Of a DNA stretch of 64,000 bases, positions 1-64,000 are shown piece by piece. The notes under the pieces were generated by a model. It worked only from the letters and a program-made list of their open reading frames with translations. It was not told where the DNA came from and made no database searches. Positions within the stretch are counted from its first letter, which is position 1; each line of letters begins with the position of its first letter. The stretch comes from a virus: positions 107,757-171,756 of IMG/VR virus record IMGVR_UViG_3300045972_000807; one strand, given 5' to 3'. The position numbers and the translations under genes were made by a program.

Positions 1-1
1 G

Positions 2-394
2 GCGCAGTACGAGTGGGATAAAATCCAGATTGCCAAAGGCTTTGCCGAGGCCCGCAACAAGCTGTTACGCATTCCCTTATACCGGGATGCCCTGTGGGAA
101 GCACCTCGTTTTAGGGGTAACCTTAAGAGTCTCTTGGACGAAATACGCTCTCCGGTATCCTCAGCTAGGGGAGCTACGATAAGTGCCGTTGTGGGTGGTA
201 CCGGCGGAGGCGGTGGTGGTGCCGCACAAAAGCTACCAATGGGCCAACTTCCCACAAAGTACATGCGCCGAAGTGCGACACAAGCGGAGAGGCCTGAGCT
301 TACACCTACTCAAGTTTGGGAACTGTCAGTGGACAATCCTAACTCTTCGGTATCAAAATTCCTCAGAGTGTTCGGTAAACATCATGGCACTTGA
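2..394 (+). CDS. hypothetical protein, 5'-truncated by the window edge
   Basis: Frame 2 is open from base 2 (AQYEWDKIQIAKGF...) to TGA at 394 and overlaps the helicase start. Confidence 0.7.
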   Translation, partial: AQYEWDKIQIAKGFAEARNKLLRIPLYRDALWEAPRFRGNLKSLLDEIRSPVSSARGATISAVVGGTGGGGGGAAQKLPMGQLPTKYMRRSATQAERPELTPTQVWELSVDNPNSSVSKFLRVFGKHHGT

Positions 395-2075
395 TCTAGA
401 TGACGTAGTACCTCCGGTTAACAAGGCAAAGAAGAAACCGGAGGGAGTCTCATTTAACTTTGATTTGCCTGCAGCACCAACAGCAGCTTCTATAATCGCA
501 GGTACCAATACGCAAGGTCTGCCCAAGATCATTCAGGCTCTCTACTCAGGCACATCTGTAAACCCCTTGCCCAAGAAGCTTACCGAGGATGCTTGGGCTG
601 ACCTAATAGACGCCTTTAGTCACCCTAAGGAAAACCTTAGTGTCATTCAGAAAGTTCTGAGTGCTAACCTTACCAAGGGTCAAAGAGCCGCGTTTAACTA
701 CATGGCTGACTTTGTGCTGGACAGAAGCCCCAACAGGTTCTTTAGTCTTCAAGGTTACGCGGGTACAGGTAAGAGCTACATCGTACGCAGGTTAGTTATG
801 TTCTGCGACTTGGTAGGCGTTGAATGGCTATTGACTGCCCCGACCAATAAAGCCACAAAAGTCCTAACCTCGTCTATTCCTGGGATAGATAAAGGCAAGT
901 GCAAGACGATCTACTCAGCACTCAAGCTGACAATGAGCACGGACGAGGATCAACAGGTCCTCGTAGACATGGCTCAGGACAACTACTCCTCTCTGGACAT
1001 TCGCAGCGGTTCACTGCTGTGTATTGACGAGGCCAGCATGCTTAACGGCATGGTAACCCAGAAGGTTAAGCAGTGTGCACAAGACTTGAACCTACGCGTT
1101 CTTTTGATTGGTGACCCCGACCAGTTGAGGCCTGTCGGCGAGGCTAGAAGTTCAGCGTGGGACCTCTCAATTGTCGAGACACGCATCGACAATGCCCAAC
1201 AGAACCTTGTTAGGCACGTTAAGCTCCTTGAGGTTAAGCGTTTTGAGAACGAGCTACTAGACTTAAGCGTCCGTATTCGTGCTTGTATCCGGAAAGGCAA
1301 ACTTCCTCCAGGTGGGCCATCTGACTTGTTCCTGCATGTACCTGAAGAGGTCGAGGTATTCAAAGACAAAGCCACATTTGAGGCGCACATCCTACAATTG
1401 AAGACCCCTGAGGACTTCAAGGACGTTAAGGTAATTGCTTGGCGAAACCGAACGGTAGAACACTACAACGATATAATCCGTAAGAACATTGGGTTCAACG
1501 ATGAGTATAACGTGGGTGACCTTCTTATGCTTGCCCAGCCTAAGCTCCAGAAGGTTAACTACCGAAGGAGCGTAATCATTGCCAACATCGACGAAGAGGT
1601 TGTGGTGCAGGTAGTGGCACAAAAGAGCATGAAGCCTCAGTCCATGTTCTTCCCCAACCTGCCTATGATCGACTATTGGGAACTGACTACACAGACAACG
1701 GACTTTCAAGACAAGCCTACCCAGATAGTTGTCAACATGCCTCTATTGGAAGATCATGGCCTTGAAGATGCTTTACAGCAAATGGCTACAGCGGCCAAGC
1801 GGGTTAAGCAGCAGAGCTTCAGCGACAAGGCCAACTCAAGGCGCTTAAGGGAAGAAGCGTCTCAACGGTGGAAAGAGTATTGGTCTCTCCGTGAGGAGTT
1901 TACGCTAGTACGGTTCGCCTATGCTTTCACGGCGCACAGGGCGCAAGGTAGCAGTATCAACAAGGTTTACGTTGACGTTAGAGACATCTTGGCTAACCCT
2001 GACCCAGACGAAAAGTTGGAATGCCTTTACGTTGCGGATACCCGGGCAAGAACCACTATGAGGGTGCTGATATGA
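384..2075 (+). CDS. dda: Dda/RecD-like SF1B DNA helicase
   Basis: Walker A GYAGTGKS, APTNKA, Walker B IDEASM, GDPDQLRPV, AYAFTAHRAQGSS, YVADTRAR; ATG at 384 preferred over the track's GTG at 183. Confidence 0.9.
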   Translation: MALDLDDVVPPVNKAKKKPEGVSFNFDLPAAPTAASIIAGTNTQGLPKIIQALYSGTSVNPLPKKLTEDAWADLIDAFSHPKENLSVIQKVLSANLTKGQRAAFNYMADFVLDRSPNRFFSLQGYAGTGKSYIVRRLVMFCDLVGVEWLLTAPTNKATKVLTSSIPGIDKGKCKTIYSALKLTMSTDEDQQVLVDMAQDNYSSLDIRSGSLLCIDEASMLNGMVTQKVKQCAQDLNLRVLLIGDPDQLRPVGEARSSAWDLSIVETRIDNAQQNLVRHVKLLEVKRFENELLDLSVRIRACIRKGKLPPGGPSDLFLHVPEEVEVFKDKATFEAHILQLKTPEDFKDVKVIAWRNRTVEHYNDIIRKNIGFNDEYNVGDLLMLAQPKLQKVNYRRSVIIANIDEEVVVQVVAQKSMKPQSMFFPNLPMIDYWELTTQTTDFQDKPTQIVVNMPLLEDHGLEDALQQMATAAKRVKQQSFSDKANSRRLREEASQRWKEYWSLREEFTLVRFAYAFTAHRAQGSSINKVYVDVRDILANPDPDEKLECLYVADTRARTTMRVLI

Positions 2076-2347
2076 TGTTCGCAAACCCAATGCAAGCGGC
2101 CTATGAAAATATGGGCTGCAAGATCATCGTAACCCAAGATCAACCAAAAATGGTTCTGTCGGATGACTGTCCGGTTACACCAGAGTTCAGAGCGGAGATA
2201 AACTTATGGATGCTTGGGTTCTTTGGTATGTCTAATCTCATAGAAGACGGTCAGGCAAAGAAGGTCGGGAATACTCTTATGATGAATCCTCGAACATACC
2301 TAGCGTTTAAAGAGTCGGTTAAAGCCAGGCTACCAAAGCATTACTAG
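2072..2347 (+). CDS. hypothetical protein
   Basis: ATGA overlap with the helicase stop. Confidence 0.65.
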   Translation: MMFANPMQAAYENMGCKIIVTQDQPKMVLSDDCPVTPEFRAEINLWMLGFFGMSNLIEDGQAKKVGNTLMMNPRTYLAFKESVKARLPKHY

Positions 2348-2356
2348 GAAACGGCC

Positions 2357-2584
2357 ATGATGAAACCAAGCATGCTAATGAACATGACCGACTCTGAGCT
2401 ACTGGTGGAGCTCGACAACATCAAGCACAAGAGTCCAGTGATCTTTGAACTGTACCTGCGATTAAAGAGTTTTGAGGAACACTTTGACAATGGTGAAGAG
2501 GTTGATTTAACTCCTAAACCAAAAAAGATACGGCACACGCAATGTCCTGTGTGCTTGGCGCATATCGAAATGGAGGAGCAATAA
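2357..2584 (+). CDS. hypothetical protein with C-terminal CxxC
   Basis: AGGA SD; CPVC. Confidence 0.65.
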   Translation: MMKPSMLMNMTDSELLVELDNIKHKSPVIFELYLRLKSFEEHFDNGEEVDLTPKPKKIRHTQCPVCLAHIEMEEQ

Positions 2585-2715
2585 AATGCTAGTTGAGATA
2601 CTTTCACATCGGCCTTGGTGGGCTCCCTACGCTGTTATGGTCTCAGGATTTGTCTACCTGTTCTGCGTCGTACACCTAGTAATTGACTACTGTAAGGACA
2701 GAAAGGAACAAGCAG

Positions 2716-2937
2716 ATGGCCAATCCTAAATGGATACACGTTACTGAAGATAACCTTCACATCATAGCTAGTAGATGCGACTTCACCTACCCTCACAGTA
2801 CCGAGGACTCGGCTGGCAAAAAGGATGAAAAGCGGTCTGAAGCTATCGGACACCGTGACGGCGACATCGTGATTACTAGCAAGATGGGTTGGCTTGACAT
2901 GGCTGACTTCCGAGTTATGCTGGATTGGAAAGACTAG
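2716..2937 (+). CDS. hypothetical protein
   Basis: AAGGA SD upstream of MANPKW. Confidence 0.55.
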   Translation: MANPKWIHVTEDNLHIIASRCDFTYPHSTEDSAGKKDEKRSEAIGHRDGDIVITSKMGWLDMADFRVMLDWKD

Positions 2938-3084
2938 AACATGCTTGAATTTATTCTAACTTTACCTGCCTGGGCTTTCGGTGTAAGTATCTCAGTCGTA
3001 TCCTTTTGGGTTCTCTCAATTGGGATCCTTATCTACAGTGTGCTAACGGCACCCGATGCGCCCAACGATCAGGAATGACCTTGT

Positions 3085-3561
3085 ATGCCTAACTTAGCCA
3101 GCCGAATAAAGGGTCCAGTAGACTGGGCATTTGGTTTAGTTCCTGCTGAAGGATATCCCAGCGACATACTAAAAGACAATACTATCTTTAGGTGCTGTAA
3201 CTGCTGCGGAGAGATTCAAAAAAAGACAGTTTGGTTCTCCTACAGTGGAGTCCGTAAAGACTACTCGCACACCTGCAGAAGTTGCTGTAGTTTTATATCT
3301 CTGCTTAGCCACGAGATGGCTAAAGACGAGGAGGTTAGACCAAAGCGAATCCGAGGGCCCAACAAACTCAAACCTGCTGAAACCTTATGGGAAGCATGGA
3401 ACACCACTTGGTGCCTATACAAGAAAAGAAAACTTAAAGAGGACAACCTAACATGGCTGAAAACACAGAGCAGAAAAAAGAACCTGTCGATGCAGCAGAA
3501 CGCTACGCCAAGCTTGCCGCAGACAATCGGTACCTCACCTTCCTGCTCAAATGCTACGTAG
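3085..3561 (+). CDS. Cys-rich hypothetical protein (possible Zn ribbon)
   Basis: CCNCC and CRSCC clusters; 3' end overlaps the next gene by about 110 nt. Confidence 0.45.
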   Translation: MPNLASRIKGPVDWAFGLVPAEGYPSDILKDNTIFRCCNCCGEIQKKTVWFSYSGVRKDYSHTCRSCCSFISLLSHEMAKDEEVRPKRIRGPNKLKPAETLWEAWNTTWCLYKKRKLKEDNLTWLKTQSRKKNLSMQQNATPSLPQTIGTSPSCSNAT

Positions 3562-3752
3562 AGCATCATACGGGCGAAATAAAACTTAACAACGATCTTT
3601 TGGGGAGCTTAACGATTAATGCTAAGCACATGGTTGATCTAGGCAAACCAAAAAGCCCTGAATGCCGCCATCAAAAGACTAAGTGGAATATTCAGTTTAC
3701 ATCGGGTACATGCCAAGACTGCGGTAAACATCTTGAAGCCTCTGATTACTAG
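3453..3752 (+). CDS. hypothetical protein with C-terminal Zn-finger-like motif
   Basis: GAGG SD; CRH...CQDCG. Confidence 0.65.
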   Translation: MAENTEQKKEPVDAAERYAKLAADNRYLTFLLKCYVEHHTGEIKLNNDLLGSLTINAKHMVDLGKPKSPECRHQKTKWNIQFTSGTCQDCGKHLEASDY

Positions 3753-3815
3753 GGCCTAACCGTAGATAGCAAACAATTTGAATGTTGCTATTCACCCACC
3801 AACCTTAGGAATTTT

Positions 3816-4184
3816 ATGACACAGCAAGGCATTAAGCTAGGAAACAAGTCCATTGAGACTTACGCCAGTAAGCACGGCGCGGTAGACCAAAATGGCAAGG
3901 TTGTGTTTCCCAGCTGGGAAAACCTACGTTCGCTTTACAAAAATCTGGTAACAGACATCGTTAACGATTTCGTCGCTATGTCTGACCAGCAAGACGAGGC
4001 AGCCGATCCCAGTGTCGTAACTGACATCGAACCCAAGCCTTCTACGCCTAGCGACCAATACTACGGCCCTGCAATGGACGCAGCTATCGGTATCCTTCAC
4101 TCGCAGGGATACGAATACCAGATGACCGAAAATGGTCTGGCTTGGGTTGTTACGACGCCCAAAGAAAACACCTTGGTGCAATAG
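3816..4184 (+). CDS. hypothetical protein
   Basis: AGGA SD; intact ORF. Confidence 0.7.
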   Translation: MTQQGIKLGNKSIETYASKHGAVDQNGKVVFPSWENLRSLYKNLVTDIVNDFVAMSDQQDEAADPSVVTDIEPKPSTPSDQYYGPAMDAAIGILHSQGYEYQMTENGLAWVVTTPKENTLVQ

Positions 4185-4402
4185 TGCTTACTGAGCAAGA
4201 CTCAGATGACTTAGAGGAACCTCGCATAGATTGGCAAGGCGCTCTAGGTCCAACGTTGATATTCAGCAAAGGTCGTAGGCAAGTGCTTAGTCGAGCAGAA
4301 CAGTTACATATAAAGCTGGGACTAATCGACATTGGGACGCTCGAGGCAAAGTACCGCATGTCTTTATTTGAGCGCGCTAAACTTTTTAATAAGGGTAGTT
4401 AA
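4184..4402 (+). CDS. hypothetical protein
   Basis: GTG overlapping the upstream TAG. Confidence 0.5.
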   Translation: MLTEQDSDDLEEPRIDWQGALGPTLIFSKGRRQVLSRAEQLHIKLGLIDIGTLEAKYRMSLFERAKLFNKGS

Positions 4403-4408
4403 CCTATT

Positions 4409-4594
4409 ATGACTGAAGATTTCCGTAATAGCAAGAAATTTGTTAAATGGGAAGAGTTGCAGGAAGAATACGCCAAGCGACAGGAAAGCAAAGAAGCCTT
4501 AAGGAAAAAAGCTATTACCTACATATCGGCGGTATTAGTTTCTACCCTTGTCGCCTTGACCGCAGTTCTTATCTACAACTACACCCTACACTAA
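4409..4594 (+). CDS. small membrane protein
   Basis: C-terminal hydrophobic helix YISAVLVSTLVALTAVLIY. Confidence 0.6.
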   Translation: MTEDFRNSKKFVKWEELQEEYAKRQESKEALRKKAITYISAVLVSTLVALTAVLIYNYTLH

Positions 4595-4612
4595 CACAAC
4601 ATAGGAACATAA

Positions 4613-5053
4613 ATGTTAGAAGCAGTACAAACTACCGAAGAAGACTTTGGTAACTCGCTTACCTTCCTTAACGCAACAGGCGACGTTACCATTACCTGGG
4701 ACGCAGAGAACGACGAGAAGATTAAAGCACTTGTCCGAGACAAGATGGCTAAGGGATACGTCTTCTTTACTCTCCGCAAGGTTGTTATCGAAGCCGTAAA
4801 GGTAAAGCGCAAGATCGGCGAAAAAGGCGTAGACACGATTACTAGCCTGGTAATCGAAGACGCCGAGTTTGATAAGCTGGTAAAGGACATGGACGACCGT
4901 GACCTTGCTACGCTTATGAAAGACCGTACGGCCCAGTTAGCCAAGCGTACAGGCAAGTCAAAAGAGTTCACCTCGATTGGCCGTGCCAAAGACGCCGACG
5001 AGGTTGTTAAGGGTAAGCAGGCACTAGCCGTAAGGCCAGTCGTCGGGGGCTAG
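4613..5053 (+). CDS. hypothetical protein ending in di-glycine (candidate ubiquitin/Pup-like modifier)
   Basis: AGGA SD; C-terminus ...ALAVRPVVGG-stop. CDS call is firm, function is speculative. Confidence 0.75.
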   Translation: MLEAVQTTEEDFGNSLTFLNATGDVTITWDAENDEKIKALVRDKMAKGYVFFTLRKVVIEAVKVKRKIGEKGVDTITSLVIEDAEFDKLVKDMDDRDLATLMKDRTAQLAKRTGKSKEFTSIGRAKDADEVVKGKQALAVRPVVGG

Positions 5054-5054
5054 T

Positions 5055-5843
5055 ATGCCCATAGTGGTGTCGCCTCCGCCTGTACAAGGTACGGGGGCAA
5101 TCTACTGGCCTACTACTGCTACTGCTAACAATACAGGCATGTGGTACACAGGTAGCGGAACTGTGTACACCACACCCTCAACGGTTGGCACATTTTACAT
5201 CCCGCCTCAAATAATAACTACAACCGCGGCGACATCCACGCAGTTCATAAGCCTATGTACGCCAACCGGCACATCGCTTACTAGCTGGATTTACTATCCC
5301 GTAAGCTCAGATTGGACGCCTACACCTGAGCAGTTAGCGTCCGAAGCCAGGTACAAAAGAGAGCAAAAAAGACTTCATGCGATCAAGGTGGAACGTGCCA
5401 AAGGTTCCATCAAGAGAGCACTGAAGCTAATGGACAACGTGGGCTTTGGCAACGAGGTTAAAGTGTTCCTTGGTGGAAGTGCTGTTGAGGTATCACACCC
5501 CGATAGCATGTTCAAATTCCTTTTGTCCAAGAGCCGTTACTCAGGCTTGATTGACAAGACGATAAACATCAGCGGGCACATGATACCGTACAAGCTAGAG
5601 CTCTACACAAAGACAGACGTGCATGTGGCCGACCTTTGCGTCTACATGCAGGACACGCCTATCCTGGATCAGATACTCGCCCTCAGCATGTTTATCAAGT
5701 CTGGCGACGAGGATTATATCCTGGAAAAAGCAAACTGGACAATTAAAGACAAAGACCCCGTGCTAAGGCAGGCGATTCTCTTGGAGAAGCCCTGTCTTAG
5801 CAACAAACTAAAACGAATTCCCTACAACCACCACCGACCTTAA
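5055..5843 (+). CDS. hypothetical protein: Thr-rich N-terminus, helical linker, globular domain with LC...P.LDQ.LA...E...AN motif
   Basis: Starts 1 nt after the stop of the GG protein, consistent with translational coupling. Confidence 0.75.
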   Translation: MPIVVSPPPVQGTGAIYWPTTATANNTGMWYTGSGTVYTTPSTVGTFYIPPQIITTTAATSTQFISLCTPTGTSLTSWIYYPVSSDWTPTPEQLASEARYKREQKRLHAIKVERAKGSIKRALKLMDNVGFGNEVKVFLGGSAVEVSHPDSMFKFLLSKSRYSGLIDKTINISGHMIPYKLELYTKTDVHVADLCVYMQDTPILDQILALSMFIKSGDEDYILEKANWTIKDKDPVLRQAILLEKPCLSNKLKRIPYNHHRP

Positions 5844-5863
5844 CTTTTCACTAGGAGCCTCCC

Positions 5864-6355
5864 ATGAACGATACCAACAGCGCAGCAAACTATACGCCCA
5901 TCCATAGCCTGGATTCCACCCCAGCCACTCTGGACGATTTCAAAGCCATCCCGTTGGCCGAGTACAACCAGTTCGTAAACGGCTACGCTCAGCAAGTTCT
6001 GGCCTTCATGGCCCTGGCCGACCAAGTGTCTGACAGCCAGTTCTCTGACAGCAACATTCCATCGCACGTCCGCATCGTTGTTCCTTCCCTCAACATCGAC
6101 CTGCACCTGCCGCTCAAGCTGGAAATCAATACCGTTGCAGACACCATCACCAGCTCCATTATGACCGCCAAGGTGTCGGCCGCCACGGTGCGCCTTTCCA
6201 CCGCAATCTCAGCGGCTATTCAAGCTGCCAAATCCGCAATTGACGCGGCCAATGACGCTGCGGCTTCTGAAGCGCGAAGCGTTGCCGAAGCCCAAGAAGC
6301 CGCGCCGTTACCCACGATTGCCGAGCAAATCTCGGACACAACTTCCGCAGTATAA
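5864..6355 (+). CDS. hypothetical protein with Ala-rich coiled-coil C-terminus
   Basis: AGGAG SD; C/G-ending codon bias. Confidence 0.75.
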   Translation: MNDTNSAANYTPIHSLDSTPATLDDFKAIPLAEYNQFVNGYAQQVLAFMALADQVSDSQFSDSNIPSHVRIVVPSLNIDLHLPLKLEINTVADTITSSIMTAKVSAATVRLSTAISAAIQAAKSAIDAANDAAASEARSVAEAQEAAPLPTIAEQISDTTSAV

Positions 6356-6392
6356 CTAAAGGACAGGGTGGTCAGGAGCCACCCTGTTTACT

Positions 6393-6650
6393 ATGACCAC
6401 AACACGCACACCCAAAACACAAGCTGAGATCCAAGAGTATCTTTTCAAATACGTTAAGGACAACATAGGTTTCTCTGGCGAGATCGACATTAACGCCCCG
6501 CTGGCAGACCAAGGCTTCGATAGCCTCGACAGCATCGAGCTGGTCATGGACCTTGAGGACGTGTACCTGATTGAAATAGCCGACGAGGTAGCCGAGAAAT
6601 GGACTACCTTGGCCGACGTTATTCTGTCTGTAGTAGCCTTGACAAAATAA
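6393..6650 (+). CDS. acpP: acyl carrier protein (AcpP-like)
   Basis: 85 aa, acidic; GFDSLDSIELVMDLED matches the ACP phosphopantetheine signature (G.DSLD.VELVM.LE); also EIADEVAEK.TT..D. Confidence 0.9.
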   Translation: MTTTRTPKTQAEIQEYLFKYVKDNIGFSGEIDINAPLADQGFDSLDSIELVMDLEDVYLIEIADEVAEKWTTLADVILSVVALTK

Positions 6651-6659
6651 GGAACAACA

Positions 6660-7070
6660 ATGTCTGACGAATCCTCCCAAGAACAAGAAGTTCTTTCTGA
6701 AGAACAGGAAAGTTCAAACGTGCTACCTACAGCTACGCCTTTTGCATCTGTCCGTGTGGACATGCTGGCCGATAGCCGAAGGCTGGAGAAGATTGCCAAG
6801 GTTGGCGAACAAACTGTATTCCCGCAGGACGTTGTCCGCATAGGTGAGTGGAAAGACTTGCCTAGCGAGTGGCCTGTCATACCGCATATCGTTCGAGGCC
6901 CAGCCCACTTCTGCGGCCCTAACCTCGTGGCTGTGCGCTTTGAGGACTCGGAAGGCTTTGTCTACTTCCCAATCCCTTCGGTAGTGGCAAACCTCTTGGG
7001 CGCAGCTTACGAAAAAGGCTCACGCACCGCGTTAGCTAACGCGCGTAAAGCGCTCGGACTCCGCCACTAG
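6660..7070 (+). CDS. hypothetical protein
   Basis: AAGGA SD. Confidence 0.7.
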   Translation: MSDESSQEQEVLSEEQESSNVLPTATPFASVRVDMLADSRRLEKIAKVGEQTVFPQDVVRIGEWKDLPSEWPVIPHIVRGPAHFCGPNLVAVRFEDSEGFVYFPIPSVVANLLGAAYEKGSRTALANARKALGLRH

Positions 7071-7080
7071 GACTTGAATC

Positions 7081-7488
7081 ATGCTTATCCACGGATACAC
7101 AGTCACACCTACTAACTGGAAACTGATATGGCCAGAGCCTGAAGTTACTCCGGAAGTCAATAAGGTTGAAGCCACCCCGGTTGCTACTGGGTTTTTATCC
7201 ACGTTCCTAAACCTGTTCCGTACCACACGAATGGGTGAAGTAGTTCCAGAGCAACCGCCTATACTACCTCAATTGGACTTGAACTCTGTGACCATCCAAT
7301 GCAGCGGTCTAGAGTTTGACACCATTGGAAAGCTGTACGACGTTATCGTCGAGGGTCACGCCTTCATCGGCATTTGGGCTATGTCTAAGAGTCCTGTGGA
7401 TTGGACTACCGGCCTTATGACCGTGGTGTGCAAGTGCTCTGACTACTTTGAGCTGTCTGAAGAAGAGCTGGAGCGAGTTTTGCCATGA
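7081..7488 (+). CDS. hypothetical protein
   Basis: AGGA SD. Confidence 0.65.
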   Translation: MLIHGYTVTPTNWKLIWPEPEVTPEVNKVEATPVATGFLSTFLNLFRTTRMGEVVPEQPPILPQLDLNSVTIQCSGLEFDTIGKLYDVIVEGHAFIGIWAMSKSPVDWTTGLMTVVCKCSDYFELSEEELERVLP

Positions 7489-7826
7489 ACACTGAACTCT
7501 TAGTATCCGTAGTCACCGCAGTGTCCATAATCTGTAGCTCACTGTTAACGGTTCTTGTGACCGTGTGGGCTACGCGCAGAGCCCGAAAAGACCACGCGCT
7601 CAAGATGTCCTTGATCCAAGCCTACAAGGACATACAAGCGTTTTACGCACTGGAGCAAGCGTACTGCGTAAGCATTGGTAACTCTCGAAACATAACGCCC
7701 GACGCCGTTAAACGTTACACTCGAAAGAAGTTACGCTTCAGCGGTAAGCCGAGTCCTTCCGAATCATCCACCCCTTCCCGCTTAGAACAAGCACTCTCCC
7801 GCCTCCTGCAAGAAACCAAGGACTAA
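7485..7826 (+). CDS. membrane-anchored hypothetical protein
   Basis: N-terminal TM helix; ATGA overlap. Confidence 0.65.
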   Translation: MNTELLVSVVTAVSIICSSLLTVLVTVWATRRARKDHALKMSLIQAYKDIQAFYALEQAYCVSIGNSRNITPDAVKRYTRKKLRFSGKPSPSESSTPSRLEQALSRLLQETKD

Positions 7827-7830
7827 CTAA

Positions 7831-8280
7831 ATGCCCACAATCAAAAGTGTTGAACTCCGTACCAACGGTTCCCTTCAACTTATCACCGACGGTGAAGCCC
7901 TTATCGACATCGCTCCCCGTATTTTGCTGGATGAGGCTCTCACCTATATCCCGCCCGTCGAAGTGGCTGGTGGACCCAACAACGCGGACCTCACCAACGC
8001 AGCACTTCTCAACTTTTGCGCTGATCTGACCGACCGTATCACTCACCAAGAAGCCCGCCTGGCTGAACTGGTGAACTTCATTCGGCAATTGGCTTCTGCA
8101 TTGCCCAAGCCTGAGACCGCTTCCTCAGCTACTCAACCAGACCCGGCTGCGGTGTCGCCCACCGAAGTGTCTACTGCGGTCAAGCCGGAGCCTGAGGCGG
8201 TCAATCCGGAACAGGTCAACTCCGAACCGGACTACAGCGCGCCGCGTATCGTGCAGGTAACAAGCCTGACTCCTAAGTGA
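7831..8280 (+). CDS. hypothetical protein with Pro/Glu-rich tail
   Basis: AAGGA SD; last gene before the terminator. Confidence 0.75.
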   Translation: MPTIKSVELRTNGSLQLITDGEALIDIAPRILLDEALTYIPPVEVAGGPNNADLTNAALLNFCADLTDRITHQEARLAELVNFIRQLASALPKPETASSATQPDPAAVSPTEVSTAVKPEPEAVNPEQVNSEPDYSAPRIVQVTSLTPK

Positions 8281-8296
8281 CCTGAAAAACCACCCC

Positions 8297-8336
8297 AAAA
8301 AGCCCCGTAGTGCTCACTGTACTACGGGGCTTTTTT
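8297..8336. terminator. intrinsic terminator, bidirectional form
   Basis: AAAAAGCCCCGTAGT-loop-ACTACGGGGCTTTTTT. Confidence 0.9.
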
Positions 8337-8420
8337 ACGGCCATCTTTGTCAGAAACGTGTTAAATCCACTGCTTTTCCTGTGCTTTTCCTGATTATTCT
8401 GTTGTTTTTTCACACTAGAC

Positions 8421-8451
8421 GTGTTATAATAAGGTGCAGGCACACGCCTGT
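8421..8451 (+). promoter_or_regulatory. extended -10 sigma70-type early promoter followed by a 5' hairpin
   Basis: GTGTTATAATAAGGTGCAGG (TGnTATAAT); related motif at 44336 and 62291. Confidence 0.75.
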
Positions 8452-8456
8452 GGCAG

Positions 8457-8512
8457 TAAACGATATACACAGTTTAGGAGTATGAGATGAAGAAAACGAT
8501 ACAAACAGTTTT
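8457..8512. promoter_or_regulatory. pair of 20-bp quasi-palindromic operator-like sites
   Basis: TAAACGATATACACAGTTTA (8457-8476) and AAAACGATACAAACAGTTTT (8493-8512); reverse complement matches 62107 and 62138. Confidence 0.65.
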
Positions 8513-8801
8513 ACCGTACGTTACGGAGTACAACGCTGAGCACTACAATGCTCAGACGCCGATGACAAAGAAAGAGTTCCTGAAGTTGCAACCCGGAACA
8601 TGGCTTGAAATTAGGTGGTTGGACGGGCCTAACAGCGTTGTCCTGCTTCTTGAAAAGCCTAAGCGCAACGCAGGTGACATTACGTTTACTTGCTGGTCGC
8701 CTACACCGACAATTCAAGGCACTACGCTTGAGTCCTCGCAGGTTATCAGGGTACAGGGCAAAGTTAAAGTGCCTGAGATTATTTGTGGGAACTGCGGCTA
8801 G
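8487..8801 (+). CDS. hypothetical protein, paralog of 46015..46281
   Basis: Shared TK.E...PGTW....W.D....LLLE.....GDIT...Q...V...V.VPE. Confidence 0.7.
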   Translation: MKKTIQTVLPYVTEYNAEHYNAQTPMTKKEFLKLQPGTWLEIRWLDGPNSVVLLLEKPKRNAGDITFTCWSPTPTIQGTTLESSQVIRVQGKVKVPEIICGNCG

Positions 8802-8891
8802 TCCTACTGCGAGTGCGAAGAAGAGTAAGTGATAGACGGTGGGTAAGGAATTCAAGAGCTTTACCCACCGGTTAACAAACCTAATTGGAGA

Positions 8892-9377
8892 ATGAAAATG
8901 GCAAAGATTGAACACAACAAAATAGTTTATGCAGACCACTCTGTAGTTTGTGATCTGGAAGTTTACACACCAGATTACATGCAGGCAGTGCTCGAGCTGC
9001 TTTCAGAAGATGGTTCTGCGGAAGACCATACGGACGAGCTGGACGCAAATAACAACGATGGGTCCTGGACCATCGAAGTGTCAGTTTTAACTAAAAATCA
9101 GATCAAGCTGATAAAACAAAAAGCTATAGCAGCTTCAGGAATGGTGGGTACCAACGTAGCCATTCAGCCAGTAGATTGGGGTGCTTACAACTGCTTCAAA
9201 GCCCCTGCGTATTCCATTCATTTTTGCGCTGACTTGGGTGAAACAGCCGGCGAGGTATTCGCTAACTATTTGACTAAGTATCAAATAGAGTTTACCCTTA
9301 TTCATCAGTATCACGCACTGTTGGTACTGCCCATAGATAGCTGGATTAAGTTTCTGGCTTTCACTGACGGCCTATAG
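8892..9377 (+). CDS. hypothetical protein
   Basis: GGAG SD. Confidence 0.7.
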   Translation: MKMAKIEHNKIVYADHSVVCDLEVYTPDYMQAVLELLSEDGSAEDHTDELDANNNDGSWTIEVSVLTKNQIKLIKQKAIAASGMVGTNVAIQPVDWGAYNCFKAPAYSIHFCADLGETAGEVFANYLTKYQIEFTLIHQYHALLVLPIDSWIKFLAFTDGL

Positions 9378-9562
9378 TGAACAAAAAGGTTTACTTTAGC
9401 TTTATGGATGTCTTCTGGTCTTGTACCGAAGAGCAAATGCAGAAGCTTGAGGACGAGCTCTACAAGGGTGAAGGTGTTGACCCTGAAGAGCTCGGATGCA
9501 GGCAACTAAAAGGTCGGCCGCCAGTGCCGATCTACCAGGTTCGTCAGATCAATGATCGTTAA
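9377..9562 (+). CDS. hypothetical protein
   Basis: GTG overlapping the upstream TAG. Confidence 0.55.
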   Translation: MNKKVYFSFMDVFWSCTEEQMQKLEDELYKGEGVDPEELGCRQLKGRPPVPIYQVRQINDR

Positions 9563-9577
9563 AACGGGAGTAACAAA

Positions 9578-9865
9578 ATGAGCACAGAGAAACTTATTGA
9601 GGCCCTAAAGGCTGTAGAGGTTGACGCTTCGGTTGAAGCAAAAACATGGCTGACTGACGATGAAGGCGGGACACTTCCCAAGTCTATTGCAACTGCTTTG
9701 CAACTGGCTGACGAAGAGCTTATCGACAGTAAAGGCGGCTGCAACTTTCCCGCTCACCGCACTCTTGAAGCAGCAGGTTTTCCTGTTAGCTGCGGTGAGC
9801 GTGATTCGTTCGGCTGGCTTACCGGCGTTATTCGTACCCGCAAGGGCAACATTGTTTACGGTTAA
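9578..9865 (+). CDS. hypothetical phage protein
   Basis: GGAG SD; C-terminal GE.DSFGWL.G.I.T.KG.IVYG. Confidence 0.75.
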   Translation: MSTEKLIEALKAVEVDASVEAKTWLTDDEGGTLPKSIATALQLADEELIDSKGGCNFPAHRTLEAAGFPVSCGERDSFGWLTGVIRTRKGNIVYG

Positions 9866-9878
9866 AAGGAGAACAGAC

Positions 9879-10064
9879 ATGCTCTACACAAAACGCAATC
9901 TGGTTATTCTTATTTCAGCAATCGTGCTTCTGATGCTTAACGTGGCTATCACGTTTGGGCTTTTCGAGCTGGGCGTTCCGGTTGTCGTAACAAGCCTCAT
10001 ACTGGTTGTGCTGGACATAGCGGCAGCCAAGTTCCTTTCATTCAAACTTAACGGGAGAGCCTAA
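9879..10064 (+). CDS. two-TM small membrane protein
   Basis: AGGAG SD before MLYTKR; two hydrophobic helices. Confidence 0.65.
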   Translation: MLYTKRNLVILISAIVLLMLNVAITFGLFELGVPVVVTSLILVVLDIAAAKFLSFKLNGRA

Positions 10065-10065
10065 C

Positions 10066-10362
10066 ATGGGCGCACGTATCATTATAGAGTTGCAGGGACT
10101 CTTGAATAACCCTGATGTGCATATCACCTTTGCCTGCGAGGTCCTTAAAGGCCAAGACGATACCGAAAAGGATTCGGTTAACCAACGCGCTAAAGTTAAC
10201 TTCTTGTCCAACGAGAAAATTCACTGGTTCGATGTTGTGAGCTACAACAGTAAGGTCAGCCTGGAAGCTGACTTCAACTTCTTCCGTAACGAAGACGGCC
10301 ACAAGTGGCTCATGCGCTGCCTGTTTGAGGCAAGCGTTCCCTTCACAGTTATCCCAGGCTAA
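10066..10362 (+). CDS. hypothetical protein
   Basis: GGAG SD. Confidence 0.7.
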   Translation: MGARIIIELQGLLNNPDVHITFACEVLKGQDDTEKDSVNQRAKVNFLSNEKIHWFDVVSYNSKVSLEADFNFFRNEDGHKWLMRCLFEASVPFTVIPG

Positions 10363-10544
10363 GGGTGAGTCCAATGAAAAGAAGATTACTTTTTGCAGCC
10401 GGGTTCTTAGCCATATTCTGGGTAGGCTTTTCAGCAGGGCTAACCTTCGGTGAAGATAGAACTGTTAAGAACTGCGAAAGACACGGTGAAGCTACTTTTG
10501 CCAATGGCAGTATTCGGTGCCTACCTACTTCAAGGGACTAGATC

Positions 10545-11126
10545 ATGCGAAGCCATAAACGACTTATGATGGACGCGGCGAAGATTCGCCCCATTCAGAA
10601 AAGGCTCCTAGAGCATTCAGACAACGGCTGGGTGTTTGAAGCTGTTAGCGACTCTAAGGGTTTTGCAACTTACAAGAACCGCGAGGTTGCCTACGCCTTG
10701 TGGGTAGACGATAACTTAGAGGTCCATGTCCTTGTTAACGGCAAGGACCTGGGCGTTGTCACAAGCCGCAGCACAGTGTCGCACCTTATCTGGTGCTACA
10801 TGAAGGACACTCAAATGTCTAAAAATGTGCCTAAGGTCATACGCGGAAAAGACTATGGGCTGTGCCCCAAGCTCAAGACGATGGTCCTGAAACGCTTGCA
10901 TCACGATCTCTGCGAGGTGCGTTTTGTAAAGGCCGATGACACTATACGGATTATGCTTTGCACGCTGTTGCCCACGTTTATGCCTGACGAAGACTACGAC
11001 GGCATCAGCTATGAGACAATGAAGAAGCGTGAAAACAACCCATACCTTGTTACGGTGTGGGACGTGGAAAAGATGGCGTTCCGTTCCTTCACGCTGGAAC
11101 GCTTTTTGAGACTGACGGTTATTTAA
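10545..11126 (+). CDS. protein with C-terminal WYL_2/Sm-like SH3 barrel domain
   Basis: EVRFVKADDTIRIMLCTL...VWDVEKMAFRSF matches the WYL_2 pattern (F.K.DG..R.M..TL...WD.E...WRSF). Confidence 0.75.
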   Translation: MRSHKRLMMDAAKIRPIQKRLLEHSDNGWVFEAVSDSKGFATYKNREVAYALWVDDNLEVHVLVNGKDLGVVTSRSTVSHLIWCYMKDTQMSKNVPKVIRGKDYGLCPKLKTMVLKRLHHDLCEVRFVKADDTIRIMLCTLLPTFMPDEDYDGISYETMKKRENNPYLVTVWDVEKMAFRSFTLERFLRLTVI

Positions 11127-11140
11127 CGAAAGGAAAACTT

Positions 11141-11434
11141 ATGGAAGAAATTCCCTTTAAAGAGGTTACAGTTACCCTGCAACTCAAGCAATGGGTTCTG
11201 TTGCTGAATCAGCTTGAGAGCGCTACAACGCTTAGAAAGCTGACATTGGACACTAGCAACCTGGCATCCAGGTCTCCAGAGGACTTGGAAGACTTAGCTG
11301 CTGAGGTCAAGTGTCTAGCTGACATTAGCTACTGCCTTGTCCTGATAGATCAGCAAGGCGACCTAGGTAAATCCAGACGTCAATATCTGGAAGAAGCGTT
11401 TCCTGGAATCAACAAACTCACTAACGGAGAATAG
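11141..11434 (+). CDS. hypothetical protein
   Basis: AAGGA SD before MEEIPF. Confidence 0.65.
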   Translation: MEEIPFKEVTVTLQLKQWVLLLNQLESATTLRKLTLDTSNLASRSPEDLEDLAAEVKCLADISYCLVLIDQQGDLGKSRRQYLEEAFPGINKLTNGE

Positions 11435-11594
11435 CATGAAAATTAAGATATACGACGTTACCGTTTCCTACGGTTCTTGGGTTCACAAGTACCCCATGTG
11501 CGCCTGCAGCAGTTGTGGCGCCATTATCAAAGCAATGGACTTTTATGGAGAGCATGTGCGGATTAGCGCAAAGCCCCGTAAGTAAGCACCAGCG

Positions 11595-11636
11595 AAAAGC
11601 CCGCGTAGCACAAGATGCTACGCGGGCTTTTTTTTT
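11595..11636. terminator. bidirectional intrinsic terminator between convergent early and late blocks
   Basis: AAAAGCCCGCGTAGCA-CAAGA-TGCTACGCGGGCTTTTTTTTT. Confidence 0.95.
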
Positions 11637-11649
11637 GCTTCAGCGTTTA

Positions 11650-13482
11650 CTAGAACGCTTGCCCACTGTTCTGGGCATAGCCGTCTAGAAACTTTTCAGC
11701 CAGGCGCTTTGTAACCGGCCCACCTTCACGGTCAATATGGTTACCCTCATCGTCAATGAGGTCGTCTTTGTCTCTGGGCTTAACGGTGTCCGGAGCCTTT
11801 GTAGGATCAGTGGGCGTATGCTCGCTTTCCGCGACTATAACGGCGCTCTGAATAGAGTTGTCCGTCCGCATCATCTTCTCTAAGTATGCAGGCACAGGCA
11901 AACCAAAGAACTCAAAGAACTGAACCTGTGAGGCAAAGTCGATGTAGTTCTTCAGAGAGGTCATAGGCTGCGTAGAGATGTTGCCTTGTGCATCAGTCTT
12001 TATGTGACCCAGCTTTTTGCCCACCATCGTGGCAATCTTCAAAACCATCTCAACGGCCTTCTTCTCGTCTACCTTCTTCCCAGCCATAGTCTCTTGGATT
12101 TTCTGGGCTTCGATGTTAAACAAGCCGGTGCCGGCCACGGTACGGAGTTTGTGGATGTTAGCCCCACCGGTCAAACTCTTGAAGTAAGACGTTACTGCCC
12201 CGTAGCGAACAGGCTTCCAGGTACCGTTTAGCTTTTCAATAGAGAACACAGGGTCTTTAGGACCTTTGCCCTCTACTAACTTTGCCATTACTTCGCAGAT
12301 GATCTTGTCTTTGGCGTTGCCAGGCTTCAATACAAACTTGAATTGGACAGCGTCCTTGCCTCGATAAGAGATCAGTACGCTGTGGTCAGGTCGCACAGTA
12401 ACGTGCTTGGCCAAGATGGAGCACATCCCGAAGCCTTGAGAACCCTCATTACCACCAGCAACGGAACCAGCACGGTCACTGCTAAGATACAGCAGTTCAA
12501 TAACAACCGAAGCGACCGCATTAACGTCACCATACTGAAACGGGCTCTTGACGTTCTGGAGCCACTTCTTGCGGTACTTTTCAATATTCTTGATAAGAGC
12601 ATTAGCTACCTCGTATTTGTGATTCCAGCTATTTTCAGAATGCTCTTTGGAATAGACGTAGGCGTATTCACCGTTAGGCTTATTGGCCTTGCAAATCCAG
12701 TCTGCGGTTCCGTCAGCTTTGGTCTTCATCGTAACCGTGGTGTACACGGGATACTTAGGAACGTTACCAAGCATTTTGCCGTCGTTGGTGTACCAGTTGC
12801 CTTCAGCATCAATAAGGCCAGTGAAGCCAGTAGGGATAGAGTGCTGAATGCCTAACTGGGCCAAATGGTCCAGCGCCTGCTGGCAAGGAACTGTTTTCTT
12901 TCCCGACTCTTTGACGTAGTTGCTAAGCTCATTCTTCCAGGACATGGAGTGAGCACGGCGCAACGCAAGGTACTGCTTATACAGATCAGGATCCTGCGTC
13001 TTAGCTTCCATTGCTTCATCCGGTGTTAGCACCGTCTTGCCTTTGAAGCCCATCTTGGCACAAAGGCTCTTAAGGTCTTTCTGGACCAACGTTTGGTCCG
13101 GAGCATCTTCCGTTATCATAGAACGGATGTAGGAAGACTCGCAACGGCTTGATATTTTTGCCAAGTATTTGTGGGAGCTACTGCTTTGATTCTTAAACCA
13201 CTTAGCAAACTGCTCAACCACATCAGCGAAAGAAGCCTTCGCATGAGGCTTCTTAGCGTACTCGTCAATCATCTCCTTCAGGGAGATAGACAGTGCCAAC
13301 AGGTCAACGCTTTCACCGCGGCTCATTGCCTGGATAACATCGTCCAGGTATGGCGTCATTGTGAGGAGCTCAGCTGACTTTGTGTGGGCTTCTTTGATGA
13401 TCGTAATACCCTCTTTAGAGGGCCTAGCGTTTCCTGAGATATGGTAAATCAGGATTACGTAGAGTAGTTCGACAAAATTCAT
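11650..13482 (-). CDS. type IB DNA topoisomerase with long N-terminal extension
   Basis: Catalytic pentad in order: DRAGS (R), YRGKDA (K), HKLRTVAGT (R), KKLGH (H), SLKNYID (Y). Confidence 0.8.
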   Translation of the reverse strand: MNFVELLYVILIYHISGNARPSKEGITIIKEAHTKSAELLTMTPYLDDVIQAMSRGESVDLLALSISLKEMIDEYAKKPHAKASFADVVEQFAKWFKNQSSSSHKYLAKISSRCESSYIRSMITEDAPDQTLVQKDLKSLCAKMGFKGKTVLTPDEAMEAKTQDPDLYKQYLALRRAHSMSWKNELSNYVKESGKKTVPCQQALDHLAQLGIQHSIPTGFTGLIDAEGNWYTNDGKMLGNVPKYPVYTTVTMKTKADGTADWICKANKPNGEYAYVYSKEHSENSWNHKYEVANALIKNIEKYRKKWLQNVKSPFQYGDVNAVASVVIELLYLSSDRAGSVAGGNEGSQGFGMCSILAKHVTVRPDHSVLISYRGKDAVQFKFVLKPGNAKDKIICEVMAKLVEGKGPKDPVFSIEKLNGTWKPVRYGAVTSYFKSLTGGANIHKLRTVAGTGLFNIEAQKIQETMAGKKVDEKKAVEMVLKIATMVGKKLGHIKTDAQGNISTQPMTSLKNYIDFASQVQFFEFFGLPVPAYLEKMMRTDNSIQSAVIVAESEHTPTDPTKAPDTVKPRDKDDLIDDEGNHIDREGGPVTKRLAEKFLDGYAQNSGQAF

Positions 13483-13826
13483 AGCTCAATATCCTTCTGC
13501 ACTGTGGTGCCTATAGTCAGCACGCCCACTGCTGCGTTGTAATTGACAAACGTCTTTTCGCCCGTAGGCTCAATCAGCATACCGCCGGCACAAAAGGCAA
13601 CGGGACGATCTACGGTGACGAAGTCGATGTTACCTAGCAGCTTAACTACTTCCTTATGCTTTCCGATCTTGCAGCCCACAACCGAAAAGGCCCACTTACC
13701 TGAGGAAGGGTGCTTCAAAGGCGCTCCGAAAGGTCCCAGCACAGCCTTGAGTTCAGAGATAAGCTGCGCCACTAAAGCACGAGGATCTAGTGGCGCATTT
13801 TTGGAAGTTAGGCGTTTTATGGACAT
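13479..13826 (-). CDS. hypothetical protein
   Basis: ATGA overlap with the topoisomerase start. Confidence 0.65.
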   Translation of the reverse strand: MSIKRLTSKNAPLDPRALVAQLISELKAVLGPFGAPLKHPSSGKWAFSVVGCKIGKHKEVVKLLGNIDFVTVDRPVAFCAGGMLIEPTGEKTFVNYNAAVGVLTIGTTVQKDIEL

Positions 13827-13843
13827 GATGCTATTAAATTGAT

Positions 13844-14869
13844 CTATCCAAAGAACTTCTTGTACTTGTTAGAACGCACGGTCATTACGCTGTAGACGTG
13901 CTCTCGGTTTATGTCGCAGGCACTACGGTTGCCGTAGATAGGTTGGGTAGACTTGCTGCACGACTTCTCTACATTGCCGAACCACACCTTAGGGTTGCAC
14001 GTAGAAATCAGCTGGCACTTGCGTCTATCTTGTGACAGCCCACCGTAGCCACCGTTGTAGGAAGCGTCCGTGAAGGCCAGTTTGTCTTTGTCAAGAGCAT
14101 CAGGTACTACACGAAGGACACTGGTATAGCTATCGTGTTCCTGAAGTACCATAGCACGCAGCTGTAGATCAGGGCGGGTATAAACGGTATCCCAGGTAAG
14201 GCCTGAAAGCTGTACCGGGTACTTGGAAGTCATTCCCTTGAGTGCGTCCATCCGTGTGTTGCCATTGGCATCATAGGCCCGCGTGATCTGTCCCAGACCT
14301 GCACCTTCCTCGCGAGAAGTCTTGAGTTGCGATTTTGGATTCCAGCACGACTTGTACGTTAAAGAGACACACGACTCCTGCTCTACAAGGCCACCCAGCA
14401 AATACGGCATGGTATGATCCGCCCAGTAGAGCTTTTGTTGCTTCACAAGGGTGGGCGCGTACACGTTAGCATTCTCGGGTATGTACGTCTGAACGTCTAT
14501 CCTAACCGCTGCATGTGCTTTACTGCCAAACATCAGCAGCAAAGCTGCCATCACTATAGCAATAGCTATCAAAGCCATGCCTGAGCCTTCAGGAGACTCT
14601 TGAGACTTTCGGAACATACGCTGAAGGTTCATCTCAGGGAAGTCAAACATAGACTTCCAGATCAGGTGGGTAACGCCTACTGCAAGCATACCGCTTGCAA
14701 TACCCAGCACGATCATCAGAGTGCTGGCACCTTTGTCGGGGTCTGTGAAGTACAGCACTGCGATGAGGATGAGGATGAGAACAAACAGCGCAACCGTATG
14801 GTGCTTGCGGTACTTCTTTTCCACTTCTTTGATCTCGTCATCGAGGCCGTCTTTAAGATTAATGTTCAT
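13844..14869 (-). CDS. endolysin: lytic transglycosylase fused to a three-TM N-terminal domain
   Basis: Three hydrophobic helices, AHA|A signal-peptidase-like site, then VEQES...WNP...GAGLGQIT...ASYNGG. Confidence 0.8.
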   Translation of the reverse strand: MNINLKDGLDDEIKEVEKKYRKHHTVALFVLILILIAVLYFTDPDKGASTLMIVLGIASGMLAVGVTHLIWKSMFDFPEMNLQRMFRKSQESPEGSGMALIAIAIVMAALLLMFGSKAHAAVRIDVQTYIPENANVYAPTLVKQQKLYWADHTMPYLLGGLVEQESCVSLTYKSCWNPKSQLKTSREEGAGLGQITRAYDANGNTRMDALKGMTSKYPVQLSGLTWDTVYTRPDLQLRAMVLQEHDSYTSVLRVVPDALDKDKLAFTDASYNGGYGGLSQDRRKCQLISTCNPKVWFGNVEKSCSKSTQPIYGNRSACDINREHVYSVMTVRSNKYKKFFG

Positions 14870-14888
14870 AGCTATATGCTCCTGTGGT

Positions 14889-15305
14889 TTAGGCCGTTGT
14901 ATTAGGTGGAGGGGGAGTTCCCGAAGGTAAATCCCTAGCAGGTAGGTCGTCAGGAATGCTCCACTTATTCAGGGGGCAATCTGAACCCTTAAAGGACGCT
15001 TTAAACAATACAAAGCACTTGCACTTTCCGCATTGATCGAAACCCGCAAAGGTGGTTAGCTCGGGGCACGCTTTACATATAGCCAAGCGCTCCTTTTTTG
15101 TAAGAGCATCTGTTCTGCGCTCCGGGGGAGTTTGCTCAACCCGTTCGTCCATGTGTGCCTGGGTCAGTTCCATGTCTGGGGCGTAACCAACTCGTTCAAC
15201 GATAACAGCTTCAGGAACAAACAAGGTAGCCTCAATTGTGTTAACCCTGTTGGGTATAACGTGGACTAAGTCCGTACTCGATACGTTTACAATTTCTTCA
15301 GTCAT
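14889..15305 (-). CDS. Cys-rich small protein (DUF6171-like), fibre-associated
   Basis: ERLAICKACP...CGKCKCF...K....CPLNKW. Confidence 0.6.
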   Translation of the reverse strand: MTEEIVNVSSTDLVHVIPNRVNTIEATLFVPEAVIVERVGYAPDMELTQAHMDERVEQTPPERRTDALTKKERLAICKACPELTTFAGFDQCGKCKCFVLFKASFKGSDCPLNKWSIPDDLPARDLPSGTPPPPNTTA

Positions 15306-15324
15306 TTATTTTGCTCCTTCAGTT

Positions 15325-17289
15325 TTACCATTGAAGCTGTACGAATCCAGCTCCACCATACCCGTTAGGGTCATCTCGGCGTTCGTCACCAGCACCGCCA
15401 CCGCCACCTCCAAGTGTACCTGGGTATCCGTCATGCGGCTGGTAAGGAGAGCCTACCCCTCCTTGACCACCTGCACCGTACGACGCGCCACCGCCGCCAC
15501 CACCACCCGAGTAGTATCCAGAAGCACCTCCCGGACCGCCCAGTGCGTATCTAGTATTGCTTCCAGCATGACCTGGGCCACAGCCGTAGTCGTTACCGCC
15601 ACCACCCGCGGCACCTGCAGTAAGTATAGGTAACAACAGTCCTAAGCTAGACACTATACCACCTCCGGCTCCGCCGGCTGTATTTCCTTGCGCGCCACCG
15701 CCACCGCCGCCCAGGTACACGTCAACAGTTCCATACCCGTTAGTAATGCGAGTAGCACCACCCGCACCACCCGCACCACCGTTGCTGCCAGATGGACATC
15801 CACCGCCACCTCCACCAACAACTATAGTAAGAGTATCACCGGGGACAACCTTAAATCCACCCGAAGCTACTGCACCGCCACCGCCACCGCCTCCTCCCCA
15901 ACCAGAGCACGAAGTGTCGCAACAGTTTCCAGCACCACCCCCTCCGCCCCCACCGGAGGCAAGCAGAACTACGTTACGCATTTCTACAGGAACAGTTATG
16001 TAGTAGGTACCCGGAGTGTTTTGGTACCAGTATCCGCTAAGCTGTGTGCTGATCGTGTAGTCACCAGTTCTAGGGACTACAAGCACACCGTAAGGGTCAA
16101 TTGTGAGGCATGCTCTGCCTTGGTACCTGAATACAAGGTTGGCCCCTTCCTGAGTAACTGTCCAGTCTACGGTTCCTAGTGTCTTTAATGCTTGCTGAAC
16201 CGCAGTAACTGCGGCTTGAGCAGCAGCAATCTGATTAGTTACCTGCAAGTTCATGTCAGCCAGCGCTCTGTTCATATCGAACTTGGCCTGAGCCAACTGC
16301 TGATTGATTAAAGCCTCTTCATCGGTTAAGCTTTGATTCAAAAGATTCATCTCGTCAGCCAACGTCTGCGTCAACAAACTAATAGCCGAATTTAGCGCGT
16401 CTGTTTGCGCCTTATCTTTTTGTTCTATGACTGTCTCAAGGAACACATAGTCTGACAATGTGGTCTCACGAGCTAGCAACATCACCGTGGCACCTGCCGC
16501 CAAGCCTGTTATGGGGTACGTAAGGTTAGCCACACCTGGGCTGCCTGAAGCTATAACGCGAACGTTACCCAGCATATCCTGCATCAGGAAGTCACCTGGT
16601 AAGAACGCCGCGTCCATAAGATTAAACGCTGGGCCGTTAAGGGTAACGCCGTCATTTTCTACAGAAGCCAAGATTCCAGAGTCAACTTGAAGGTAGTTGG
16701 CTACGTTCCACTGCATTCCGTTAGACGCGGTAAGGAACAAGCTGTTGTTACCGTTAACCGCTTCCATAACGATAAGGGCGTCAGGCTGGCCTGGGAGAAA
16801 TCGCTGACCAGTTACGTTGTTGGTTGAGCCCACAACCTCAATTACGCCGGGTGTTCCCGTGATAACCTGAATAACCGAAGGCGACATTCCGATGTTCAGA
16901 ACACAATGAAAGGTAAGGGCGTTAGCAACACCCGAGGCAGCACTCGCCTTTGTCTGGAGTGCTCCGAAAGCTGCCAAGGCGAATAGTGTGCCGTCGCTGA
17001 GGTACAGTGCTATCTCACCAAACGTAAACGGGCCAGCGGTAGCCGGGACAATACAGACAATGTCCCTAGTTATTTCGCTAAGCATGTTCCAGCTTGAAGG
17101 AGCATCCGAGTATACCTCAGTGCCGTGAATGATCGTGTCATTCAACCCCGGAGTATAGTTGTACCCAGTACCCAAGGTGAACCTAGTAATGGATATAGAT
17201 AAGCCTTGACCTTGTGCCAGCATGGCTGCGTTGAGGCCAGCCTGCGTTATCGTAAACGCTGACGGTGCTATTGTGCTTGATGTAGCCAT
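15325..17289 (-). CDS. tail fibre (collar-fibre N-terminus, coiled coil, glycine-rich tip)
   Basis: ITQAGLNAA...GPFTFGEIALY...LFA baseplate anchor; polyglycine C-terminal domain. Confidence 0.85.
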   Translation of the reverse strand: MATSSTIAPSAFTITQAGLNAAMLAQGQGLSISITRFTLGTGYNYTPGLNDTIIHGTEVYSDAPSSWNMLSEITRDIVCIVPATAGPFTFGEIALYLSDGTLFALAAFGALQTKASAASGVANALTFHCVLNIGMSPSVIQVITGTPGVIEVVGSTNNVTGQRFLPGQPDALIVMEAVNGNNSLFLTASNGMQWNVANYLQVDSGILASVENDGVTLNGPAFNLMDAAFLPGDFLMQDMLGNVRVIASGSPGVANLTYPITGLAAGATVMLLARETTLSDYVFLETVIEQKDKAQTDALNSAISLLTQTLADEMNLLNQSLTDEEALINQQLAQAKFDMNRALADMNLQVTNQIAAAQAAVTAVQQALKTLGTVDWTVTQEGANLVFRYQGRACLTIDPYGVLVVPRTGDYTISTQLSGYWYQNTPGTYYITVPVEMRNVVLLASGGGGGGGAGNCCDTSCSGWGGGGGGGGAVASGGFKVVPGDTLTIVVGGGGGGCPSGSNGGAGGAGGATRITNGYGTVDVYLGGGGGGAQGNTAGGAGGGIVSSLGLLLPILTAGAAGGGGNDYGCGPGHAGSNTRYALGGPGGASGYYSGGGGGGGASYGAGGQGGVGSPYQPHDGYPGTLGGGGGGAGDERRDDPNGYGGAGFVQLQW

Positions 17290-17316
17290 TTTATGTTTCC
17301 TGTTGTTCCACTTAAA

Positions 17317-19785
17317 TTAACTGATAGTGCATACGCCGTACACGCGGGAGGTATCGTTATTAACAAACGTAACGCCTACTCCCGGTGAGGACTTCCATGT
17401 TACTGCACCGCCACCGCCACCGCCGTGGACTGTGGTGTTACCGCCGGGTTTACCCCAGCCGCCTCCGCCGCCTCCGCCGCCACCTGAGGTAGACGAAGGA
17501 TCACCGCCGGCGGTGTTACCGGTTCCGCCAGCTCCAGCTGTAATGGTTTGACCCGACCAGGCTATGTAAAGAGCCCCCGGTGTTCCGCCAGAGCCTGGGA
17601 ATTGCCGTCCACCACCGCCCCCGCCTGCACCGTATATCCCGCCGCCTCCGCCTGCTCCACCACCCTTACCGGGTGACGCTAGTGCTCCTGAGGTCATGCC
17701 GGTTCCGCCCGGGCTGCCTATTGATCCACCTGCACCACCCTTTTGCTGTACCTTGATAATGGCATTGCTAATATCGTAGCTACCAGTCCCGCCAAGTCCT
17801 CCGCCTGCTCCGCCACCGCCACCGCCTTGGTCAGCCCAGACGATAGCTGCGCCGCCCCCACCACCCCCACCGATATACGCATTTGGATCGGTGTTGTCGA
17901 TAACCAGAGCTACGTTTGTGAATATAGCTGTGCCGCCGTTCTGCCCGATACCGTACCCGTTAAGGGCAAAGCCTAGCTGAGTGTTGCTTCCTCCTTGCCC
18001 ACCCTTTCCAGCTATAAAGCCGTGGTTGATAAGCTTTACCGTAGACCCGGGTGCAAACCTGTCTATGTATAGAGCAAATAGTTGAGGATTCTCTGAGTAC
18101 ACCCAAATACCAGGGGCCACGGTTACCGTAACAGAGCAAGCCGCAGTACCTACGCCTGTGCCATACTTTATAGCTAAGTTCTGGACTACACTGTAGTTCA
18201 TAGAGTGCTGAGAGATCGTTATCTCGTAAGCTGGCGCTGTTACTACCCCTATGCCTGTTGTGGATGCCGTTGGATACAAAGCTGTAGCTGCCTGAGTAGC
18301 TGTGATTACCGCACTACCCATCCCCACCACAGTGATCGTATTACCTGACACTGAAAGAATCGAGGAGTTGCTACTGCTGTACGACCATGCTCCGCCAGAA
18401 CTTGTGGTAGGCGGAACTATGGTAAACGGTGAATCACCAACCAACTTGGGAGGTATAACCAAAGGTCCCAGGTTGTTTGGTGGCTGGGTAACTGAGAACA
18501 CAGCCGATACAGTAAACAAACCGTAGCAGGCATCAGCCGCCTGCCTAGCCGTTATCGTGCAGCTCCCCACACCTACGACAGTACAGGTGCTACCTGAAAT
18601 TGATGCTACATTGGTATTACTGGACGTATAAGTCCACGCGCCCGACCCAGAAGAATCTGGCTGTGTTACTGGGAACGGTGCGGCCGTCAAGAGCTTACTA
18701 GGCACAGAGAAGGTAGTTGACGCGCCCAGAGTATTTATCTTGGCTACGACGTTTACTGTGGCACTAACAGCGTTGCCTGCAAATAGAGCAGTAGCTGCCT
18801 GAGTAGCTGTTATCGTGCAGGTGCCCAATTTCCCCAGAATAGAAACAATGTTCCCAGATACAGAAAGTATCGTAGTATCGCTACTGGTGTAAGTCCACGC
18901 GCCATCGCTGTTAGACACAGGCTGTGTTATCGTAAAGTCTGGGCTACAGAAGTACAGCGTAGGGTTAATAGAAAGAGCCCCTACGCTAGCTGCCTGGGTA
19001 GCCACGGTAAACGTAGCAACAGCGGAAGCAGGCCCGTAACAAGGGTCTCCCGACTTGGTAGCAGTTATGACGCACTGACCTGAAGCTATAGCGTTAACCG
19101 TATTGTTGCTTATGGTTGCTACATTGAGGTTGCTTGACGCATACGCCCAAGTGCCGCCACTTTGGGAAGTCGGCGGGGTTAGGGTCTGCGATGTGCCTGC
19201 GACCAGGTTAGGCACAGTGAAAGGTCCTAGCGAGTCTGTTTGGGTAGTTACCGTTACGTTAGCAGTTATTATTCCCGCACCCACAGTTGCTGTGGCTGCC
19301 TGGGTAGCACTAATTACGCATGATCCCAGACCCGTGGGAGTAGCAACATTCCCGTTTATAGAAATAACTATCGGGTTGCTACTGGTGTAAGTCCATGCTC
19401 CAGTGCTGTTGGACGTAGGTGTAGGTAGAGTAAACGGTACACTGCAAAGGTACTTGTTCCCAATCACAAAATTGCTTACGTGGTCAGGAAGTATCTGAGT
19501 AACCGTAACAAACGCGGTGGCTTTACCTGCGGAGAATCCTGTATGCGCTACCTGCATAGCACTTATGGTAACCGAACCGGCCACTAAAGCAGTAGCTGTG
19601 TTACCCACTATCTTTACGATGTAGGGGTCACTACTGACGTACGTCCAGGGAGCCGGGCTGTTACTCCTGGGGGGCGTCAGCGTTACAGGTCCTCCTCCAG
19701 CTTTTAAGGCGGGCAATATAAGCGGACCAAGCAAATTCGGAATGCCAGTTACCTTTACTCTGGGAGCTATTTGTATTGTTACCAT
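17317..19785 (-). CDS. fibre/adhesin with six Ig-like repeats and a T-even gp38-like glycine-rich C-terminal domain
   Basis: Six W.Y.SS...G.C.ITATQA repeats; LINHGFIAGKGGQGG...GGTAI...IGGGGGGGA. Confidence 0.8.
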   Translation of the reverse strand: MVTIQIAPRVKVTGIPNLLGPLILPALKAGGGPVTLTPPRSNSPAPWTYVSSDPYIVKIVGNTATALVAGSVTISAMQVAHTGFSAGKATAFVTVTQILPDHVSNFVIGNKYLCSVPFTLPTPTSNSTGAWTYTSSNPIVISINGNVATPTGLGSCVISATQAATATVGAGIITANVTVTTQTDSLGPFTVPNLVAGTSQTLTPPTSQSGGTWAYASSNLNVATISNNTVNAIASGQCVITATKSGDPCYGPASAVATFTVATQAASVGALSINPTLYFCSPDFTITQPVSNSDGAWTYTSSDTTILSVSGNIVSILGKLGTCTITATQAATALFAGNAVSATVNVVAKINTLGASTTFSVPSKLLTAAPFPVTQPDSSGSGAWTYTSSNTNVASISGSTCTVVGVGSCTITARQAADACYGLFTVSAVFSVTQPPNNLGPLVIPPKLVGDSPFTIVPPTTSSGGAWSYSSSNSSILSVSGNTITVVGMGSAVITATQAATALYPTASTTGIGVVTAPAYEITISQHSMNYSVVQNLAIKYGTGVGTAACSVTVTVAPGIWVYSENPQLFALYIDRFAPGSTVKLINHGFIAGKGGQGGSNTQLGFALNGYGIGQNGGTAIFTNVALVIDNTDPNAYIGGGGGGGAAIVWADQGGGGGGAGGGLGGTGSYDISNAIIKVQQKGGAGGSIGSPGGTGMTSGALASPGKGGGAGGGGGIYGAGGGGGGRQFPGSGGTPGALYIAWSGQTITAGAGGTGNTAGGDPSSTSGGGGGGGGGWGKPGGNTTVHGGGGGGAVTWKSSPGVGVTFVNNDTSRVYGVCTIS

Positions 19786-19789
19786 CTCA

Positions 19790-20542
19790 CTATACCCCGG
19801 TAGGATAAATAACGTTTTCGTAAAACAGACCCATGCTGATTAGGTTCTGCTGATCGGGCTGCCCGATCTTCAAAGTGTTTTCGTCTGTGATCTCGTACAG
19901 CACTAGGTTGTAGTTAAACACATCGTTAAAGAACTGTAGGAACTCATCTGCTGTGGCGTTCTTGAAAGCAGGAGACGCGCCCAATGCCATGCTAACGTGC
20001 GTAGTCGGGTAGTAGGTATTGTTGGGGTCGGGGTTGGGGTCTGTGATCTTGTTGTTAAGCAACAAGGGATTCTCAATCATTGCCCCGCTAGTCGAATCCA
20101 GAATTAACTCGGGGATGAAGTGCTGATAGTCGTGTGTCCACAAATTTATCATGGTCAGCGAAGCACCCATGGTAAAGTTTATGAAATCCACTACCTTACC
20201 TGTTCCCTTGCTGTACCAGTAAGCCCCTAGGTTACGGAACAGCATCAACGCCTGGGTGGAGTTGAGGTACGTTGGATTGTTTAGAGGCAGGCCGTTAAAG
20301 GTAAGCTGCTTCAGAAGAGTCTGAAGGTCTTGCTGATACTGTGCGTTGCTTGTATCGAACATTGTCCCAGACGTTATGGCATCTTGAATCTGAGGACCAA
20401 CTACGTAGGGGTTACGCACCCCCTGAAGTTGCGTGGTAGCTGTGCTTGTATCTAGGAACAGCTTATCCAGCGCCGCGGTTAATTCAGTCCACGTGCTGGT
20501 GTTCAAATACGGTGGGAGTAGAATGCTTCTGTTGTATGCCAT
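19790..20542 (-). CDS. baseplate wedge subunit (P2 gpI / T4 gp7-like)
   Basis: Position after the J-like gene; LLPPYL and WYSKGT motifs. Confidence 0.65.
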   Translation of the reverse strand: MAYNRSILLPPYLNTSTWTELTAALDKLFLDTSTATTQLQGVRNPYVVGPQIQDAITSGTMFDTSNAQYQQDLQTLLKQLTFNGLPLNNPTYLNSTQALMLFRNLGAYWYSKGTGKVVDFINFTMGASLTMINLWTHDYQHFIPELILDSTSGAMIENPLLLNNKITDPNPDPNNTYYPTTHVSMALGASPAFKNATADEFLQFFNDVFNYNLVLYEITDENTLKIGQPDQQNLISMGLFYENVIYPTGV

Positions 20543-20547
20543 GATAT

Positions 20548-20838
20548 TTACGCTTTTTCCCATTTGCCGTTACGAATGAATCCGTGATCACCGCAAGCCC
20601 TGCACGCTAGGCTAGGCGCCAAGGTCACAGGATTATCCGATACGAGCTCCCAGCTATGTTCCAGGAGTTTAGACTTAAACTCTAGAGCCCACGCATGATC
20701 CCTGAAAGGTATCGAGGACTCACACAGCTTTCCTTCAGGCGTAAGGTGCGTGACGATAGCCCCAGACCTATTGTCACCCTTGTAGCTTGTAAACTCAATC
20801 GTGTGGTTGTCGCCTAAATCAATTGGTAGTAAGCTCAT
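20548..20838 (-). CDS. DUF6527-like small metal-binding protein
   Basis: W......PVTLAPSLACRACGDHGFIRNGKW. Confidence 0.6.
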   Translation of the reverse strand: MSLLPIDLGDNHTIEFTSYKGDNRSGAIVTHLTPEGKLCESSIPFRDHAWALEFKSKLLEHSWELVSDNPVTLAPSLACRACGDHGFIRNGKWEKA

Positions 20839-20843
20839 ATCGT

Positions 20844-22820
20844 TTAGCCTTGTGAGCTGCCGCTACGTTGTGTGTAATACGTCTTAACCGTGAGGTTGCC
20901 CAGCTTATTGTAGGCAACCACGTTGTAGGGCAACGTGGCTGAATTGGTGGACGTTGGCACTGGCACAACGCTTCCGTCATCAATGTAGACTGGATTGGCT
21001 GTGTTAGCAGGAACCGTAGCAATAAGCCCCCAAGTGCTGCCAATGCCTCCTCGGCCGTAAATAAGGTATTGCGTAGCAGAGGCAACCGCAGGCCATGTGA
21101 GCGTAACTCCGCTATTGCCCGCGGTTAGAACCAAGTACGCTAGATTCTTTCCAGCAACTGTAGCGCCTGTATTCGATATATAGCCAACTGCATACGTTAC
21201 CGACCCAGCATGCAATGAACCAGCTTGGCTATTCTGCACTAGAGCGGGTGACGGGATCCACGGTGTGGACACAATAGCATCTTTAGCAGGTGTAACTATG
21301 TCTACGTAGTCGATACCTGAGTAAGAAGCCAAGATCGCTTGGCTTATGTCCGTCAGCATAATGTCGTAGTTCAACCCGGCGTTAGTAAACAAACCAGTTA
21401 TGGCCGCGGTGGCTGAGGAGTTGCCCAGGTCAAGGTTGGCCCACGACTTACAGTAAACGATAACGTTTACGTCCACTATGCTAGGAACTGGTGGCACAAT
21501 GTTGTAGCGCCCTGAGTACAGCGAATTGGTGTGCAGGTATTCGATGAAGTTAGTAACGTCCACCGAATTCCAGGTAACCCCCGCCTTAAGCAGATATGTG
21601 ATCTGCATGTAGTTCATTAGCTTGGGATTGGACTGGTACACCTCACGCTCTGAGAAAGTAACCGCATCCGATATACCTGGGTACTCCAAGATGGTGGTAA
21701 GGAACTGGCTCTTGTTTACCGCACTACCGAACGTACCGAAGGAATACGCTGCAATATTCTTGTACCGCAGTGCGCCGGTTTCGTCAGCACCGCCCGAGGG
21801 GTTACCCAGTGCGTTGATTAGCAAATTCTGGTAGGCCGTAGTAGTTATGCTTTTATTCATGGCGTTAAGCGAATTAGCCGCCGACCCTGAGGTAACCACA
21901 TAAACAAAGTTAACGGTATCGCTGATAAGAGGCATTGAACCGTAAGCGCCATCCCCAAACTCTACGACGAACTCGCCTGTAGCCAAAGTCTTGTCAACAA
22001 AGCCGCCGCCGGTTTTAGAAGTCCAAAGCCCCGTAGTCAACTTGGCAATAGACGTGCCGTTTACGGCAACAAAGGTGTCGGTGTCTGAGACAGTGAAACC
22101 AGACTCAGGCGAAGCCCATGCTTGGTAAGGTGTACCGAGTCCGTTGGTTGCCATAGACTTTACCATGCCTTGGAACAAGCTGAATGCTGACACAACCTGC
22201 CCAGGCTCTATTGTGATAAAGTCCCTATTGAACCAGTAGGTATTGGCTCCGGAGAACTGGGTGTACGGCGGAATAGTTATTTGCTGTGCGTTGTTGTTGG
22301 TTATAGCAACGGGCATGTTAGCCGGCAGCTTGCGGTTTAGGCGTACGCCCTGCATCGTTGCACCTGCGTAGATTGCCGAATCAGAAACGGCTGTAGCAGG
22401 GAACGTGTCTTGCAGAGACCGCAAGATGTTTTGTTGGGCGCTTGAGTGAACTGTGCTGATAAGGGAGATAAGCGCGTCGCCTGTCTCTGTGGGCAGTATT
22501 GCCTTCCACGGCGCACTAGAAGAGCCCAGCATAGACTGCAACTGAGTCTTACCCGAGTTGTAATCCACAGACAGCGTAGACAAGGTAACGTTACTTCCAG
22601 CAGTGTGGGCGTTACCTTCTTGCAGAGCTACTTCTACAATAGCCCCAGCGGGAACCTCAATAGCGGCCAGGTTGTAGTAAGAGACGTTGTTAACAAGGTA
22701 CGTGGTGAACGCTGGGACAGACATGGACACCTCACTACCATTGACAAATACTGCCTGCATGGATGGAGGATTACCGCCTAGCTGAAAGGTTATAGCAATA
22801 GTGTGAGTTGTCGTAGCCAT
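20844..22820 (-). CDS. baseplate wedge protein (gp6 / J-like) with FN3-like insertion
   Basis: SGGADET, AV...F, EFGDG..G motifs; position next to gp25. Confidence 0.85.
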   Translation of the reverse strand: MATTTHTIAITFQLGGNPPSMQAVFVNGSEVSMSVPAFTTYLVNNVSYYNLAAIEVPAGAIVEVALQEGNAHTAGSNVTLSTLSVDYNSGKTQLQSMLGSSSAPWKAILPTETGDALISLISTVHSSAQQNILRSLQDTFPATAVSDSAIYAGATMQGVRLNRKLPANMPVAITNNNAQQITIPPYTQFSGANTYWFNRDFITIEPGQVVSAFSLFQGMVKSMATNGLGTPYQAWASPESGFTVSDTDTFVAVNGTSIAKLTTGLWTSKTGGGFVDKTLATGEFVVEFGDGAYGSMPLISDTVNFVYVVTSGSAANSLNAMNKSITTTAYQNLLINALGNPSGGADETGALRYKNIAAYSFGTFGSAVNKSQFLTTILEYPGISDAVTFSEREVYQSNPKLMNYMQITYLLKAGVTWNSVDVTNFIEYLHTNSLYSGRYNIVPPVPSIVDVNVIVYCKSWANLDLGNSSATAAITGLFTNAGLNYDIMLTDISQAILASYSGIDYVDIVTPAKDAIVSTPWIPSPALVQNSQAGSLHAGSVTYAVGYISNTGATVAGKNLAYLVLTAGNSGVTLTWPAVASATQYLIYGRGGIGSTWGLIATVPANTANPVYIDDGSVVPVPTSTNSATLPYNVVAYNKLGNLTVKTYYTQRSGSSQG

Positions 22821-22832
22821 TGTTGTTCCTGA

Positions 22833-23279
22833 TTACACGGGTAAAGAATAGGATGCCGAGAATTGCTGATTGGCAGCTGAGATCAGCTGACCGTAAACAG
22901 TGATAGCGTATCCCGGGATAGAAGTATCGGCAACCACGCTGACAGACACGTTTGTAATCCGAGGCTCCCAATTGCGTACAGCCGTCTTTGCGGCCATCGC
23001 GATAAGGTCAGCCGTCTGAGAGTCAAAAGGCTCCTGAAGCAACTGGTAGAGGCCGCTCCAGTAATCCTCTTGGAAGATGCGGCTACGAGTTCCCTGTGCG
23101 CTAACAAACAGGTTAGCCAGAGAACCGTGAACTATTGCATAGGTGTCCAGTAAGATCAGGGAAGGGCTGGTGTGCGGGTCGAACGTAGGGTTTATGTCTA
23201 TGTACGACGCGCCTTGAACCTGCAGACCCGGGTTCAAGATATCGCTTGGGGTTATTACGTCTGCTACTTTGGTTGCCAT
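22833..23279 (-). CDS. baseplate wedge / sheath initiator, gp25-like
   Basis: L.NLF...GTR....Y.SGL..LL.EP...A...WEPRI. Confidence 0.85.
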   Translation of the reverse strand: MATKVADVITPSDILNPGLQVQGASYIDINPTFDPHTSPSLILLDTYAIVHGSLANLFVSAQGTRSRIFQEDYWSGLYQLLQEPFDSQTADLIAMAAKTAVRNWEPRITNVSVSVVADTSIPGYAITVYGQLISAANQQFSASYSLPV

Positions 23280-23290
23280 GATACGAATCC

Positions 23291-24049
23291 TTAGATTGGC
23301 TGCGAAGTACCGCCGCCTCGCGAGTCGATGTGCGTATGGCCTTCCAGGCTCTTGCCGCCAACCACGCCTGTGGGTGAAGATATGGAACCCATAGAGGCTG
23401 CTCCTGAAACACTAGAATTGCCACCAACGGTTTCGTTACCACCCACAGCGTTGTTTCCACCAATTGTGCTGTTACCTGACAGGTCGTAGTTACCAGATTG
23501 CGTGGTGTTTCCTTCTTGTTTCAAATTGCCTACGTGGTGTATGTCGCCTGTTATGTCCAGGTTAGAAATAATCGTAATCATCTTGCCAGCAGGTTCAAAG
23601 GTTACAATGGACCCTGCAAAGTGGTTAACCGTCATCTCCCCTGTGGTTACGTCTGTGTAGACAACCGTGCCCATAGGATCAATGTAGCCAACCCTATTAG
23701 GGTAGTTGGTCTTTAGTGCCGCGGGAAGGTTCTTAGCAAACTGGCTGGTAGGCACGTAACCTACGTACATACCGTGATGAACATCCCCGCCTTGGAACTT
23801 AACGACCACCAACGAACCTACAAGCGGAACCCGCACCACGCCATAGTTTTCATTCATCCCAAATTCGCTTGGGTGCATAGGCCCTACCCAGGGCAGGCTC
23901 TCTGTGTCTTGGTCATCCAAGAACCCGGGCACAGTGACCTTGATACGCTGAAGCATCTGAGGGTCATTGTTGTGAACTACCTTACCTATGTGAAGAGCAT
24001 CCTCAATGGGAATGCCTCCGCCTTCTGAGTTGGCTAAGCTGTCAAACAT
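23291..24049 (-). CDS. baseplate central spike (gp5/gpV: OB fold, beta-helix, HxH apex)
   Basis: GKVV.N.DP...RIKV.VP...LPW; VP.VGS.V.V.F..GD; C-terminal HTH...GG.TS.P. Confidence 0.9.
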   Translation of the reverse strand: MFDSLANSEGGGIPIEDALHIGKVVHNNDPQMLQRIKVTVPGFLDDQDTESLPWVGPMHPSEFGMNENYGVVRVPLVGSLVVVKFQGGDVHHGMYVGYVPTSQFAKNLPAALKTNYPNRVGYIDPMGTVVYTDVTTGEMTVNHFAGSIVTFEPAGKMITIISNLDITGDIHHVGNLKQEGNTTQSGNYDLSGNSTIGGNNAVGGNETVGGNSSVSGAASMGSISSPTGVVGGKSLEGHTHIDSRGGGTSQPI

Positions 24050-24051
24050 AA

Positions 24052-25260
24052 TTAGGAGTCTTGGTATAGTGGCGTAGAGATAGGTTCAAACTTGACGTTA
24101 TCAGAAGCTTTCTTGCTCTGATCGGATGCAGCACTCCGACGGGTCAATTCAAACTTTTCATGGTACTGGGAGTTGGTTATAGATATAGCGTGGCTAACCA
24201 CGATATAGGAGCCGTTAAGCTCAGACTGTTCAGCGGGAGCTGTGATGTTGATGGTGTCAAAGACACTAACCTTAGGGTTCTCGATGGCTGGCATATTTAT
24301 CAGGATATCCAACCCTACATTAAAAAGTGCTGTGCCTCGAATGTTCTGGTATCTTGACCTGTTATAGTTATCATGGACGTTGCCATAGTCTATAGCATAG
24401 CACTGGTGAGCACCTGACTCTACAAGGTCTCGAACGTCTTGGTTCATGTTGAACTCGCCACCTTCATTGATATCTGCGGCAATGTTGGTGTGCGTCCTAT
24501 AAGGCGTGTCTCGTACTACGCTGTACTCGGTGGCCGTCTTCTTGTAACCTGCTTTACGGTTAGCGGAGCCACCCGAGTTCTTAGGCTGGTGGGATACAAC
24601 CGTAATGTAACCTTGACGGATGTCGCTTATAAGCATCTTGGCTACAGGCTCGTTAACGTCCAGCTTTGAGATGTCCTTATACCGCATAGTGCCGTCAAAG
24701 CACACGGCTAACTTCATGCAACTGGTATCGCTGCTGAACCCATGGTTAGCTATCTCGTTACAGAACGCATGGATTCTTTTTGCACCACCGTGCCAGGTTT
24801 GTTGGTCAGAGGTAACATCACCGTCGTAGGTAAGACCAGACTGCGTAGCCAACTGCTTCAACAAATCTCCACTGGTAAGGCTCTTGTACACGGCGTTGGT
24901 TGTCTGTATCCAGTACCTGGGAAAATCTAGGTAACCGTCAATGTCTACAACGTCACCCATCTTAGACGGGGAGACATGAAGGGAGTTTACTCTAAACTTG
25001 TAGGTAGCCGAAGCTACTTCTCGTGCAAGCAATGCTATTTCTATCTGCGAAGCCTCAACCAACAACCCTGGATTGTTCTTGAAGAACTGGATACCGTCCG
25101 TAAACTGTAACCGTATCATGGGAATTTCAAGCTTGCTACTCTCAGACATATGCAGAATAGCTATGTGGGATTCCTTAGTGAACGGAAACTCCACGCCTGA
25201 GAAGTATAAAGAGACTCGGAATACGCCAGCTAGGGCGTATGGGCTGTTACCTATGGGCAT
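24052..25260 (-). CDS. baseplate hub (gp27 / gpD-like)
   Basis: About 400 aa immediately upstream of the spike; NGSYIVVS..I terminal strand. Confidence 0.7.
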   Translation of the reverse strand: MPIGNSPYALAGVFRVSLYFSGVEFPFTKESHIAILHMSESSKLEIPMIRLQFTDGIQFFKNNPGLLVEASQIEIALLAREVASATYKFRVNSLHVSPSKMGDVVDIDGYLDFPRYWIQTTNAVYKSLTSGDLLKQLATQSGLTYDGDVTSDQQTWHGGAKRIHAFCNEIANHGFSSDTSCMKLAVCFDGTMRYKDISKLDVNEPVAKMLISDIRQGYITVVSHQPKNSGGSANRKAGYKKTATEYSVVRDTPYRTHTNIAADINEGGEFNMNQDVRDLVESGAHQCYAIDYGNVHDNYNRSRYQNIRGTALFNVGLDILINMPAIENPKVSVFDTINITAPAEQSELNGSYIVVSHAISITNSQYHEKFELTRRSAASDQSKKASDNVKFEPISTPLYQDS

Positions 25261-25261
25261 A

Positions 25262-25618
25262 TCAAATCACAATCAAATTGCCTGCACCGGAGGCGCCACT
25301 ACCTGAGGAACCGTTCTTAAGGGCGTTAAGAAGCGGGTCTAGTTTAGGAATACGCAAGGTCATTCCAACCTTAACGTCGTTAACCGAATCGTAGAGGCCG
25401 TTGTAGTGCAGCAGCGCGTACCACAAGAAGCGTGAACCCAGATACTTGGCCGCGATGCCCGGGAGATTAGCCTCGTCACCCGCCTGGACAGTTATGGTGC
25501 GCTCTGCAGGCACGGTGAAGCGTATGTTATTAACCGAGCATTTCAGGATGTCCCAACGTCCCGAATCCTGAGCGCATACTGTGGCGTAATTTTCGTAGTC
25601 GTGTGTGCTATTGGGCAT
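25262..25618 (-). CDS. LysM-type baseplate protein (gp53 / gpX-like)
   Basis: LPGIAAKYLG...LWYALLHYN......VKVGMTLRIP. Confidence 0.8.
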   Translation of the reverse strand: MPNSTHDYENYATVCAQDSGRWDILKCSVNNIRFTVPAERTITVQAGDEANLPGIAAKYLGSRFLWYALLHYNGLYDSVNDVKVGMTLRIPKLDPLLNALKNGSSGSGASGAGNLIVI

Positions 25619-25624
25619 GGTACT

Positions 25625-26710
25625 TTATCCTATTAGCTTATTGTAGAGCGCTGCGGTTTGTGGAGCATTGCCGTTACCCATAGGCATAAGCATCTTCATA
25701 ATGTCACGCTGGGTAAGCGTATAGAACGTTTCAAACACCACGTCCACTTTGATCATCGCGTTGATACCGCTAGACATTCCCGGCCCCAAACCGATCGGTG
25801 AAATGCGTTGGGTTTGATTAACCGATTTTATGACCACGTTATCCAGATAAAACCCACCGCCTATCTGGACACTAATGCTTTGGTCTACGTGGTCCTTAAT
25901 CATCTTGGAAACAGCCGCGGCAGCTTGGTCAGCAACCTTGCTACCAGCGGCTACAGCGCTGGAACCTAGAGACGCAACCTTCTCGGCAGCGCCTGTTAGT
26001 ATGCCAGTGGCTTGCCCCAGCAGGCTATTATCTGTAGACGTCATAGGCACTGAGGTTTGTGTTTGGGTATTGGGAACCATTGTGCTACTTGGGCTAGTAG
26101 CCATAACCTTGTCAGCAGACTGACCTCCTGAGCCCTGCGCTTGCATGTTGAACCTGGGGCCTGGGCTAGATAGAAATCCACCTGCCAAAGATTCCTTGGG
26201 CATAGACAGATACATCAGCTGCATTAGGGGCATCATTACCTCTACGTCAGCGTCTTTTTCAACCTGGAAGATCAAAGGTAGACTAAGGGTTGTAGAGCCG
26301 GCACCATTCCAGACTTTAGCTGTCAACGCTTGAGTAAACGCTTTAGTACCGCCCAGCTTAGCCAGCTTGTTTATGCTTTGCGCCGCTGCTCTAAGTCTGT
26401 CTGGTACCGCGTTCATTAGAGTTTCTTCAACCATGTTCTGGTAAGGGGAGTCGTAATCAACGGCTGTGTCGAAGGCAAACTCAGCTGGGCAGTCTGCTAT
26501 GATGCTGATAACTCCAGCGTTTTCGGTCTGCGCTTGAATCTTTACCTTGTAAAAGGAGTTTCCATCCGTAGCTGGGTTTCCACCAGATGAAGCATTGGGC
26601 TTTGCTCCCCCAAGTCCCCCCATCTGTGTCATACCCGCGGTTTTAGCCATGTCAACTAGGCTAGAAGCGTTAGTATTGCTAACGCTAAAGTTGTCAAATA
26701 GTCCTGCCAT
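25625..26710 (-). CDS. baseplate / tail-tube initiator protein (gp48-like)
   Basis: Synteny; VVIKSVN...VDVVFET tube-like strands. Confidence 0.55.
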   Translation of the reverse strand: MAGLFDNFSVSNTNASSLVDMAKTAGMTQMGGLGGAKPNASSGGNPATDGNSFYKVKIQAQTENAGVISIIADCPAEFAFDTAVDYDSPYQNMVEETLMNAVPDRLRAAAQSINKLAKLGGTKAFTQALTAKVWNGAGSTTLSLPLIFQVEKDADVEVMMPLMQLMYLSMPKESLAGGFLSSPGPRFNMQAQGSGGQSADKVMATSPSSTMVPNTQTQTSVPMTSTDNSLLGQATGILTGAAEKVASLGSSAVAAGSKVADQAAAAVSKMIKDHVDQSISVQIGGGFYLDNVVIKSVNQTQRISPIGLGPGMSSGINAMIKVDVVFETFYTLTQRDIMKMLMPMGNGNAPQTAALYNKLIG

Positions 26711-26726
26711 GTCTTACTCCAATGTC

Positions 26727-28067
26727 CTATACCGATGCCATCTGACCGTTAGGTAATCTAAAAGGCTCTTCTGTTCTAGCTGATGCTTGCGGGTCTACTC
26801 TACGCTTGGGACCGCCACCACTGCCCCCTTCGCCACCACCCTCAGCCGAAGCTACTTGGGTGGGAGCAGCTTTAACCTTGGTGGACGTTGAGGTAGACGC
26901 TGTTACCTTTGGGGGCTCTATAGAAGCTAGCTGAATAGGCTCAGGAGTTCTTTGTGACGCTGCTAACTGCTGCGGCCTTTGACTACTCATAACCCCTATA
27001 CTCTTAGCTACTGCTACCTTCTGACCGCTAACGTCTACATTGGCGGCAGCGTAATGAATCTTCATTGACGCTTCAGCGTTCCTGAGGTAGTTACCTAAAC
27101 CGCCTTGCGTCAATTCAGATGCCTGGTTAGCCACAAAGCGTTTTGTTTGCTCGTCCCACTTTGTAGAATCTTTCTCAGAAAGCATCTTGTTTACAGTACC
27201 AGCGCCCAGGTTATGGGCCGCGTAGAGCAAGCCTAGCGTTGTCTCTTTGTATCCCGCAGCAGCAACCGCCGATGCGATACGCTTTCTGTTTATCACCATA
27301 AGCTTAGCAGTAGCAAGAGCATTGAGATAAGGATCATACCTGGGATCATCTGAACCGCCTGTTAAAGCTGGGAGTTTTAGACCCGAACTTTTTATGTCCT
27401 CCCAAGCTGATTTACCAATTTGGCCCAACCCTAGATACTGGGTGCTACGAGCTCTGGGGTCACCACCCGACTCTAAATGAATCATAGCCCTAAGCCACGT
27501 AACATTTTCCCCTACCGCCTTAGCTGCTCTTGCTATAGCACTGTCCACTGACTCACTGTTATCTTTTGATAACATTGTTTCGGACTTCCCAGACATGGGC
27601 GTCGTCCTAGGCGCAGTGGAGGATGCCGAGGCGGGTCCTTTCTCTACTTTAGGGGTTGCAACTTCATCTGCAATACTCTTGTTGATCTCGTCTAGCTGCG
27701 GATCAGCATCATCTACATCCGCTCTTGACGTACCTGGGTACGCCCCAGAGCTACCCGCGGTTGACGCGCTTTCTGCTGTACTTGCCATAGCCTTTTTACC
27801 AGCAAGCAACGCGGCTATACCCCCGAGGGTTAGCATAACGCCCTTAAGCGATATCTTAGACAAGATACTTTTCTTGTTCTTAAGAGACTCTTTACCGCCT
27901 TCGTTCTTACTTGCCTCCTCGTTCTTTTTCTTTTGACCTAGTAGAACGCTAACGGTATTCCGCAGGGTAAGGATAACCTGACTATCATCGTTAGCCGGCT
28001 TTTCGTCTGGAAGATGCTTAACCTCAGGGGGCTTAACTAAGCCAAGTGCTTCCTTGTCTATTTTCAT
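26727..28067 (-). CDS. virion-associated lytic transglycosylase (SLT)
   Basis: IHLESGGDP.A....Y.GLGQI...W; LYAAHNLGAG; low-complexity flanks. Confidence 0.8.
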   Translation of the reverse strand: MKIDKEALGLVKPPEVKHLPDEKPANDDSQVILTLRNTVSVLLGQKKKNEEASKNEGGKESLKNKKSILSKISLKGVMLTLGGIAALLAGKKAMASTAESASTAGSSGAYPGTSRADVDDADPQLDEINKSIADEVATPKVEKGPASASSTAPRTTPMSGKSETMLSKDNSESVDSAIARAAKAVGENVTWLRAMIHLESGGDPRARSTQYLGLGQIGKSAWEDIKSSGLKLPALTGGSDDPRYDPYLNALATAKLMVINRKRIASAVAAAGYKETTLGLLYAAHNLGAGTVNKMLSEKDSTKWDEQTKRFVANQASELTQGGLGNYLRNAEASMKIHYAAANVDVSGQKVAVAKSIGVMSSQRPQQLAASQRTPEPIQLASIEPPKVTASTSTSTKVKAAPTQVASAEGGGEGGSGGGPKRRVDPQASARTEEPFRLPNGQMASV

Positions 28068-30730
28068 GCCATTGCCTGCACGTTAGTAGCGTAGAACGCC
28101 GGGTCGTTAAACATAAAGGTTGGGACACTAGCCACAGATATAGCTGAACCCCGGTTAGCTCCGCCACCACCGCCTCCTCGCCCGGCGCCGGCGCCTACGT
28201 TAGAAGGACCTTCTACCGAAGTTACAGACGAATTGTCATCTGAGGAAGCCACGGAGATCTGTCCGTTTTTAGTATTGGAGTTACCTGCGGATTTTGTAGG
28301 AGCGTCGACCGTCGACTCGCCTGCACTCTTTGTGCTAACCGGGCCAGCCCCAATGGCGTCGCCTGAGACTAAACTACCACTGCCCGATATAGCGTTCTGT
28401 GCTCCGGCTAATTGCAAGTGCTGGCGTTCCCGAGGACCTGAGATTCTCTCAAAGCCGTTCTTGGCTATGAGTCCCATGCGATCCATCTCGTCTACTTGGG
28501 AAGGATCAGCGTCCACAGCTAACCCTACCTCGTGCAAGCTACTACCTGGGGGATTAGCTGGGTTAGCTCCAGGTTTACCAGCCTTGTAGTCGGCGTAAAG
28601 CTGAGCCTGTTTTTCTCTAGACCTAAACCCGGAGTTTATCTTTAGCTTTTTACCAGTGGCTGAGTTGTAGTCAGAAGCCAAGGAGGTAAGGTTGCTAGTG
28701 GCCTGAGGCGTTAGGTCGCTTAGGTCTACGTTGCCTGTGGTGGTTACTAGGTTCTGTAATTTCTCCGAACCCGGGCCGCTTACAGACGTAGCCTTGCCGT
28801 CACTGCCGCCGTTACTGGCAATTGAAGACATTTGGGCTTGGCCGTTACCGCGTCCGCTACCAGCCGCACTAGAAGCCGCAGAAGAAGGGGCTGCTGAGCC
28901 TGACGATGCGCCTGCCTTGGACGCAGAGGCTGCTACCGAGGCGGAGTCTTTAGCCATCGCTGAAACCTGGGCTTGGCCGTTACCGCGCCCACCGCCCGCG
29001 CCAGTAGACGGTAAAGGAGCGCCAGATGTAGCCCCAGGCTTCTTAATGTTCTGTGGCGGTACTTCTAAACCAAGATTCTTCTTGAGGACTGCGGCTTCCT
29101 CAGGAGAGAACGTGGCACCGGATTCAAACTGCCACTGGTACTTCTTGATTAGTGCTTTCTTCTTTGTGCCAAACAGATCAGACGAGATACCCAAGGTTGA
29201 AGCAAACGTCGTATCCGCATTTAACCGCTCTACGCGGCTCATGTCCTGTTGAGGTTTAAGTCCCTGACCTCCAAGTGCTTTCTGGGCGCTGTTAAGCACT
29301 TTACCAGTGCCAGTCATGTTGCCTTTTTTGTCCCTAATGGACGCTGTCTCAGCCCACTTGGTAACGCCGTACATTACGGCCAAGGGCGCAACAGCCAGTG
29401 CTACTGTGCCGAGGATTCCAACAATGCTAGATATCCCCGCGCCTATGCTGGAAACCTTACTCAGCAGATCCATTGGCAAGCTATTACCGCTACCGCTGCT
29501 TGAACCTCCCCCTAATCCGTCTTTGGCCAGCTTAGCCAAAGACTTGTTTATACCCTTTAGCTCGTCGGTCTCGGCCTTAGCGTCTTCTTCAGCCCGCATC
29601 CGGTAAATGTCGTCTCCACCCGGCTCGCCTTGTGGCCTTGCTGACTCTTTAAGGTCACTAAATGGGTTGGACTTATTATTCCCAAACATCTCAGGATGCT
29701 CTTCTTTTAGGTCAGCCAGGTCATTGGCCTTCTTAGCAGCATCCTCGTTCTTTTTGTATCGGTCAGCTATGCTGATGTTATTCATTGCCCGACGGTTAGC
29801 ATTAAGGTCGTTTATAGTCCGACCTTCCCCAAAGCCCAACTTGCCCACCGTGGCTTTTGCAAAGTTGGTTAGGGTAAGAGCGTCTTTAGCGTCCTTAATA
29901 CTGTCGAGTTTACGGTTAATGAACCCCCGCTTCTCAGCAAGCTTCTCAGCAGTCTTAAACGCGGCTTGCGTGGACTCGTCTGACGCCTCAAGCTTCTTAT
30001 CTATTCTCTTCTGGATTGCCTCAAAGTCAGCTACGTTATTCTTGCGAGCGTTATCAAGCTGAAAAGCCAACAGCTTGCGAAGCTCAGCATCTCCCGTGGC
30101 CGAGGCTATCTTCATCTTTGCTTGCAAAGCATTTATAGTTTCGCGGCGATTCTTTAGGAAGTCAGCTTCCTTGCCCTTGTACTCTTCACGCCGTTCCTTC
30201 AGCTGCTCTTTCGCTATCTGTTTACCTATGCGGGTACCCAGAAGGTTAGCAGCCGCAGCATCAGCTTTTTTGGCCGCCTCTAATGAGGCCAACACCTTGT
30301 TGGCTTTTTCAGCAAACGAACCTTTGACTTCCTCTAGCTCATCTGAAAGAGCTTCTATTGCTTCAAGGTTGTCTTGGGTTTGCTGCTTCTGGTTCTTTTC
30401 AACCAATGCCCCTAGCTTCTTCTGCAGGGCGGCGACCTTCTTGGCTTCATCCCGTTCGATCTCCGCAGCCTTGCTAAAGCCCTCTATGGCAGCAAGCATT
30501 ACTTCAGCACTGGACTTTTTGTTCTCGATGGCGTCCTTCATCATAGCCTTTACCTGGGCTGCGCTCTTTTTAGAAGCGCCTGCCTTGGCGTTAGCGGCTC
30601 GGACGTGTTCCCCGGCAATGGAATTTTCAAGGTCGGCTTCGTGCTTAGCATAAGCCTCAGCATGCTTGGCATGTTGCTGCTGTACTTGCTTAGCCTTGTT
30701 GTTTCCCTTGCCTTTACCTTTGGTAGCCAT
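28064..30730 (-). CDS. tape-measure-like coiled-coil protein with C-terminal M15 (VanY-like) peptidase
   Basis: Long helical Lys/Glu/Ala region; INSGFRS..KQ..LY...ANPPGSSLHEVGLAVD...E..HLQL. Confidence 0.8.
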   Translation of the reverse strand: MATKGKGKGNNKAKQVQQQHAKHAEAYAKHEADLENSIAGEHVRAANAKAGASKKSAAQVKAMMKDAIENKKSSAEVMLAAIEGFSKAAEIERDEAKKVAALQKKLGALVEKNQKQQTQDNLEAIEALSDELEEVKGSFAEKANKVLASLEAAKKADAAAANLLGTRIGKQIAKEQLKERREEYKGKEADFLKNRRETINALQAKMKIASATGDAELRKLLAFQLDNARKNNVADFEAIQKRIDKKLEASDESTQAAFKTAEKLAEKRGFINRKLDSIKDAKDALTLTNFAKATVGKLGFGEGRTINDLNANRRAMNNISIADRYKKNEDAAKKANDLADLKEEHPEMFGNNKSNPFSDLKESARPQGEPGGDDIYRMRAEEDAKAETDELKGINKSLAKLAKDGLGGGSSSGSGNSLPMDLLSKVSSIGAGISSIVGILGTVALAVAPLAVMYGVTKWAETASIRDKKGNMTGTGKVLNSAQKALGGQGLKPQQDMSRVERLNADTTFASTLGISSDLFGTKKKALIKKYQWQFESGATFSPEEAAVLKKNLGLEVPPQNIKKPGATSGAPLPSTGAGGGRGNGQAQVSAMAKDSASVAASASKAGASSGSAAPSSAASSAAGSGRGNGQAQMSSIASNGGSDGKATSVSGPGSEKLQNLVTTTGNVDLSDLTPQATSNLTSLASDYNSATGKKLKINSGFRSREKQAQLYADYKAGKPGANPANPPGSSLHEVGLAVDADPSQVDEMDRMGLIAKNGFERISGPRERQHLQLAGAQNAISGSGSLVSGDAIGAGPVSTKSAGESTVDAPTKSAGNSNTKNGQISVASSDDNSSVTSVEGPSNVGAGAGRGGGGGGANRGSAISVASVPTFMFNDPAFYATNVQAMA

Positions 30731-30745
30731 CGTGTGTATCCTCAA

Positions 30746-30952
30746 TTAACCGTTGCGTGACTTACGGCTGCTGTTTCGTGCTTGCGCTGCAAGCTTCTTC
30801 TGTTCAACCATAGCATTAGCTGTCTTTACGAATGCCATTATCGTGTGCATTGGAAGATTAAGTGTGTCGATGAACACACCCATTTCCCGTGCTACAAGAA
30901 TGGCCCCGTCGTCCAGATAAGAGGCTGTAAAGAAGTCGAAGAACTTATAGAA
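30746..30952 (-). CDS. tail assembly chaperone extension (gp51 / gpT-like), probably reached by +1 frameshift
   Basis: 68-codon open frame FYKFFDFF...KSRNG overlapping the end of the upstream gene; absent from the ORF track. Confidence 0.6.
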   Translation of the reverse strand, partial: FYKFFDFFTASYLDDGAILVAREMGVFIDTLNLPMHTIMAFVKTANAMVEQKKLAAQARNSSRKSRNG

Positions 30953-31871
30953 AATCGCGCACAGAGATCGTTACATCGGTAACATTCTCTGCGCCACACT
31001 CCTTGCAAATAGATTTAAGGGCGGCGGTTACGCCGTGATTTTGTGCCACGGCCCTATAGGCCTCAAGGCACTTGAACTGGGCGACGCTCATGTCGCGAAC
31101 CTTTTCAGCGCGCTCTTCGAGGGTACCTCCTTTAAGGTAGGCAGCCAGATCGTAGATGAAGACGTCTTCTTCGTTATCGCTGCGGTCAGCATAATTCTCT
31201 TCCCACTCAATGGCATCCCGCATCGTATAGACGCCCAGGTCGTAGCCACTTAACGGAGTGAGGTCCAAGGCTTTCAAGGCCTCAGGATTGAATATGATTT
31301 CCTTGAGGGTAGGACGGTCATACGTCATAATGTAGTTCAGGGAAGCCTCAGGCATCTCACCGTCGTCTACCTTATGGTTGTGCTCGGGGTTGCGACACTC
31401 TACTGCTGTGCGGCGCGGGCTAGCCGGATAAGAGAGCAACAGAATGAAATGCAATAGCCATTTGAAGTCGTAGGCGGTAAGGTCGAGTGCTGATATGCCG
31501 TCGCCTAGCAGAAAGCTAACGCCCTCAACCAAGTAGCGAGCATTGCCTTCGGCTCCGGCTCGGGTGAACTTGGCTTGGACTCTTCCTGTAACCTTCTTCA
31601 CGCTGAGTGCTTTGAAGTCGTAGAAGAAGAAGTCACTGGGGAGCTTTACCGAGTAAAAGTCGGCATCCTTTTCAGCGTCAGGCTTGCCTACTTGTTCCAG
31701 TCCCCAGGCGTCTGACGGAGACTCTTTTTTGATTACGCGTTGCTCCGGCGTGAGAATAGACTGAGGCTGAGCCTTAGGTTCCTCAACGGCTGCTCCAGGG
31801 AAGCCCCACTGTTGGGTGGCTCCTGGGTTTTGCGGCTTTAGGTTAAGCTGCTTGGTGGGGTGTGCGATCAT
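30945..31871 (-). CDS. baseplate hub / tail assembly chaperone (T4 gp26-like)
   Basis: V.LPS...Y, C.NP.H, C..CG motifs; ends ...RDFL; upstream of the tape measure. Confidence 0.7.
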   Translation of the reverse strand: MIAHPTKQLNLKPQNPGATQQWGFPGAAVEEPKAQPQSILTPEQRVIKKESPSDAWGLEQVGKPDAEKDADFYSVKLPSDFFFYDFKALSVKKVTGRVQAKFTRAGAEGNARYLVEGVSFLLGDGISALDLTAYDFKWLLHFILLLSYPASPRRTAVECRNPEHNHKVDDGEMPEASLNYIMTYDRPTLKEIIFNPEALKALDLTPLSGYDLGVYTMRDAIEWEENYADRSDNEEDVFIYDLAAYLKGGTLEERAEKVRDMSVAQFKCLEAYRAVAQNHGVTAALKSICKECGAENVTDVTISVRDFL

Positions 31872-31893
31872 AATTATGTGCTCCTGACGTTAA

Positions 31894-32826
31894 CTAAAAT
31901 TTCAAGGCTGAGTTTATTCTACCTTGTACCGAATTTATTGTGTCTTGTGCGCTCTTAACGGCGCCCTGAAACTGACTTAACTGTGCTGGGATTTTAGGTA
32001 TACCTACGTTACTTGTATCTCCGGTTGATGCTGTTACTGCCGCGATGCTTTGTATAACGGCATCCTTGCTAGAGTCGTAGTTCATTTTGAAATCGTCTAC
32101 GCTAAGCGTTAACGAGGACTCCAATGCAGCAGCCGCCCCAGACGTTAGCTGATAGTCTCCCCAGGCTGTAGGCCAGCAACCTAGCAGTTGTATGTCGATC
32201 ACCACCTTTCTCGTAGGGTCCAAGATAAACACAAAGATGTCTTTCTTGTAAGCCACGGGTGGCTGGTAAAAGTTGTCATCTCTGTACACCGAACGTATCC
32301 AGTTATTACAGAAATTAAAAGCAAGGCCAGACACGTCCGAATATATCTTTACCGTGCAGGTTCCTAGTGTAAACCACTCGGCATACTTCTTTTCCTTACC
32401 GGCCACAAACTTTTGGGAGGCCCCAAAGTTAGGCGCCGGTACTGTGATCTCATCTATGTAATACCAAGGCAAGGTATCGTTTGTCCCAGGGCTCTTGTTA
32501 ACCACGATGGCCATCCACTCGAAGTTAGTAACCGGGTCCAGACGTTTTAACAGATCGCTCTTAACGTCCCTCGCAGCAAAAGCCGCGCCTGTTGTGCGTG
32601 TGGGGCTGTTAGCGTTTTGGGTTCCACCGAACAGACTAGATATCTGCCCACTGGACGCTGACTTAAGCATCGCCGTAGGATTAACCTGCGCTATGTTTGT
32701 ACCCAGTGTGCTGTTGACCTTGGACACAAAGGAGTTTAACGGCGTGGACTTAGCGTTCAGTCCGCCGCCCATGCCTTCTACGGCGTTTCCACCTATCTTC
32801 TGGCCTAAAGCTGTAAAATCAACCAT
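31894..32826 (-). CDS. tail-tube-fold baseplate protein (gp54/gp19-like)
   Basis: F...W...V....Y..P..YKKDI......D......I.L.GCWPT...L.VDD. Confidence 0.75.
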   Translation of the reverse strand: MVDFTALGQKIGGNAVEGMGGGLNAKSTPLNSFVSKVNSTLGTNIAQVNPTAMLKSASSGQISSLFGGTQNANSPTRTTGAAFAARDVKSDLLKRLDPVTNFEWMAIVVNKSPGTNDTLPWYYIDEITVPAPNFGASQKFVAGKEKKYAEWFTLGTCTVKIYSDVSGLAFNFCNNWIRSVYRDDNFYQPPVAYKKDIFVFILDPTRKVVIDIQLLGCWPTAWGDYQLTSGAAAALESSLTLSVDDFKMNYDSSKDAVIQSIAAVTASTGDTSNVGIPKIPAQLSQFQGAVKSAQDTINSVQGRINSALKF

Positions 32827-32855
32827 TCAAAACTCCAAGGGTAAAGCGTTAAGTC

Positions 32856-33056
32856 TAATGCACCTAGCGTAGGTCAGACAGGTGCTAAAATGGCAGATGT
32901 GGATAACGGTGCACAAGAGCCAAAATGGGCGTTCTCGGTGGGATAATTAGGTTTTTGGATTGAGTGCTCCACAGAACGTAGAAACACCTATTACCTAGGA
33001 ACGCCGCCGAATTGGACGCTTGGTAAATGTGGGCGCCGATGACCGGCGAGGCGCCC
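32856..33056 (-). ncRNA. candidate structured non-coding RNA or leader
   Basis: 250-nt gene-free gap with several nested stems; G-U pairs favour the - strand. Confidence 0.35.
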
Positions 33057-33381
33057 TTTGATTCCCGGTACTACTTTTAAGACTGGTAGGCCTTGCGTAG
33101 GAAGTTCATGTCCGCTTTGTCCAAAATGTCAACAGTGGCATGCTTTGCGTTTCTAACACTTGGAAGTATCAGACTGATTAGCCCGCCGTCCTCCTCAGAG
33201 GTTTTAGGATTTTCAGCCATAGAAGTTAAAGCAGTTTCTAACTCCTTTAGCTGAGCTAGCTTTTCCTTTAGCAACTTTTGCAGAGCCGGACTCGGCTCTG
33301 CTGGGCGATTGGCTGCGATTACCTTGGTGCGGGATGCGATAGCCTTGATGTGTTGTTCGTTAATCATTTTGATTCCCGGTA
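33057..33381. repeat. 14-bp direct repeat TTTGATTCCCGGTA flanking gene 33077..33367
   Basis: Exact copies at 33057-33070 and 33368-33381. Confidence 0.85.
33077..33367 (-). CDS. putative internal head protein
   Basis: N-terminus MINEQHIKAIASRTKVIAA shared with neighbours. Confidence 0.65.
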   Translation of the reverse strand: MINEQHIKAIASRTKVIAANRPAEPSPALQKLLKEKLAQLKELETALTSMAENPKTSEEDGGLISLILPSVRNAKHATVDILDKADMNFLRKAYQS

Positions 33382-33394
33382 TGCTGATTAGCAG

Positions 33395-33736
33395 TTAGAA
33401 CAGCGTTTGCTCTGTGCTAAACTTCTTCTTAGCAAGTTCGTAGACTACCCTATACGTGTAGACTACCCAATCAGTTTTATCCCCAGCGTCTTCTGGGCTA
33501 AACCCAATTTGGTAGGTTCCATCTCTGAGCTCACCTGCCTCAAAGGAAACGCCTGGGTAATCTTTTTTCAAAGCCTTAACGGTGGCTCGGGCCAAGTCAT
33601 TAAGCTTCTTACCACTTTGTGCGACAGCAGCGTTTTCAAAGTTGTCTTTAACCGCGCTAACAAAAGCCGCGTCAGCCTTAGCGGTTACTTTGCTACGCTC
33701 AGCTATAACCTTGACGTGTTGTGTGTTGATGCTCAT
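33395..33736 (-). CDS. putative internal head protein
   Basis: N-terminus MSINTQHVKVIAERSKVTAK. Confidence 0.65.
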   Translation of the reverse strand: MSINTQHVKVIAERSKVTAKADAAFVSAVKDNFENAAVAQSGKKLNDLARATVKALKKDYPGVSFEAGELRDGTYQIGFSPEDAGDKTDWVVYTYRVVYELAKKKFSTEQTLF

Positions 33737-33750
33737 TACGTGCCCCATGT

Positions 33751-34266
33751 TTAACCAACGATCTCTGAAGTACGATCCATGCTGAATTTGCAGGTGTACG
33801 TCAAGAGACCTGAGGTGTTATCGAGCGTAGCTGTGCCCAGCTCCAATGGATAGAACTGTTCGATCTTGATGCGCTTGGTAATGTTGCCAGGAGCATCGTA
33901 CAGGTTCAGTTCGGCATCCACGGCGTAGTTGGCTTTGTAGTTGCCAGTGTTCGCCTTAATGTCACGGACGAAATCCATCCAGGCCAGCATCAGGTTGCGG
34001 GTAGTTTGGTCACGGGTCTCGTACACTGTGAAGTCAATGTCTGCTGCCCAAGTGCGGCGGCCAGGGTAGTTGAAGCCCAAACCGTGAGCCTCAACCTTGA
34101 AGGCTTCCTGGGTGACCGCAGGGATGGTGGTACCTGTGCAACGGAACGTAAAGTCCCGTGTAGAGTACGAACCACCTGGCACTGACGGCAACCAGATGGC
34201 CCAGTCGAAGGAACTTTGAGCATCAACCACTTGGGCCATGTCTTGTAGGGATACGCGTGCTGGCAT
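33751..34266 (-). CDS. tail tube protein (gp19-like)
   Basis: 171 aa; YPGRRTW; W.D......G.....Y.....L..YD; FYP..LG...LD; strong codon bias. Confidence 0.9.
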   Translation of the reverse strand: MPARVSLQDMAQVVDAQSSFDWAIWLPSVPGGSYSTRDFTFRCTGTTIPAVTQEAFKVEAHGLGFNYPGRRTWAADIDFTVYETRDQTTRNLMLAWMDFVRDIKANTGNYKANYAVDAELNLYDAPGNITKRIKIEQFYPLELGTATLDNTSGLLTYTCKFSMDRTSEIVG

Positions 34267-34298
34267 GTTAATGTTTCCTTAAATCAATTGGGGGATTT

Positions 34299-34994
34299 TT
34301 AACGCCCACGCTGAGCATCGAAACTCAATGAAGCGCTGTAACGATTGTCTGAAGCCATACCGCCATAGCTGCTAGACGTACTAAGAATCCAAGGACCTTT
34401 GATAAACGTAGAGCCTCCACCCATGGTGGAGCCATCAGCATTACCGAAGGGCTCGTATTCGCCTTTTTTGAATCCTAGAGCCATAGCTCGTCTTTGGACT
34501 TCCGCCAAAGCCTTGCTACCGGCGTAGCCTCCGCGCTTAGACCAGTAAGCTACGTTGCCTCGAAACTCTGCGCCAGACGGCAAGATTTCTTTAGCCATCT
34601 TTTTAAGCATTGCGGAGAAAGCTTCATCGATACCCTCGAATACTGTATCGTCCTTTGACAAGGTCAACCAGGTCATCTCGGAACCTTGCTCAACGGTTAA
34701 CGGCCACTTGCCGTTCTTCAGAAACTTCCAGTTCAGAGTACCATCGGCACTAAAGCGGTTACTAGCACGACGTTCAACCAGTGCCCACCCTAGCTTCTCC
34801 AGAGACAGGGCTATAGCATCGCCTTGCTTGCCTTCAAAGATTAAGGTGAAGGCGTCCATGAACTGCGGCTTCTCTCCCTTGTAGAGCAAGGCATCCATTT
34901 TGCGTAGCTGGTCCAGAAACCTAACGGCTTCTCCGTTCGAGATTGGGGCGGCCGTAATCCCCAATCTCGAAGCTATGGCCTTTATTGCGGTCAT
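34299..34994 (-). CDS. putative internal head protein
   Basis: N-terminus MTAIKAIASRLGITAA. Confidence 0.65.
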   Translation of the reverse strand: MTAIKAIASRLGITAAPISNGEAVRFLDQLRKMDALLYKGEKPQFMDAFTLIFEGKQGDAIALSLEKLGWALVERRASNRFSADGTLNWKFLKNGKWPLTVEQGSEMTWLTLSKDDTVFEGIDEAFSAMLKKMAKEILPSGAEFRGNVAYWSKRGGYAGSKALAEVQRRAMALGFKKGEYEPFGNADGSTMGGGSTFIKGPWILSTSSSYGGMASDNRYSASLSFDAQRGR

Positions 34995-35012
34995 TACGTC
35001 TTCCTTAAGCGC

Positions 35013-35180
35013 TCATCGACGCGTAACTGGTGAATCCACAGAGCTAGCTTTTTCTTTAGCTAACTCTAACCTTTTGGCAATCTCAGCAATTGCCTTAACT
35101 GAAGTTTTAGCAACAACCTCACTGTCTACCTTGGGTAACAGGAAATCGTCGTCTGAATCTCTAGTGTACGTCTTAATCAT
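35013..35180 (-). CDS. small hypothetical protein (55 aa)
   Basis: GAGG SD; MIKTYTRD...EVVAKTSVKAIAEIAKRL...; below the ORF-track cutoff. Confidence 0.55.
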   Translation of the reverse strand: MIKTYTRDSDDDFLLPKVDSEVVAKTSVKAIAEIAKRLELAKEKASSVDSPVTRR

Positions 35181-35187
35181 TTAAGCC

Positions 35188-36429
35188 TCATACGGTTTCG
35201 TCAAACCTTTCGGGGAACTTCTGATGTAAAATTGTTTCAAGCTTTTTGTACGTAGGACTTTTTACGACTCTAACGGTTTCTTTGTCGTGTATTGCTAGCA
35301 TGAACCTAATACCGTTAGCTCTACATACCTTATTGGCTGCGTCAAACTTTGGCTTGTTACGCTTGTACTCGTTCTCCCGAAAGAACAAACCGTCGTACTG
35401 CTTAGCCTCAACCATGTACCCTTCACCACCCCAGACAATAAAAGCGTCTGGCTGATACAGAGACTGCTTGCCTTTTAAGGGGTTAATGTAGAACACTTCG
35501 GGCATATCTCCAAAGTCAGTAGAAACTACAATAGCACCAGCATCTTCTAGCGCGCTAAGAACTTGGGGCTCGCATCCTCGGCATTCATGCACATTACCGA
35601 ACTGGTCTGTCCATTCCTTAGCGTTCCGCTGAGAGTGCGTTACCTTTTTGGCTATTTCCGGGTTATGCATCTGATGCGCGTAACCTGTGCGCTCTAGCAT
35701 GCTAGCTTCACGGCGAGCTTGAACCTCACGTAGTAGGCACGCGTGTTTAACCCCGTGTCTTCGCATAGAATTTTCTATTTTCTTTGCGGTCATTCCTGGG
35801 ATACAGCTTGGGTTTACAACTCCTTTACCGTACCGCGACTCTAGCGCAGCTATTTGTCTTTGCTGGACCTCTAAGCTACACGACGGACTGTTTCCACCGT
35901 ATCTTATATTATTCGTACGCTTGAATTTTTCTAAAACGTTTTTGTTCTGCAGGGCGTGGTCTACTCCGCACCGCCTACGCATAGTTTTTATAATCTTATT
36001 CTTTACCTCGGGAAGCTGCATGGAGCATTTAACTCCATAGTTTTCCTGAAAGTAAGCTAAGCGTTTGCTGGCTTGTTCTTTGTAAAAACCTGACTCAGTG
36101 TGACCAACTTTACAGCACTCGTTGCTGCAAAACTTTAAAGGACCTTCAGTGAACCATAAGCAGGGTTTACCGCAAACGTCACACTTATTCTCCCGCATAA
36201 AGCGTATTGTACGCTCTATTATTGACACGGGAGTACTGGGGCAAAGAACTTGAAGCTGGTCTAAGAGCTTTGGGAATTTCTTGCTTAGTCGAACGAACCG
36301 TCCGTTACCTCTAGCTTGGCACTTGTCATCTAAACATGCTTTCCGCAAGGAAGCAAATAGCGTAGGCTTAACTGACTCAAGGCGACGGAGTGTTTTGTAT
36401 ATTTCAGAATTGGGTTGACGGCTGGCCAT
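35188..36429 (-). mobile_element. free-standing homing-endonuclease-like gene (Zn finger, YG repeats, C-terminal PD-(D/E)xK domain)
   Basis: CDVCG...FCSNEC; repeated ..YGV/YGG/HGV units; YQPDAF...VEAK; AT-richer codons than the flanking sheath and tube genes. Confidence 0.7.
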
Positions 36430-36461
36430 GATGTTCCACAGGTAGTTATGAAATCCTGTAA

Positions 36462-36519
36462 GGTCTCGGCTATCTTGACTACCCAAGAGCGCGGTTAATT
36501 ACTCCGCTTCACCGAGACC
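36462..36519 (-). promoter_or_regulatory. three-way-junction RNA structure upstream of the endonuclease gene
   Basis: GGTCTCGG/CCGAGACC enclosing GCGG/CCGC and TCTTG/CAAGA hairpins. Confidence 0.55.
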
Positions 36520-36533
36520 AACAGAAACTAGAA

Positions 36534-38489
36534 TTAAGCTGACATGCTTGCAATCGTATTTTCCGATATGGTCAAACCTTGCTTGCTAATGCCCAGGGTG
36601 AGGGCAATAACGCGCGTAGCCAGGATAGGTGTAATCAGAATCGTGATAGCCAAAATGCCGCTGTTAGCCAGCACATCCGGGTTGTTGGTCTTGTCACAGA
36701 TGACCTTGAAGGAACTGATGCCGCGACCGGATTGAACGCCACCGAGGTAGCTATTCAGGCCAGTGGTCAGTTGCATCTTCAGGATGTCATCCAGAGGTTC
36801 TTGCAGACCGTACAGCAGGTAAGCGTAAGAGGCGCGCTTGATGATGTTGCACAGGAAGCGAACGTTCAGGAACTGGAGTGCGCTGCTCTGTGAAGCCAAG
36901 GTAGCCTGTTCCCACAAGGCAATGCCTTGACCCGGGAACTTCCGCATGTAGTTAACCTGCGCCTGATACAGAGGACTGAAGTCGCCGTCTTCGTAGGTGT
37001 AGCGAACATCCAGAACCTGCGACAGCAGACCGCGGTTCAAGCCTGCGAAGGAGTACCAAGGCTGACCGACGTTGGTCGTATTGGCATACAGACCAGCCAT
37101 CATGCCCGACGGAGGAACAAACAACAGCTTGCCGCTGGTGGGATCAGACTCCAGCAAATCAGGAGTGAACAGCGCGGAGTACGAGCTATTCAGGTTCAGC
37201 GTGATGTTGCGATAGTCAATCGAGTCGGGACGAGATTGCTGACCGCTAGGCACGTCGAGGAACGCCACGCATTCAGCACGTTGCTGTGCGATAGCATCCA
37301 TGTGATCCTGGATGATCGGAGTAGCGCGACCTGCGTTAATCATCGTGTCGATCACATACAGCTGCTTATTGCTAAACACGCTCCATGCTTTGTTGATCGT
37401 AGCCGCAGTAGGCGCTGAGCCTGAAGTGCCGCCGGTCATAACGACGCTAGCCTGTACTGAGTTCAACACAGGGTACGTGCTGAGATGAGCCAGGTTCGAC
37501 ATAACCCGAATGTATTGGCTATACGGGTTGATGCGCTGAGTGGTTTCGCTTTGTGTGCCCAGATCGTCAGTGAAGTCGTTGAGGGTACAGGTAAACACTT
37601 CCACAGGAGTAGAGTTGCTGAGGCTCAGCTTGTAGACGCTCAGGGTGAAGCCTGTGCTGATTGTCAGCTGGGCTGTGCTGATAATCGGGCCGAGTGCTTG
37701 ATTGGGCACATTCAGTCCGTCATCGACCCAGGTATTGGAAGCCGTACCCACTTGGGCCAAAAGGCCCATGTTCTGGATAGCTTGTGTGCGACCGTATATC
37801 TTGTAACCGATGGAACCTGCAACAGGCGCCCAGGTAATGGTCACGCTTGACTGCGTAGGCGATGCGGAGATGATAACCGTAGCTGGAGTTGACACCAACG
37901 ACTCAGCACCGCTGCTATTGATACTCGACACCGCGTAGGTGTAAGTACCGGAACCCATCGAACCGCCGGACGTAGTGCCTGTGGAGATGATGGTGTCGGG
38001 AGTGGCTGGGTTCTGTGCTTGAACGCTAACCGCGTAGTCGCCGTTAGCGTAGCTACCAGGACCGTCAGCGGGATAGAACACGTAGACGGGAGTCTCACCG
38101 GAGCCCACGTAGTTCACCCAGTTGGGGTATTGCAGTTCGGTAAGGGACAGGCCGCCTGGGATAGAGCGCAAGGCGGTCATGCCGTTCACGTCTTGCAGCA
38201 TAACCATTGCAGCGTACTTGGCATCGTTCTCCACGCAACGGTTAGCCCAGAGAGCTTGGCCGAACTTGAAGTAATCGAGGCCCATGTACTGGTCAAAGGA
38301 AACCGCAGCGTTCGGATTGCCGTAGGCGTCCAAATAGCTTTGTGCGTCAGTCCACAAACGGGGGCCCAAAGGACCTTTGCCGGACACAACAACCTGTGAT
38401 GCAACAGCATTGGCAACTTGTGTCAATGTCTGCGACAGGTTAACTTCTTTGATATAGACGTCAGACGCCTTGGATGCGAGATTGCTCAT
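36534..38489 (-). CDS. tail sheath protein
   Basis: VYIKEVN.S; VPPSG; PWYSFAGLNRG; LNVR.L; C-terminal F.V.CD..NN. Confidence 0.95.
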   Translation of the reverse strand: MSNLASKASDVYIKEVNLSQTLTQVANAVASQVVVSGKGPLGPRLWTDAQSYLDAYGNPNAAVSFDQYMGLDYFKFGQALWANRCVENDAKYAAMVMLQDVNGMTALRSIPGGLSLTELQYPNWVNYVGSGETPVYVFYPADGPGSYANGDYAVSVQAQNPATPDTIISTGTTSGGSMGSGTYTYAVSSINSSGAESLVSTPATVIISASPTQSSVTITWAPVAGSIGYKIYGRTQAIQNMGLLAQVGTASNTWVDDGLNVPNQALGPIISTAQLTISTGFTLSVYKLSLSNSTPVEVFTCTLNDFTDDLGTQSETTQRINPYSQYIRVMSNLAHLSTYPVLNSVQASVVMTGGTSGSAPTAATINKAWSVFSNKQLYVIDTMINAGRATPIIQDHMDAIAQQRAECVAFLDVPSGQQSRPDSIDYRNITLNLNSSYSALFTPDLLESDPTSGKLLFVPPSGMMAGLYANTTNVGQPWYSFAGLNRGLLSQVLDVRYTYEDGDFSPLYQAQVNYMRKFPGQGIALWEQATLASQSSALQFLNVRFLCNIIKRASYAYLLYGLQEPLDDILKMQLTTGLNSYLGGVQSGRGISSFKVICDKTNNPDVLANSGILAITILITPILATRVIALTLGISKQGLTISENTIASMSA

Positions 38490-38509
38490 TGGTTCGTTTC
38501 CTATCCTGT

Positions 38510-38824
38510 TTAGTTGTTTGCCTTGGTAACCTGCAGTGCTGGGTTACGCGAAGAGAAAACTGGATCCACGGTGTAGCCGGCCAGCAGTTTAGGCTTACCG
38601 CCATGCTGGACAAACACGACGTCGGTCTCGCCAGTAGCCTTGTTGATGATCGGAACAGACAAGGTAGCACCGGAGGCATTGAACAGTTGGACACGAACCG
38701 GCATGGCTTGAGCCATCTTTACCGAGGCGTGCGGCGCAGCAGCGTGAACGGGCGCTGCGGGAGCAGCTTCGTTGGTGGCTCCCGTTGAGGTGGCCGAATT
38801 GGTGGAAGTTTGCTTGTCAGACAT
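38510..38824 (-). CDS. virion structural or hypothetical protein
   Basis: Within late operon; AAGGA SD. Confidence 0.7.
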   Translation of the reverse strand: MSDKQTSTNSATSTGATNEAAPAAPVHAAAPHASVKMAQAMPVRVQLFNASGATLSVPIINKATGETDVVFVQHGGKPKLLAGYTVDPVFSSRNPALQVTKANN

Positions 38825-38830
38825 TGGGGA

Positions 38831-39205
38831 TTATCCTTGCGTTATGGCTACAGACACTACGGAGGATCCTTGATTTTGGAACGTCATTACGCTAACGTTA
38901 TCGTCAAGGATCATAAACTGGCTGATGTTCATCAGTATGGTCTCGGGAACTGTGCGAACACCAACTACTTCAGCTAATGTAACATTGGCCTTAATGGGGC
39001 CGCCTGTAACGCGAACCATTGTCACGCCTGTAGGCTTAATAGGAGGCTGCCAGGTAAAGCCGCTTCCCGGTTCTACGTCCAGCTCTGCCTTAGAGATATT
39101 GGAAGCCGCGTTAGCGTAGTTTAAGCTGTACGCGCCTTTTGAGCGCTTAACGCTAGCGTGAGCTTCAAAGACTCCAACGTTAAGAACCAATGCCTTGACT
39201 ACCAT
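38831..39205 (-). CDS. virion structural or hypothetical protein
   Basis: Within late operon; GGAG SD. Confidence 0.7.
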   Translation of the reverse strand: MVVKALVLNVGVFEAHASVKRSKGAYSLNYANAASNISKAELDVEPGSGFTWQPPIKPTGVTMVRVTGGPIKANVTLAEVVGVRTVPETILMNISQFMILDDNVSVMTFQNQGSSVVSVAITQG

Positions 39206-39206
39206 G

Positions 39207-39911
39207 TTAGAAGCTCCATTGCGTAACTGTTGACCCGTCGGGACTTAGCACATTGTTGACCTGTACGGTGTCTACGATCTGTTGCTCTTGTAGCACACCG
39301 AACGACATGTAACCCTGCAGCACAAGGTTGCTGGTTACCGTGTACTCTTGGACGTTGTTAAGGTCAGAGTCCCTTTGCGGTATGGTTACGCTTGCATCCA
39401 AGTCAGCCTTAGCTGAGAACACCGAGTCACCGTAGCGCACATTGAAGCTCAGCCACCCGTTAACCCTAGCAAACATCCAGGTGTTGGCATACCGCAGGAC
39501 GTCTTGAAAGCTGTTGGTGCAGTATTCAACGGATACCGCAAAGTCGATGGGGAGAATCTTTACCCGGAAGGTACGCTTCTCATCGTCGTCCATGCTAATG
39601 GCGGCTTGGAGGCCTTTCATTAGCTGAGACTTGTTGTTACCACGCGTCTCACTCTGTGTAAATGAGCCCAGCGTGAACACCATGTACGGGTACTGGACGT
39701 TTACGTCGCTATTGCCCGATGCCTGCGTACCGAACAATTTTTGAAGCAACTTCGTTTTGTCTGTGCTAGTAGCCCAGATAGACTTTGCTTCAAAAACTTC
39801 TAACGCACGCTCCTGCAACCCGCTGAAGATAAACTTCTCAACAGGGTCTAGCTTCAGGTTAATGCCTGACTTAGCTGCAGTTGTTTGGTTAGATTGGTTA
39901 GAGGTTGCCAT
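39207..39911 (-). CDS. neck / tail terminator protein (gp15-like)
   Basis: Between head and sheath genes; YP.M.F...P.DF...V.Y...L.GY pattern. Confidence 0.55.
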   Translation of the reverse strand: MATSNQSNQTTAAKSGINLKLDPVEKFIFSGLQERALEVFEAKSIWATSTDKTKLLQKLFGTQASGNSDVNVQYPYMVFTLGSFTQSETRGNNKSQLMKGLQAAISMDDDEKRTFRVKILPIDFAVSVEYCTNSFQDVLRYANTWMFARVNGWLSFNVRYGDSVFSAKADLDASVTIPQRDSDLNNVQEYTVTSNLVLQGYMSFGVLQEQQIVDTVQVNNVLSPDGSTVTQWSF

Positions 39912-39922
39912 GTTCAATCTTT

Positions 39923-39953
39923 AAAAAGACGCGCAAGTTAATGCGCGTCTTTT
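39923..39953. terminator. intrinsic terminator after the head genes
   Basis: AAAAAGACGCGCA-AGTTAA-TGCGCGTCTTTT. Confidence 0.85.
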
Positions 39954-39976
39954 AGTTGCTTACAGCTAACTACTGC

Positions 39977-40573
39977 TTACTTCTGGCGGGCAGCCAGGTT
40001 ACGCAGAGCGCGAGCGAAAGAAGCTGTGCTCTTAGCCGAGATGGCCGGGCCACCTTCGGGAACATCAACCTTTAGGTCACCGCCGGGAGCGTCATCAGCT
40101 TCGTCGAAGGGCACTTCGGGGGAGGTGATACCTTCGGCTTCGGCCAATGCCTTGCGAGCCTTGGCGACCTTTTGGGCCTTAGCCAGGGCAGCCTTAGCAG
40201 CCACAACGCCGGCGTCTTCCTTTTCGTCTTCACCGAAAGCGGCTTCTTCCTCTTCGCCTTCTTCAGCACCGGCTTCGGCCAATGCTGCTTCCAGATCGTC
40301 AGGCAATTCGGTTTCGCAGGTTTCAGCTTCGTCTTCGTCCAGGCCGAGTTCAGCAAACACCTTTTGTGCAGCTGTCATTTCAGTCGAAGCCTTGGCCTTT
40401 TTCTTCTTGGCGGCAGGCTTCTTCTTGTTGGCGGCGAAAATCGCTTCGATAGCGGCTGAAGCAGAGACTTCAGCAGCAGCTTCGTGCATGAACTTTGCAG
40501 CACGAACAGGCATGTTGATCTGGGTTGCGGCCAGACTCATTGCCATCAGATCAAGGGCACGGTTGTATCCCAT
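39977..40573 (-). CDS. acidic/Ala-rich head-associated protein
   Basis: Directly after the major capsid gene; AAGGA SD; strong codon bias. Confidence 0.7.
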   Translation of the reverse strand: MGYNRALDLMAMSLAATQINMPVRAAKFMHEAAAEVSASAAIEAIFAANKKKPAAKKKKAKASTEMTAAQKVFAELGLDEDEAETCETELPDDLEAALAEAGAEEGEEEEAAFGEDEKEDAGVVAAKAALAKAQKVAKARKALAEAEGITSPEVPFDEADDAPGGDLKVDVPEGGPAISAKSTASFARALRNLAARQK

Positions 40574-40644
40574 TTTGATATTTCCTTAAAGATTGGTTGG
40601 TTAAAGATCGGGGCTTAGCTGTTAGGCTAAAACCCCTATCAAAA

Positions 40645-41700
40645 TCAGATGCGCTTGGCCCAAGCGATCGAGCGGCTGTTGGCCACGGCGAAGGCGATGG
40701 ATTCAGACAGCAACCAGCCGCGACCTGCGATCTTTTCAGTCACGCCGTCGATAGGCACGCTGTCAACACCGCCACGGTCAGAGTAGGCACCGTGTGTCAG
40801 GGGATCGGACACCACAGCGAATTCGCCGACAGACAGAACCTTGTGTTCCGGATGGCGATATGCTTCGGAGATCAGAGTCATGCCGTACAGCACGCCCAGT
40901 TGGCCGGTCATCACCAGTTCGTGGCGTGCAACGGGTTCAATCGCTTGAATGAAGGTTGCGTCGCCGACGATGTCGATGAACAGGTCGGAAGCCATCAGGC
41001 AGTAAGCTGCCTTCATGCCCCACTGAGCCACTTGCTGACGAACGCTCATGAGTGACAGGGGATTCAGCGTACCGGAGATCAGGGAGAAGTTGTTGTCCAC
41101 GCCGATCGTCATCTTGGACAGGTTGTACCAGTAGCGATCTTCGCCGACCATCACTGCTTCCAGCGCTTCAACGTACTTTTCTTCCAGCACGTCGGAGGGG
41201 CTTTGGTTGATTTCGACTTGCGGCACGAAGGGGCGAGCACGAATTTCAACTTCAGCAGGCAGCAGCCATTTGTCCGTCACCACTTCGGTCTCAACCTTGC
41301 TGGGGCCGGTGGTCAGGAACGCGGTCACGTTTTTCTTGCGAACCGGGAAACGTGGGATGTCGCCTTGTTTCAGTTCCATGCGGTTCAGGAAACGACGAGC
41401 GAAGCCCTTGCGATTGGCGGTCATGTAGATTTCGTCGGCCATGCGTTCGCCCAGAACGCGATGTGCTTCACCGTCACGGAACGCGGCAGTCACCAGTTCC
41501 TTGTTGGTGGAAGCCTGGATCAGCTTTTCTTCGGTGCTAACTTCGCCGTTGGCGGAAGCTTGCATCAGAGCGTGAGCGTTACGCAGAGCGTCCACGCGGG
41601 ACGACGAGTTGATTTCACCGTTTTGACCGATAGCGCGTTCTTGGCGCTTGCCGATGCGGTAGTCCGAAGCAACAACGGGGTGCTTTGCTTTGAGTGTCAT
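40645..41700 (-). CDS. major capsid protein (HK97 fold)
   Basis: 351 aa; strongest codon bias in the block; E-loop-like RRFL....L.QG..PRF.V; G.LG.LYG..LI P-domain motif. Confidence 0.85.
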   Translation of the reverse strand: MTLKAKHPVVASDYRIGKRQERAIGQNGEINSSSRVDALRNAHALMQASANGEVSTEEKLIQASTNKELVTAAFRDGEAHRVLGERMADEIYMTANRKGFARRFLNRMELKQGDIPRFPVRKKNVTAFLTTGPSKVETEVVTDKWLLPAEVEIRARPFVPQVEINQSPSDVLEEKYVEALEAVMVGEDRYWYNLSKMTIGVDNNFSLISGTLNPLSLMSVRQQVAQWGMKAAYCLMASDLFIDIVGDATFIQAIEPVARHELVMTGQLGVLYGMTLISEAYRHPEHKVLSVGEFAVVSDPLTHGAYSDRGGVDSVPIDGVTEKIAGRGWLLSESIAFAVANSRSIAWAKRI

Positions 41701-41752
41701 GGTTGAATATCCTTAAAAGGTTATGAATGGATTTGCAGGTCTTCGCAGGATA

Positions 41753-42424
41753 TTAAACCGCGTTGAACTCAAGGCCGAGGAAGGGAATGTCCTGGTTGGG
41801 TGTAGCAACGATGATCGCGCTGATAGCCACGCCGGAACCCGTTTGGTCGGTCAACATGCCGTTGGCGCCCAGCTTCACGGCTGTAGCGGCGGCCCAGTTC
41901 TTCGAGGAGTCGAATTGGCTGGTGTAGATCTTGCCGCCTTGTGAGCAGCCAACCGAACCCAGCAGCGAACCTGCGTAGCCGGAGGGGATTGCATTGCCCA
42001 TCAGGCCAATGGCAGCTTGCACGCTCAGGGCGTAGGTGTACGTCACGGTCACAGCGTCGCCGGCGGTCAGGCCAGTGATGGTGTTGCCCACAACGGTGGG
42101 GCTAGCCACGGCAGCACCAGTGGTGTCATCGTGCACAGCAGTAGCCGAAGCCAAAGGAGCAAACGCCAGAGTCACAACACCGGATGCGGGAACGATTTGC
42201 TTCTCGACCTTCACCGCGTGCGATTCCAGGAACGGAGCAGCGGAAGTCTGGGCCAGCACAAAGCCGACAAACACTTCGCCAGCAGCGCCCATCGAGGGAG
42301 CTACGCCGAACTGTCCATTAACATTTGTGGCGACGAGAGCCTGACCATCGGCGCTGAGAGTAGCGCCTGCAGCCAGAGGGTATTCCGTGGAACGGATGTG
42401 TTGCGAGAGGGGATGGTAGATCAT
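41753..42424 (-). CDS. head decoration / cement protein
   Basis: Directly upstream of the capsid gene; beta-rich; T.QFD and LG..G.LT motifs. Confidence 0.65.
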   Translation of the reverse strand: MIYHPLSQHIRSTEYPLAAGATLSADGQALVATNVNGQFGVAPSMGAAGEVFVGFVLAQTSAAPFLESHAVKVEKQIVPASGVVTLAFAPLASATAVHDDTTGAAVASPTVVGNTITGLTAGDAVTVTYTYALSVQAAIGLMGNAIPSGYAGSLLGSVGCSQGGKIYTSQFDSSKNWAAATAVKLGANGMLTDQTGSGVAISAIIVATPNQDIPFLGLEFNAV

Positions 42425-42500
42425 GAGAGTATCCTTACCTAGGTTGAAATAGCCCTAGTTGCCTAGAGCCGTGGGAACTAACGGAACTAATAGTTGCCTA

Positions 42501-44087
42501 TTAGAAATTGAAACGCAAAGGCGCGGAACCTGCGAGGATAGCGCTAGCATTGCTGCCGACGTTAGCCTTACGGGCACCCGATGCCGTTACACCTTGCTTG
42601 GGACGCAGCAGAACTGCTGTGGTCGTAAGACGCGATTGAATGCTATCCAGGTCCTCGGATGTGTCGGTCACATCTTCGTCGCCGAACTCAGCACCTTCTT
42701 CGTTCATGGGCATTTCATCTGCGCTAGCACGCAGTTCAATGCTCGCACCGTCCTCAACCAGGTCAAGCATCTCAGCATATTCCTTGCGGACTTGCTCAGT
42801 CATACCCGACAGCTTGTTAGCCAGTTGAATCAGGGATTTTGCGTAGTCCATTCCGTTGTCGGCCATGATGCGACTAGCTGTAACCTTAGCAGTGCGTGCG
42901 CCTTGCGAGGTAGACAGATGTGCTTCCACTGCCGAACGGATAGGATCCTTGAAGTCTTTGAAGATGCCCTTTGCCATGCCAACCGAAGCGATAGCCAGAG
43001 AGTCAGCGAAGATCTTATCCTTCTTCGACGCTTCTTCAGCAAACTTCAAACGGGCTTGGGCAACGGCCTTAGCACCTGCCTTCACATCGGTGGGCTTCAC
43101 GCGAATGTGTTGGAAGCCCATGCGGGCCAGTGCTTTGCGAGTACCGCGCTGCTGGGCAGTGATTACCACAGCCTGGGCGAACTCCGGGGAGTGCAGGATA
43201 TCTGCGTTGGTACCTACGTCGCGCTCGCGAGCGAAGGCCACAACGTGAGCGCCCTTCATTGCGAGGAGCACACCTGCTTTGGACATGAACTCCAGGCCGT
43301 CCGGCGTGTCATTCAGTTCCATAGCGTCGATCAAGGGCTCTCCCGAGCCTTCGGTATCGACTACGTCTTGCAAAAACAGTTCTTCTTCATTGCCAGGTTC
43401 TTCCGCGCCCATGTCGCTAAAGTTAGGCATTTCGCCAGCTTCAGCACCAAAGTCGGGTTCACCCATTGCAATCGTGGGGTCTTCAGACCCGTCATCTTCC
43501 ATAGTGGACTCCTCAGTGTACGAATCATCGTCTTCGGCTTCCGCTTCCGGATCGCTATCGTCAGCAGCTGCTTCGGCAGGGAAGTCATCTTCGCCTTCCA
43601 AATCAGCACTGCCGCCACCCGCTGGGGTAGCTTCCGGTTGAGGTTCGCCGTCCGCAGTTTCCTCCGCTTTAGGAGATTCCTCGTCTTCAGCAACTGCCAG
43701 CTCGCCACCGCAGGTAACGCAGTGCATACAGCCGGCCGCGGCCTTAACAGCCTTGAGGGGCATAACATTTTCTGTGGCGCAAGCACCGCAGGTAATGCTA
43801 GCCAGCTCGTCGTCGGACACAAACGCAGCGGTTTCGGGAACCGTGCGGTTGGATTCGATGACGCGATCTGAACCGCACGTAACGCAGTATGGTTCAGGTG
43901 ATGCCGAGGCTACAACGTGTTGTTGGCTGCCGCAGTCCGAGCACTCGAAGGAAGAGGTTTCCATCTTGTTAAGTGTCTTATGGGCATGGGTAGCCGCCAA
44001 GACTGGGTCTTTGCTCGAAGCAGCATACACAAACACGGTACCGCCTCTAACTGCCGAAGCAATCAGTTTTGCTTTTTCCGATGCCAT
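42501..44087 (-). CDS. prohead scaffold/core-like protein with four CxxC pairs and a long acidic tract
   Basis: CSDC, CVTC, CGAC, CVTC; D/E-rich linker; first gene of the head operon. Confidence 0.65.
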   Translation of the reverse strand: MASEKAKLIASAVRGGTVFVYAASSKDPVLAATHAHKTLNKMETSSFECSDCGSQQHVVASASPEPYCVTCGSDRVIESNRTVPETAAFVSDDELASITCGACATENVMPLKAVKAAAGCMHCVTCGGELAVAEDEESPKAEETADGEPQPEATPAGGGSADLEGEDDFPAEAAADDSDPEAEAEDDDSYTEESTMEDDGSEDPTIAMGEPDFGAEAGEMPNFSDMGAEEPGNEEELFLQDVVDTEGSGEPLIDAMELNDTPDGLEFMSKAGVLLAMKGAHVVAFARERDVGTNADILHSPEFAQAVVITAQQRGTRKALARMGFQHIRVKPTDVKAGAKAVAQARLKFAEEASKKDKIFADSLAIASVGMAKGIFKDFKDPIRSAVEAHLSTSQGARTAKVTASRIMADNGMDYAKSLIQLANKLSGMTEQVRKEYAEMLDLVEDGASIELRASADEMPMNEEGAEFGDEDVTDTSEDLDSIQSRLTTTAVLLRPKQGVTASGARKANVGSNASAILAGSAPLRFNF

Positions 44088-44184
44088 GTATGAATACCTT
44101 TCTTAGTTAAACAATGACGCAGTGAAGCGCCTCTTAAAGCGAAGGCCTTACTCAGCGGATTTAACACCACCTCCTAAGGCTGTA

Positions 44185-44251
44185 ATTAAATTGTGTCATC
44201 TGCGTGACGGGCAACGTCTACAGTGAGAACATTAGAAATTAGATTAAATTG
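44185..44251 (-). promoter_or_regulatory. candidate late promoter motif CAATTTAAT, two copies
   Basis: ATTAAATTG on + at 44185-44193 and 44243-44251; a third copy at 13833-13841. Confidence 0.4.
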
Positions 44252-44335
44252 ACCTAAAAACCACCTAAAATCTCAACATCTTTCGTGTTTCTGACAGGAA
44301 AATAGTGCTAAAAAGGTAGTATTCTGAGGCATTAC

Positions 44336-44369
44336 GTGCTACAATGAAGGCGTAGGGCAAACGCTCTGC
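44336..44369 (+). promoter_or_regulatory. extended -10 early promoter followed by a 5' hairpin
   Basis: GTGCTACAATGAAGGCGTAGGG, 21/22 identical to the 62291 site. Confidence 0.75.
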
Positions 44370-44400
44370 GGAAATTACCCCCAACTAACAGGAGTTTGAG

Positions 44401-44628
44401 ATGGCAAAGATTCGGATGTACGCACTGTTCAACTTCAAGAAGCAAATTTTGGTCGACCCACTTGGAATCTTTTTCCAAGGTTTGCCGAAACATGGAGCTT
44501 CGGTGTTCTGCTTCCCTACCGAAGCAGCTGCTACTAGGGCAGCCAAACGCTACGTTAAGCCCAGGTTTGAGGTCAGGGCCCTGGACGTTGGTTCTAAACG
44601 CGGCAAACCGTTTCCTGTCCGCGCCTAA
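44401..44628 (+). CDS. small basic early protein
   Basis: AGGAG SD; first gene after the promoter. Confidence 0.75.
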   Translation: MAKIRMYALFNFKKQILVDPLGIFFQGLPKHGASVFCFPTEAAATRAAKRYVKPRFEVRALDVGSKRGKPFPVRA

Positions 44629-44703
44629 GTTTTTGTTTCCGGTTTAGTAGGGACGCCTTTAAGTTCCCTGCATTGTTAGTTCTCTGTAAATTAGGAGTTT
44701 CAA

Positions 44704-44964
44704 ATGTCTTCAATCACACGTAACGTTCTTATCGCCCGCGGTGTTTCTGCTAACGTCAAGTTCCTGGATCAGCGCAAGACGCATGATCGCGTTATCGCCA
44801 AGTGCCCGAGCATTAGCTCTTCGGATATCACGATCACGCTGGATCGTGAACACGGTTTCTTCGTAGGTACCCTCGACGGCGAGATCATCAGCAAGTCCCG
44901 TGAACCGCAAGTCGCATTCCGCCGCGCTGTTCGCAAGACTTGGCGCAAGGCCGCTGCTCACTAA
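44704..44964 (+). CDS. small basic early protein
   Basis: AGGAG SD; strong codon bias. Confidence 0.8.
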   Translation: MSSITRNVLIARGVSANVKFLDQRKTHDRVIAKCPSISSSDITITLDREHGFFVGTLDGEIISKSREPQVAFRRAVRKTWRKAAAH

Positions 44965-44987
44965 TTAGTGGGTAGATCATGTTGCCC

Positions 44988-45022
44988 GCAAAAGGCTCGA
45001 CTAGGTCGGGCCGTTTGCATTT
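44988..45022 (+). terminator. probable terminator or stem-loop
   Basis: GCAAAAGGCTCGAC-TAG-GTCGGGCCGTTTGC followed by ATTT. Confidence 0.5.
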
Positions 45023-45173
45023 CTAATACTTAACGCTAGGATTCAAAAATGAGAGAACTCGACGAGTTAACGAAAGACGGCATGGCAATGGGCATGCTAA
45101 GAAATGGTACGGCAGGAAGCGCTCTGCTCTGCCGTGCTGTGTACGCAATCCTGTTGTACTTGATTGCTTCAAA

Positions 45174-45545
45174 ATGAAAGTCCCTTACAGATTTGACAGC
45201 GCGCGGGTGGTAGGAACTTTAACCGTTCAAGAAGTAACCCTGCGCCAGCACTACGAGACGGCAGCTTGGTTTCGAGACCACAAGGTAAAACCCGGAGAGT
45301 ACCCGGTGTTTGCCAAGCCTAACGGTAGCTATAATCAGCTAATGTACGGCGTTGTTTTGGACACAGTTATTACCGCAGCTTGTTTCCAATCCCTGTTCGG
45401 TGGGGTTGGCTACGGAGAAGACAAAGCAGGCCAGCGTGAGGTAGGTAAAGAGTCTACCTATACCATCGTTGAAGGCGAAAGCTACCAGCAAGGCGGGATC
45501 ACCCCGTTTGAAGGTTGGACAGATTTTAGTTACAAACCTTTTTGA
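45174..45545 (+). CDS. hypothetical protein
   Basis: Intact ORF in the early cluster. Confidence 0.7.
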   Translation: MKVPYRFDSARVVGTLTVQEVTLRQHYETAAWFRDHKVKPGEYPVFAKPNGSYNQLMYGVVLDTVITAACFQSLFGGVGYGEDKAGQREVGKESTYTIVEGESYQQGGITPFEGWTDFSYKPF

Positions 45546-45552
45546 GCACATT

Positions 45553-45798
45553 ATGAACCAACAAAAATTGGATATGCTGGACGGTGAAGTTAAGGGGGCT
45601 ATGCAGCAGTACGTTAGCGGTATGCTGGGTATTACTGAATTTTGCGACTTCATGGCCCTGATCCGCAGCCGGGTAGGCAGCGATACGAAACTGTGCGGTC
45701 TCCTTGATCCCAATACGGGCTTGCGCTACCCTACGCTGAAGGAGATGTCAATCCAAGCTGCTCAGCACCGGCAGTCCCAGGAAAACCTGGCATCATAG
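45553..45798 (+). CDS. hypothetical protein
   Basis: ATG at 45553 (MNQQKL). Confidence 0.6.
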   Translation: MNQQKLDMLDGEVKGAMQQYVSGMLGITEFCDFMALIRSRVGSDTKLCGLLDPNTGLRYPTLKEMSIQAAQHRQSQENLAS

Positions 45799-46014
45799 AT
45801 TTACTATGGCACGCAGAATAATAGCTGCTACTAGCAGCAAAACGTACAAGGCTGTAATGCTAACGCCTGCATGGGCGGGCTTTCAGGTTTTGGCAGTGAG
45901 GGTAGGACAGGATTGCTATTCCTACGTAGAGATAGAGTGGGCCCCGGTGTCATATTGGCGTTGGAAGCTCAGCAACTGGATTTCGTTTTAATTCCTTAAA
46001 ATCAGGAGAAACAA

Positions 46015-46281
46015 ATGGCACGCTTTACAAAAGCTGAGCTGGGCAGAATCAAACCCGGCACATGGGTAACAGTTATGTGGAAAGATACCGACATGGCCCA
46101 GGCTATCCTCTTGCTCGAAAGGATCAACGTTAAAGAGCATGGTGACATTACGCTAAAGTATTTTGATCCAGCGCATAACTGCATTAAAACCTTGGCAGTG
46201 CATAAACAGATCGTAGGGGTAGGCGATCGTGTTACGGTCCCTGAAGCACAAGTTCAATCCAATTGTGAAGGAGACACCTAA
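46015..46281 (+). CDS. hypothetical protein, paralog of 8487..8801
   Basis: AGGAG SD; shared PGTW...LLLE...GDIT motif. Confidence 0.75.
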   Translation: MARFTKAELGRIKPGTWVTVMWKDTDMAQAILLLERINVKEHGDITLKYFDPAHNCIKTLAVHKQIVGVGDRVTVPEAQVQSNCEGDT

Positions 46282-46282
46282 A

Positions 46283-48368
46283 GTGCCTACAACAGTTAAC
46301 AGCATCATAGACTCTGAAAAACTAAGGAGAACCCTTAGAGAGTTAAAATCAACAGAAGAACGCGATGCCTATGTACAAGGTTTAGTTGAAGGCTTAGACA
46401 TGGGCATAAGGATCTTCAGAGCCAGCTTAGCAAAGGTTCTTAGCACACTACCTTCAAAGACTGAGGCTGAGGTTACCGCAGCCCTTAAGGAACACGAACA
46501 TCTAATGTTAGGAGATCGTGTGCCTGAACGTTCTGAGCTAAACCTATCAGAAAATCTCAAAGAACTTTTCAGTAAACTTCGCAACCCACACAAAGGAAAA
46601 TGAAAATGGCACACAAGTATGGAAAAGGAACATTCCTTGCCAAGCTGGCAGACGATTTGGAAGCACACGGCATGCTGCCTAATCAGGCAGAGGACGTTAT
46701 GTCTATCTTTGTTGCAGGTGAGCGTGACAGTTCGATGTCTAGCCGCTGGATGGATGACCCTGACGGTTACCCTCCGGTTCTCTACAATCTTGTGTGGGGC
46801 ATTTTGTGTACTTACGCCCTTTCGTACATAGACAAGATTTGCCCACAGGCGTGGTTCCGTCCTGTCTTTCTTTCGCCCTCTGAGCAAGAAGCGTGGCTCA
46901 AAGAAAACGGCGTTAAACGGCGCTAAGTCTTACTAACTGGATAAGTACCATGGAAATAATGATTAAGAATCCTGCAAACAAGAACGAGGCTGTTGCCTTG
47001 TCCAAGGAACAGTTCGCTGTAGTTCACGATTACATCGTAGGCTGCATGAACACCCAGAAGAAGGCAAAGGACGCGGTTGTGGTGGACATGCTGATTGCCG
47101 CCAACCTCCCCATTGTTTTCAAAACCAAACCGTAGGAGCCTGCTATGGCAGTAATTTACAGTGCCCATTGGAGAGCTTGGAGCAGAGTGCTAAGCGACAA
47201 GGATGGGGTCTACGTGGAACTAAACCTATCCCATATAAACGGGATGTGGGACAAAGTAAAAGAGGAGACTATCCGGGAACACCGTACCACTCGGTCTCCT
47301 AAAGACGTAGAGCAAGAGAACCTTCCTGTTGCTGTGAAGCAGGCAATGGTTGCTGTGCTAGGCGCTAAGTTTGTAGAGCGTCTTCTCACTTACGACTACT
47401 TGTCCGAGGTAGATTGGGCCAAGTACAAAAAGATAGCTAACGGCGGCGCAGCATTTAACCAAATAAGGAAACTTGAATATGTCTAGCATAACAGACGAAC
47501 GTTTTGTACGGGCATTGAAGTCCTACCATTCTGACAGGATGCTGGAGTCGGCTTTAAAAGACGTTAGCGCTCGCTTTCTCGAAAGCACTGGGCGTACGTC
47601 GGTAACAGGTATTCGTTACACCACTTTTTGTCTCTTGGTGGCACAAGCGTTGGAAAATATGCTTGCAGGGTACGGCGGTCATCAAACCGTCGACTCCCGC
47701 TACCTTTCAGAAGCCATTGGGTACCAGTTAGGAGGCGCCCAGGTTGAGCCCTTAGGGGTCGAGCGTTACCAGCAACTGGTTGATACCGTATACGAATTGC
47801 AGACCAAATTTTCGGTTTTCGGTGGACTGCTTGACTCCCTGGCCAAGTTTGCTACCTAAAGGAAAACAGTATGTCTAACTGGGAAATAAAAGCACCGGAT
47901 TGCTATATGTCATTCAGCAACGGAGCGTACAGAGTCATTCACAAGGGCATGCCTATCAGCGACGGCAAGAAGACTATGGTGGAGGCAGCCGCAGTGGCTA
48001 TGCAATTCAAGCTCACCATGTCCTCGATATCGTGGAACGGCGATATGGGCTTGTGGGTTGCAGCTAGCACGCTGGGTACGAGTAACGAACTGCATGTACC
48101 TGGCAGCCTTTCGCGCTACTCTATAGAAGTGGAATAGTATTTTTAATGTGTGGCACACAGGAGAAATACTATGGCTACGGGATTTGAAAGGGGAAAACAG
48201 GCAGCCATAAAGCTGCTTGAAGGTACTGCGGAGGACTTTGAGGAAATAGCGGCTAGGTTCGATACCCCCAATCGAACTCCGCTAGAGTTCAGGCAACAGC
48301 AGTTATTCCTTGAAAAGGCAACTTTGTTGCGCGGACAGATAACGCAAATTCAACAATTGAAAGAGTGA
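46283..48368 (+). other. cluster of about 7 small hypothetical early genes (46283-46603, 46600-46926, 46950-47135, 47145-47486, 47479-47859, 47871-48137, 48171-48368)
   Basis: Head-to-tail ORFs, most with SD-like motifs; no recognisable domains. Confidence 0.65.
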
Positions 48369-48369
48369 A

Positions 48370-50250
48370 ATGAAAACCTTGACCAATAAAACCTTGGCTG
48401 AGAAGAAAGAAATGTACTTACGGGCAAAAGACGAATACTACAACTCTGAAGATGGTAAATCGTTTTTGACAGACGCCCAGTTTGATAAGCTCGAAGACGC
48501 GATTCGAGCTGAGGCCCCTAAGTGGAGTGGCCTCAAGAAAACAGGCATCCTTGGCAAGAAGAAACCCATCAGGCTTCTTGTACCCATGCCCAGCCTTACC
48601 AAGTGTAAGGCGCACGACGGTGTTGCTGCAAAGCACATTGCTCGTCTCAATAAGTTTGATCCAGCCCCTAAGGCTATCATGGAAAAGCTCGACGGTGCTT
48701 CTGTGATATCGCACTACGAAGGCGGCAAACTACAACTCCTCGCCACGCGCGGCGACGGCATAATAGGCCAGGAAATTACCTTCCTCGCGCCCTACTGCAA
48801 AACACTCCCCAAGACAATCAAGCGCAAAGCGCCTACGACAATCCGTATGGAAGCCGTGCTTACTAAATCCGATTACAAGCGGTATTACAAGGACGAAGCT
48901 GACAGCGCTCGGGCTGGCGTTAGCGGTGCATTGAACCGCACTGAGGCGTCCCCAATGCTGAATCACATTCACTTTGTGGCTCTCCGGATGCTTGAAGAGG
49001 ATGTGTCTATCAACCTAGGTCTTCTGATGCTGGCCGACCTGGGCTTCATTACTGTCCGTGGCCGATCCTTGAAAGACTGCACCGACGAGACGCTCACAAC
49101 CGTTCTAGAGCACTACCGTGAGACTTCCATGTACGAGTGTGACGGCATTGTGGTTCACGCTAACAAGGCTCCGCTTCCGGTCGACGATAAGAAGCCGAAG
49201 TTTGCCTTCGCCTACAAGCTGGATGAGGAAACAGAGAACGCGCCCATCACTAAGATCGTAGACATTTTTTGGAAGAAGAGCGCGTTCAATGTCCTGGTGC
49301 CTAAGGCTATTATTGAGCCCGTGGACTTCGATGGTGTCACCGTTAAGCGCGCAGCACTTCATAACTATGAATGGGCACGTTCTCGCGGATGTGGCATAGG
49401 TGCTGAGGTTCGAGTTATCCGAAGCGGAGACATTATCCCCAAGATCGTGAAGGTTGAAAAGGCTGCCCCGATGAGCAAGCCCCCTAAGTCCAAGTTTGGG
49501 GATTACACGTTCGATGGCACTAACCTGGTCTGCGTGGACAAGACGGATAACCACAAGGCTTTGTTACAACGATTCTTCCAGCATACTGGCCTTGACGGCT
49601 TTGGGCCGGCTTTAGCGGAGGAATTTGCTTCGGTTAGCATGCCTACCTGGGCAGTGTGCCGAATGACTGAACCGAAGCACTGGGGAGACTACGTGGCAAG
49701 CGAAAAAATGGGGATTAAACTGGCCCGGGAGGTAGTTGCCCTGCAAGAACGAATTACCTTAGACGTAGCTATGGCGGCGTCAGGCGTGTTTGAAAAGGGC
49801 GTGGGTAGCACTCGTATTCGGTCTTTGTTGAAAGCGTACCCGCTGGCTTTTGCGTACCTTACTACACCGTACTCTGAAGGTAACCTCAACTCGTTGATGA
49901 GCAAGGCTCAGATTACTGCAGGTTGTGGCCCTGCATTTTCTAACCTGCTGAGCAAGGGCTACAAGGAGTGGTGTACTTGGTACAAGAAGTCCAAACTGGA
50001 TATCCAACCGCCAGTAACTCCTAAGGTCCAGGTCAAGGTTAAGACTGGCAAGTACGCAGGCAAGACCTTTAGCTGGACAGGCTATCGTAGCAAGGAAGAG
50101 GAAGCGGCTGTGGTAGCCGGCGGCGGTGAGGTTATTAAGCTGGGCAGCAAGACCAACGTGCTGTTCTACAACCCTAACGGCAAGTTCATGTCCAAGGTCG
50201 ACAAGGCTGCGGGTCAAGGCGTTACTGTTGTTCTGTTCGTTAACTACTAG
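48370..50250 (+). CDS. ligA: NAD-dependent DNA ligase
   Basis: YY...TD..FD.L; MPSL.K; EKLDGAS (KxDG); ATRGDG..G; DGIVV; AYK; A.LHN; IRSGDIIPKI; C-terminal BRCT-like domain. Confidence 0.95.
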   Translation: MKTLTNKTLAEKKEMYLRAKDEYYNSEDGKSFLTDAQFDKLEDAIRAEAPKWSGLKKTGILGKKKPIRLLVPMPSLTKCKAHDGVAAKHIARLNKFDPAPKAIMEKLDGASVISHYEGGKLQLLATRGDGIIGQEITFLAPYCKTLPKTIKRKAPTTIRMEAVLTKSDYKRYYKDEADSARAGVSGALNRTEASPMLNHIHFVALRMLEEDVSINLGLLMLADLGFITVRGRSLKDCTDETLTTVLEHYRETSMYECDGIVVHANKAPLPVDDKKPKFAFAYKLDEETENAPITKIVDIFWKKSAFNVLVPKAIIEPVDFDGVTVKRAALHNYEWARSRGCGIGAEVRVIRSGDIIPKIVKVEKAAPMSKPPKSKFGDYTFDGTNLVCVDKTDNHKALLQRFFQHTGLDGFGPALAEEFASVSMPTWAVCRMTEPKHWGDYVASEKMGIKLAREVVALQERITLDVAMAASGVFEKGVGSTRIRSLLKAYPLAFAYLTTPYSEGNLNSLMSKAQITAGCGPAFSNLLSKGYKEWCTWYKKSKLDIQPPVTPKVQVKVKTGKYAGKTFSWTGYRSKEEEAAVVAGGGEVIKLGSKTNVLFYNPNGKFMSKVDKAAGQGVTVVLFVNY

Positions 50251-50261
50251 GGGGAATAAAA

Positions 50262-52041
50262 ATGGGAATTCAACAACCTAAACCTACACAGCGAGACCAT
50301 ACTATGCTCTCGGCGTTCCAGAAAAACGTGGAGCTCGGAAAGTCTGTAGCTAGGCTCTACATTGCCGCTCAGGGTGTAAGCCTGGAAGCAAGCAACAAAG
50401 CCTGCGAACTTATGGATAACTCAACCGCAGCAATGCGATGGGGCTTCGACGCTGAAATGGCGCTATCCCCGTACAACGTTAGGTCCGCTAAGATTGGAGA
50501 ATCAAATGGCAACTAAAGCTAAACAAAATCCTTTGATGCAGGTAATCTTGAATTACGCAAAGGCTACTGCAAACAAAATGTGGGACGACGATCAGGGAAG
50601 CCGAGACGCAGTAGCCAAGTCCGAAGCAGAGTACAACATAGCTTTTCACAACCTACAACGGGCTTTGGCACGTAAACCCAACGTGGTATCCTTCGCTATT
50701 GGCGACGTGGTTAAGGTTCGTTCTACAATACGCGAGATACCATCAGGTTTAAAACGCAAGCGTGGCGAAGACCTGATAATAACCAATGCTGATATTTCAG
50801 GGGATGGGACTATGATCTACGGCGTTAACGGAAGTGCTTGGCACAGACACGACACTCTAACTCTGGTTAGTAGGGCAATTCCAGCTACGCTACGCAAAGC
50901 CCTTTCACTTGGGCGTGATGACGAGGAAGAGGACGAGGAGTGCTAAATGACCAAAACTAAAAAGTCTAACCTGACGTTCCATCCCATTCCTATGGACAAG
51001 CGTAAGCGGGACAACGATAACGTGTGTCCTGATAGCGTAGAGGTTGAGGTGGTTCGCTGGAAGAATAGGCCATTCCTGCGAATCGTGGAGAGTGAGGACT
51101 TCGACCCTGAAGATCCTCACAAGAGTCCTGAGGTTGAAAGGTTTTTCATCCAGTCTCTGCAAGAAGGCCACCTGCGTTATTTTCATGGGTACGCCGTTAC
51201 CTTGCAGGAAGCCAAAGACAAGTGTGAGGTAATAGCTAGGGACTTTGAGAAGTTCCTTAACGAATGGCATAACGCCAAATCACTACAAAAAGGAAATTAA
51301 AGATGCACGCTACAGTTGAATTTCAATTCGAGGAACGTGAGGTTCCAGTAGCCGCTAAAGCTGGCGGCAGTGTCGTCTTTGGGGGAGGCCAGCACATGCG
51401 TACCGTCCGCATACTCCAGCAGCTCTGGGTTAACGACGAGCACGAACTTTTCAAAACTGAATGGCGCGATGTGCCAGTAGTAAGGAAACAAGATGACAAA
51501 CAAACTGCATAGTAAGAAACTGTCTAACGGTCACCTGGCTACTCTGTTCAGCGTAGCCAACGATACTTACGATACGGCCTTTGCGTCCTACCTCGACTTC
51601 CTTGTAAAGTTTGATATTGTGCGGCTAACGGGAATACAACCTAATGGAAATCGCAGGTACGCGGTTACCCCAAAGGGTAACGCTCTTATAGAGCAGATTC
51701 GCATACGCACCACGGAATACGAAGTACCTGAGCAGCCTAAGAGCGTTCATGCTCAGGAATGTGTTGTGTGCGGTGCCTGTTACCAGCCTTGCGATTGCTA
51801 TCCAAAAGAGTCACCCCTACAACCAGAGGCTGGGGCTGGGTACTCGCGCGACAGCCCTGCCCTCTCGATAGAGTGGCTTATGGCTAAGTACAAGAGGCAC
51901 GGCGAGCTTGAAGACTTATGGGCCGCTGAGAACATCCGCGATCTACTGGCTGACGCAGAGTACGGACGTGGCGTACGAGAGCGAAGAGAAAAAGCACTGG
52001 CTAACGGTTTTGGCCGATCACCCTTACGGAGTAAAAAATGA
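50262..52041 (+). other. five small hypothetical genes (50262-50516, 50506-50946, 50947-51300, 51303-51512, 51493-52041)
   Basis: Abutting or overlapping ORFs with SD-like motifs. Confidence 0.65.
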
Positions 52042-52373
52042 GTAATTCAAGAATGCTATTTGCCGCAGCACGTGGTGCGCGGATTCACGGATGGGATGCA
52101 TCTTGGGTTAGCCCAACCGATAGCATTTCCAAGATGATGGAAGCCCCGGACCACTACATCGTCAACCCAGACGACGCGCATTTACAGTATGGGTCGATTA
52201 GCAAGGCACTGATCTACATGGTAGTATCTGGCGAGTACTGCGCTGCTTACGTTGAAGCTTGGGAGTATTGCAAGATCCGCTTCCCCGAAGTCTTGGGGAC
52301 TGCGAAGCTTCCCAGAGAGTCAAGGCTCTTGCGTTTGATTTTGGCAGAATTTCTTGCTGACGAGGGACTTTGA
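52038..52373 (+). CDS. hypothetical protein, paralog of 52788..53147
   Basis: R.L.AA.RGA.I...HLQYG.IS.AL...AE..ADEGL. Confidence 0.75.
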   Translation: MSNSRMLFAAARGARIHGWDASWVSPTDSISKMMEAPDHYIVNPDDAHLQYGSISKALIYMVVSGEYCAAYVEAWEYCKIRFPEVLGTAKLPRESRLLRLILAEFLADEGL

Positions 52374-52374
52374 T

Positions 52375-52785
52375 ATGGCTAAGGCACAACTTTTCGACTG
52401 CGGTGAATGCGCTACCGGCTGCTATGGTAGATGTATGCGAGCTATCATCTCCGAGATGCAACCTGTAGGCAAACCTAATACTACTCTTGAAGTCAGGGTT
52501 AGTTCCGGAAGAGAAATTTCTTTGCGGTCTGTCCGAGATGATTTACTAAAGGTGCGAAACCGTCTCTACGCGGACTGTAACGCAAATACACCCGAAGGTC
52601 AATACGCAGCTGTTTTAGGACCGTATACCTTGGACTTACTAGCACAAGTTGACGTTCTATTGCAGGATAAGAAACCTACCTTTCACCTGCTCGGTGAAAT
52701 GCGGGAAGGAGGCGTGGTGTGGTTTAACCAGAACCCACATGCCCATCCTGTGGGCACAAAGTTCTACGCTGACAAGAAGGTGTAA
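52375..52785 (+). CDS. hypothetical protein with N-terminal Cys cluster
   Basis: GAGG SD; CGEC..GC.G.C. Confidence 0.65.
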   Translation: MAKAQLFDCGECATGCYGRCMRAIISEMQPVGKPNTTLEVRVSSGREISLRSVRDDLLKVRNRLYADCNANTPEGQYAAVLGPYTLDLLAQVDVLLQDKKPTFHLLGEMREGGVVWFNQNPHAHPVGTKFYADKKV

Positions 52786-52787
52786 AA

Positions 52788-53147
52788 ATGAACCGGATTC
52801 TATTAGCAGCGTCTCGTGGCGCTATTATCGAGCGTAGGCATACTAACTACCGAATGTATAAGTACGCCTACTGGGAAGATACCGATCATGTAGCTATTAA
52901 CTTAGGCGCCGCTCCTGACGACTGCTACGATTACCAGATTAACTCTGAGGACAAACACCTACAGTACGGTCCAATCAGCACAGCCCTACGGGAGCGCGTT
53001 ATGGTCGGCCCGTTCAAGGCAAAAGACTTTGACCTAGCCTGGCAGTATTTCAAGGCTAGGTTTAACGACTACTACAAGATACCAGACGAGGACTTGTTGA
53101 TGACTCTTCTTATTGTGGCAGAATTATTTGCCGACGAGGGACTATGA
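52788..53147 (+). CDS. hypothetical protein, paralog of 52038..52373
   Basis: Same motifs as its paralog. Confidence 0.75.
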   Translation: MNRILLAASRGAIIERRHTNYRMYKYAYWEDTDHVAINLGAAPDDCYDYQINSEDKHLQYGPISTALRERVMVGPFKAKDFDLAWQYFKARFNDYYKIPDEDLLMTLLIVAELFADEGL

Positions 53148-53148
53148 A

Positions 53149-55911
53149 ATGACTGTAAAAGACGTTGAGCTAATCGAGAAGCTAATCGAAGACTATTTTC
53201 ACTTGCAGCGCAGGGCTGTAGAAAATAGTGGGAGCATTACGCCGTCGTACTATACCAAAGAGAACGACAGAGTACAGCAAGAGTACCACGAGGCATCTTG
53301 CGCTATGGAACGCATCAAACGGAAACTAGGAGTTGAATAACATGATTACCGAATATGACCCCAACATTCACTGGGCACGCCACACGATTGAGCTAACCTT
53401 CATGCAGTGGAACTACTGCATCAAGATTCAGACTGAGATTCTTGGTAACGTAACTGGGGCCGATCTGTTTGAAGGCGCGGTGCGTAACTGCTTCGACAAG
53501 CTGTACGACCAGACCGTAGGAGATTACGCACAAATCATTTTGAAGCGTGCGGGCCCAGGCCCTGAATACGCTGAAGACGAGCTGGAAGTGTCTCTAGACG
53601 AAGACGATCTAATGCAAATATGCGTAGGCGTCTGTATCATCAAGCACGAGGCGGAGGAACGGAAATGACAACCCAGCTTATCGAAAAGATGGTTAGTAGT
53701 CTTCTTGACTATCAGTCTAGCCAAGAAGGCGAACATGGCACTGGCAGGAGCAACGAAGAGCTAGAAGCTGAGGGTTTAACCAACCCAGTAATAACCGAAG
53801 CCTTGGCCTATCTGGAAGTCTATAAAACCGTACCGGTTAACGATCAAGCCGCAGAGATCGTTAGGCTAAGAGCAGAGCTGGCGGAGGCTAAACGGGACAC
53901 TATGCTTATCAGCAGTTGCTCTGACAAGCTCCGAGTTATGCACAGCCAAGAGATCAGAATTTTGAATGAGCTTCACCGGAAAGAACTTGCTGGCGAGGCT
54001 CCCCGGATTCCCGTTACAGTGAATCGAAGAGTAAAAGATTTATACAAAAGGGCTAGGAGGCTTAAGATAAGCCCAGATGACTTTGTGCTTGAAGAATGGG
54101 AAATTAGGTTCGCAGATCTTCTTATACGCGAGTGCGCTGTGATACCTGACTGGGCTATCGAGACTGGTAGAGACCAGCTAGTTGAAACCTGCATGGCACA
54201 ACGCGCTTCCAAAGCTATTCTTGATAACTTTGGGTTAACGCCATGACCTTTGAACCAAAATCAAAACCCAATGAGGTACTTAGTCGATTAGCAGACCAGT
54301 GCTGGGAACCTAGGCAATATGGGCCTACTTGGTTCAACCACATGAAGTTTGCAAAGTTGATCGTACAGGGGTGTGTAGAACTCTGCGAGAAAGACTTGTG
54401 TAACCGCAAGGATGATCCTCCGGCTAACTACTTTGATGGTGGGCTCCGCCACTGCGCCAATTCTATAAAAGAAAACTTTGGCGTCTATGAGGGTGGTACT
54501 GCTATCAATAGCGACTATGCGGAGCCTAAAGGATGCTTGCGCTGCAACACTCCGAAGAAGTGTGCTGTTCACGGGTGCTCCCCGATGACTTGGCCTTCAG
54601 AGGCACCCTCAGAACCTGTAGTGTTTCGGCATGAGGATATCTATGGGAACGAAGTTGGACCCCCAACTTTGCTCTACGCACATCGACAACAGCCTGGTCA
54701 GGACCCAGTGACTTTGAATCCCATGCTGCTCCGTGACGTAGCCGATATTACTGGTACCAGCGTACCAGAGGTGCAGGAAGCACTACGGAACCTTGGACTT
54801 AACTTCAACCGAAGTACCAATATGGCGCTGCCCCCTAACGAGGTAGTAGCTGCTTGCAAGTACCTACTAAACGCAAAAGCACAAAAGGGGGCGTGAAGTG
54901 CGTGAGAATAAACCTAATGTTGTTAGCGCACTATACGGTATCGCGGCGCCTCTTCCTCTAAGCTCATTACAGCGGTGTACGCATGACGCTATAGTGGTAC
55001 ACTTTGATAAGTCCTCGGCCATGACGCTTACCAGCCTTGCCATACGATCTAGGTGGCCTAGGTTTACAGGTAGGTGTCCACAATGCGGTGCCTCAGTTAT
55101 TAAGTACGCCTCTTTTGAACACTACACTATGGGAGATTGGTGATGAACATAATCAAGATTATCCGGGACTGGCGTAGGCGCACCGACGATCCGGTAAAGC
55201 ATTGCATGGTTTACAAGTCGGTAGGGTGTATGCACGTTGACAGCATGATCTGCAACATGAAAACGTGCGACGTTAAAGTTAGCCTAGACATAACGCCCAA
55301 CTACTGCCAAGAGGTTGACCGTAGTGGCCGATACGAAATGGGTAATGTGCCATGAGCAAGTTTAAAGCTATGATGGCACTGGCCTCTATGTTTTCTGTTA
55401 TGCCGAACATAGGTGCGCCAGCAGATTACTACAAGGACAGGCAAAAGACTGAGCAGCAAAAGGCGCTGGAAAAGAAGCAGCGGGTCCGTGAACAAATCCG
55501 AGCCCGTCGAGAACAGAAAGGTAGATGAAATGACCACAGTGCGAACGCTAACAGTAGCCGTGACGCAGGAACACCTAAGCCAGCAACTCATGGACGAACT
55601 ACGCGAAGTAGTCAAGCAAGACAAGTATGACTACCTACACGACAGCGCCTTGGTCGGGGTGCTGGAAATGCTTAAATGGGAATACATTCAACGGAATAGG
55701 GAGTAGCACTATGACTACAGAAAAAGTGATCCAATTTGTAATAGGCAAACGGTACAACTGGAAGCATCAGCCCGAAAGGTTGGTTTACCTTGGCTACAAC
55801 TTCAGCGGTAACGGCAAGTGGCATCAGTTTGCAAAGATAGAAAAGCCTGAAGTCGTTTGGTGCGAGATTCTACCCTCGGATCTTGACATGCTGGAAGAAA
55901 CTAAACCATGA
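53149..55911 (+). other. cluster of about 9 small hypothetical genes including 53665-54246 and 54243-54896
   Basis: Overlapping start and stop codons; shared FA.LI...C...I..NFG segment in two genes. Confidence 0.6.
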
Positions 55912-56351
55912 CACCTGTTAAGCAAGAGTTCATACACGACCCGTCTAACGGTGTGTACGGTGACTGCCAACGCGCAGTGATAGCTTCATTGCTTGATCTG
56001 CCGTTGTCCGAGGTTCCGCACTTCCTTGGAATCGCTAAGAACAATTCTGTCTTGTACTGGTCAGCTATCCAAAGTTTTCTTAGGGAACGTGGGTATGCGT
56101 GGCTGGTAGTTCCTGCTAGATCGGGTGCCGCGTTCTTCGGGTCAGACGAGGGTTCTAAGATATACTACGAGTTATCAGGGCCATCCCCTAGGGGCTTGGG
56201 CGTTACGCATGCTGTTATCGGCTGCGATGGGGAGATTGTATTCGACCCTCACCCGTCTAATGCTGGATTACTGGGCGACCCGGCTGACTGGGAATGCGCT
56301 TTCTTAGTTAAAACCTGTGAAGGAGCCTACGATGCCAATCGAGATAGCTGA
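55908..56351 (+). CDS. hypothetical protein, possible papain-fold (C39-like) peptidase
   Basis: KQ...GDC..A.IASLL...HAVI......FDP ordering of Gln, Cys, His, Asp. Confidence 0.55.
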   Translation: MTPVKQEFIHDPSNGVYGDCQRAVIASLLDLPLSEVPHFLGIAKNNSVLYWSAIQSFLRERGYAWLVVPARSGAAFFGSDEGSKIYYELSGPSPRGLGVTHAVIGCDGEIVFDPHPSNAGLLGDPADWECAFLVKTCEGAYDANRDS

Positions 56352-57226
56352 CAATAACCACATAGGAGTGGTGTGCCATAAAGTCAGTAAGCAGGACCTA
56401 GTCTGCATAAGGAAGAACTGGCTTATGTGGCATACACTGTTAGAGTGGAAAGGTGCGGTGCAGGACGGGGGCTACCAAGACCACGACTGCGATGGAGTGT
56501 GGGCGTGCCTTTTTGAAAATGAAAGGTACGCTTCATCAATAGGCGTAAGGGCGGAGGATGCAGAAGACACATCCAAAATACCAACTTGGGCCACCCACGT
56601 AATGTGGTCCTCAAAATAGGGAACGGTAATGAACGTGAACGTTAAACATTTTTTGGTAGGCGCTGCTATAGGCACGGTACTGTTTGGGCTGCCTAGCCTC
56701 TGGCTATTCAACAAGGCAGAAAATTCCAAGCATGAAGTTGCTGCTTGGAAAACAGATTGTGGCGCACAAGGTGGCACGCTTCTGGTAACCTCAGGCGGGT
56801 ACGTGTGTGCCCGAGTAAGCGGTATCATCTTTGAAGTAAAGTGAGCATACTATGACAACAAAATCAGATGCACTCGGCGAGATTATCAAGGCGGCGCTTG
56901 CAGCACGCCAGAATACAGCAACGGTGGAGATCGTTAGCTTCATGCGGAAGCAGGGTCTAAAACCTACATTCAAGAATATAAAGCCATACGCTGTTACGCT
57001 AATCAAGATGCTGGTGACAGCTGGATACGACGACGCGCGTATCCGAAGTATTTGGCAAGTTAACGAATGGGGTCGCAACGATTTCATGCAGGTTACCTTT
57101 TCTGTTAATGAACCACCCGTACAGGAATACGTCCCACCGAGGGGCTGTGAAGCCAAATGGAGGAGACTCCAGCAGTACACAAACCAGGTAGCGGCCCACC
57201 CCACAGCCAACAACCTGCTTCACTAA
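56332..57226 (+). other. three hypothetical genes (56332-56619; 56629-56844, membrane-anchored; 56852-57226)
   Basis: SD-like motifs; TM helix in the second. Confidence 0.6.
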
Positions 57227-57244
57227 CTAACTTACCTATTGCTT

Positions 57245-57589
57245 ATGATTTCCGTTAGAGACAAGATACGAGCAGCGCTTGGTACCAGCCGGCTAAGCGT
57301 AGCTGACGTAGTAAGGGTTACAGGCTTGTCTCAATTAGTTGTCTCAACCCAGCTAAGTGCTATGAAGACCCGCACTAACGAAGTCCTCTACTTTAAGGAA
57401 ACCGGTAAGTACGGAAAATACGAACTAAAGAGTCCCCCAAAGTACAGTGGAAACATGAAGCAACTGGAGTTAAAGCTGTCGCAGCTTAGCGCCCACAGAG
57501 AAAGGATACGCTCAGTAGGCGTATCCTTGATCGACGAAATTATCTCAGACTTTGAATTCTTCAAGTCTGAATTTGGAACCAAATCTTAA
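57245..57589 (+). CDS. winged-helix HTH protein
   Basis: IRAAL....LSVADVVRVTGLSQLVVSTQLSAM followed by a beta wing. Confidence 0.6.
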   Translation: MISVRDKIRAALGTSRLSVADVVRVTGLSQLVVSTQLSAMKTRTNEVLYFKETGKYGKYELKSPPKYSGNMKQLELKLSQLSAHRERIRSVGVSLIDEIISDFEFFKSEFGTKS

Positions 57590-57603
57590 CCAAGGAGTAT
57601 TTT

Positions 57604-58053
57604 ATGCCCATAGTAACCATCACAGTCGATTCCAAGCCCGTCAAGGTGGATGTAGGCCGCTACCTTCTTAACGACACAATGCGTAAGCAGTACGAAAAGT
57701 TCACCGTCATTGGCAAAAACGTATTCGTCGATACGGCGTCTATGAAACCAGAACGCCGCTTGGCCGAAGTAGACCAAATAATCTACAGGTCGCTGGTGCG
57801 TAATCAGAACGTTTTGCTGTGCAACGTTGAAGCAGATCTACGCACGTACACCACCAGCACAAAGGTGAAGGCTTCTCCTGAAGAACTGATCGAGTACAAG
57901 AAGTACCGTGAAGCATTAGAGAAGCTGGCGCACAAAGCACACACCAAGAAGCTCAGCCATGATCTCAACATGATTCGGCAGGGCATCCAGAATGCTAAGA
58001 ACAGCATTGCCCGTAGCACCAAGTTCCTGGAAAAGTACAAAGACTTCAAATAG
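57604..58053 (+). CDS. hypothetical protein with basic coiled-coil C-terminus
   Basis: AAGGAG SD. Confidence 0.75.
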   Translation: MPIVTITVDSKPVKVDVGRYLLNDTMRKQYEKFTVIGKNVFVDTASMKPERRLAEVDQIIYRSLVRNQNVLLCNVEADLRTYTTSTKVKASPEELIEYKKYREALEKLAHKAHTKKLSHDLNMIRQGIQNAKNSIARSTKFLEKYKDFK

Positions 58054-58106
58054 CCTTATTTTCGGTGTATTTTTAATAACGGGTACATTAACCAAGGATA
58101 AACAGC

Positions 58107-58412
58107 ATGTCTGCAGGATTCGATTCATTTACGGTAGGTGACACGGTTGAGGACACGGACACAGGAAGCCAAGGCGTTATCCTAAAGGTCGAGGTCAACG
58201 TTGACCGAGAGCGCGTGGAATACTTTATCCACGGCGACGACTTTGACGATACGCACCCGTACACCGAAGGACAACTCTCCTTGGTTGTCCCAGCTTCAAA
58301 CGATTCCATTCGGGGCCTTATCGACTCGATCAATGGCCTGGACGTCAGCGAAGAAGAGGACGACGACGATTCTGAGGACGACGAAGAAAACGACGAAGAT
58401 GGAGAAGACTAA
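58107..58412 (+). CDS. SH3/KOW-like protein with highly acidic tail
   Basis: F.VGD.V.D..TG..GVI...Y.E.QL; poly-D/E tail. Confidence 0.7.
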   Translation: MSAGFDSFTVGDTVEDTDTGSQGVILKVEVNVDRERVEYFIHGDDFDDTHPYTEGQLSLVVPASNDSIRGLIDSINGLDVSEEEDDDDSEDDEENDEDGED

Positions 58413-58822
58413 TGGGACGCATAACTTCCAAGATCGAGTCTATAAACGACTTACAGTTAGAACCTATCCCCGCTAGGCGTCCTATAGCCGTAGTAAAGGC
58501 AGTTACTGCGGGGTACGCTGTAGTTTTGTTAGGCGCTGATAACAAAGTTTACAGTAACAAGGTTAGCAAATCGCGTTACTACCTGGCCGGTGACAGAGAC
58601 ATCTACGACACGCTTGACGGCTGCGTTAAACTGGGAGTGCTTAGCGCAGATGCGGTAAAGCAGTTTAAGCTAGACCGGGAGACTGAGCAAAAACAGCGTA
58701 GTAAGCGCTATGCGGCTCAAAATATGCTAGACAACGCTAAAGAGGCTGGCTTGACTCTGACTAAGGCGCAGGAAGAGAAGCTTAGAAGCCTAGCTAAGGA
58801 GACCGTAAATGAGTATTGCTAA
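58412..58822 (+). CDS. hypothetical protein
   Basis: TAATG overlap with upstream gene. Confidence 0.7.
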   Translation: MGRITSKIESINDLQLEPIPARRPIAVVKAVTAGYAVVLLGADNKVYSNKVSKSRYYLAGDRDIYDTLDGCVKLGVLSADAVKQFKLDRETEQKQRSKRYAAQNMLDNAKEAGLTLTKAQEEKLRSLAKETVNEYC

Positions 58823-60044
58823 CAAAAAAGTAGCGGTCGTAATGATCGTGAAGAACGAGGAAGCGGTTATAGCACGCTGCCTCAAGTCTGTATTCCCCAT
58901 TGCCGATATGTTTATCATCTCGGATACAGGCAGCACCGACAACACTAGCCTTGTGCTAATGAACCTCTTCAATCAGCCAGAGTGGGCTGGAAAGACCCGG
59001 TATTTCTACTCTGATCCTTGGGTCAACTTTGAGCACAACCGAAACGCTGCGCTTAACCATTTCAAGGAGCTAAGCGAAAAGCTGGACATGTCTGAATGGC
59101 TTGTACTCAGCATGGACGCAGACGACCAATTGATCTTCAATGCCGCAGAGTTTTTGAATGACCACTCGCCTGAGTCTCTGGCTAGTACGGTTACAGTAAC
59201 TCCGGCCGGTGCCAACGTTATTAGCGTTCAATACAGCTTGAAGACGTTGTCGTACATGCGCCCCAGCCTTGTGGGCGATCCCATGAACTGGGGCTGGGAA
59301 GGCGCCGTTCACGAGTACCTAGCGTACAAGGGCGACAAGCGTTCTTTATCCTTCGGCAACCTTGAGGGGGCCTACGTTCTGGCCTCCGCGTCTGAGGGCG
59401 CCCGGTCAAAGGACAACGACAAGTACCTGAAGGATGCTGAACTCCTTGAGGCAGAGCTGGAAAAAGACCCAACCAATACCCGAAACCAGTTCTACCTGGC
59501 TCGCAGCTACCACGACCACTTCCGTATGCTTCATGCCAACGGCGACAAGGGTACCCTGGAGTTCTTTGCTAAGGCTCAGTCGGCCTACAGCCGAAGAGCC
59601 AAAAAGGTCGCAGGTAAGGCGGATGTCTTTGAAGAAGAACGCTGGTACGCTGCCTACCAGGCCGCTGTGCTGGGTCGACACCTTAACGACCTTATCGACG
59701 TGGTGTCCCAGCGTCCTTGGCGTGCCGAGGCAGCATTAGACTGCTCTGCGCTTGCAGAAGCGCAAGGTCAAGTAGGCACCGCGTTTACCTATGCCCTGTT
59801 GGCCTCTTTGGCTCACGAAGAAACAAATCAAGACATCTTGTTTGTAGACAAGTCTGCGTATGGATTAAAGGCTGTCGACCGCCTGGGCACAATTGCCTAC
59901 TACGCACAGTTCTACCGGGTGGGGCTTGAAGCCTGCAATACCTGCCTAGAAGATTTTGCAAGTCAGCTGTCGGAAGCTGATGCAGTCCGTATCGAAAACA
60001 ACCGGGCTTTCTACGCGGTTAAACTTGGGAAAGGTCCAGTCTAA
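58809..60044 (+). CDS. glycosyltransferase family 2 with TPR-like C-terminus
   Basis: MIVKNEE..I.RCL.SV; DTGSTD.T; F..NRN.AL; DADD (DxD); W.G.VHE.L; R..FYLA.SY. Confidence 0.9.
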   Translation: MSIANKKVAVVMIVKNEEAVIARCLKSVFPIADMFIISDTGSTDNTSLVLMNLFNQPEWAGKTRYFYSDPWVNFEHNRNAALNHFKELSEKLDMSEWLVLSMDADDQLIFNAAEFLNDHSPESLASTVTVTPAGANVISVQYSLKTLSYMRPSLVGDPMNWGWEGAVHEYLAYKGDKRSLSFGNLEGAYVLASASEGARSKDNDKYLKDAELLEAELEKDPTNTRNQFYLARSYHDHFRMLHANGDKGTLEFFAKAQSAYSRRAKKVAGKADVFEEERWYAAYQAAVLGRHLNDLIDVVSQRPWRAEAALDCSALAEAQGQVGTAFTYALLASLAHEETNQDILFVDKSAYGLKAVDRLGTIAYYAQFYRVGLEACNTCLEDFASQLSEADAVRIENNRAFYAVKLGKGPV

Positions 60045-60103
60045 CCAAAAGCCTATCCACCCACAATTTGAAGATCCCCTGTGCAACTTACCCGATTTTT
60101 GAA

Positions 60104-60493
60104 ATGAACAATACCCAAAGCCCTCGCCAATCCGACAATGGCGGTTTTCGCAATGCAATGCCATCACCCCGCCGTGATACCTTCACGCATGATACCGGCC
60201 GCGGTAACTACGTCCTTACGGATGCAGAAGCCAGAGTCCCAAAGCTGCCATTTGACTACGTGGCTACTGCGGTGAATTTTATCATCCAGAACATGCACCG
60301 CCCTGAAGCAATGGTGTATGCTTATCAGCAGCACGCACTCGCCTGGTTCGATGTGCATCCCCTTAACGGACACCTTATCACGTATGAAGAATGCAATCGG
60401 TGCCAAGATGAACTGCTGCACTTCCTGCGCGGGCAACTCAAAGCCGCGCCGGTTGCTATCGCAGCTGTGCAAGGGGGACGTAATCGTGCCTGA
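60104..60493 (+). CDS. hypothetical protein
   Basis: Intact ORF; start uncertain. Confidence 0.6.
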   Translation: MNNTQSPRQSDNGGFRNAMPSPRRDTFTHDTGRGNYVLTDAEARVPKLPFDYVATAVNFIIQNMHRPEAMVYAYQQHALAWFDVHPLNGHLITYEECNRCQDELLHFLRGQLKAAPVAIAAVQGGRNRA

Positions 60494-61307
60494 TACTCCC
60501 AAAGTAACTATGCAGGAAGACTCACAGTTCCATGAGGCTGTAAAAATTCTTGACCACGGGCTGGTGCGCCTTGTGGACCACATGGGTAGTGACCTCAGCA
60601 TTGTGCGATCCGCACGAGTGTCTTACGACGCAGACTGGCGTGCTGGCGAAGATGAGGGAAGCGACCGAAAACTCATCAACTACTTGATGAGAAACCGCCA
60701 CACTACCCCGTTTGAGAGTGTGCAGGTCACCTTCGAGATCAAGGCGCCTATCTTTGTTTTCCGCCAGTGGCATCGTCATCGCACGTTCTCCTACAACGAA
60801 GTGTCTGCCCGCTACACCGCGTTGCCTGCCGAATACTACGTACCTGAAGTGGCCCAAATAACCACCCAGTCTACCAGTAACAAGCAGATGCGTACTGACG
60901 AGCAGCACAGCATGGCTGCTGCAATTCAGGAAGTCATCCGAACCCAGTCCAGGCAAGCTCACGAAGTGTACCATGTCCTGATTAAGAAAGGATGCCCGCG
61001 TGAACTGGCTAGAAGTGTTTTGCCGGTTAACACCTACAGCCATATGTTCTGCAGCGTTAGCCTGCATAACCTTTTCAATTTTCTGCGCCTACGTCTACAC
61101 TCTCACGCTCAATACGAGATTCGCGTGTACGCTGAGGCAATGCTCAATCTGATTGAACCTATTGCCCCCGTGGCTGTCGGAGCCTTCAAGGCTTCGCTGG
61201 AAATGGACAAGCAGATCGAACGCTGGAAGCGTTTCAAAGAATCAGCGGCGTACTCTAAGGCGCTTGCTGAATTTGAAATCGCCCAGGATCCTACACGTAA
61301 CTCTTAA
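60486..61307 (+). CDS. thyX: flavin-dependent thymidylate synthase
   Basis: ARVSY; H.TPFE; RQWHRHRTFSYNEVSARY (RHRx7S motif); RE.AR.VLP; HAQYEIR. Confidence 0.97.
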   Translation: MPDTPKVTMQEDSQFHEAVKILDHGLVRLVDHMGSDLSIVRSARVSYDADWRAGEDEGSDRKLINYLMRNRHTTPFESVQVTFEIKAPIFVFRQWHRHRTFSYNEVSARYTALPAEYYVPEVAQITTQSTSNKQMRTDEQHSMAAAIQEVIRTQSRQAHEVYHVLIKKGCPRELARSVLPVNTYSHMFCSVSLHNLFNFLRLRLHSHAQYEIRVYAEAMLNLIEPIAPVAVGAFKASLEMDKQIERWKRFKESAAYSKALAEFEIAQDPTRNS

Positions 61308-61341
61308 CCCACCATCCCACAACACCACCCAAGGAATCAAA

Positions 61342-62109
61342 ATGGCAAAAATGGCACTGTGTATCAAGCGTAAAGACCTCGTGGACCTGAATCGCATTCT
61401 GCAATACCCTGAACTGCAAGGTATGATGCTGGCCGACGCGCCGGTTGAATTCCTGCGCTTGACAACTTCCCTGGAAGACCGAGCAACCTGCGAAACCGAC
61501 CCGTCACTGCTGCAACTGCTTCCCTACGTGCTGATCCAGCGCGCAGACACCGGCCAGTATTTCACTTACTGCCGCGGCAAGGGCGGCAATGAAGCTCGCC
61601 TGCACGGTAACCTCAGCATTGGCGTTGGCGGTCACGTGGACACGGACCTCCCAGAAGACAACGTTTTTGAGGCTATTGAGGACGATCTCCTCAGTCACCT
61701 GGAAGACACGGCTGTCCGTGAAATCACAGAAGAGATCGGAATTCAATTCCTGGCCGAAGACGAAGACGCAGCTGAAGAGGAATCCCAGGATCTCCTGGAA
61801 GTACCCGCCGGCATGTGGACTGGCGAAATCATTTATGACGACACCAATCCTGTGGGCCAGGTTCACCTGGGACTGCTGTTCCGCTTTATCATCCCAGATG
61901 CGTCCTACCTGGGCGCAACCGAAGTGGGCATTATTGAAGGCTCCGAGTGGCATACGATGGAAGAGCTGTTGGCCCCTGAGACCTTTGACAGGCTGGAAAA
62001 CTGGTCTAAGATCGTCGTGCAAACCATTGGCAACTATGAGGCGGAACTTGCGGCCTCTGAAGACTACGCTGAGGACGACGAGGGCGAGCTCCTAGGCGAA
62101 ACGGTGTAA
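61342..62109 (+). CDS. Nudix-family phosphoesterase (COG4112-like)
   Basis: E.DP...QL.PY; E.RLH...SIGVGGH; RE..EE; VG.VHLG; LE.WS. Confidence 0.85.
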   Translation: MAKMALCIKRKDLVDLNRILQYPELQGMMLADAPVEFLRLTTSLEDRATCETDPSLLQLLPYVLIQRADTGQYFTYCRGKGGNEARLHGNLSIGVGGHVDTDLPEDNVFEAIEDDLLSHLEDTAVREITEEIGIQFLAEDEDAAEEESQDLLEVPAGMWTGEIIYDDTNPVGQVHLGLLFRFIIPDASYLGATEVGIIEGSEWHTMEELLAPETFDRLENWSKIVVQTIGNYEAELAASEDYAEDDEGELLGETV

Positions 62110-62157
62110 ACTGTATATATCGTTTAGGTGGTACCGGTAAACGGTGTATATCGTTTA
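62107..62157. promoter_or_regulatory. tandem pair of 20-bp quasi-palindromic operator-like sites
   Basis: TAAACTGTATATATCGTTTA (62107-62126) and TAAACGGTGTATATCGTTTA (62138-62157). Confidence 0.7.
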
Positions 62158-62204
62158 CCGTGTACAGCACTGCAGCGTAACTGAGCAGTGTAGAAATTCA
62201 CTAG

Positions 62205-62229
62205 AATGCACTGTAAAAGGTGCATTTTT
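62205..62229 (+). terminator. possible intrinsic terminator
   Basis: AATGCAC-TGTAAAAG-GTGCATT followed by TTT. Confidence 0.45.
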
Positions 62230-62290
62230 GTATTGTAATAGCAGGATTCTGACTGTTTTTAATGTATTGTACCGTTAAAGGTGGTTTTTT

Positions 62291-62325
62291 GTGTTACAAT
62301 GAAGGCGTAGGGGCGAGGGTCCCAC
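62291..62325 (+). promoter_or_regulatory. extended -10 promoter followed by a 5' hairpin
   Basis: GTGTTACAATGAAGGCGTAGGG. Confidence 0.75.
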
Positions 62326-62419
62326 CAGAGAAGGAGTGTGTTGCAGGCTAAGGCGCACAGCGCAGCGCAGCACAACAGGTAGTAGTTTTATGTGTAAGAG
62401 TTAATCAACAGGAGTATTT

Positions 62420-63070
62420 ATGGCTTTCGTAAAAAAGGCAGTAACCGCAACAGGTACCGCTGCAAAGAAGAAACCTGCTGCTAAGGCAGTCGCAGGAGCC
62501 CCGGTCAAGCGCGGTTTTCCCGCTCGCAAACCAGGTGCTGCTGCAGGTCCGGCAAAGCCGCGTCCCCCGAAGGTCACGTTCCAGGCCCCCAGCGACATGA
62601 AGTCGTGTTTTGTGGAATTCATGTTTCGTACCCAGGCTGATGGCCTTATCGGCCCGTCGTTCAAGGCTGTCCGCGTTAAGGGCAACTGGACCAACGAAGC
62701 GGCCAAGCGTTTCGACATGATGGAATACGATGCACCGACGGTTGCAGCGATCATCTCTCGCATCGCGGCTCGCACGTTTGCTACAAACGCAGCACGGCGT
62801 TTGCCTGCTAACACAGCATTCAAGGTTGTCATTCGCGCTGGCCTCCGCAAGGCCGATGACACAATCATCTCCGGCATCAAGAGCATCGCCAAGCAGGTGA
62901 AGCTCAAGTCCGGTAAATCCACGTGGAAGGAACTGGTCGACAAGACTGATCCGGTGTATCGCAAGATCCGTTCTTGCGGCCGTTTCCTGCCAGGCGCCTT
63001 TGTCAACATGCAACTGCCACCGAGCACACGCCGCTCGAAGAAAGGGGATGACGAAGCAGACGAAGAATGA
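62420..63070 (+). CDS. basic protein with histone-H1-like P/A/K-rich N-terminal tail (putative nucleoid protein)
   Basis: AGGAG SD; AAKKKPAAKAVAGAPVKRGFPARKP; strong codon bias. Confidence 0.75.
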   Translation: MAFVKKAVTATGTAAKKKPAAKAVAGAPVKRGFPARKPGAAAGPAKPRPPKVTFQAPSDMKSCFVEFMFRTQADGLIGPSFKAVRVKGNWTNEAAKRFDMMEYDAPTVAAIISRIAARTFATNAARRLPANTAFKVVIRAGLRKADDTIISGIKSIAKQVKLKSGKSTWKELVDKTDPVYRKIRSCGRFLPGAFVNMQLPPSTRRSKKGDDEADEE

Positions 63071-63184
63071 TCTAATCATCCCAAACAGAACAAACTTTTA
63101 ATGAAAAGCATCTAGCGCTGCATCTGGGCAGTAGCGCAACGGATTCAATGTGTGAGCCCTGTTTTTAACTTAGGAAAATTCCAA

Positions 63185-64000
63185 ATGACATACAACGTCA
63201 AGATTATCGCTGCAAAGGTTGTCCAAGCTCTGTCCTCCAAGCCCATGCCTTTCGGCGGACCTGATAGCGAACTCCGTACAGCCGACGGTGCGGTGTTTCA
63301 CAAGTCAGCAATCATCTACGTGAATGACGACGGCAGCACCCTGGTCAACACCGGCATGGCCGTTACGTTTGAAGCAACCAAAGTCCTGTTCAAAGACGGC
63401 CGCTACAACTTTGTGCTGACCGACGGCACCAAGGCCTCCTTCTACGCTGACCGCGGCGCCGACATCGAAATCGAAGAAGCCGTCGAAGCTGAAGAAGCCG
63501 AGGAAGAGGAAGAAGACGAAGCACCGGCCCCCAAGAAGCGCGGCCGCAAGGCGGCTCCTGTGGAAGACGAGGAAGAGGAAGAAGCCGAAGAAGATGCTGA
63601 AGAAGACGCCGACGAAGAAGACGAAGACGAAGACGACTTTGAAGTTCCTGTGCGCGGCAAAAAGCCGGCGGCCAAGGCCAAGGCGGCTCCCGCTAAACGC
63701 GGCAAAAAGGCAGTAGTCGAGGAAGAGGAAGAAGACGACGCTGACGAAGAGGAAGAAGACGCCGACGAAGAAGACGACGAAGAACTGGAAATCCCAGTGC
63801 GCGGCAAAAAGCCCGCCGCCAAGAAGCCGGCAGCCAAGGCTGCTCCTGCCAAGCGCGGTCGCAAGGTAGTTGGGGAAGAGGAAGAGGAAGACGACGCCGA
63901 GGAAGAAGACGACGCTGACGAAGAGGAAGAAGACGAAGCACCGGCTCCCAAGAAAAAGGCAGCGGCGAAGGGCAAGGCTTCCTCGAAGGTTGACTGGGAC
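63185..64000 (+). CDS. protein with about 95-aa beta-rich core and alternating poly-E/D and K/R/A/P blocks; runs off the window
   Basis: AGGA SD; ATG at 63185, open for 272 codons to ...KVDWD at the edge; absent from the ORF track because there is no stop. Confidence 0.85.
   Translation, partial: MTYNVKIIAAKVVQALSSKPMPFGGPDSELRTADGAVFHKSAIIYVNDDGSTLVNTGMAVTFEATKVLFKDGRYNFVLTDGTKASFYADRGADIEIEEAVEAEEAEEEEEDEAPAPKKRGRKAAPVEDEEEEEAEEDAEEDADEEDEDEDDFEVPVRGKKPAAKAKAAPAKRGKKAVVEEEEEDDADEEEEDADEEDDEELEIPVRGKKPAAKKPAAKAAPAKRGRKVVGEEEEEDDAEEEDDADEEEEDEAPAPKKKAAAKGKASSKVDWD

Follow-up and report, generated by a model that had tools for sequence, protein, structure and literature searches.

So far, work on ubiquitin-type conjugation between phages and bacteria has treated it as a bacterial defense, in the Bil, CBASS Cap2, and Bub systems, and always together with an E1. 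Bil (BilABCD) is a bacterial anti-phage ubiquitination system for which the E1:E2:Ubl complex of Ensifer aridi has been solved (PDB 8tyz/8tz0; PMC10557695). The two adjacent phage genes described here, referred to as A and B, resemble Bil in having a separate small ubiquitin-like protein (Ubl) with a C-terminal Gly and a small E2-like partner with a (candidate) catalytic Cys that lacks the canonical eukaryotic motifs; the Bil E2 has also been proposed to select its targets by a variable segment, without an E3. The differences are, however, substantial: Bil is host-encoded and includes an E1 (BilD) and a JAB deubiquitinase (DUB; BilC), and its Ubl is often trimmed, whereas the A-B pair is phage-encoded, is accompanied by neither enzyme in the records searched, and has an A protein that is GG-ready as encoded. 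Further, A-B shows no sequence similarity to Bil and no PADLOC match, and the CEHH motif of BilB is absent from B. CBASS Cap2/Cap3 and Bub (PMC10097602, PMC11601596) likewise represent prokaryotic E1/E2-like conjugation on a C-terminal Gly or Ala but, unlike A-B, both include an E1 (fused to E2 in Cap2 and to a peptidase in Bub), and Bub forms oxyesters as opposed to the invariant Cys that is the candidate nucleophile in B.

Two other types of systems are relevant for comparison. The MoaD-MoaE, ThiS-ThiG, and TtuB-TtuA pairs also consist of a small beta-grasp GG protein whose tail goes into a dedicated partner, with the E1 (MoeB, ThiF, or TtuC) encoded elsewhere; in contrast to these pairs, there is no MoaE/ThiG/TtuA/CysM-type enzyme among the listed fold or Pfam matches of B, the N-terminus of B is hypervariable, and A-B appears to be phage-restricted. 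In the closed E2~Ub state, the Leu8/Ile44/Val70 patch of ubiquitin sits on the E2 crossover helix, and the predicted contacts of A correspond to this patch on the crossover helix, with the tail directed to the Cys. Unlike the eukaryotic Ub/E2 pair, A-B lacks an HPN motif at the E2 spacing, any Pfam UQ_con or ubiquitin match, and an E1 or E3, and the A proteins are 118-150 aa long, including an insert of ~70 residues.

Neither a full-text literature search nor the jumbo-phage comparative survey PMC7824862 yielded a published description of the A-B pair, which has the look of a minimal module of the ubiquitin type that is new to the literature. The reading that we favor, and to which we would assign about an even chance of being correct, is that A is a ubiquitin-like modifier and B its E2-like carrier, with activation provided by a host enzyme. 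The pair is located in a window of 64,000 nt (the whole stretch of DNA that was analyzed), which is part of a 171-kb viral record (IMG/VR IMGVR_UViG_3300045972_000807), and has the following features:

4613-5053, + strand: gene A, 146 aa, orphan family (ORF; no family match; 351 relatives at 50% clustering)
5033-5050, + strand: C-terminal tail of A, R141-P-V-V-G145-G146 (GG/AG counts, synonymous codons, predicted B interface)
5055-5843, + strand: gene B, 262 aa, partner of A (ORF; 81 homologs; conserved MP start)
5055-5303, + strand: residues 1-83 of B, Thr/Ser-rich, predicted disordered, hypervariable (pLDDT <50; family alignment)
5304-5840, + strand: residues 84-262 of B, conserved domain (pLDDT 80-93; VIA-align Z 4-6)
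5637-5639, + strand: codon of Cys195, candidate catalytic cysteine of B (C in 93/93 homologs; residues 195-202 in the predicted interface)
5667-5735, + strand: Asp205 (5667-5669), Glu219, and Asn227 (5733-5735) of B (each invariant, 93/93)

The first-pass annotation of the window had described a 146-aa protein ending in ...RPVVGG-stop, followed 1 nt later by the gene of a Cys-containing partner, and the ORF analysis agrees on both counts. That is, the C-terminus of A reads ...ALAVRPVVGG and is followed by TAG at 5051-5053; the ATG of gene B is at 5055, one base (T, 5054) after gene A; and B carries ADLCVYMQDTPILDQILAL...E...ANW, with the Cys being Cys195. Gene B is translationally coupled to gene A across this 1-nt gap. 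In the public annotation, B (P0026) is called as a 234-aa protein beginning at Met29; we place the start at 5055 instead because nearly all homologs have a conserved 'MP...' start just past the stop codon of A. A promoter and terminator scan of positions 3700-7200 returned no more sites than shuffled sequence, and an ACP gene located 550 nt downstream (6393-6650) was rejected as a partner since it is not conserved beside the A-B pair in other loci.

Three features that the first-pass annotation had singled out to be checked among homologs, i.e., the terminal GG of A, the LC cysteine of B, and the adjacency of the two genes, all turned out to be conserved. The GG end is (near-)invariant: it was found in 25/25 of the closest A homologs and in 158 of the 177 family members read, with another eight (8/177) ending in AG and the rest being mostly fragment-like, and the tail of the family follows the motif h-V-A-V-[RK]-P-x-x-G-G-COOH. 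Cys195, together with Asp205, Glu219, and Asn227, is present in every one of the 93 B homologs included in the residue-conservation count (81 homologs were obtained from the homolog search). Finally, A is directly upstream of B in all 16 evaluable loci, including loci reached starting from B and those of two cultured phages, Atu_ph07 and Phosso, and A has a GG end in 16/16 loci examined. Conservation of this kind goes well beyond what chance would produce. The Gly codon pairs vary among loci (GGG GGC, GGT GGA, GGT GGT, GGA GGC, GGC GGC, GGC GGG, and GGA GGA), and so do the stop codons, the relative frame, and the A-to-B distance, which ranges from a 1-nt overlap to 45 nt in one set of loci and is a 4-nt overlap in locus L025. 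Such synonymous Gly codons, varied stop codons, and varied distances indicate that the terminal GG is under protein-level selection. The alternative that GG is a by-product of the ribosome-binding site of B, or of a recoding site, was rejected because codons, stops, spacing, and frame all vary.

In terms of distribution, family A comprises 351 clusters at 50% identity (profile search against 1.84 billion representatives), and members of both families, annotated as 'hypothetical protein', occur in uncultured jumbo phages numbering in the hundreds. The cultured carriers are Agrobacterium phage Atu_ph07 (AUZ95013.1 and AUZ95012.1, i.e., gp231 and gp230) and Sinorhizobium phage Phosso, both with Rhizobiales hosts. 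The pair does recur in other phages, as the first-pass annotation had supposed. The window's A, used as the query against 50,697 phage records in DNA and protein searches, gave no match, and neither did a single-protein query against viral contigs. Among the best 150 relatives of A, the longest is 273 aa, the N-terminal extensions carry no domain, and no fused forms were found. The pair seems to be restricted to phages: when 185,579 species genomes were scanned with two patterns, no relative came up within the limits of these patterns. A and B are also the only genes that the loci have in common within +/-5 kb, and a dedicated two-protein module of jumbo myophages is the best explanation for the pair. 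Further, gp230 and gp231 are missing from the 131-protein virion proteome of Atu_ph07 (PMC6102473 Table S5), and, counting this absence in its favor, we infer that the module acts within the infected cell, not in the virion.

The model of residues 84-262 of B (pLDDT 80-93) shows a long helix (91-131), five strands, and four helices in an E2/RWD-like element order. In this model, Cys195 comes directly after the last strand (190-194) and ahead of helix 203-216; the candidate catalytic Cys, being invariant, after the last strand, and before a helix, would match the E2 layout. The canonical HPN at the E2 spacing (~8-10 residues ahead of the Cys) was not found in B; an H-P-[DEN] motif, which distant homologs have lost, follows strand 2 and is located 47 residues ahead of the Cys. 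Asn227 and Asp205, both invariant and both at the site where the tail is predicted to bind, could stand in for HPN. His148 is found in 86/93 homologs and is missing in distant ones; this fits a Cys-His peptidase less well than an E2, which does not use a catalytic His. The N-terminal part of B is hypervariable, with distant homologs having globular regions of 200-370 aa instead (homolog lengths of 418 aa in Phosso, 537 aa in locus L008, and 364 aa in locus L009). A word search for B-domain proteins of at least 460 aa returned none, which is weak evidence; the distant L008 homolog exceeds this length.

The A sequence has no match in Pfam, PHROG, NCBIfam, or PADLOC, including to the Ubl, ThiS, or MoaD families, and none to PDB sequences (two A profiles). 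B matches zero Pfam families at E <= 1 and none in PHROG, NCBIfam, PADLOC, or PDB sequences, and specifically has no UQ_con or Prok-E2 match in Pfam, NCBIfam, and PADLOC. The predicted elements of A (strand-strand-helix-strand, the ~70-residue insert, and helix-strand-GG) are beta-grasp-like in a low-confidence model (pLDDT 45). Around 40 of the 50 VIA-align rows for this model are beta-grasp/Ubl folds at a Z of only 2.7-4.2, with alignments that span residues 9-146 and omit the middle; these rows include SUMO1, MoaD (1fm0_D and 3rpf_D), TtuB (5gha_E), CysO, a Caldiarchaeum Ubl, and ubiquitin. Of the 50 top rows for B, roughly half are E2 (the Bil E2 and many eukaryotic ones), RWD, or UEV (VIA-align Z 4-6.3), tied with non-E2 rows such as frataxin, NdhV, PsiB, and CapZ; the tool itself calls a Z of 4-6 common, and the fold matches of both A and B are all below the reliable level. 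With B as the query, Foldseek found nothing in PDB or BFVD that reached E <= 0.001; in BFVD the best row (E 2.5e-3) is an uncharacterised 397-aa Atu_ph07 protein equal in length to the Atu_ph07 B homolog. Against the Bil E2, the B model gave Z values of 5.2 (8tyz_C) and 5.3 (8tz0_C), with an rmsd of 3.3-3.6 A over 95-96 residues, compared to 3.0-3.4 A over 93-99 residues for the proven Bil E2 against eukaryotic E2s (PMC10557695); that is, the likeness of the modeled B to the Bil E2 is of the same degree as the likeness of the Bil E2 to eukaryotic E2s. Weak as they are, the fold matches agree in direction with the first-pass proposal, being to beta-grasp/Ubl proteins for A and to E2/RWD proteins for B. 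We counted the weakness of these matches, as well as the lack of a sequence link to Ubl/E2 families and of a canonical HPN motif at the E2 spacing, against the modifier/E2-carrier reading.

The first-pass annotation had also suggested modeling the complex and assessing whether the GG tail of A reaches the Cys of B, and in the predicted complex this tail is placed on the Cys loop. The ipSAE values were 0.76, 0.79, and 0.79 (median 0.79) vs. 0.00 for the best of three controls, with the 0.79 mark being attained by 58/80 solved complexes and only 2/110 mismatched pairs. The prediction runs share at least 90% of contacts at a partner pLDDT of at least 68, and the pLDDT of A is 68-79 in the complex vs. 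45 alone. With about 100 contacts, the predicted interface is large; it involves residues 195-202, 205, and 225-227 of B and residues 138 and 140-146 of A; Glu219 is not included. The strand-1/2 loop, strand 3, and last strand of A are predicted to pack on the helix of B that follows the Cys, and the GG tail on the Cys195 loop. This predicted pose is like the closed E2~Ub state, but the predictor may have carried it over from solved structures of that state, and an interface of this predicted size would be as compatible with a stable heterodimer as with a transient E2~Ubl complex; both points were counted against the modifier/E2-carrier reading. Binding of A with its tail at the candidate active-site Cys is an in silico prediction. 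The observations that we counted for the favored reading are the GG end, the Cys/Asp/Glu/Asn set, the 16/16 linkage, the complex score, the fold rows, and the absence from the virion.

Under the modifier/E2-carrier reading, the C-terminal carboxylate of A would be adenylated by a non-phage enzyme, most likely an E1 of the host, either of the ThiF/MoeB type or belonging to a Ubl-based defense system, and A would then be handed over to form a thioester with Cys195. The oxyanion and lysine-activating roles, for which E2s use the Asn of HPN and a nearby acidic residue, may be taken by Asn227 and Asp205. A would subsequently be transferred onto target lysines, with the targets picked by the hypervariable N-terminal region of B, and such target choice by its own N-terminal region would make B an E2/E3 hybrid. 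The first-pass annotation had proposed a modifier plus ligase module, and all computational checks as well as the weak fold matches agree with the module; the ligase part is something that we infer. A broader version of this model, which we advance tentatively and consider possible rather than probable, is a minimal viral Ubl conjugation system with just two components, a modifier and a carrier that is an E2/E3 hybrid, which parasitizes a host E1 (MoeB/ThiF or a defense E1) and tags host or phage proteins. This would represent a new, E1-less ubiquitin-type architecture that is widespread (hundreds of sequence clusters) and in which the N-terminal domains of B serve as interchangeable target selectors.

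To our knowledge, an E1 is part of every Ubl conjugation system described, be it eukaryotic, Bil, CBASS Cap2, or Bub. No E1 had been visible in the window at first pass, and this extends to the window's own 171-kb record and to six genomes that carry the pair and are complete or nearly so (Phosso, 469 kb; Atu_ph07, 490 kb; G002, 345 kb; G003, 286 kb; G005, 277 kb; and G006, 189 kb), the latter searched for ThiF-family E1s at E <= 1. Prok-JAB was not found in the two records tested (the window's record and Phosso), nor an AMP-binding adenylating enzyme in the four records tested. The R2K ATP-grasp ligase (PF14243) was found in Phosso, Atu_ph07, and G002 but was rejected as an obligatory non-E1 activator given its absence from G003, G005, and G006 (94-100% complete), and no consistently co-occurring ATP-grasp was found among the pair-carrying genomes examined. 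The absence of an E1, a JAB, an AMP-binding enzyme, and a steady ATP-grasp was counted against the modifier/E2-carrier reading.

Alternatively, A and B might form a heterodimer that does not conjugate but, by posing as a Ubl substrate or as a charged E2~Ubl, binds and blocks, or is wastefully charged by, a host defense E1 (Bil, CBASS Cap2, or Bub), with the variable N-terminus of B adapting to each host. We consider such a decoy or inhibitor rather unlikely, although several observations are in line with it. No E1 or DUB was found in the phage genomes searched, the predicted interface appears large and stable, the pair seems phage-restricted in the two pattern scans mentioned above, and the hypervariability of the B N-terminus is what an arms race would predict; further, the cultured carriers infect Rhizobiales, and the solved Bil complex is from Ensifer aridi (PMC10557695). 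However, it is not obvious why a pure binder would require the invariant Cys/Asp/Glu/Asn set, and, in contrast to the sporadic occurrence of Bil and type II CBASS in hosts, the pair is retained by jumbo phages of great diversity. If true, the decoy hypothesis would reveal a new counter-defense class against Ubl-based immunity.

It is also conceivable, but in our view doubtful, that the pair is a heterodimer of unrelated function, e.g., a regulator, an assembly chaperone, or a host-takeover factor, in which a narrow groove simply accommodates the small GG end and the Cys has a structural or redox role. The fold matches being all under the tools' reliable level, the lack of an E1, and the lack of a sequence link to Ubl/E2 families are consistent with this view, which nonetheless needs a chance coincidence of the GG, the placement of the Cys, the beta-grasp and E2/RWD fold lists, and the E2~Ub-like pose.

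Quite doubtful is the possibility that A is a MoaD/ThiS/TtuB-like sulfur carrier, its GG turned into a thiocarboxylate after adenylation by the host MoeB/ThiF, and that B thiolates a nucleic acid or small molecule via Cys195. The ...VRPxxGG tail resembles the ends of MoaD and ThiS, MoaD, TtuB, and CysO are among the fold rows of A, and complexes of the MoaD-MoaE type insert the GG tail in the partner (textbook knowledge); since the E1 of this pathway is a housekeeping host enzyme, a phage without an E1 would be explained. B, however, has no ATP-binding motif, no Pfam match, and no MoaE, ThiG, TtuA, or PP-loop enzyme among its fold rows (absence from such a listing not being exclusion), the locus flanks show no linked sulfurtransferase, and the variable, often disordered N-terminus of B would be unusual in a metabolic enzyme. 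Finally, B might be a DUB-like cysteine peptidase with A or host Ubl conjugates as its substrates, and the invariant Cys with an invariant Asp and Asn nearby and the predicted position of the A tail at the Cys could speak for this. Such a role is very improbable, however, given that A is encoded already GG-ended, leaving nothing to trim, that no His is invariant, and that the listed fold rows of B include no papain-like, OTU, UCH, or JAB fold.

A-B represents a phage-borne pair without an E1 or DUB, from two families named in no database. If the conjugation hypothesis is true, a virus can run ubiquitin-like tagging via a borrowed activating enzyme, and the pair would offer a very small system for studies of E2 chemistry and target choice. 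Under either the conjugation or the decoy reading, two 'hypothetical protein' families acquire a testable function, and the cultured phages Atu_ph07 and Phosso can be used for this purpose. The diGly proteomics suggested in the first-pass annotation would fail for A conjugates because Arg-Pro bonds withstand trypsin and the tail of A (...K-QALAVRPVVGG) would consequently leave a remnant of ~11 residues, not GG, on the target lysine.

The Gly-Gly-terminated small protein (gene A) and its Cys-containing partner (gene B) are encoded at 4613-5843 by two + strand ORFs that are part of a co-directional block of small genes:

4613-5053, + strand: gene A, 146 aa, C-terminus ...KQALAVRPVVGG, then TAG
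5055-5843, + strand: gene B, 262 aa, start one base past the gene A stop
5637-5639, + strand: Cys195 codon of B, within the ADLCVYMQDTPILDQ... stretch

Both elements that the first-pass annotation had read from the DNA, that is, the end of A with the 1-nt gap to the next gene and the Cys stretch of the partner, are present as described. The public gene call P0026 puts the start of B at Met29 (234 aa, leaving out 5055-5138). In nearly all B homologs an 'MP' start comes straight after the stop of the preceding gene, which makes 5055 the better start and indicates that it, not Met29, is probably the true one. The window is the final 64 kb of the 171,756-base IMG/VR record and, judged by its genes (tail sheath, tail tube, T4-like major head protein, tail fibres, NAD-dependent DNA ligase and thymidylate synthase), is part of a jumbo myophage. 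IMG/VR labels the record (G000, 171,756 bases) as a 'provirus', 65% complete; this label is doubtful given the lytic-type jumbo myophage gene content and the presence of the same protein on a 229,765-base contig.

The suggestion that the pair recurs in other phages was borne out, including in cultured ones, and the two genes stay adjacent: a GG-ended A lies directly upstream of a Cys-motif B in 16/16 loci that can be judged, the window counted. These loci were reached from B homologs (L001, L003, L005, L023-L026, L029), from A homologs (L008, L009, L010, L019, L020) and by BLAST of cultured phages (Sinorhizobium phage Phosso, L006, and Agrobacterium phage Atu_ph07, L011); a 17th, L007, was left out of the count because its contig breaks off within the downstream gene. 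A and B are the only genes that the window shares with three distant loci over +/-5 kb; they make up a module of two genes. Where contigs are long, the carriers are all phages of 130-490 kb, and pattern scans of 185,579 bacterial/archaeal species genomes, which have limited sensitivity, found no relative. The genes flanking the pair are wholly different between phages, as the downstream neighbours illustrate, and the pair moves as a unit:

5864-6355 of the window: 163-aa Ala-rich protein
3443-4024 of L006 (Phosso): small terminase subunit, convergent

An acyl carrier protein gene (ACP; 6393-6650, + strand; PF00550, E 3e-9; PHROG 5934) lies 550 nt 3' of B; no AMP-binding loader was found in the window's record, and an ACP gene next to the pair is not conserved in other phages.

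Neither protein has a significant match in Pfam, PHROGs, NCBIfam or PADLOC, the profiles of A matched no PDB sequence, and neither the window DNA nor A as protein matched any of 50,697 deposited phage genomes. The terminal GG of A is near-invariant: a word-based search gave 25 homologs (identity 54-95%), all 25 GG-ended, and 351 clusters at E <= 0.001 (171 at E <= 1e-10) came from searching 1.84 billion representatives with a profile. Among 177 sequences, 158 end in GG, eight in AG and three in SG, WG or EG, while most of the remainder resemble fragments or mis-called ends. The end motif of the family is h-V-A-V-[RK]-P-x-x-G-G-COOH, and G23, D24, W29, K44, G48, F51, F52 and D95 are also near-invariant. 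Between compared loci the Gly codons vary synonymously, all three stop codons are used, and the A-to-B distance varies between a 4-nt overlap and 45 nt. Hence, conservation acts on the protein, and a GG arising as a by-product of a ribosome-binding site or recoding signal is ruled out.

For B, the search gave 81 homologs. The first ~100 residues are hypervariable; they are Thr/Ser-rich and predicted to be disordered in the window's clade and are replaced in distant homologs by globular regions of 200-370 aa without a Pfam domain. The C-terminal ~150 residues are conserved. The proposed invariance of the cysteine was upheld, with Cys195, Asp205, Glu219 and Asn227 each found in 93/93 homologs, the most distant ones included, and the H and P of 'SHPDS' in 86/93 and 83/93, respectively.

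The model of A, from a shallow alignment, is poor (pLDDT 45) and predicts the order strand-strand-helix-strand ... helix-strand-GG. About 40 of its best 50 structural rows are beta-grasp proteins at Z 2.7-4.2 (SUMO1, ubiquitin, MoaD (1fm0_D, 3rpf_D), TtuB, CysO, Caldiarchaeum Ubl and PB1/UBX/ULD domains), aligning 55-70 residues scattered across 9-146, a spread that implies an insertion at about 54-123. Residues 84-262 of B are modeled confidently (pLDDT 80-93) as a long helix, five strands, Cys195 right past the last strand, and four helices. Foldseek with this model returned nothing at E <= 0.001; an exhaustive aligner gave Z 4-6.3, and the UBC/RWD/UEV superfamily accounts for about half of the best 50 rows (kinetochore RWD domains, GCN2 RWD, VPS37A UEV, Atg10, UFC1 and many E2s). 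The E2 of Bil, a bacterial anti-phage ubiquitination system, aligns at Z 5.2-5.3 (8tyz_C, 8tz0_C; rmsd 3.3-3.6 A over 95-96 residues), and frataxin, NdhV, PsiB and CapZ score equally with these rows. Since the Z values fall in the range that the tool calls common, the beta-grasp and E2/RWD assignments serve as leads and prove neither fold. For comparison, the Bil E2, itself established by experiment, matches its eukaryotic counterparts at no better than 3.0-3.4 A over 93-99 residues (PMC10557695).

Prediction of the complex from our own alignments (B 84-262, 45 rows; A, 142 rows) gave ipSAE values of 0.76, 0.79 and 0.79, compared to 0.00 in all three controls (two with unrelated proteins for A, one with B replaced); this mark is reached in 58/80 solved complexes and 2/110 mismatched pairs. 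At least 90% of contacts agree between runs, with partner pLDDT of at least 68. The confident interface covers 114-131 (in part), 172, 177, 195-202, 205 and 208-227 (in part) of B, and 17, 19-24, 50-57 (in part), 92, 94, 112-124, 138 and 140-146 of A. Thus, in the modelling test that the first-pass annotation had proposed, the GG tail is predicted to run across the Cys195 loop, beside the invariant Asp205 and Asn227, and A would pack against the B helix that follows the Cys through its strand-1/2 loop, its strand 3 and its last strand. When E2~Ub is closed, the Leu8/Ile44/Val70 patch of ubiquitin sits on the E2 crossover helix, and the predicted pose places the equivalents of the same patch on the post-Cys helix. 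The predictor may have reproduced this pose from E2~Ub complexes already solved; the model supports rather than demonstrates binding, and the chemistry past binding we infer.

The missing E1 of the window is missing from whole genomes too: a six-frame search (E <= 1), positive in 14/14 control genomes, found no ThiF-type E1 in the window's record or in six pair-carrying genomes (Phosso, 469 kb, complete; Atu_ph07, 490 kb, complete; G002, 345 kb, terminal repeats, 100%; G003, 286 kb, 100%; G005, 277 kb, 100%; G006, 189 kb, 94%). Prok-JAB is absent from the window's record and Phosso, and none of four records searched for AMP-binding enzymes has one. Phosso (L012, L014, L016) and Atu_ph07 (L013, L015) carry 2-3 copies of an R2K-type ATP-grasp peptide ligase (PF14243), and G002 (L021) has one above the family cut-off, which no control bacterial genome exceeds. 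Three other carriers, 94-100% complete, lack these ligases, which rules them out as an obligatory partner; they are a lineage feature untied to the pair.

A ubiquitin-like modifier that has its own E2-like carrier would account most simply for these findings together, given the free GG end and beta-grasp-rich rows of A, the post-sheet invariant Cys in the E2/RWD-like domain of B, the lack of an invariant His, the strict gene coupling, the tail at the Cys in a confidently predicted complex, and the variable 'adaptor' region on B. The absent E1 stands most in the way of this reading, since a carboxylate that is free must be activated before it can make a thioester; the activator would have to be a ThiF/MoeB-type enzyme of the host, to which the first-pass annotation had also pointed, or the E1 of a defence system. 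That the pair is a decoy or inhibitor aimed at Ubl-based immunity of the host is unlikely, if worth keeping in mind; an unrelated heterodimer is rather improbable. A sulfur-carrier pair relying on host MoeB/ThiF is quite improbable, and that B is a peptidase is highly improbable. The modifier and its carrier would form a set of two genes from orphan families, with neither E1 nor DUB, and our literature search and the survey of jumbo phage genomes by the Aravind group contained no description of such a pair.

The pair is testable in Phosso and in Atu_ph07, where the proteins are:

Atu_ph07 A: gp231, AUZ95013.1
Atu_ph07 B: gp230, AUZ95012.1

This mapping is anchored on the MCP gp215 (AUZ94997), gp238 (AUZ95020) and gp240 (AUZ95022). 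Neither gp230 nor gp231 is among the 131 proteins detected in Atu_ph07 virions (PMC6102473 Table S5), and this absence suggests that they act within infected cells.

Elsewhere in the window, a 610-aa protein (11650-13482, - strand) carries a topoisomerase IB catalytic core of the eukaryotic type (PF01028, E 7e-17), unusual for a phage, and a homing-endonuclease-like ORF (35188-36486, - strand; PHROG 3339) lies within the tail-gene block just downstream of the tail sheath gene (36534-38489). The tail-fibre genes at 17317-19785 and 15325-17289 (- strand), with a Gp38-adhesin-like domain, and a glycine-rich domain plus tail-collar N-terminus, may be useful for guessing the host.
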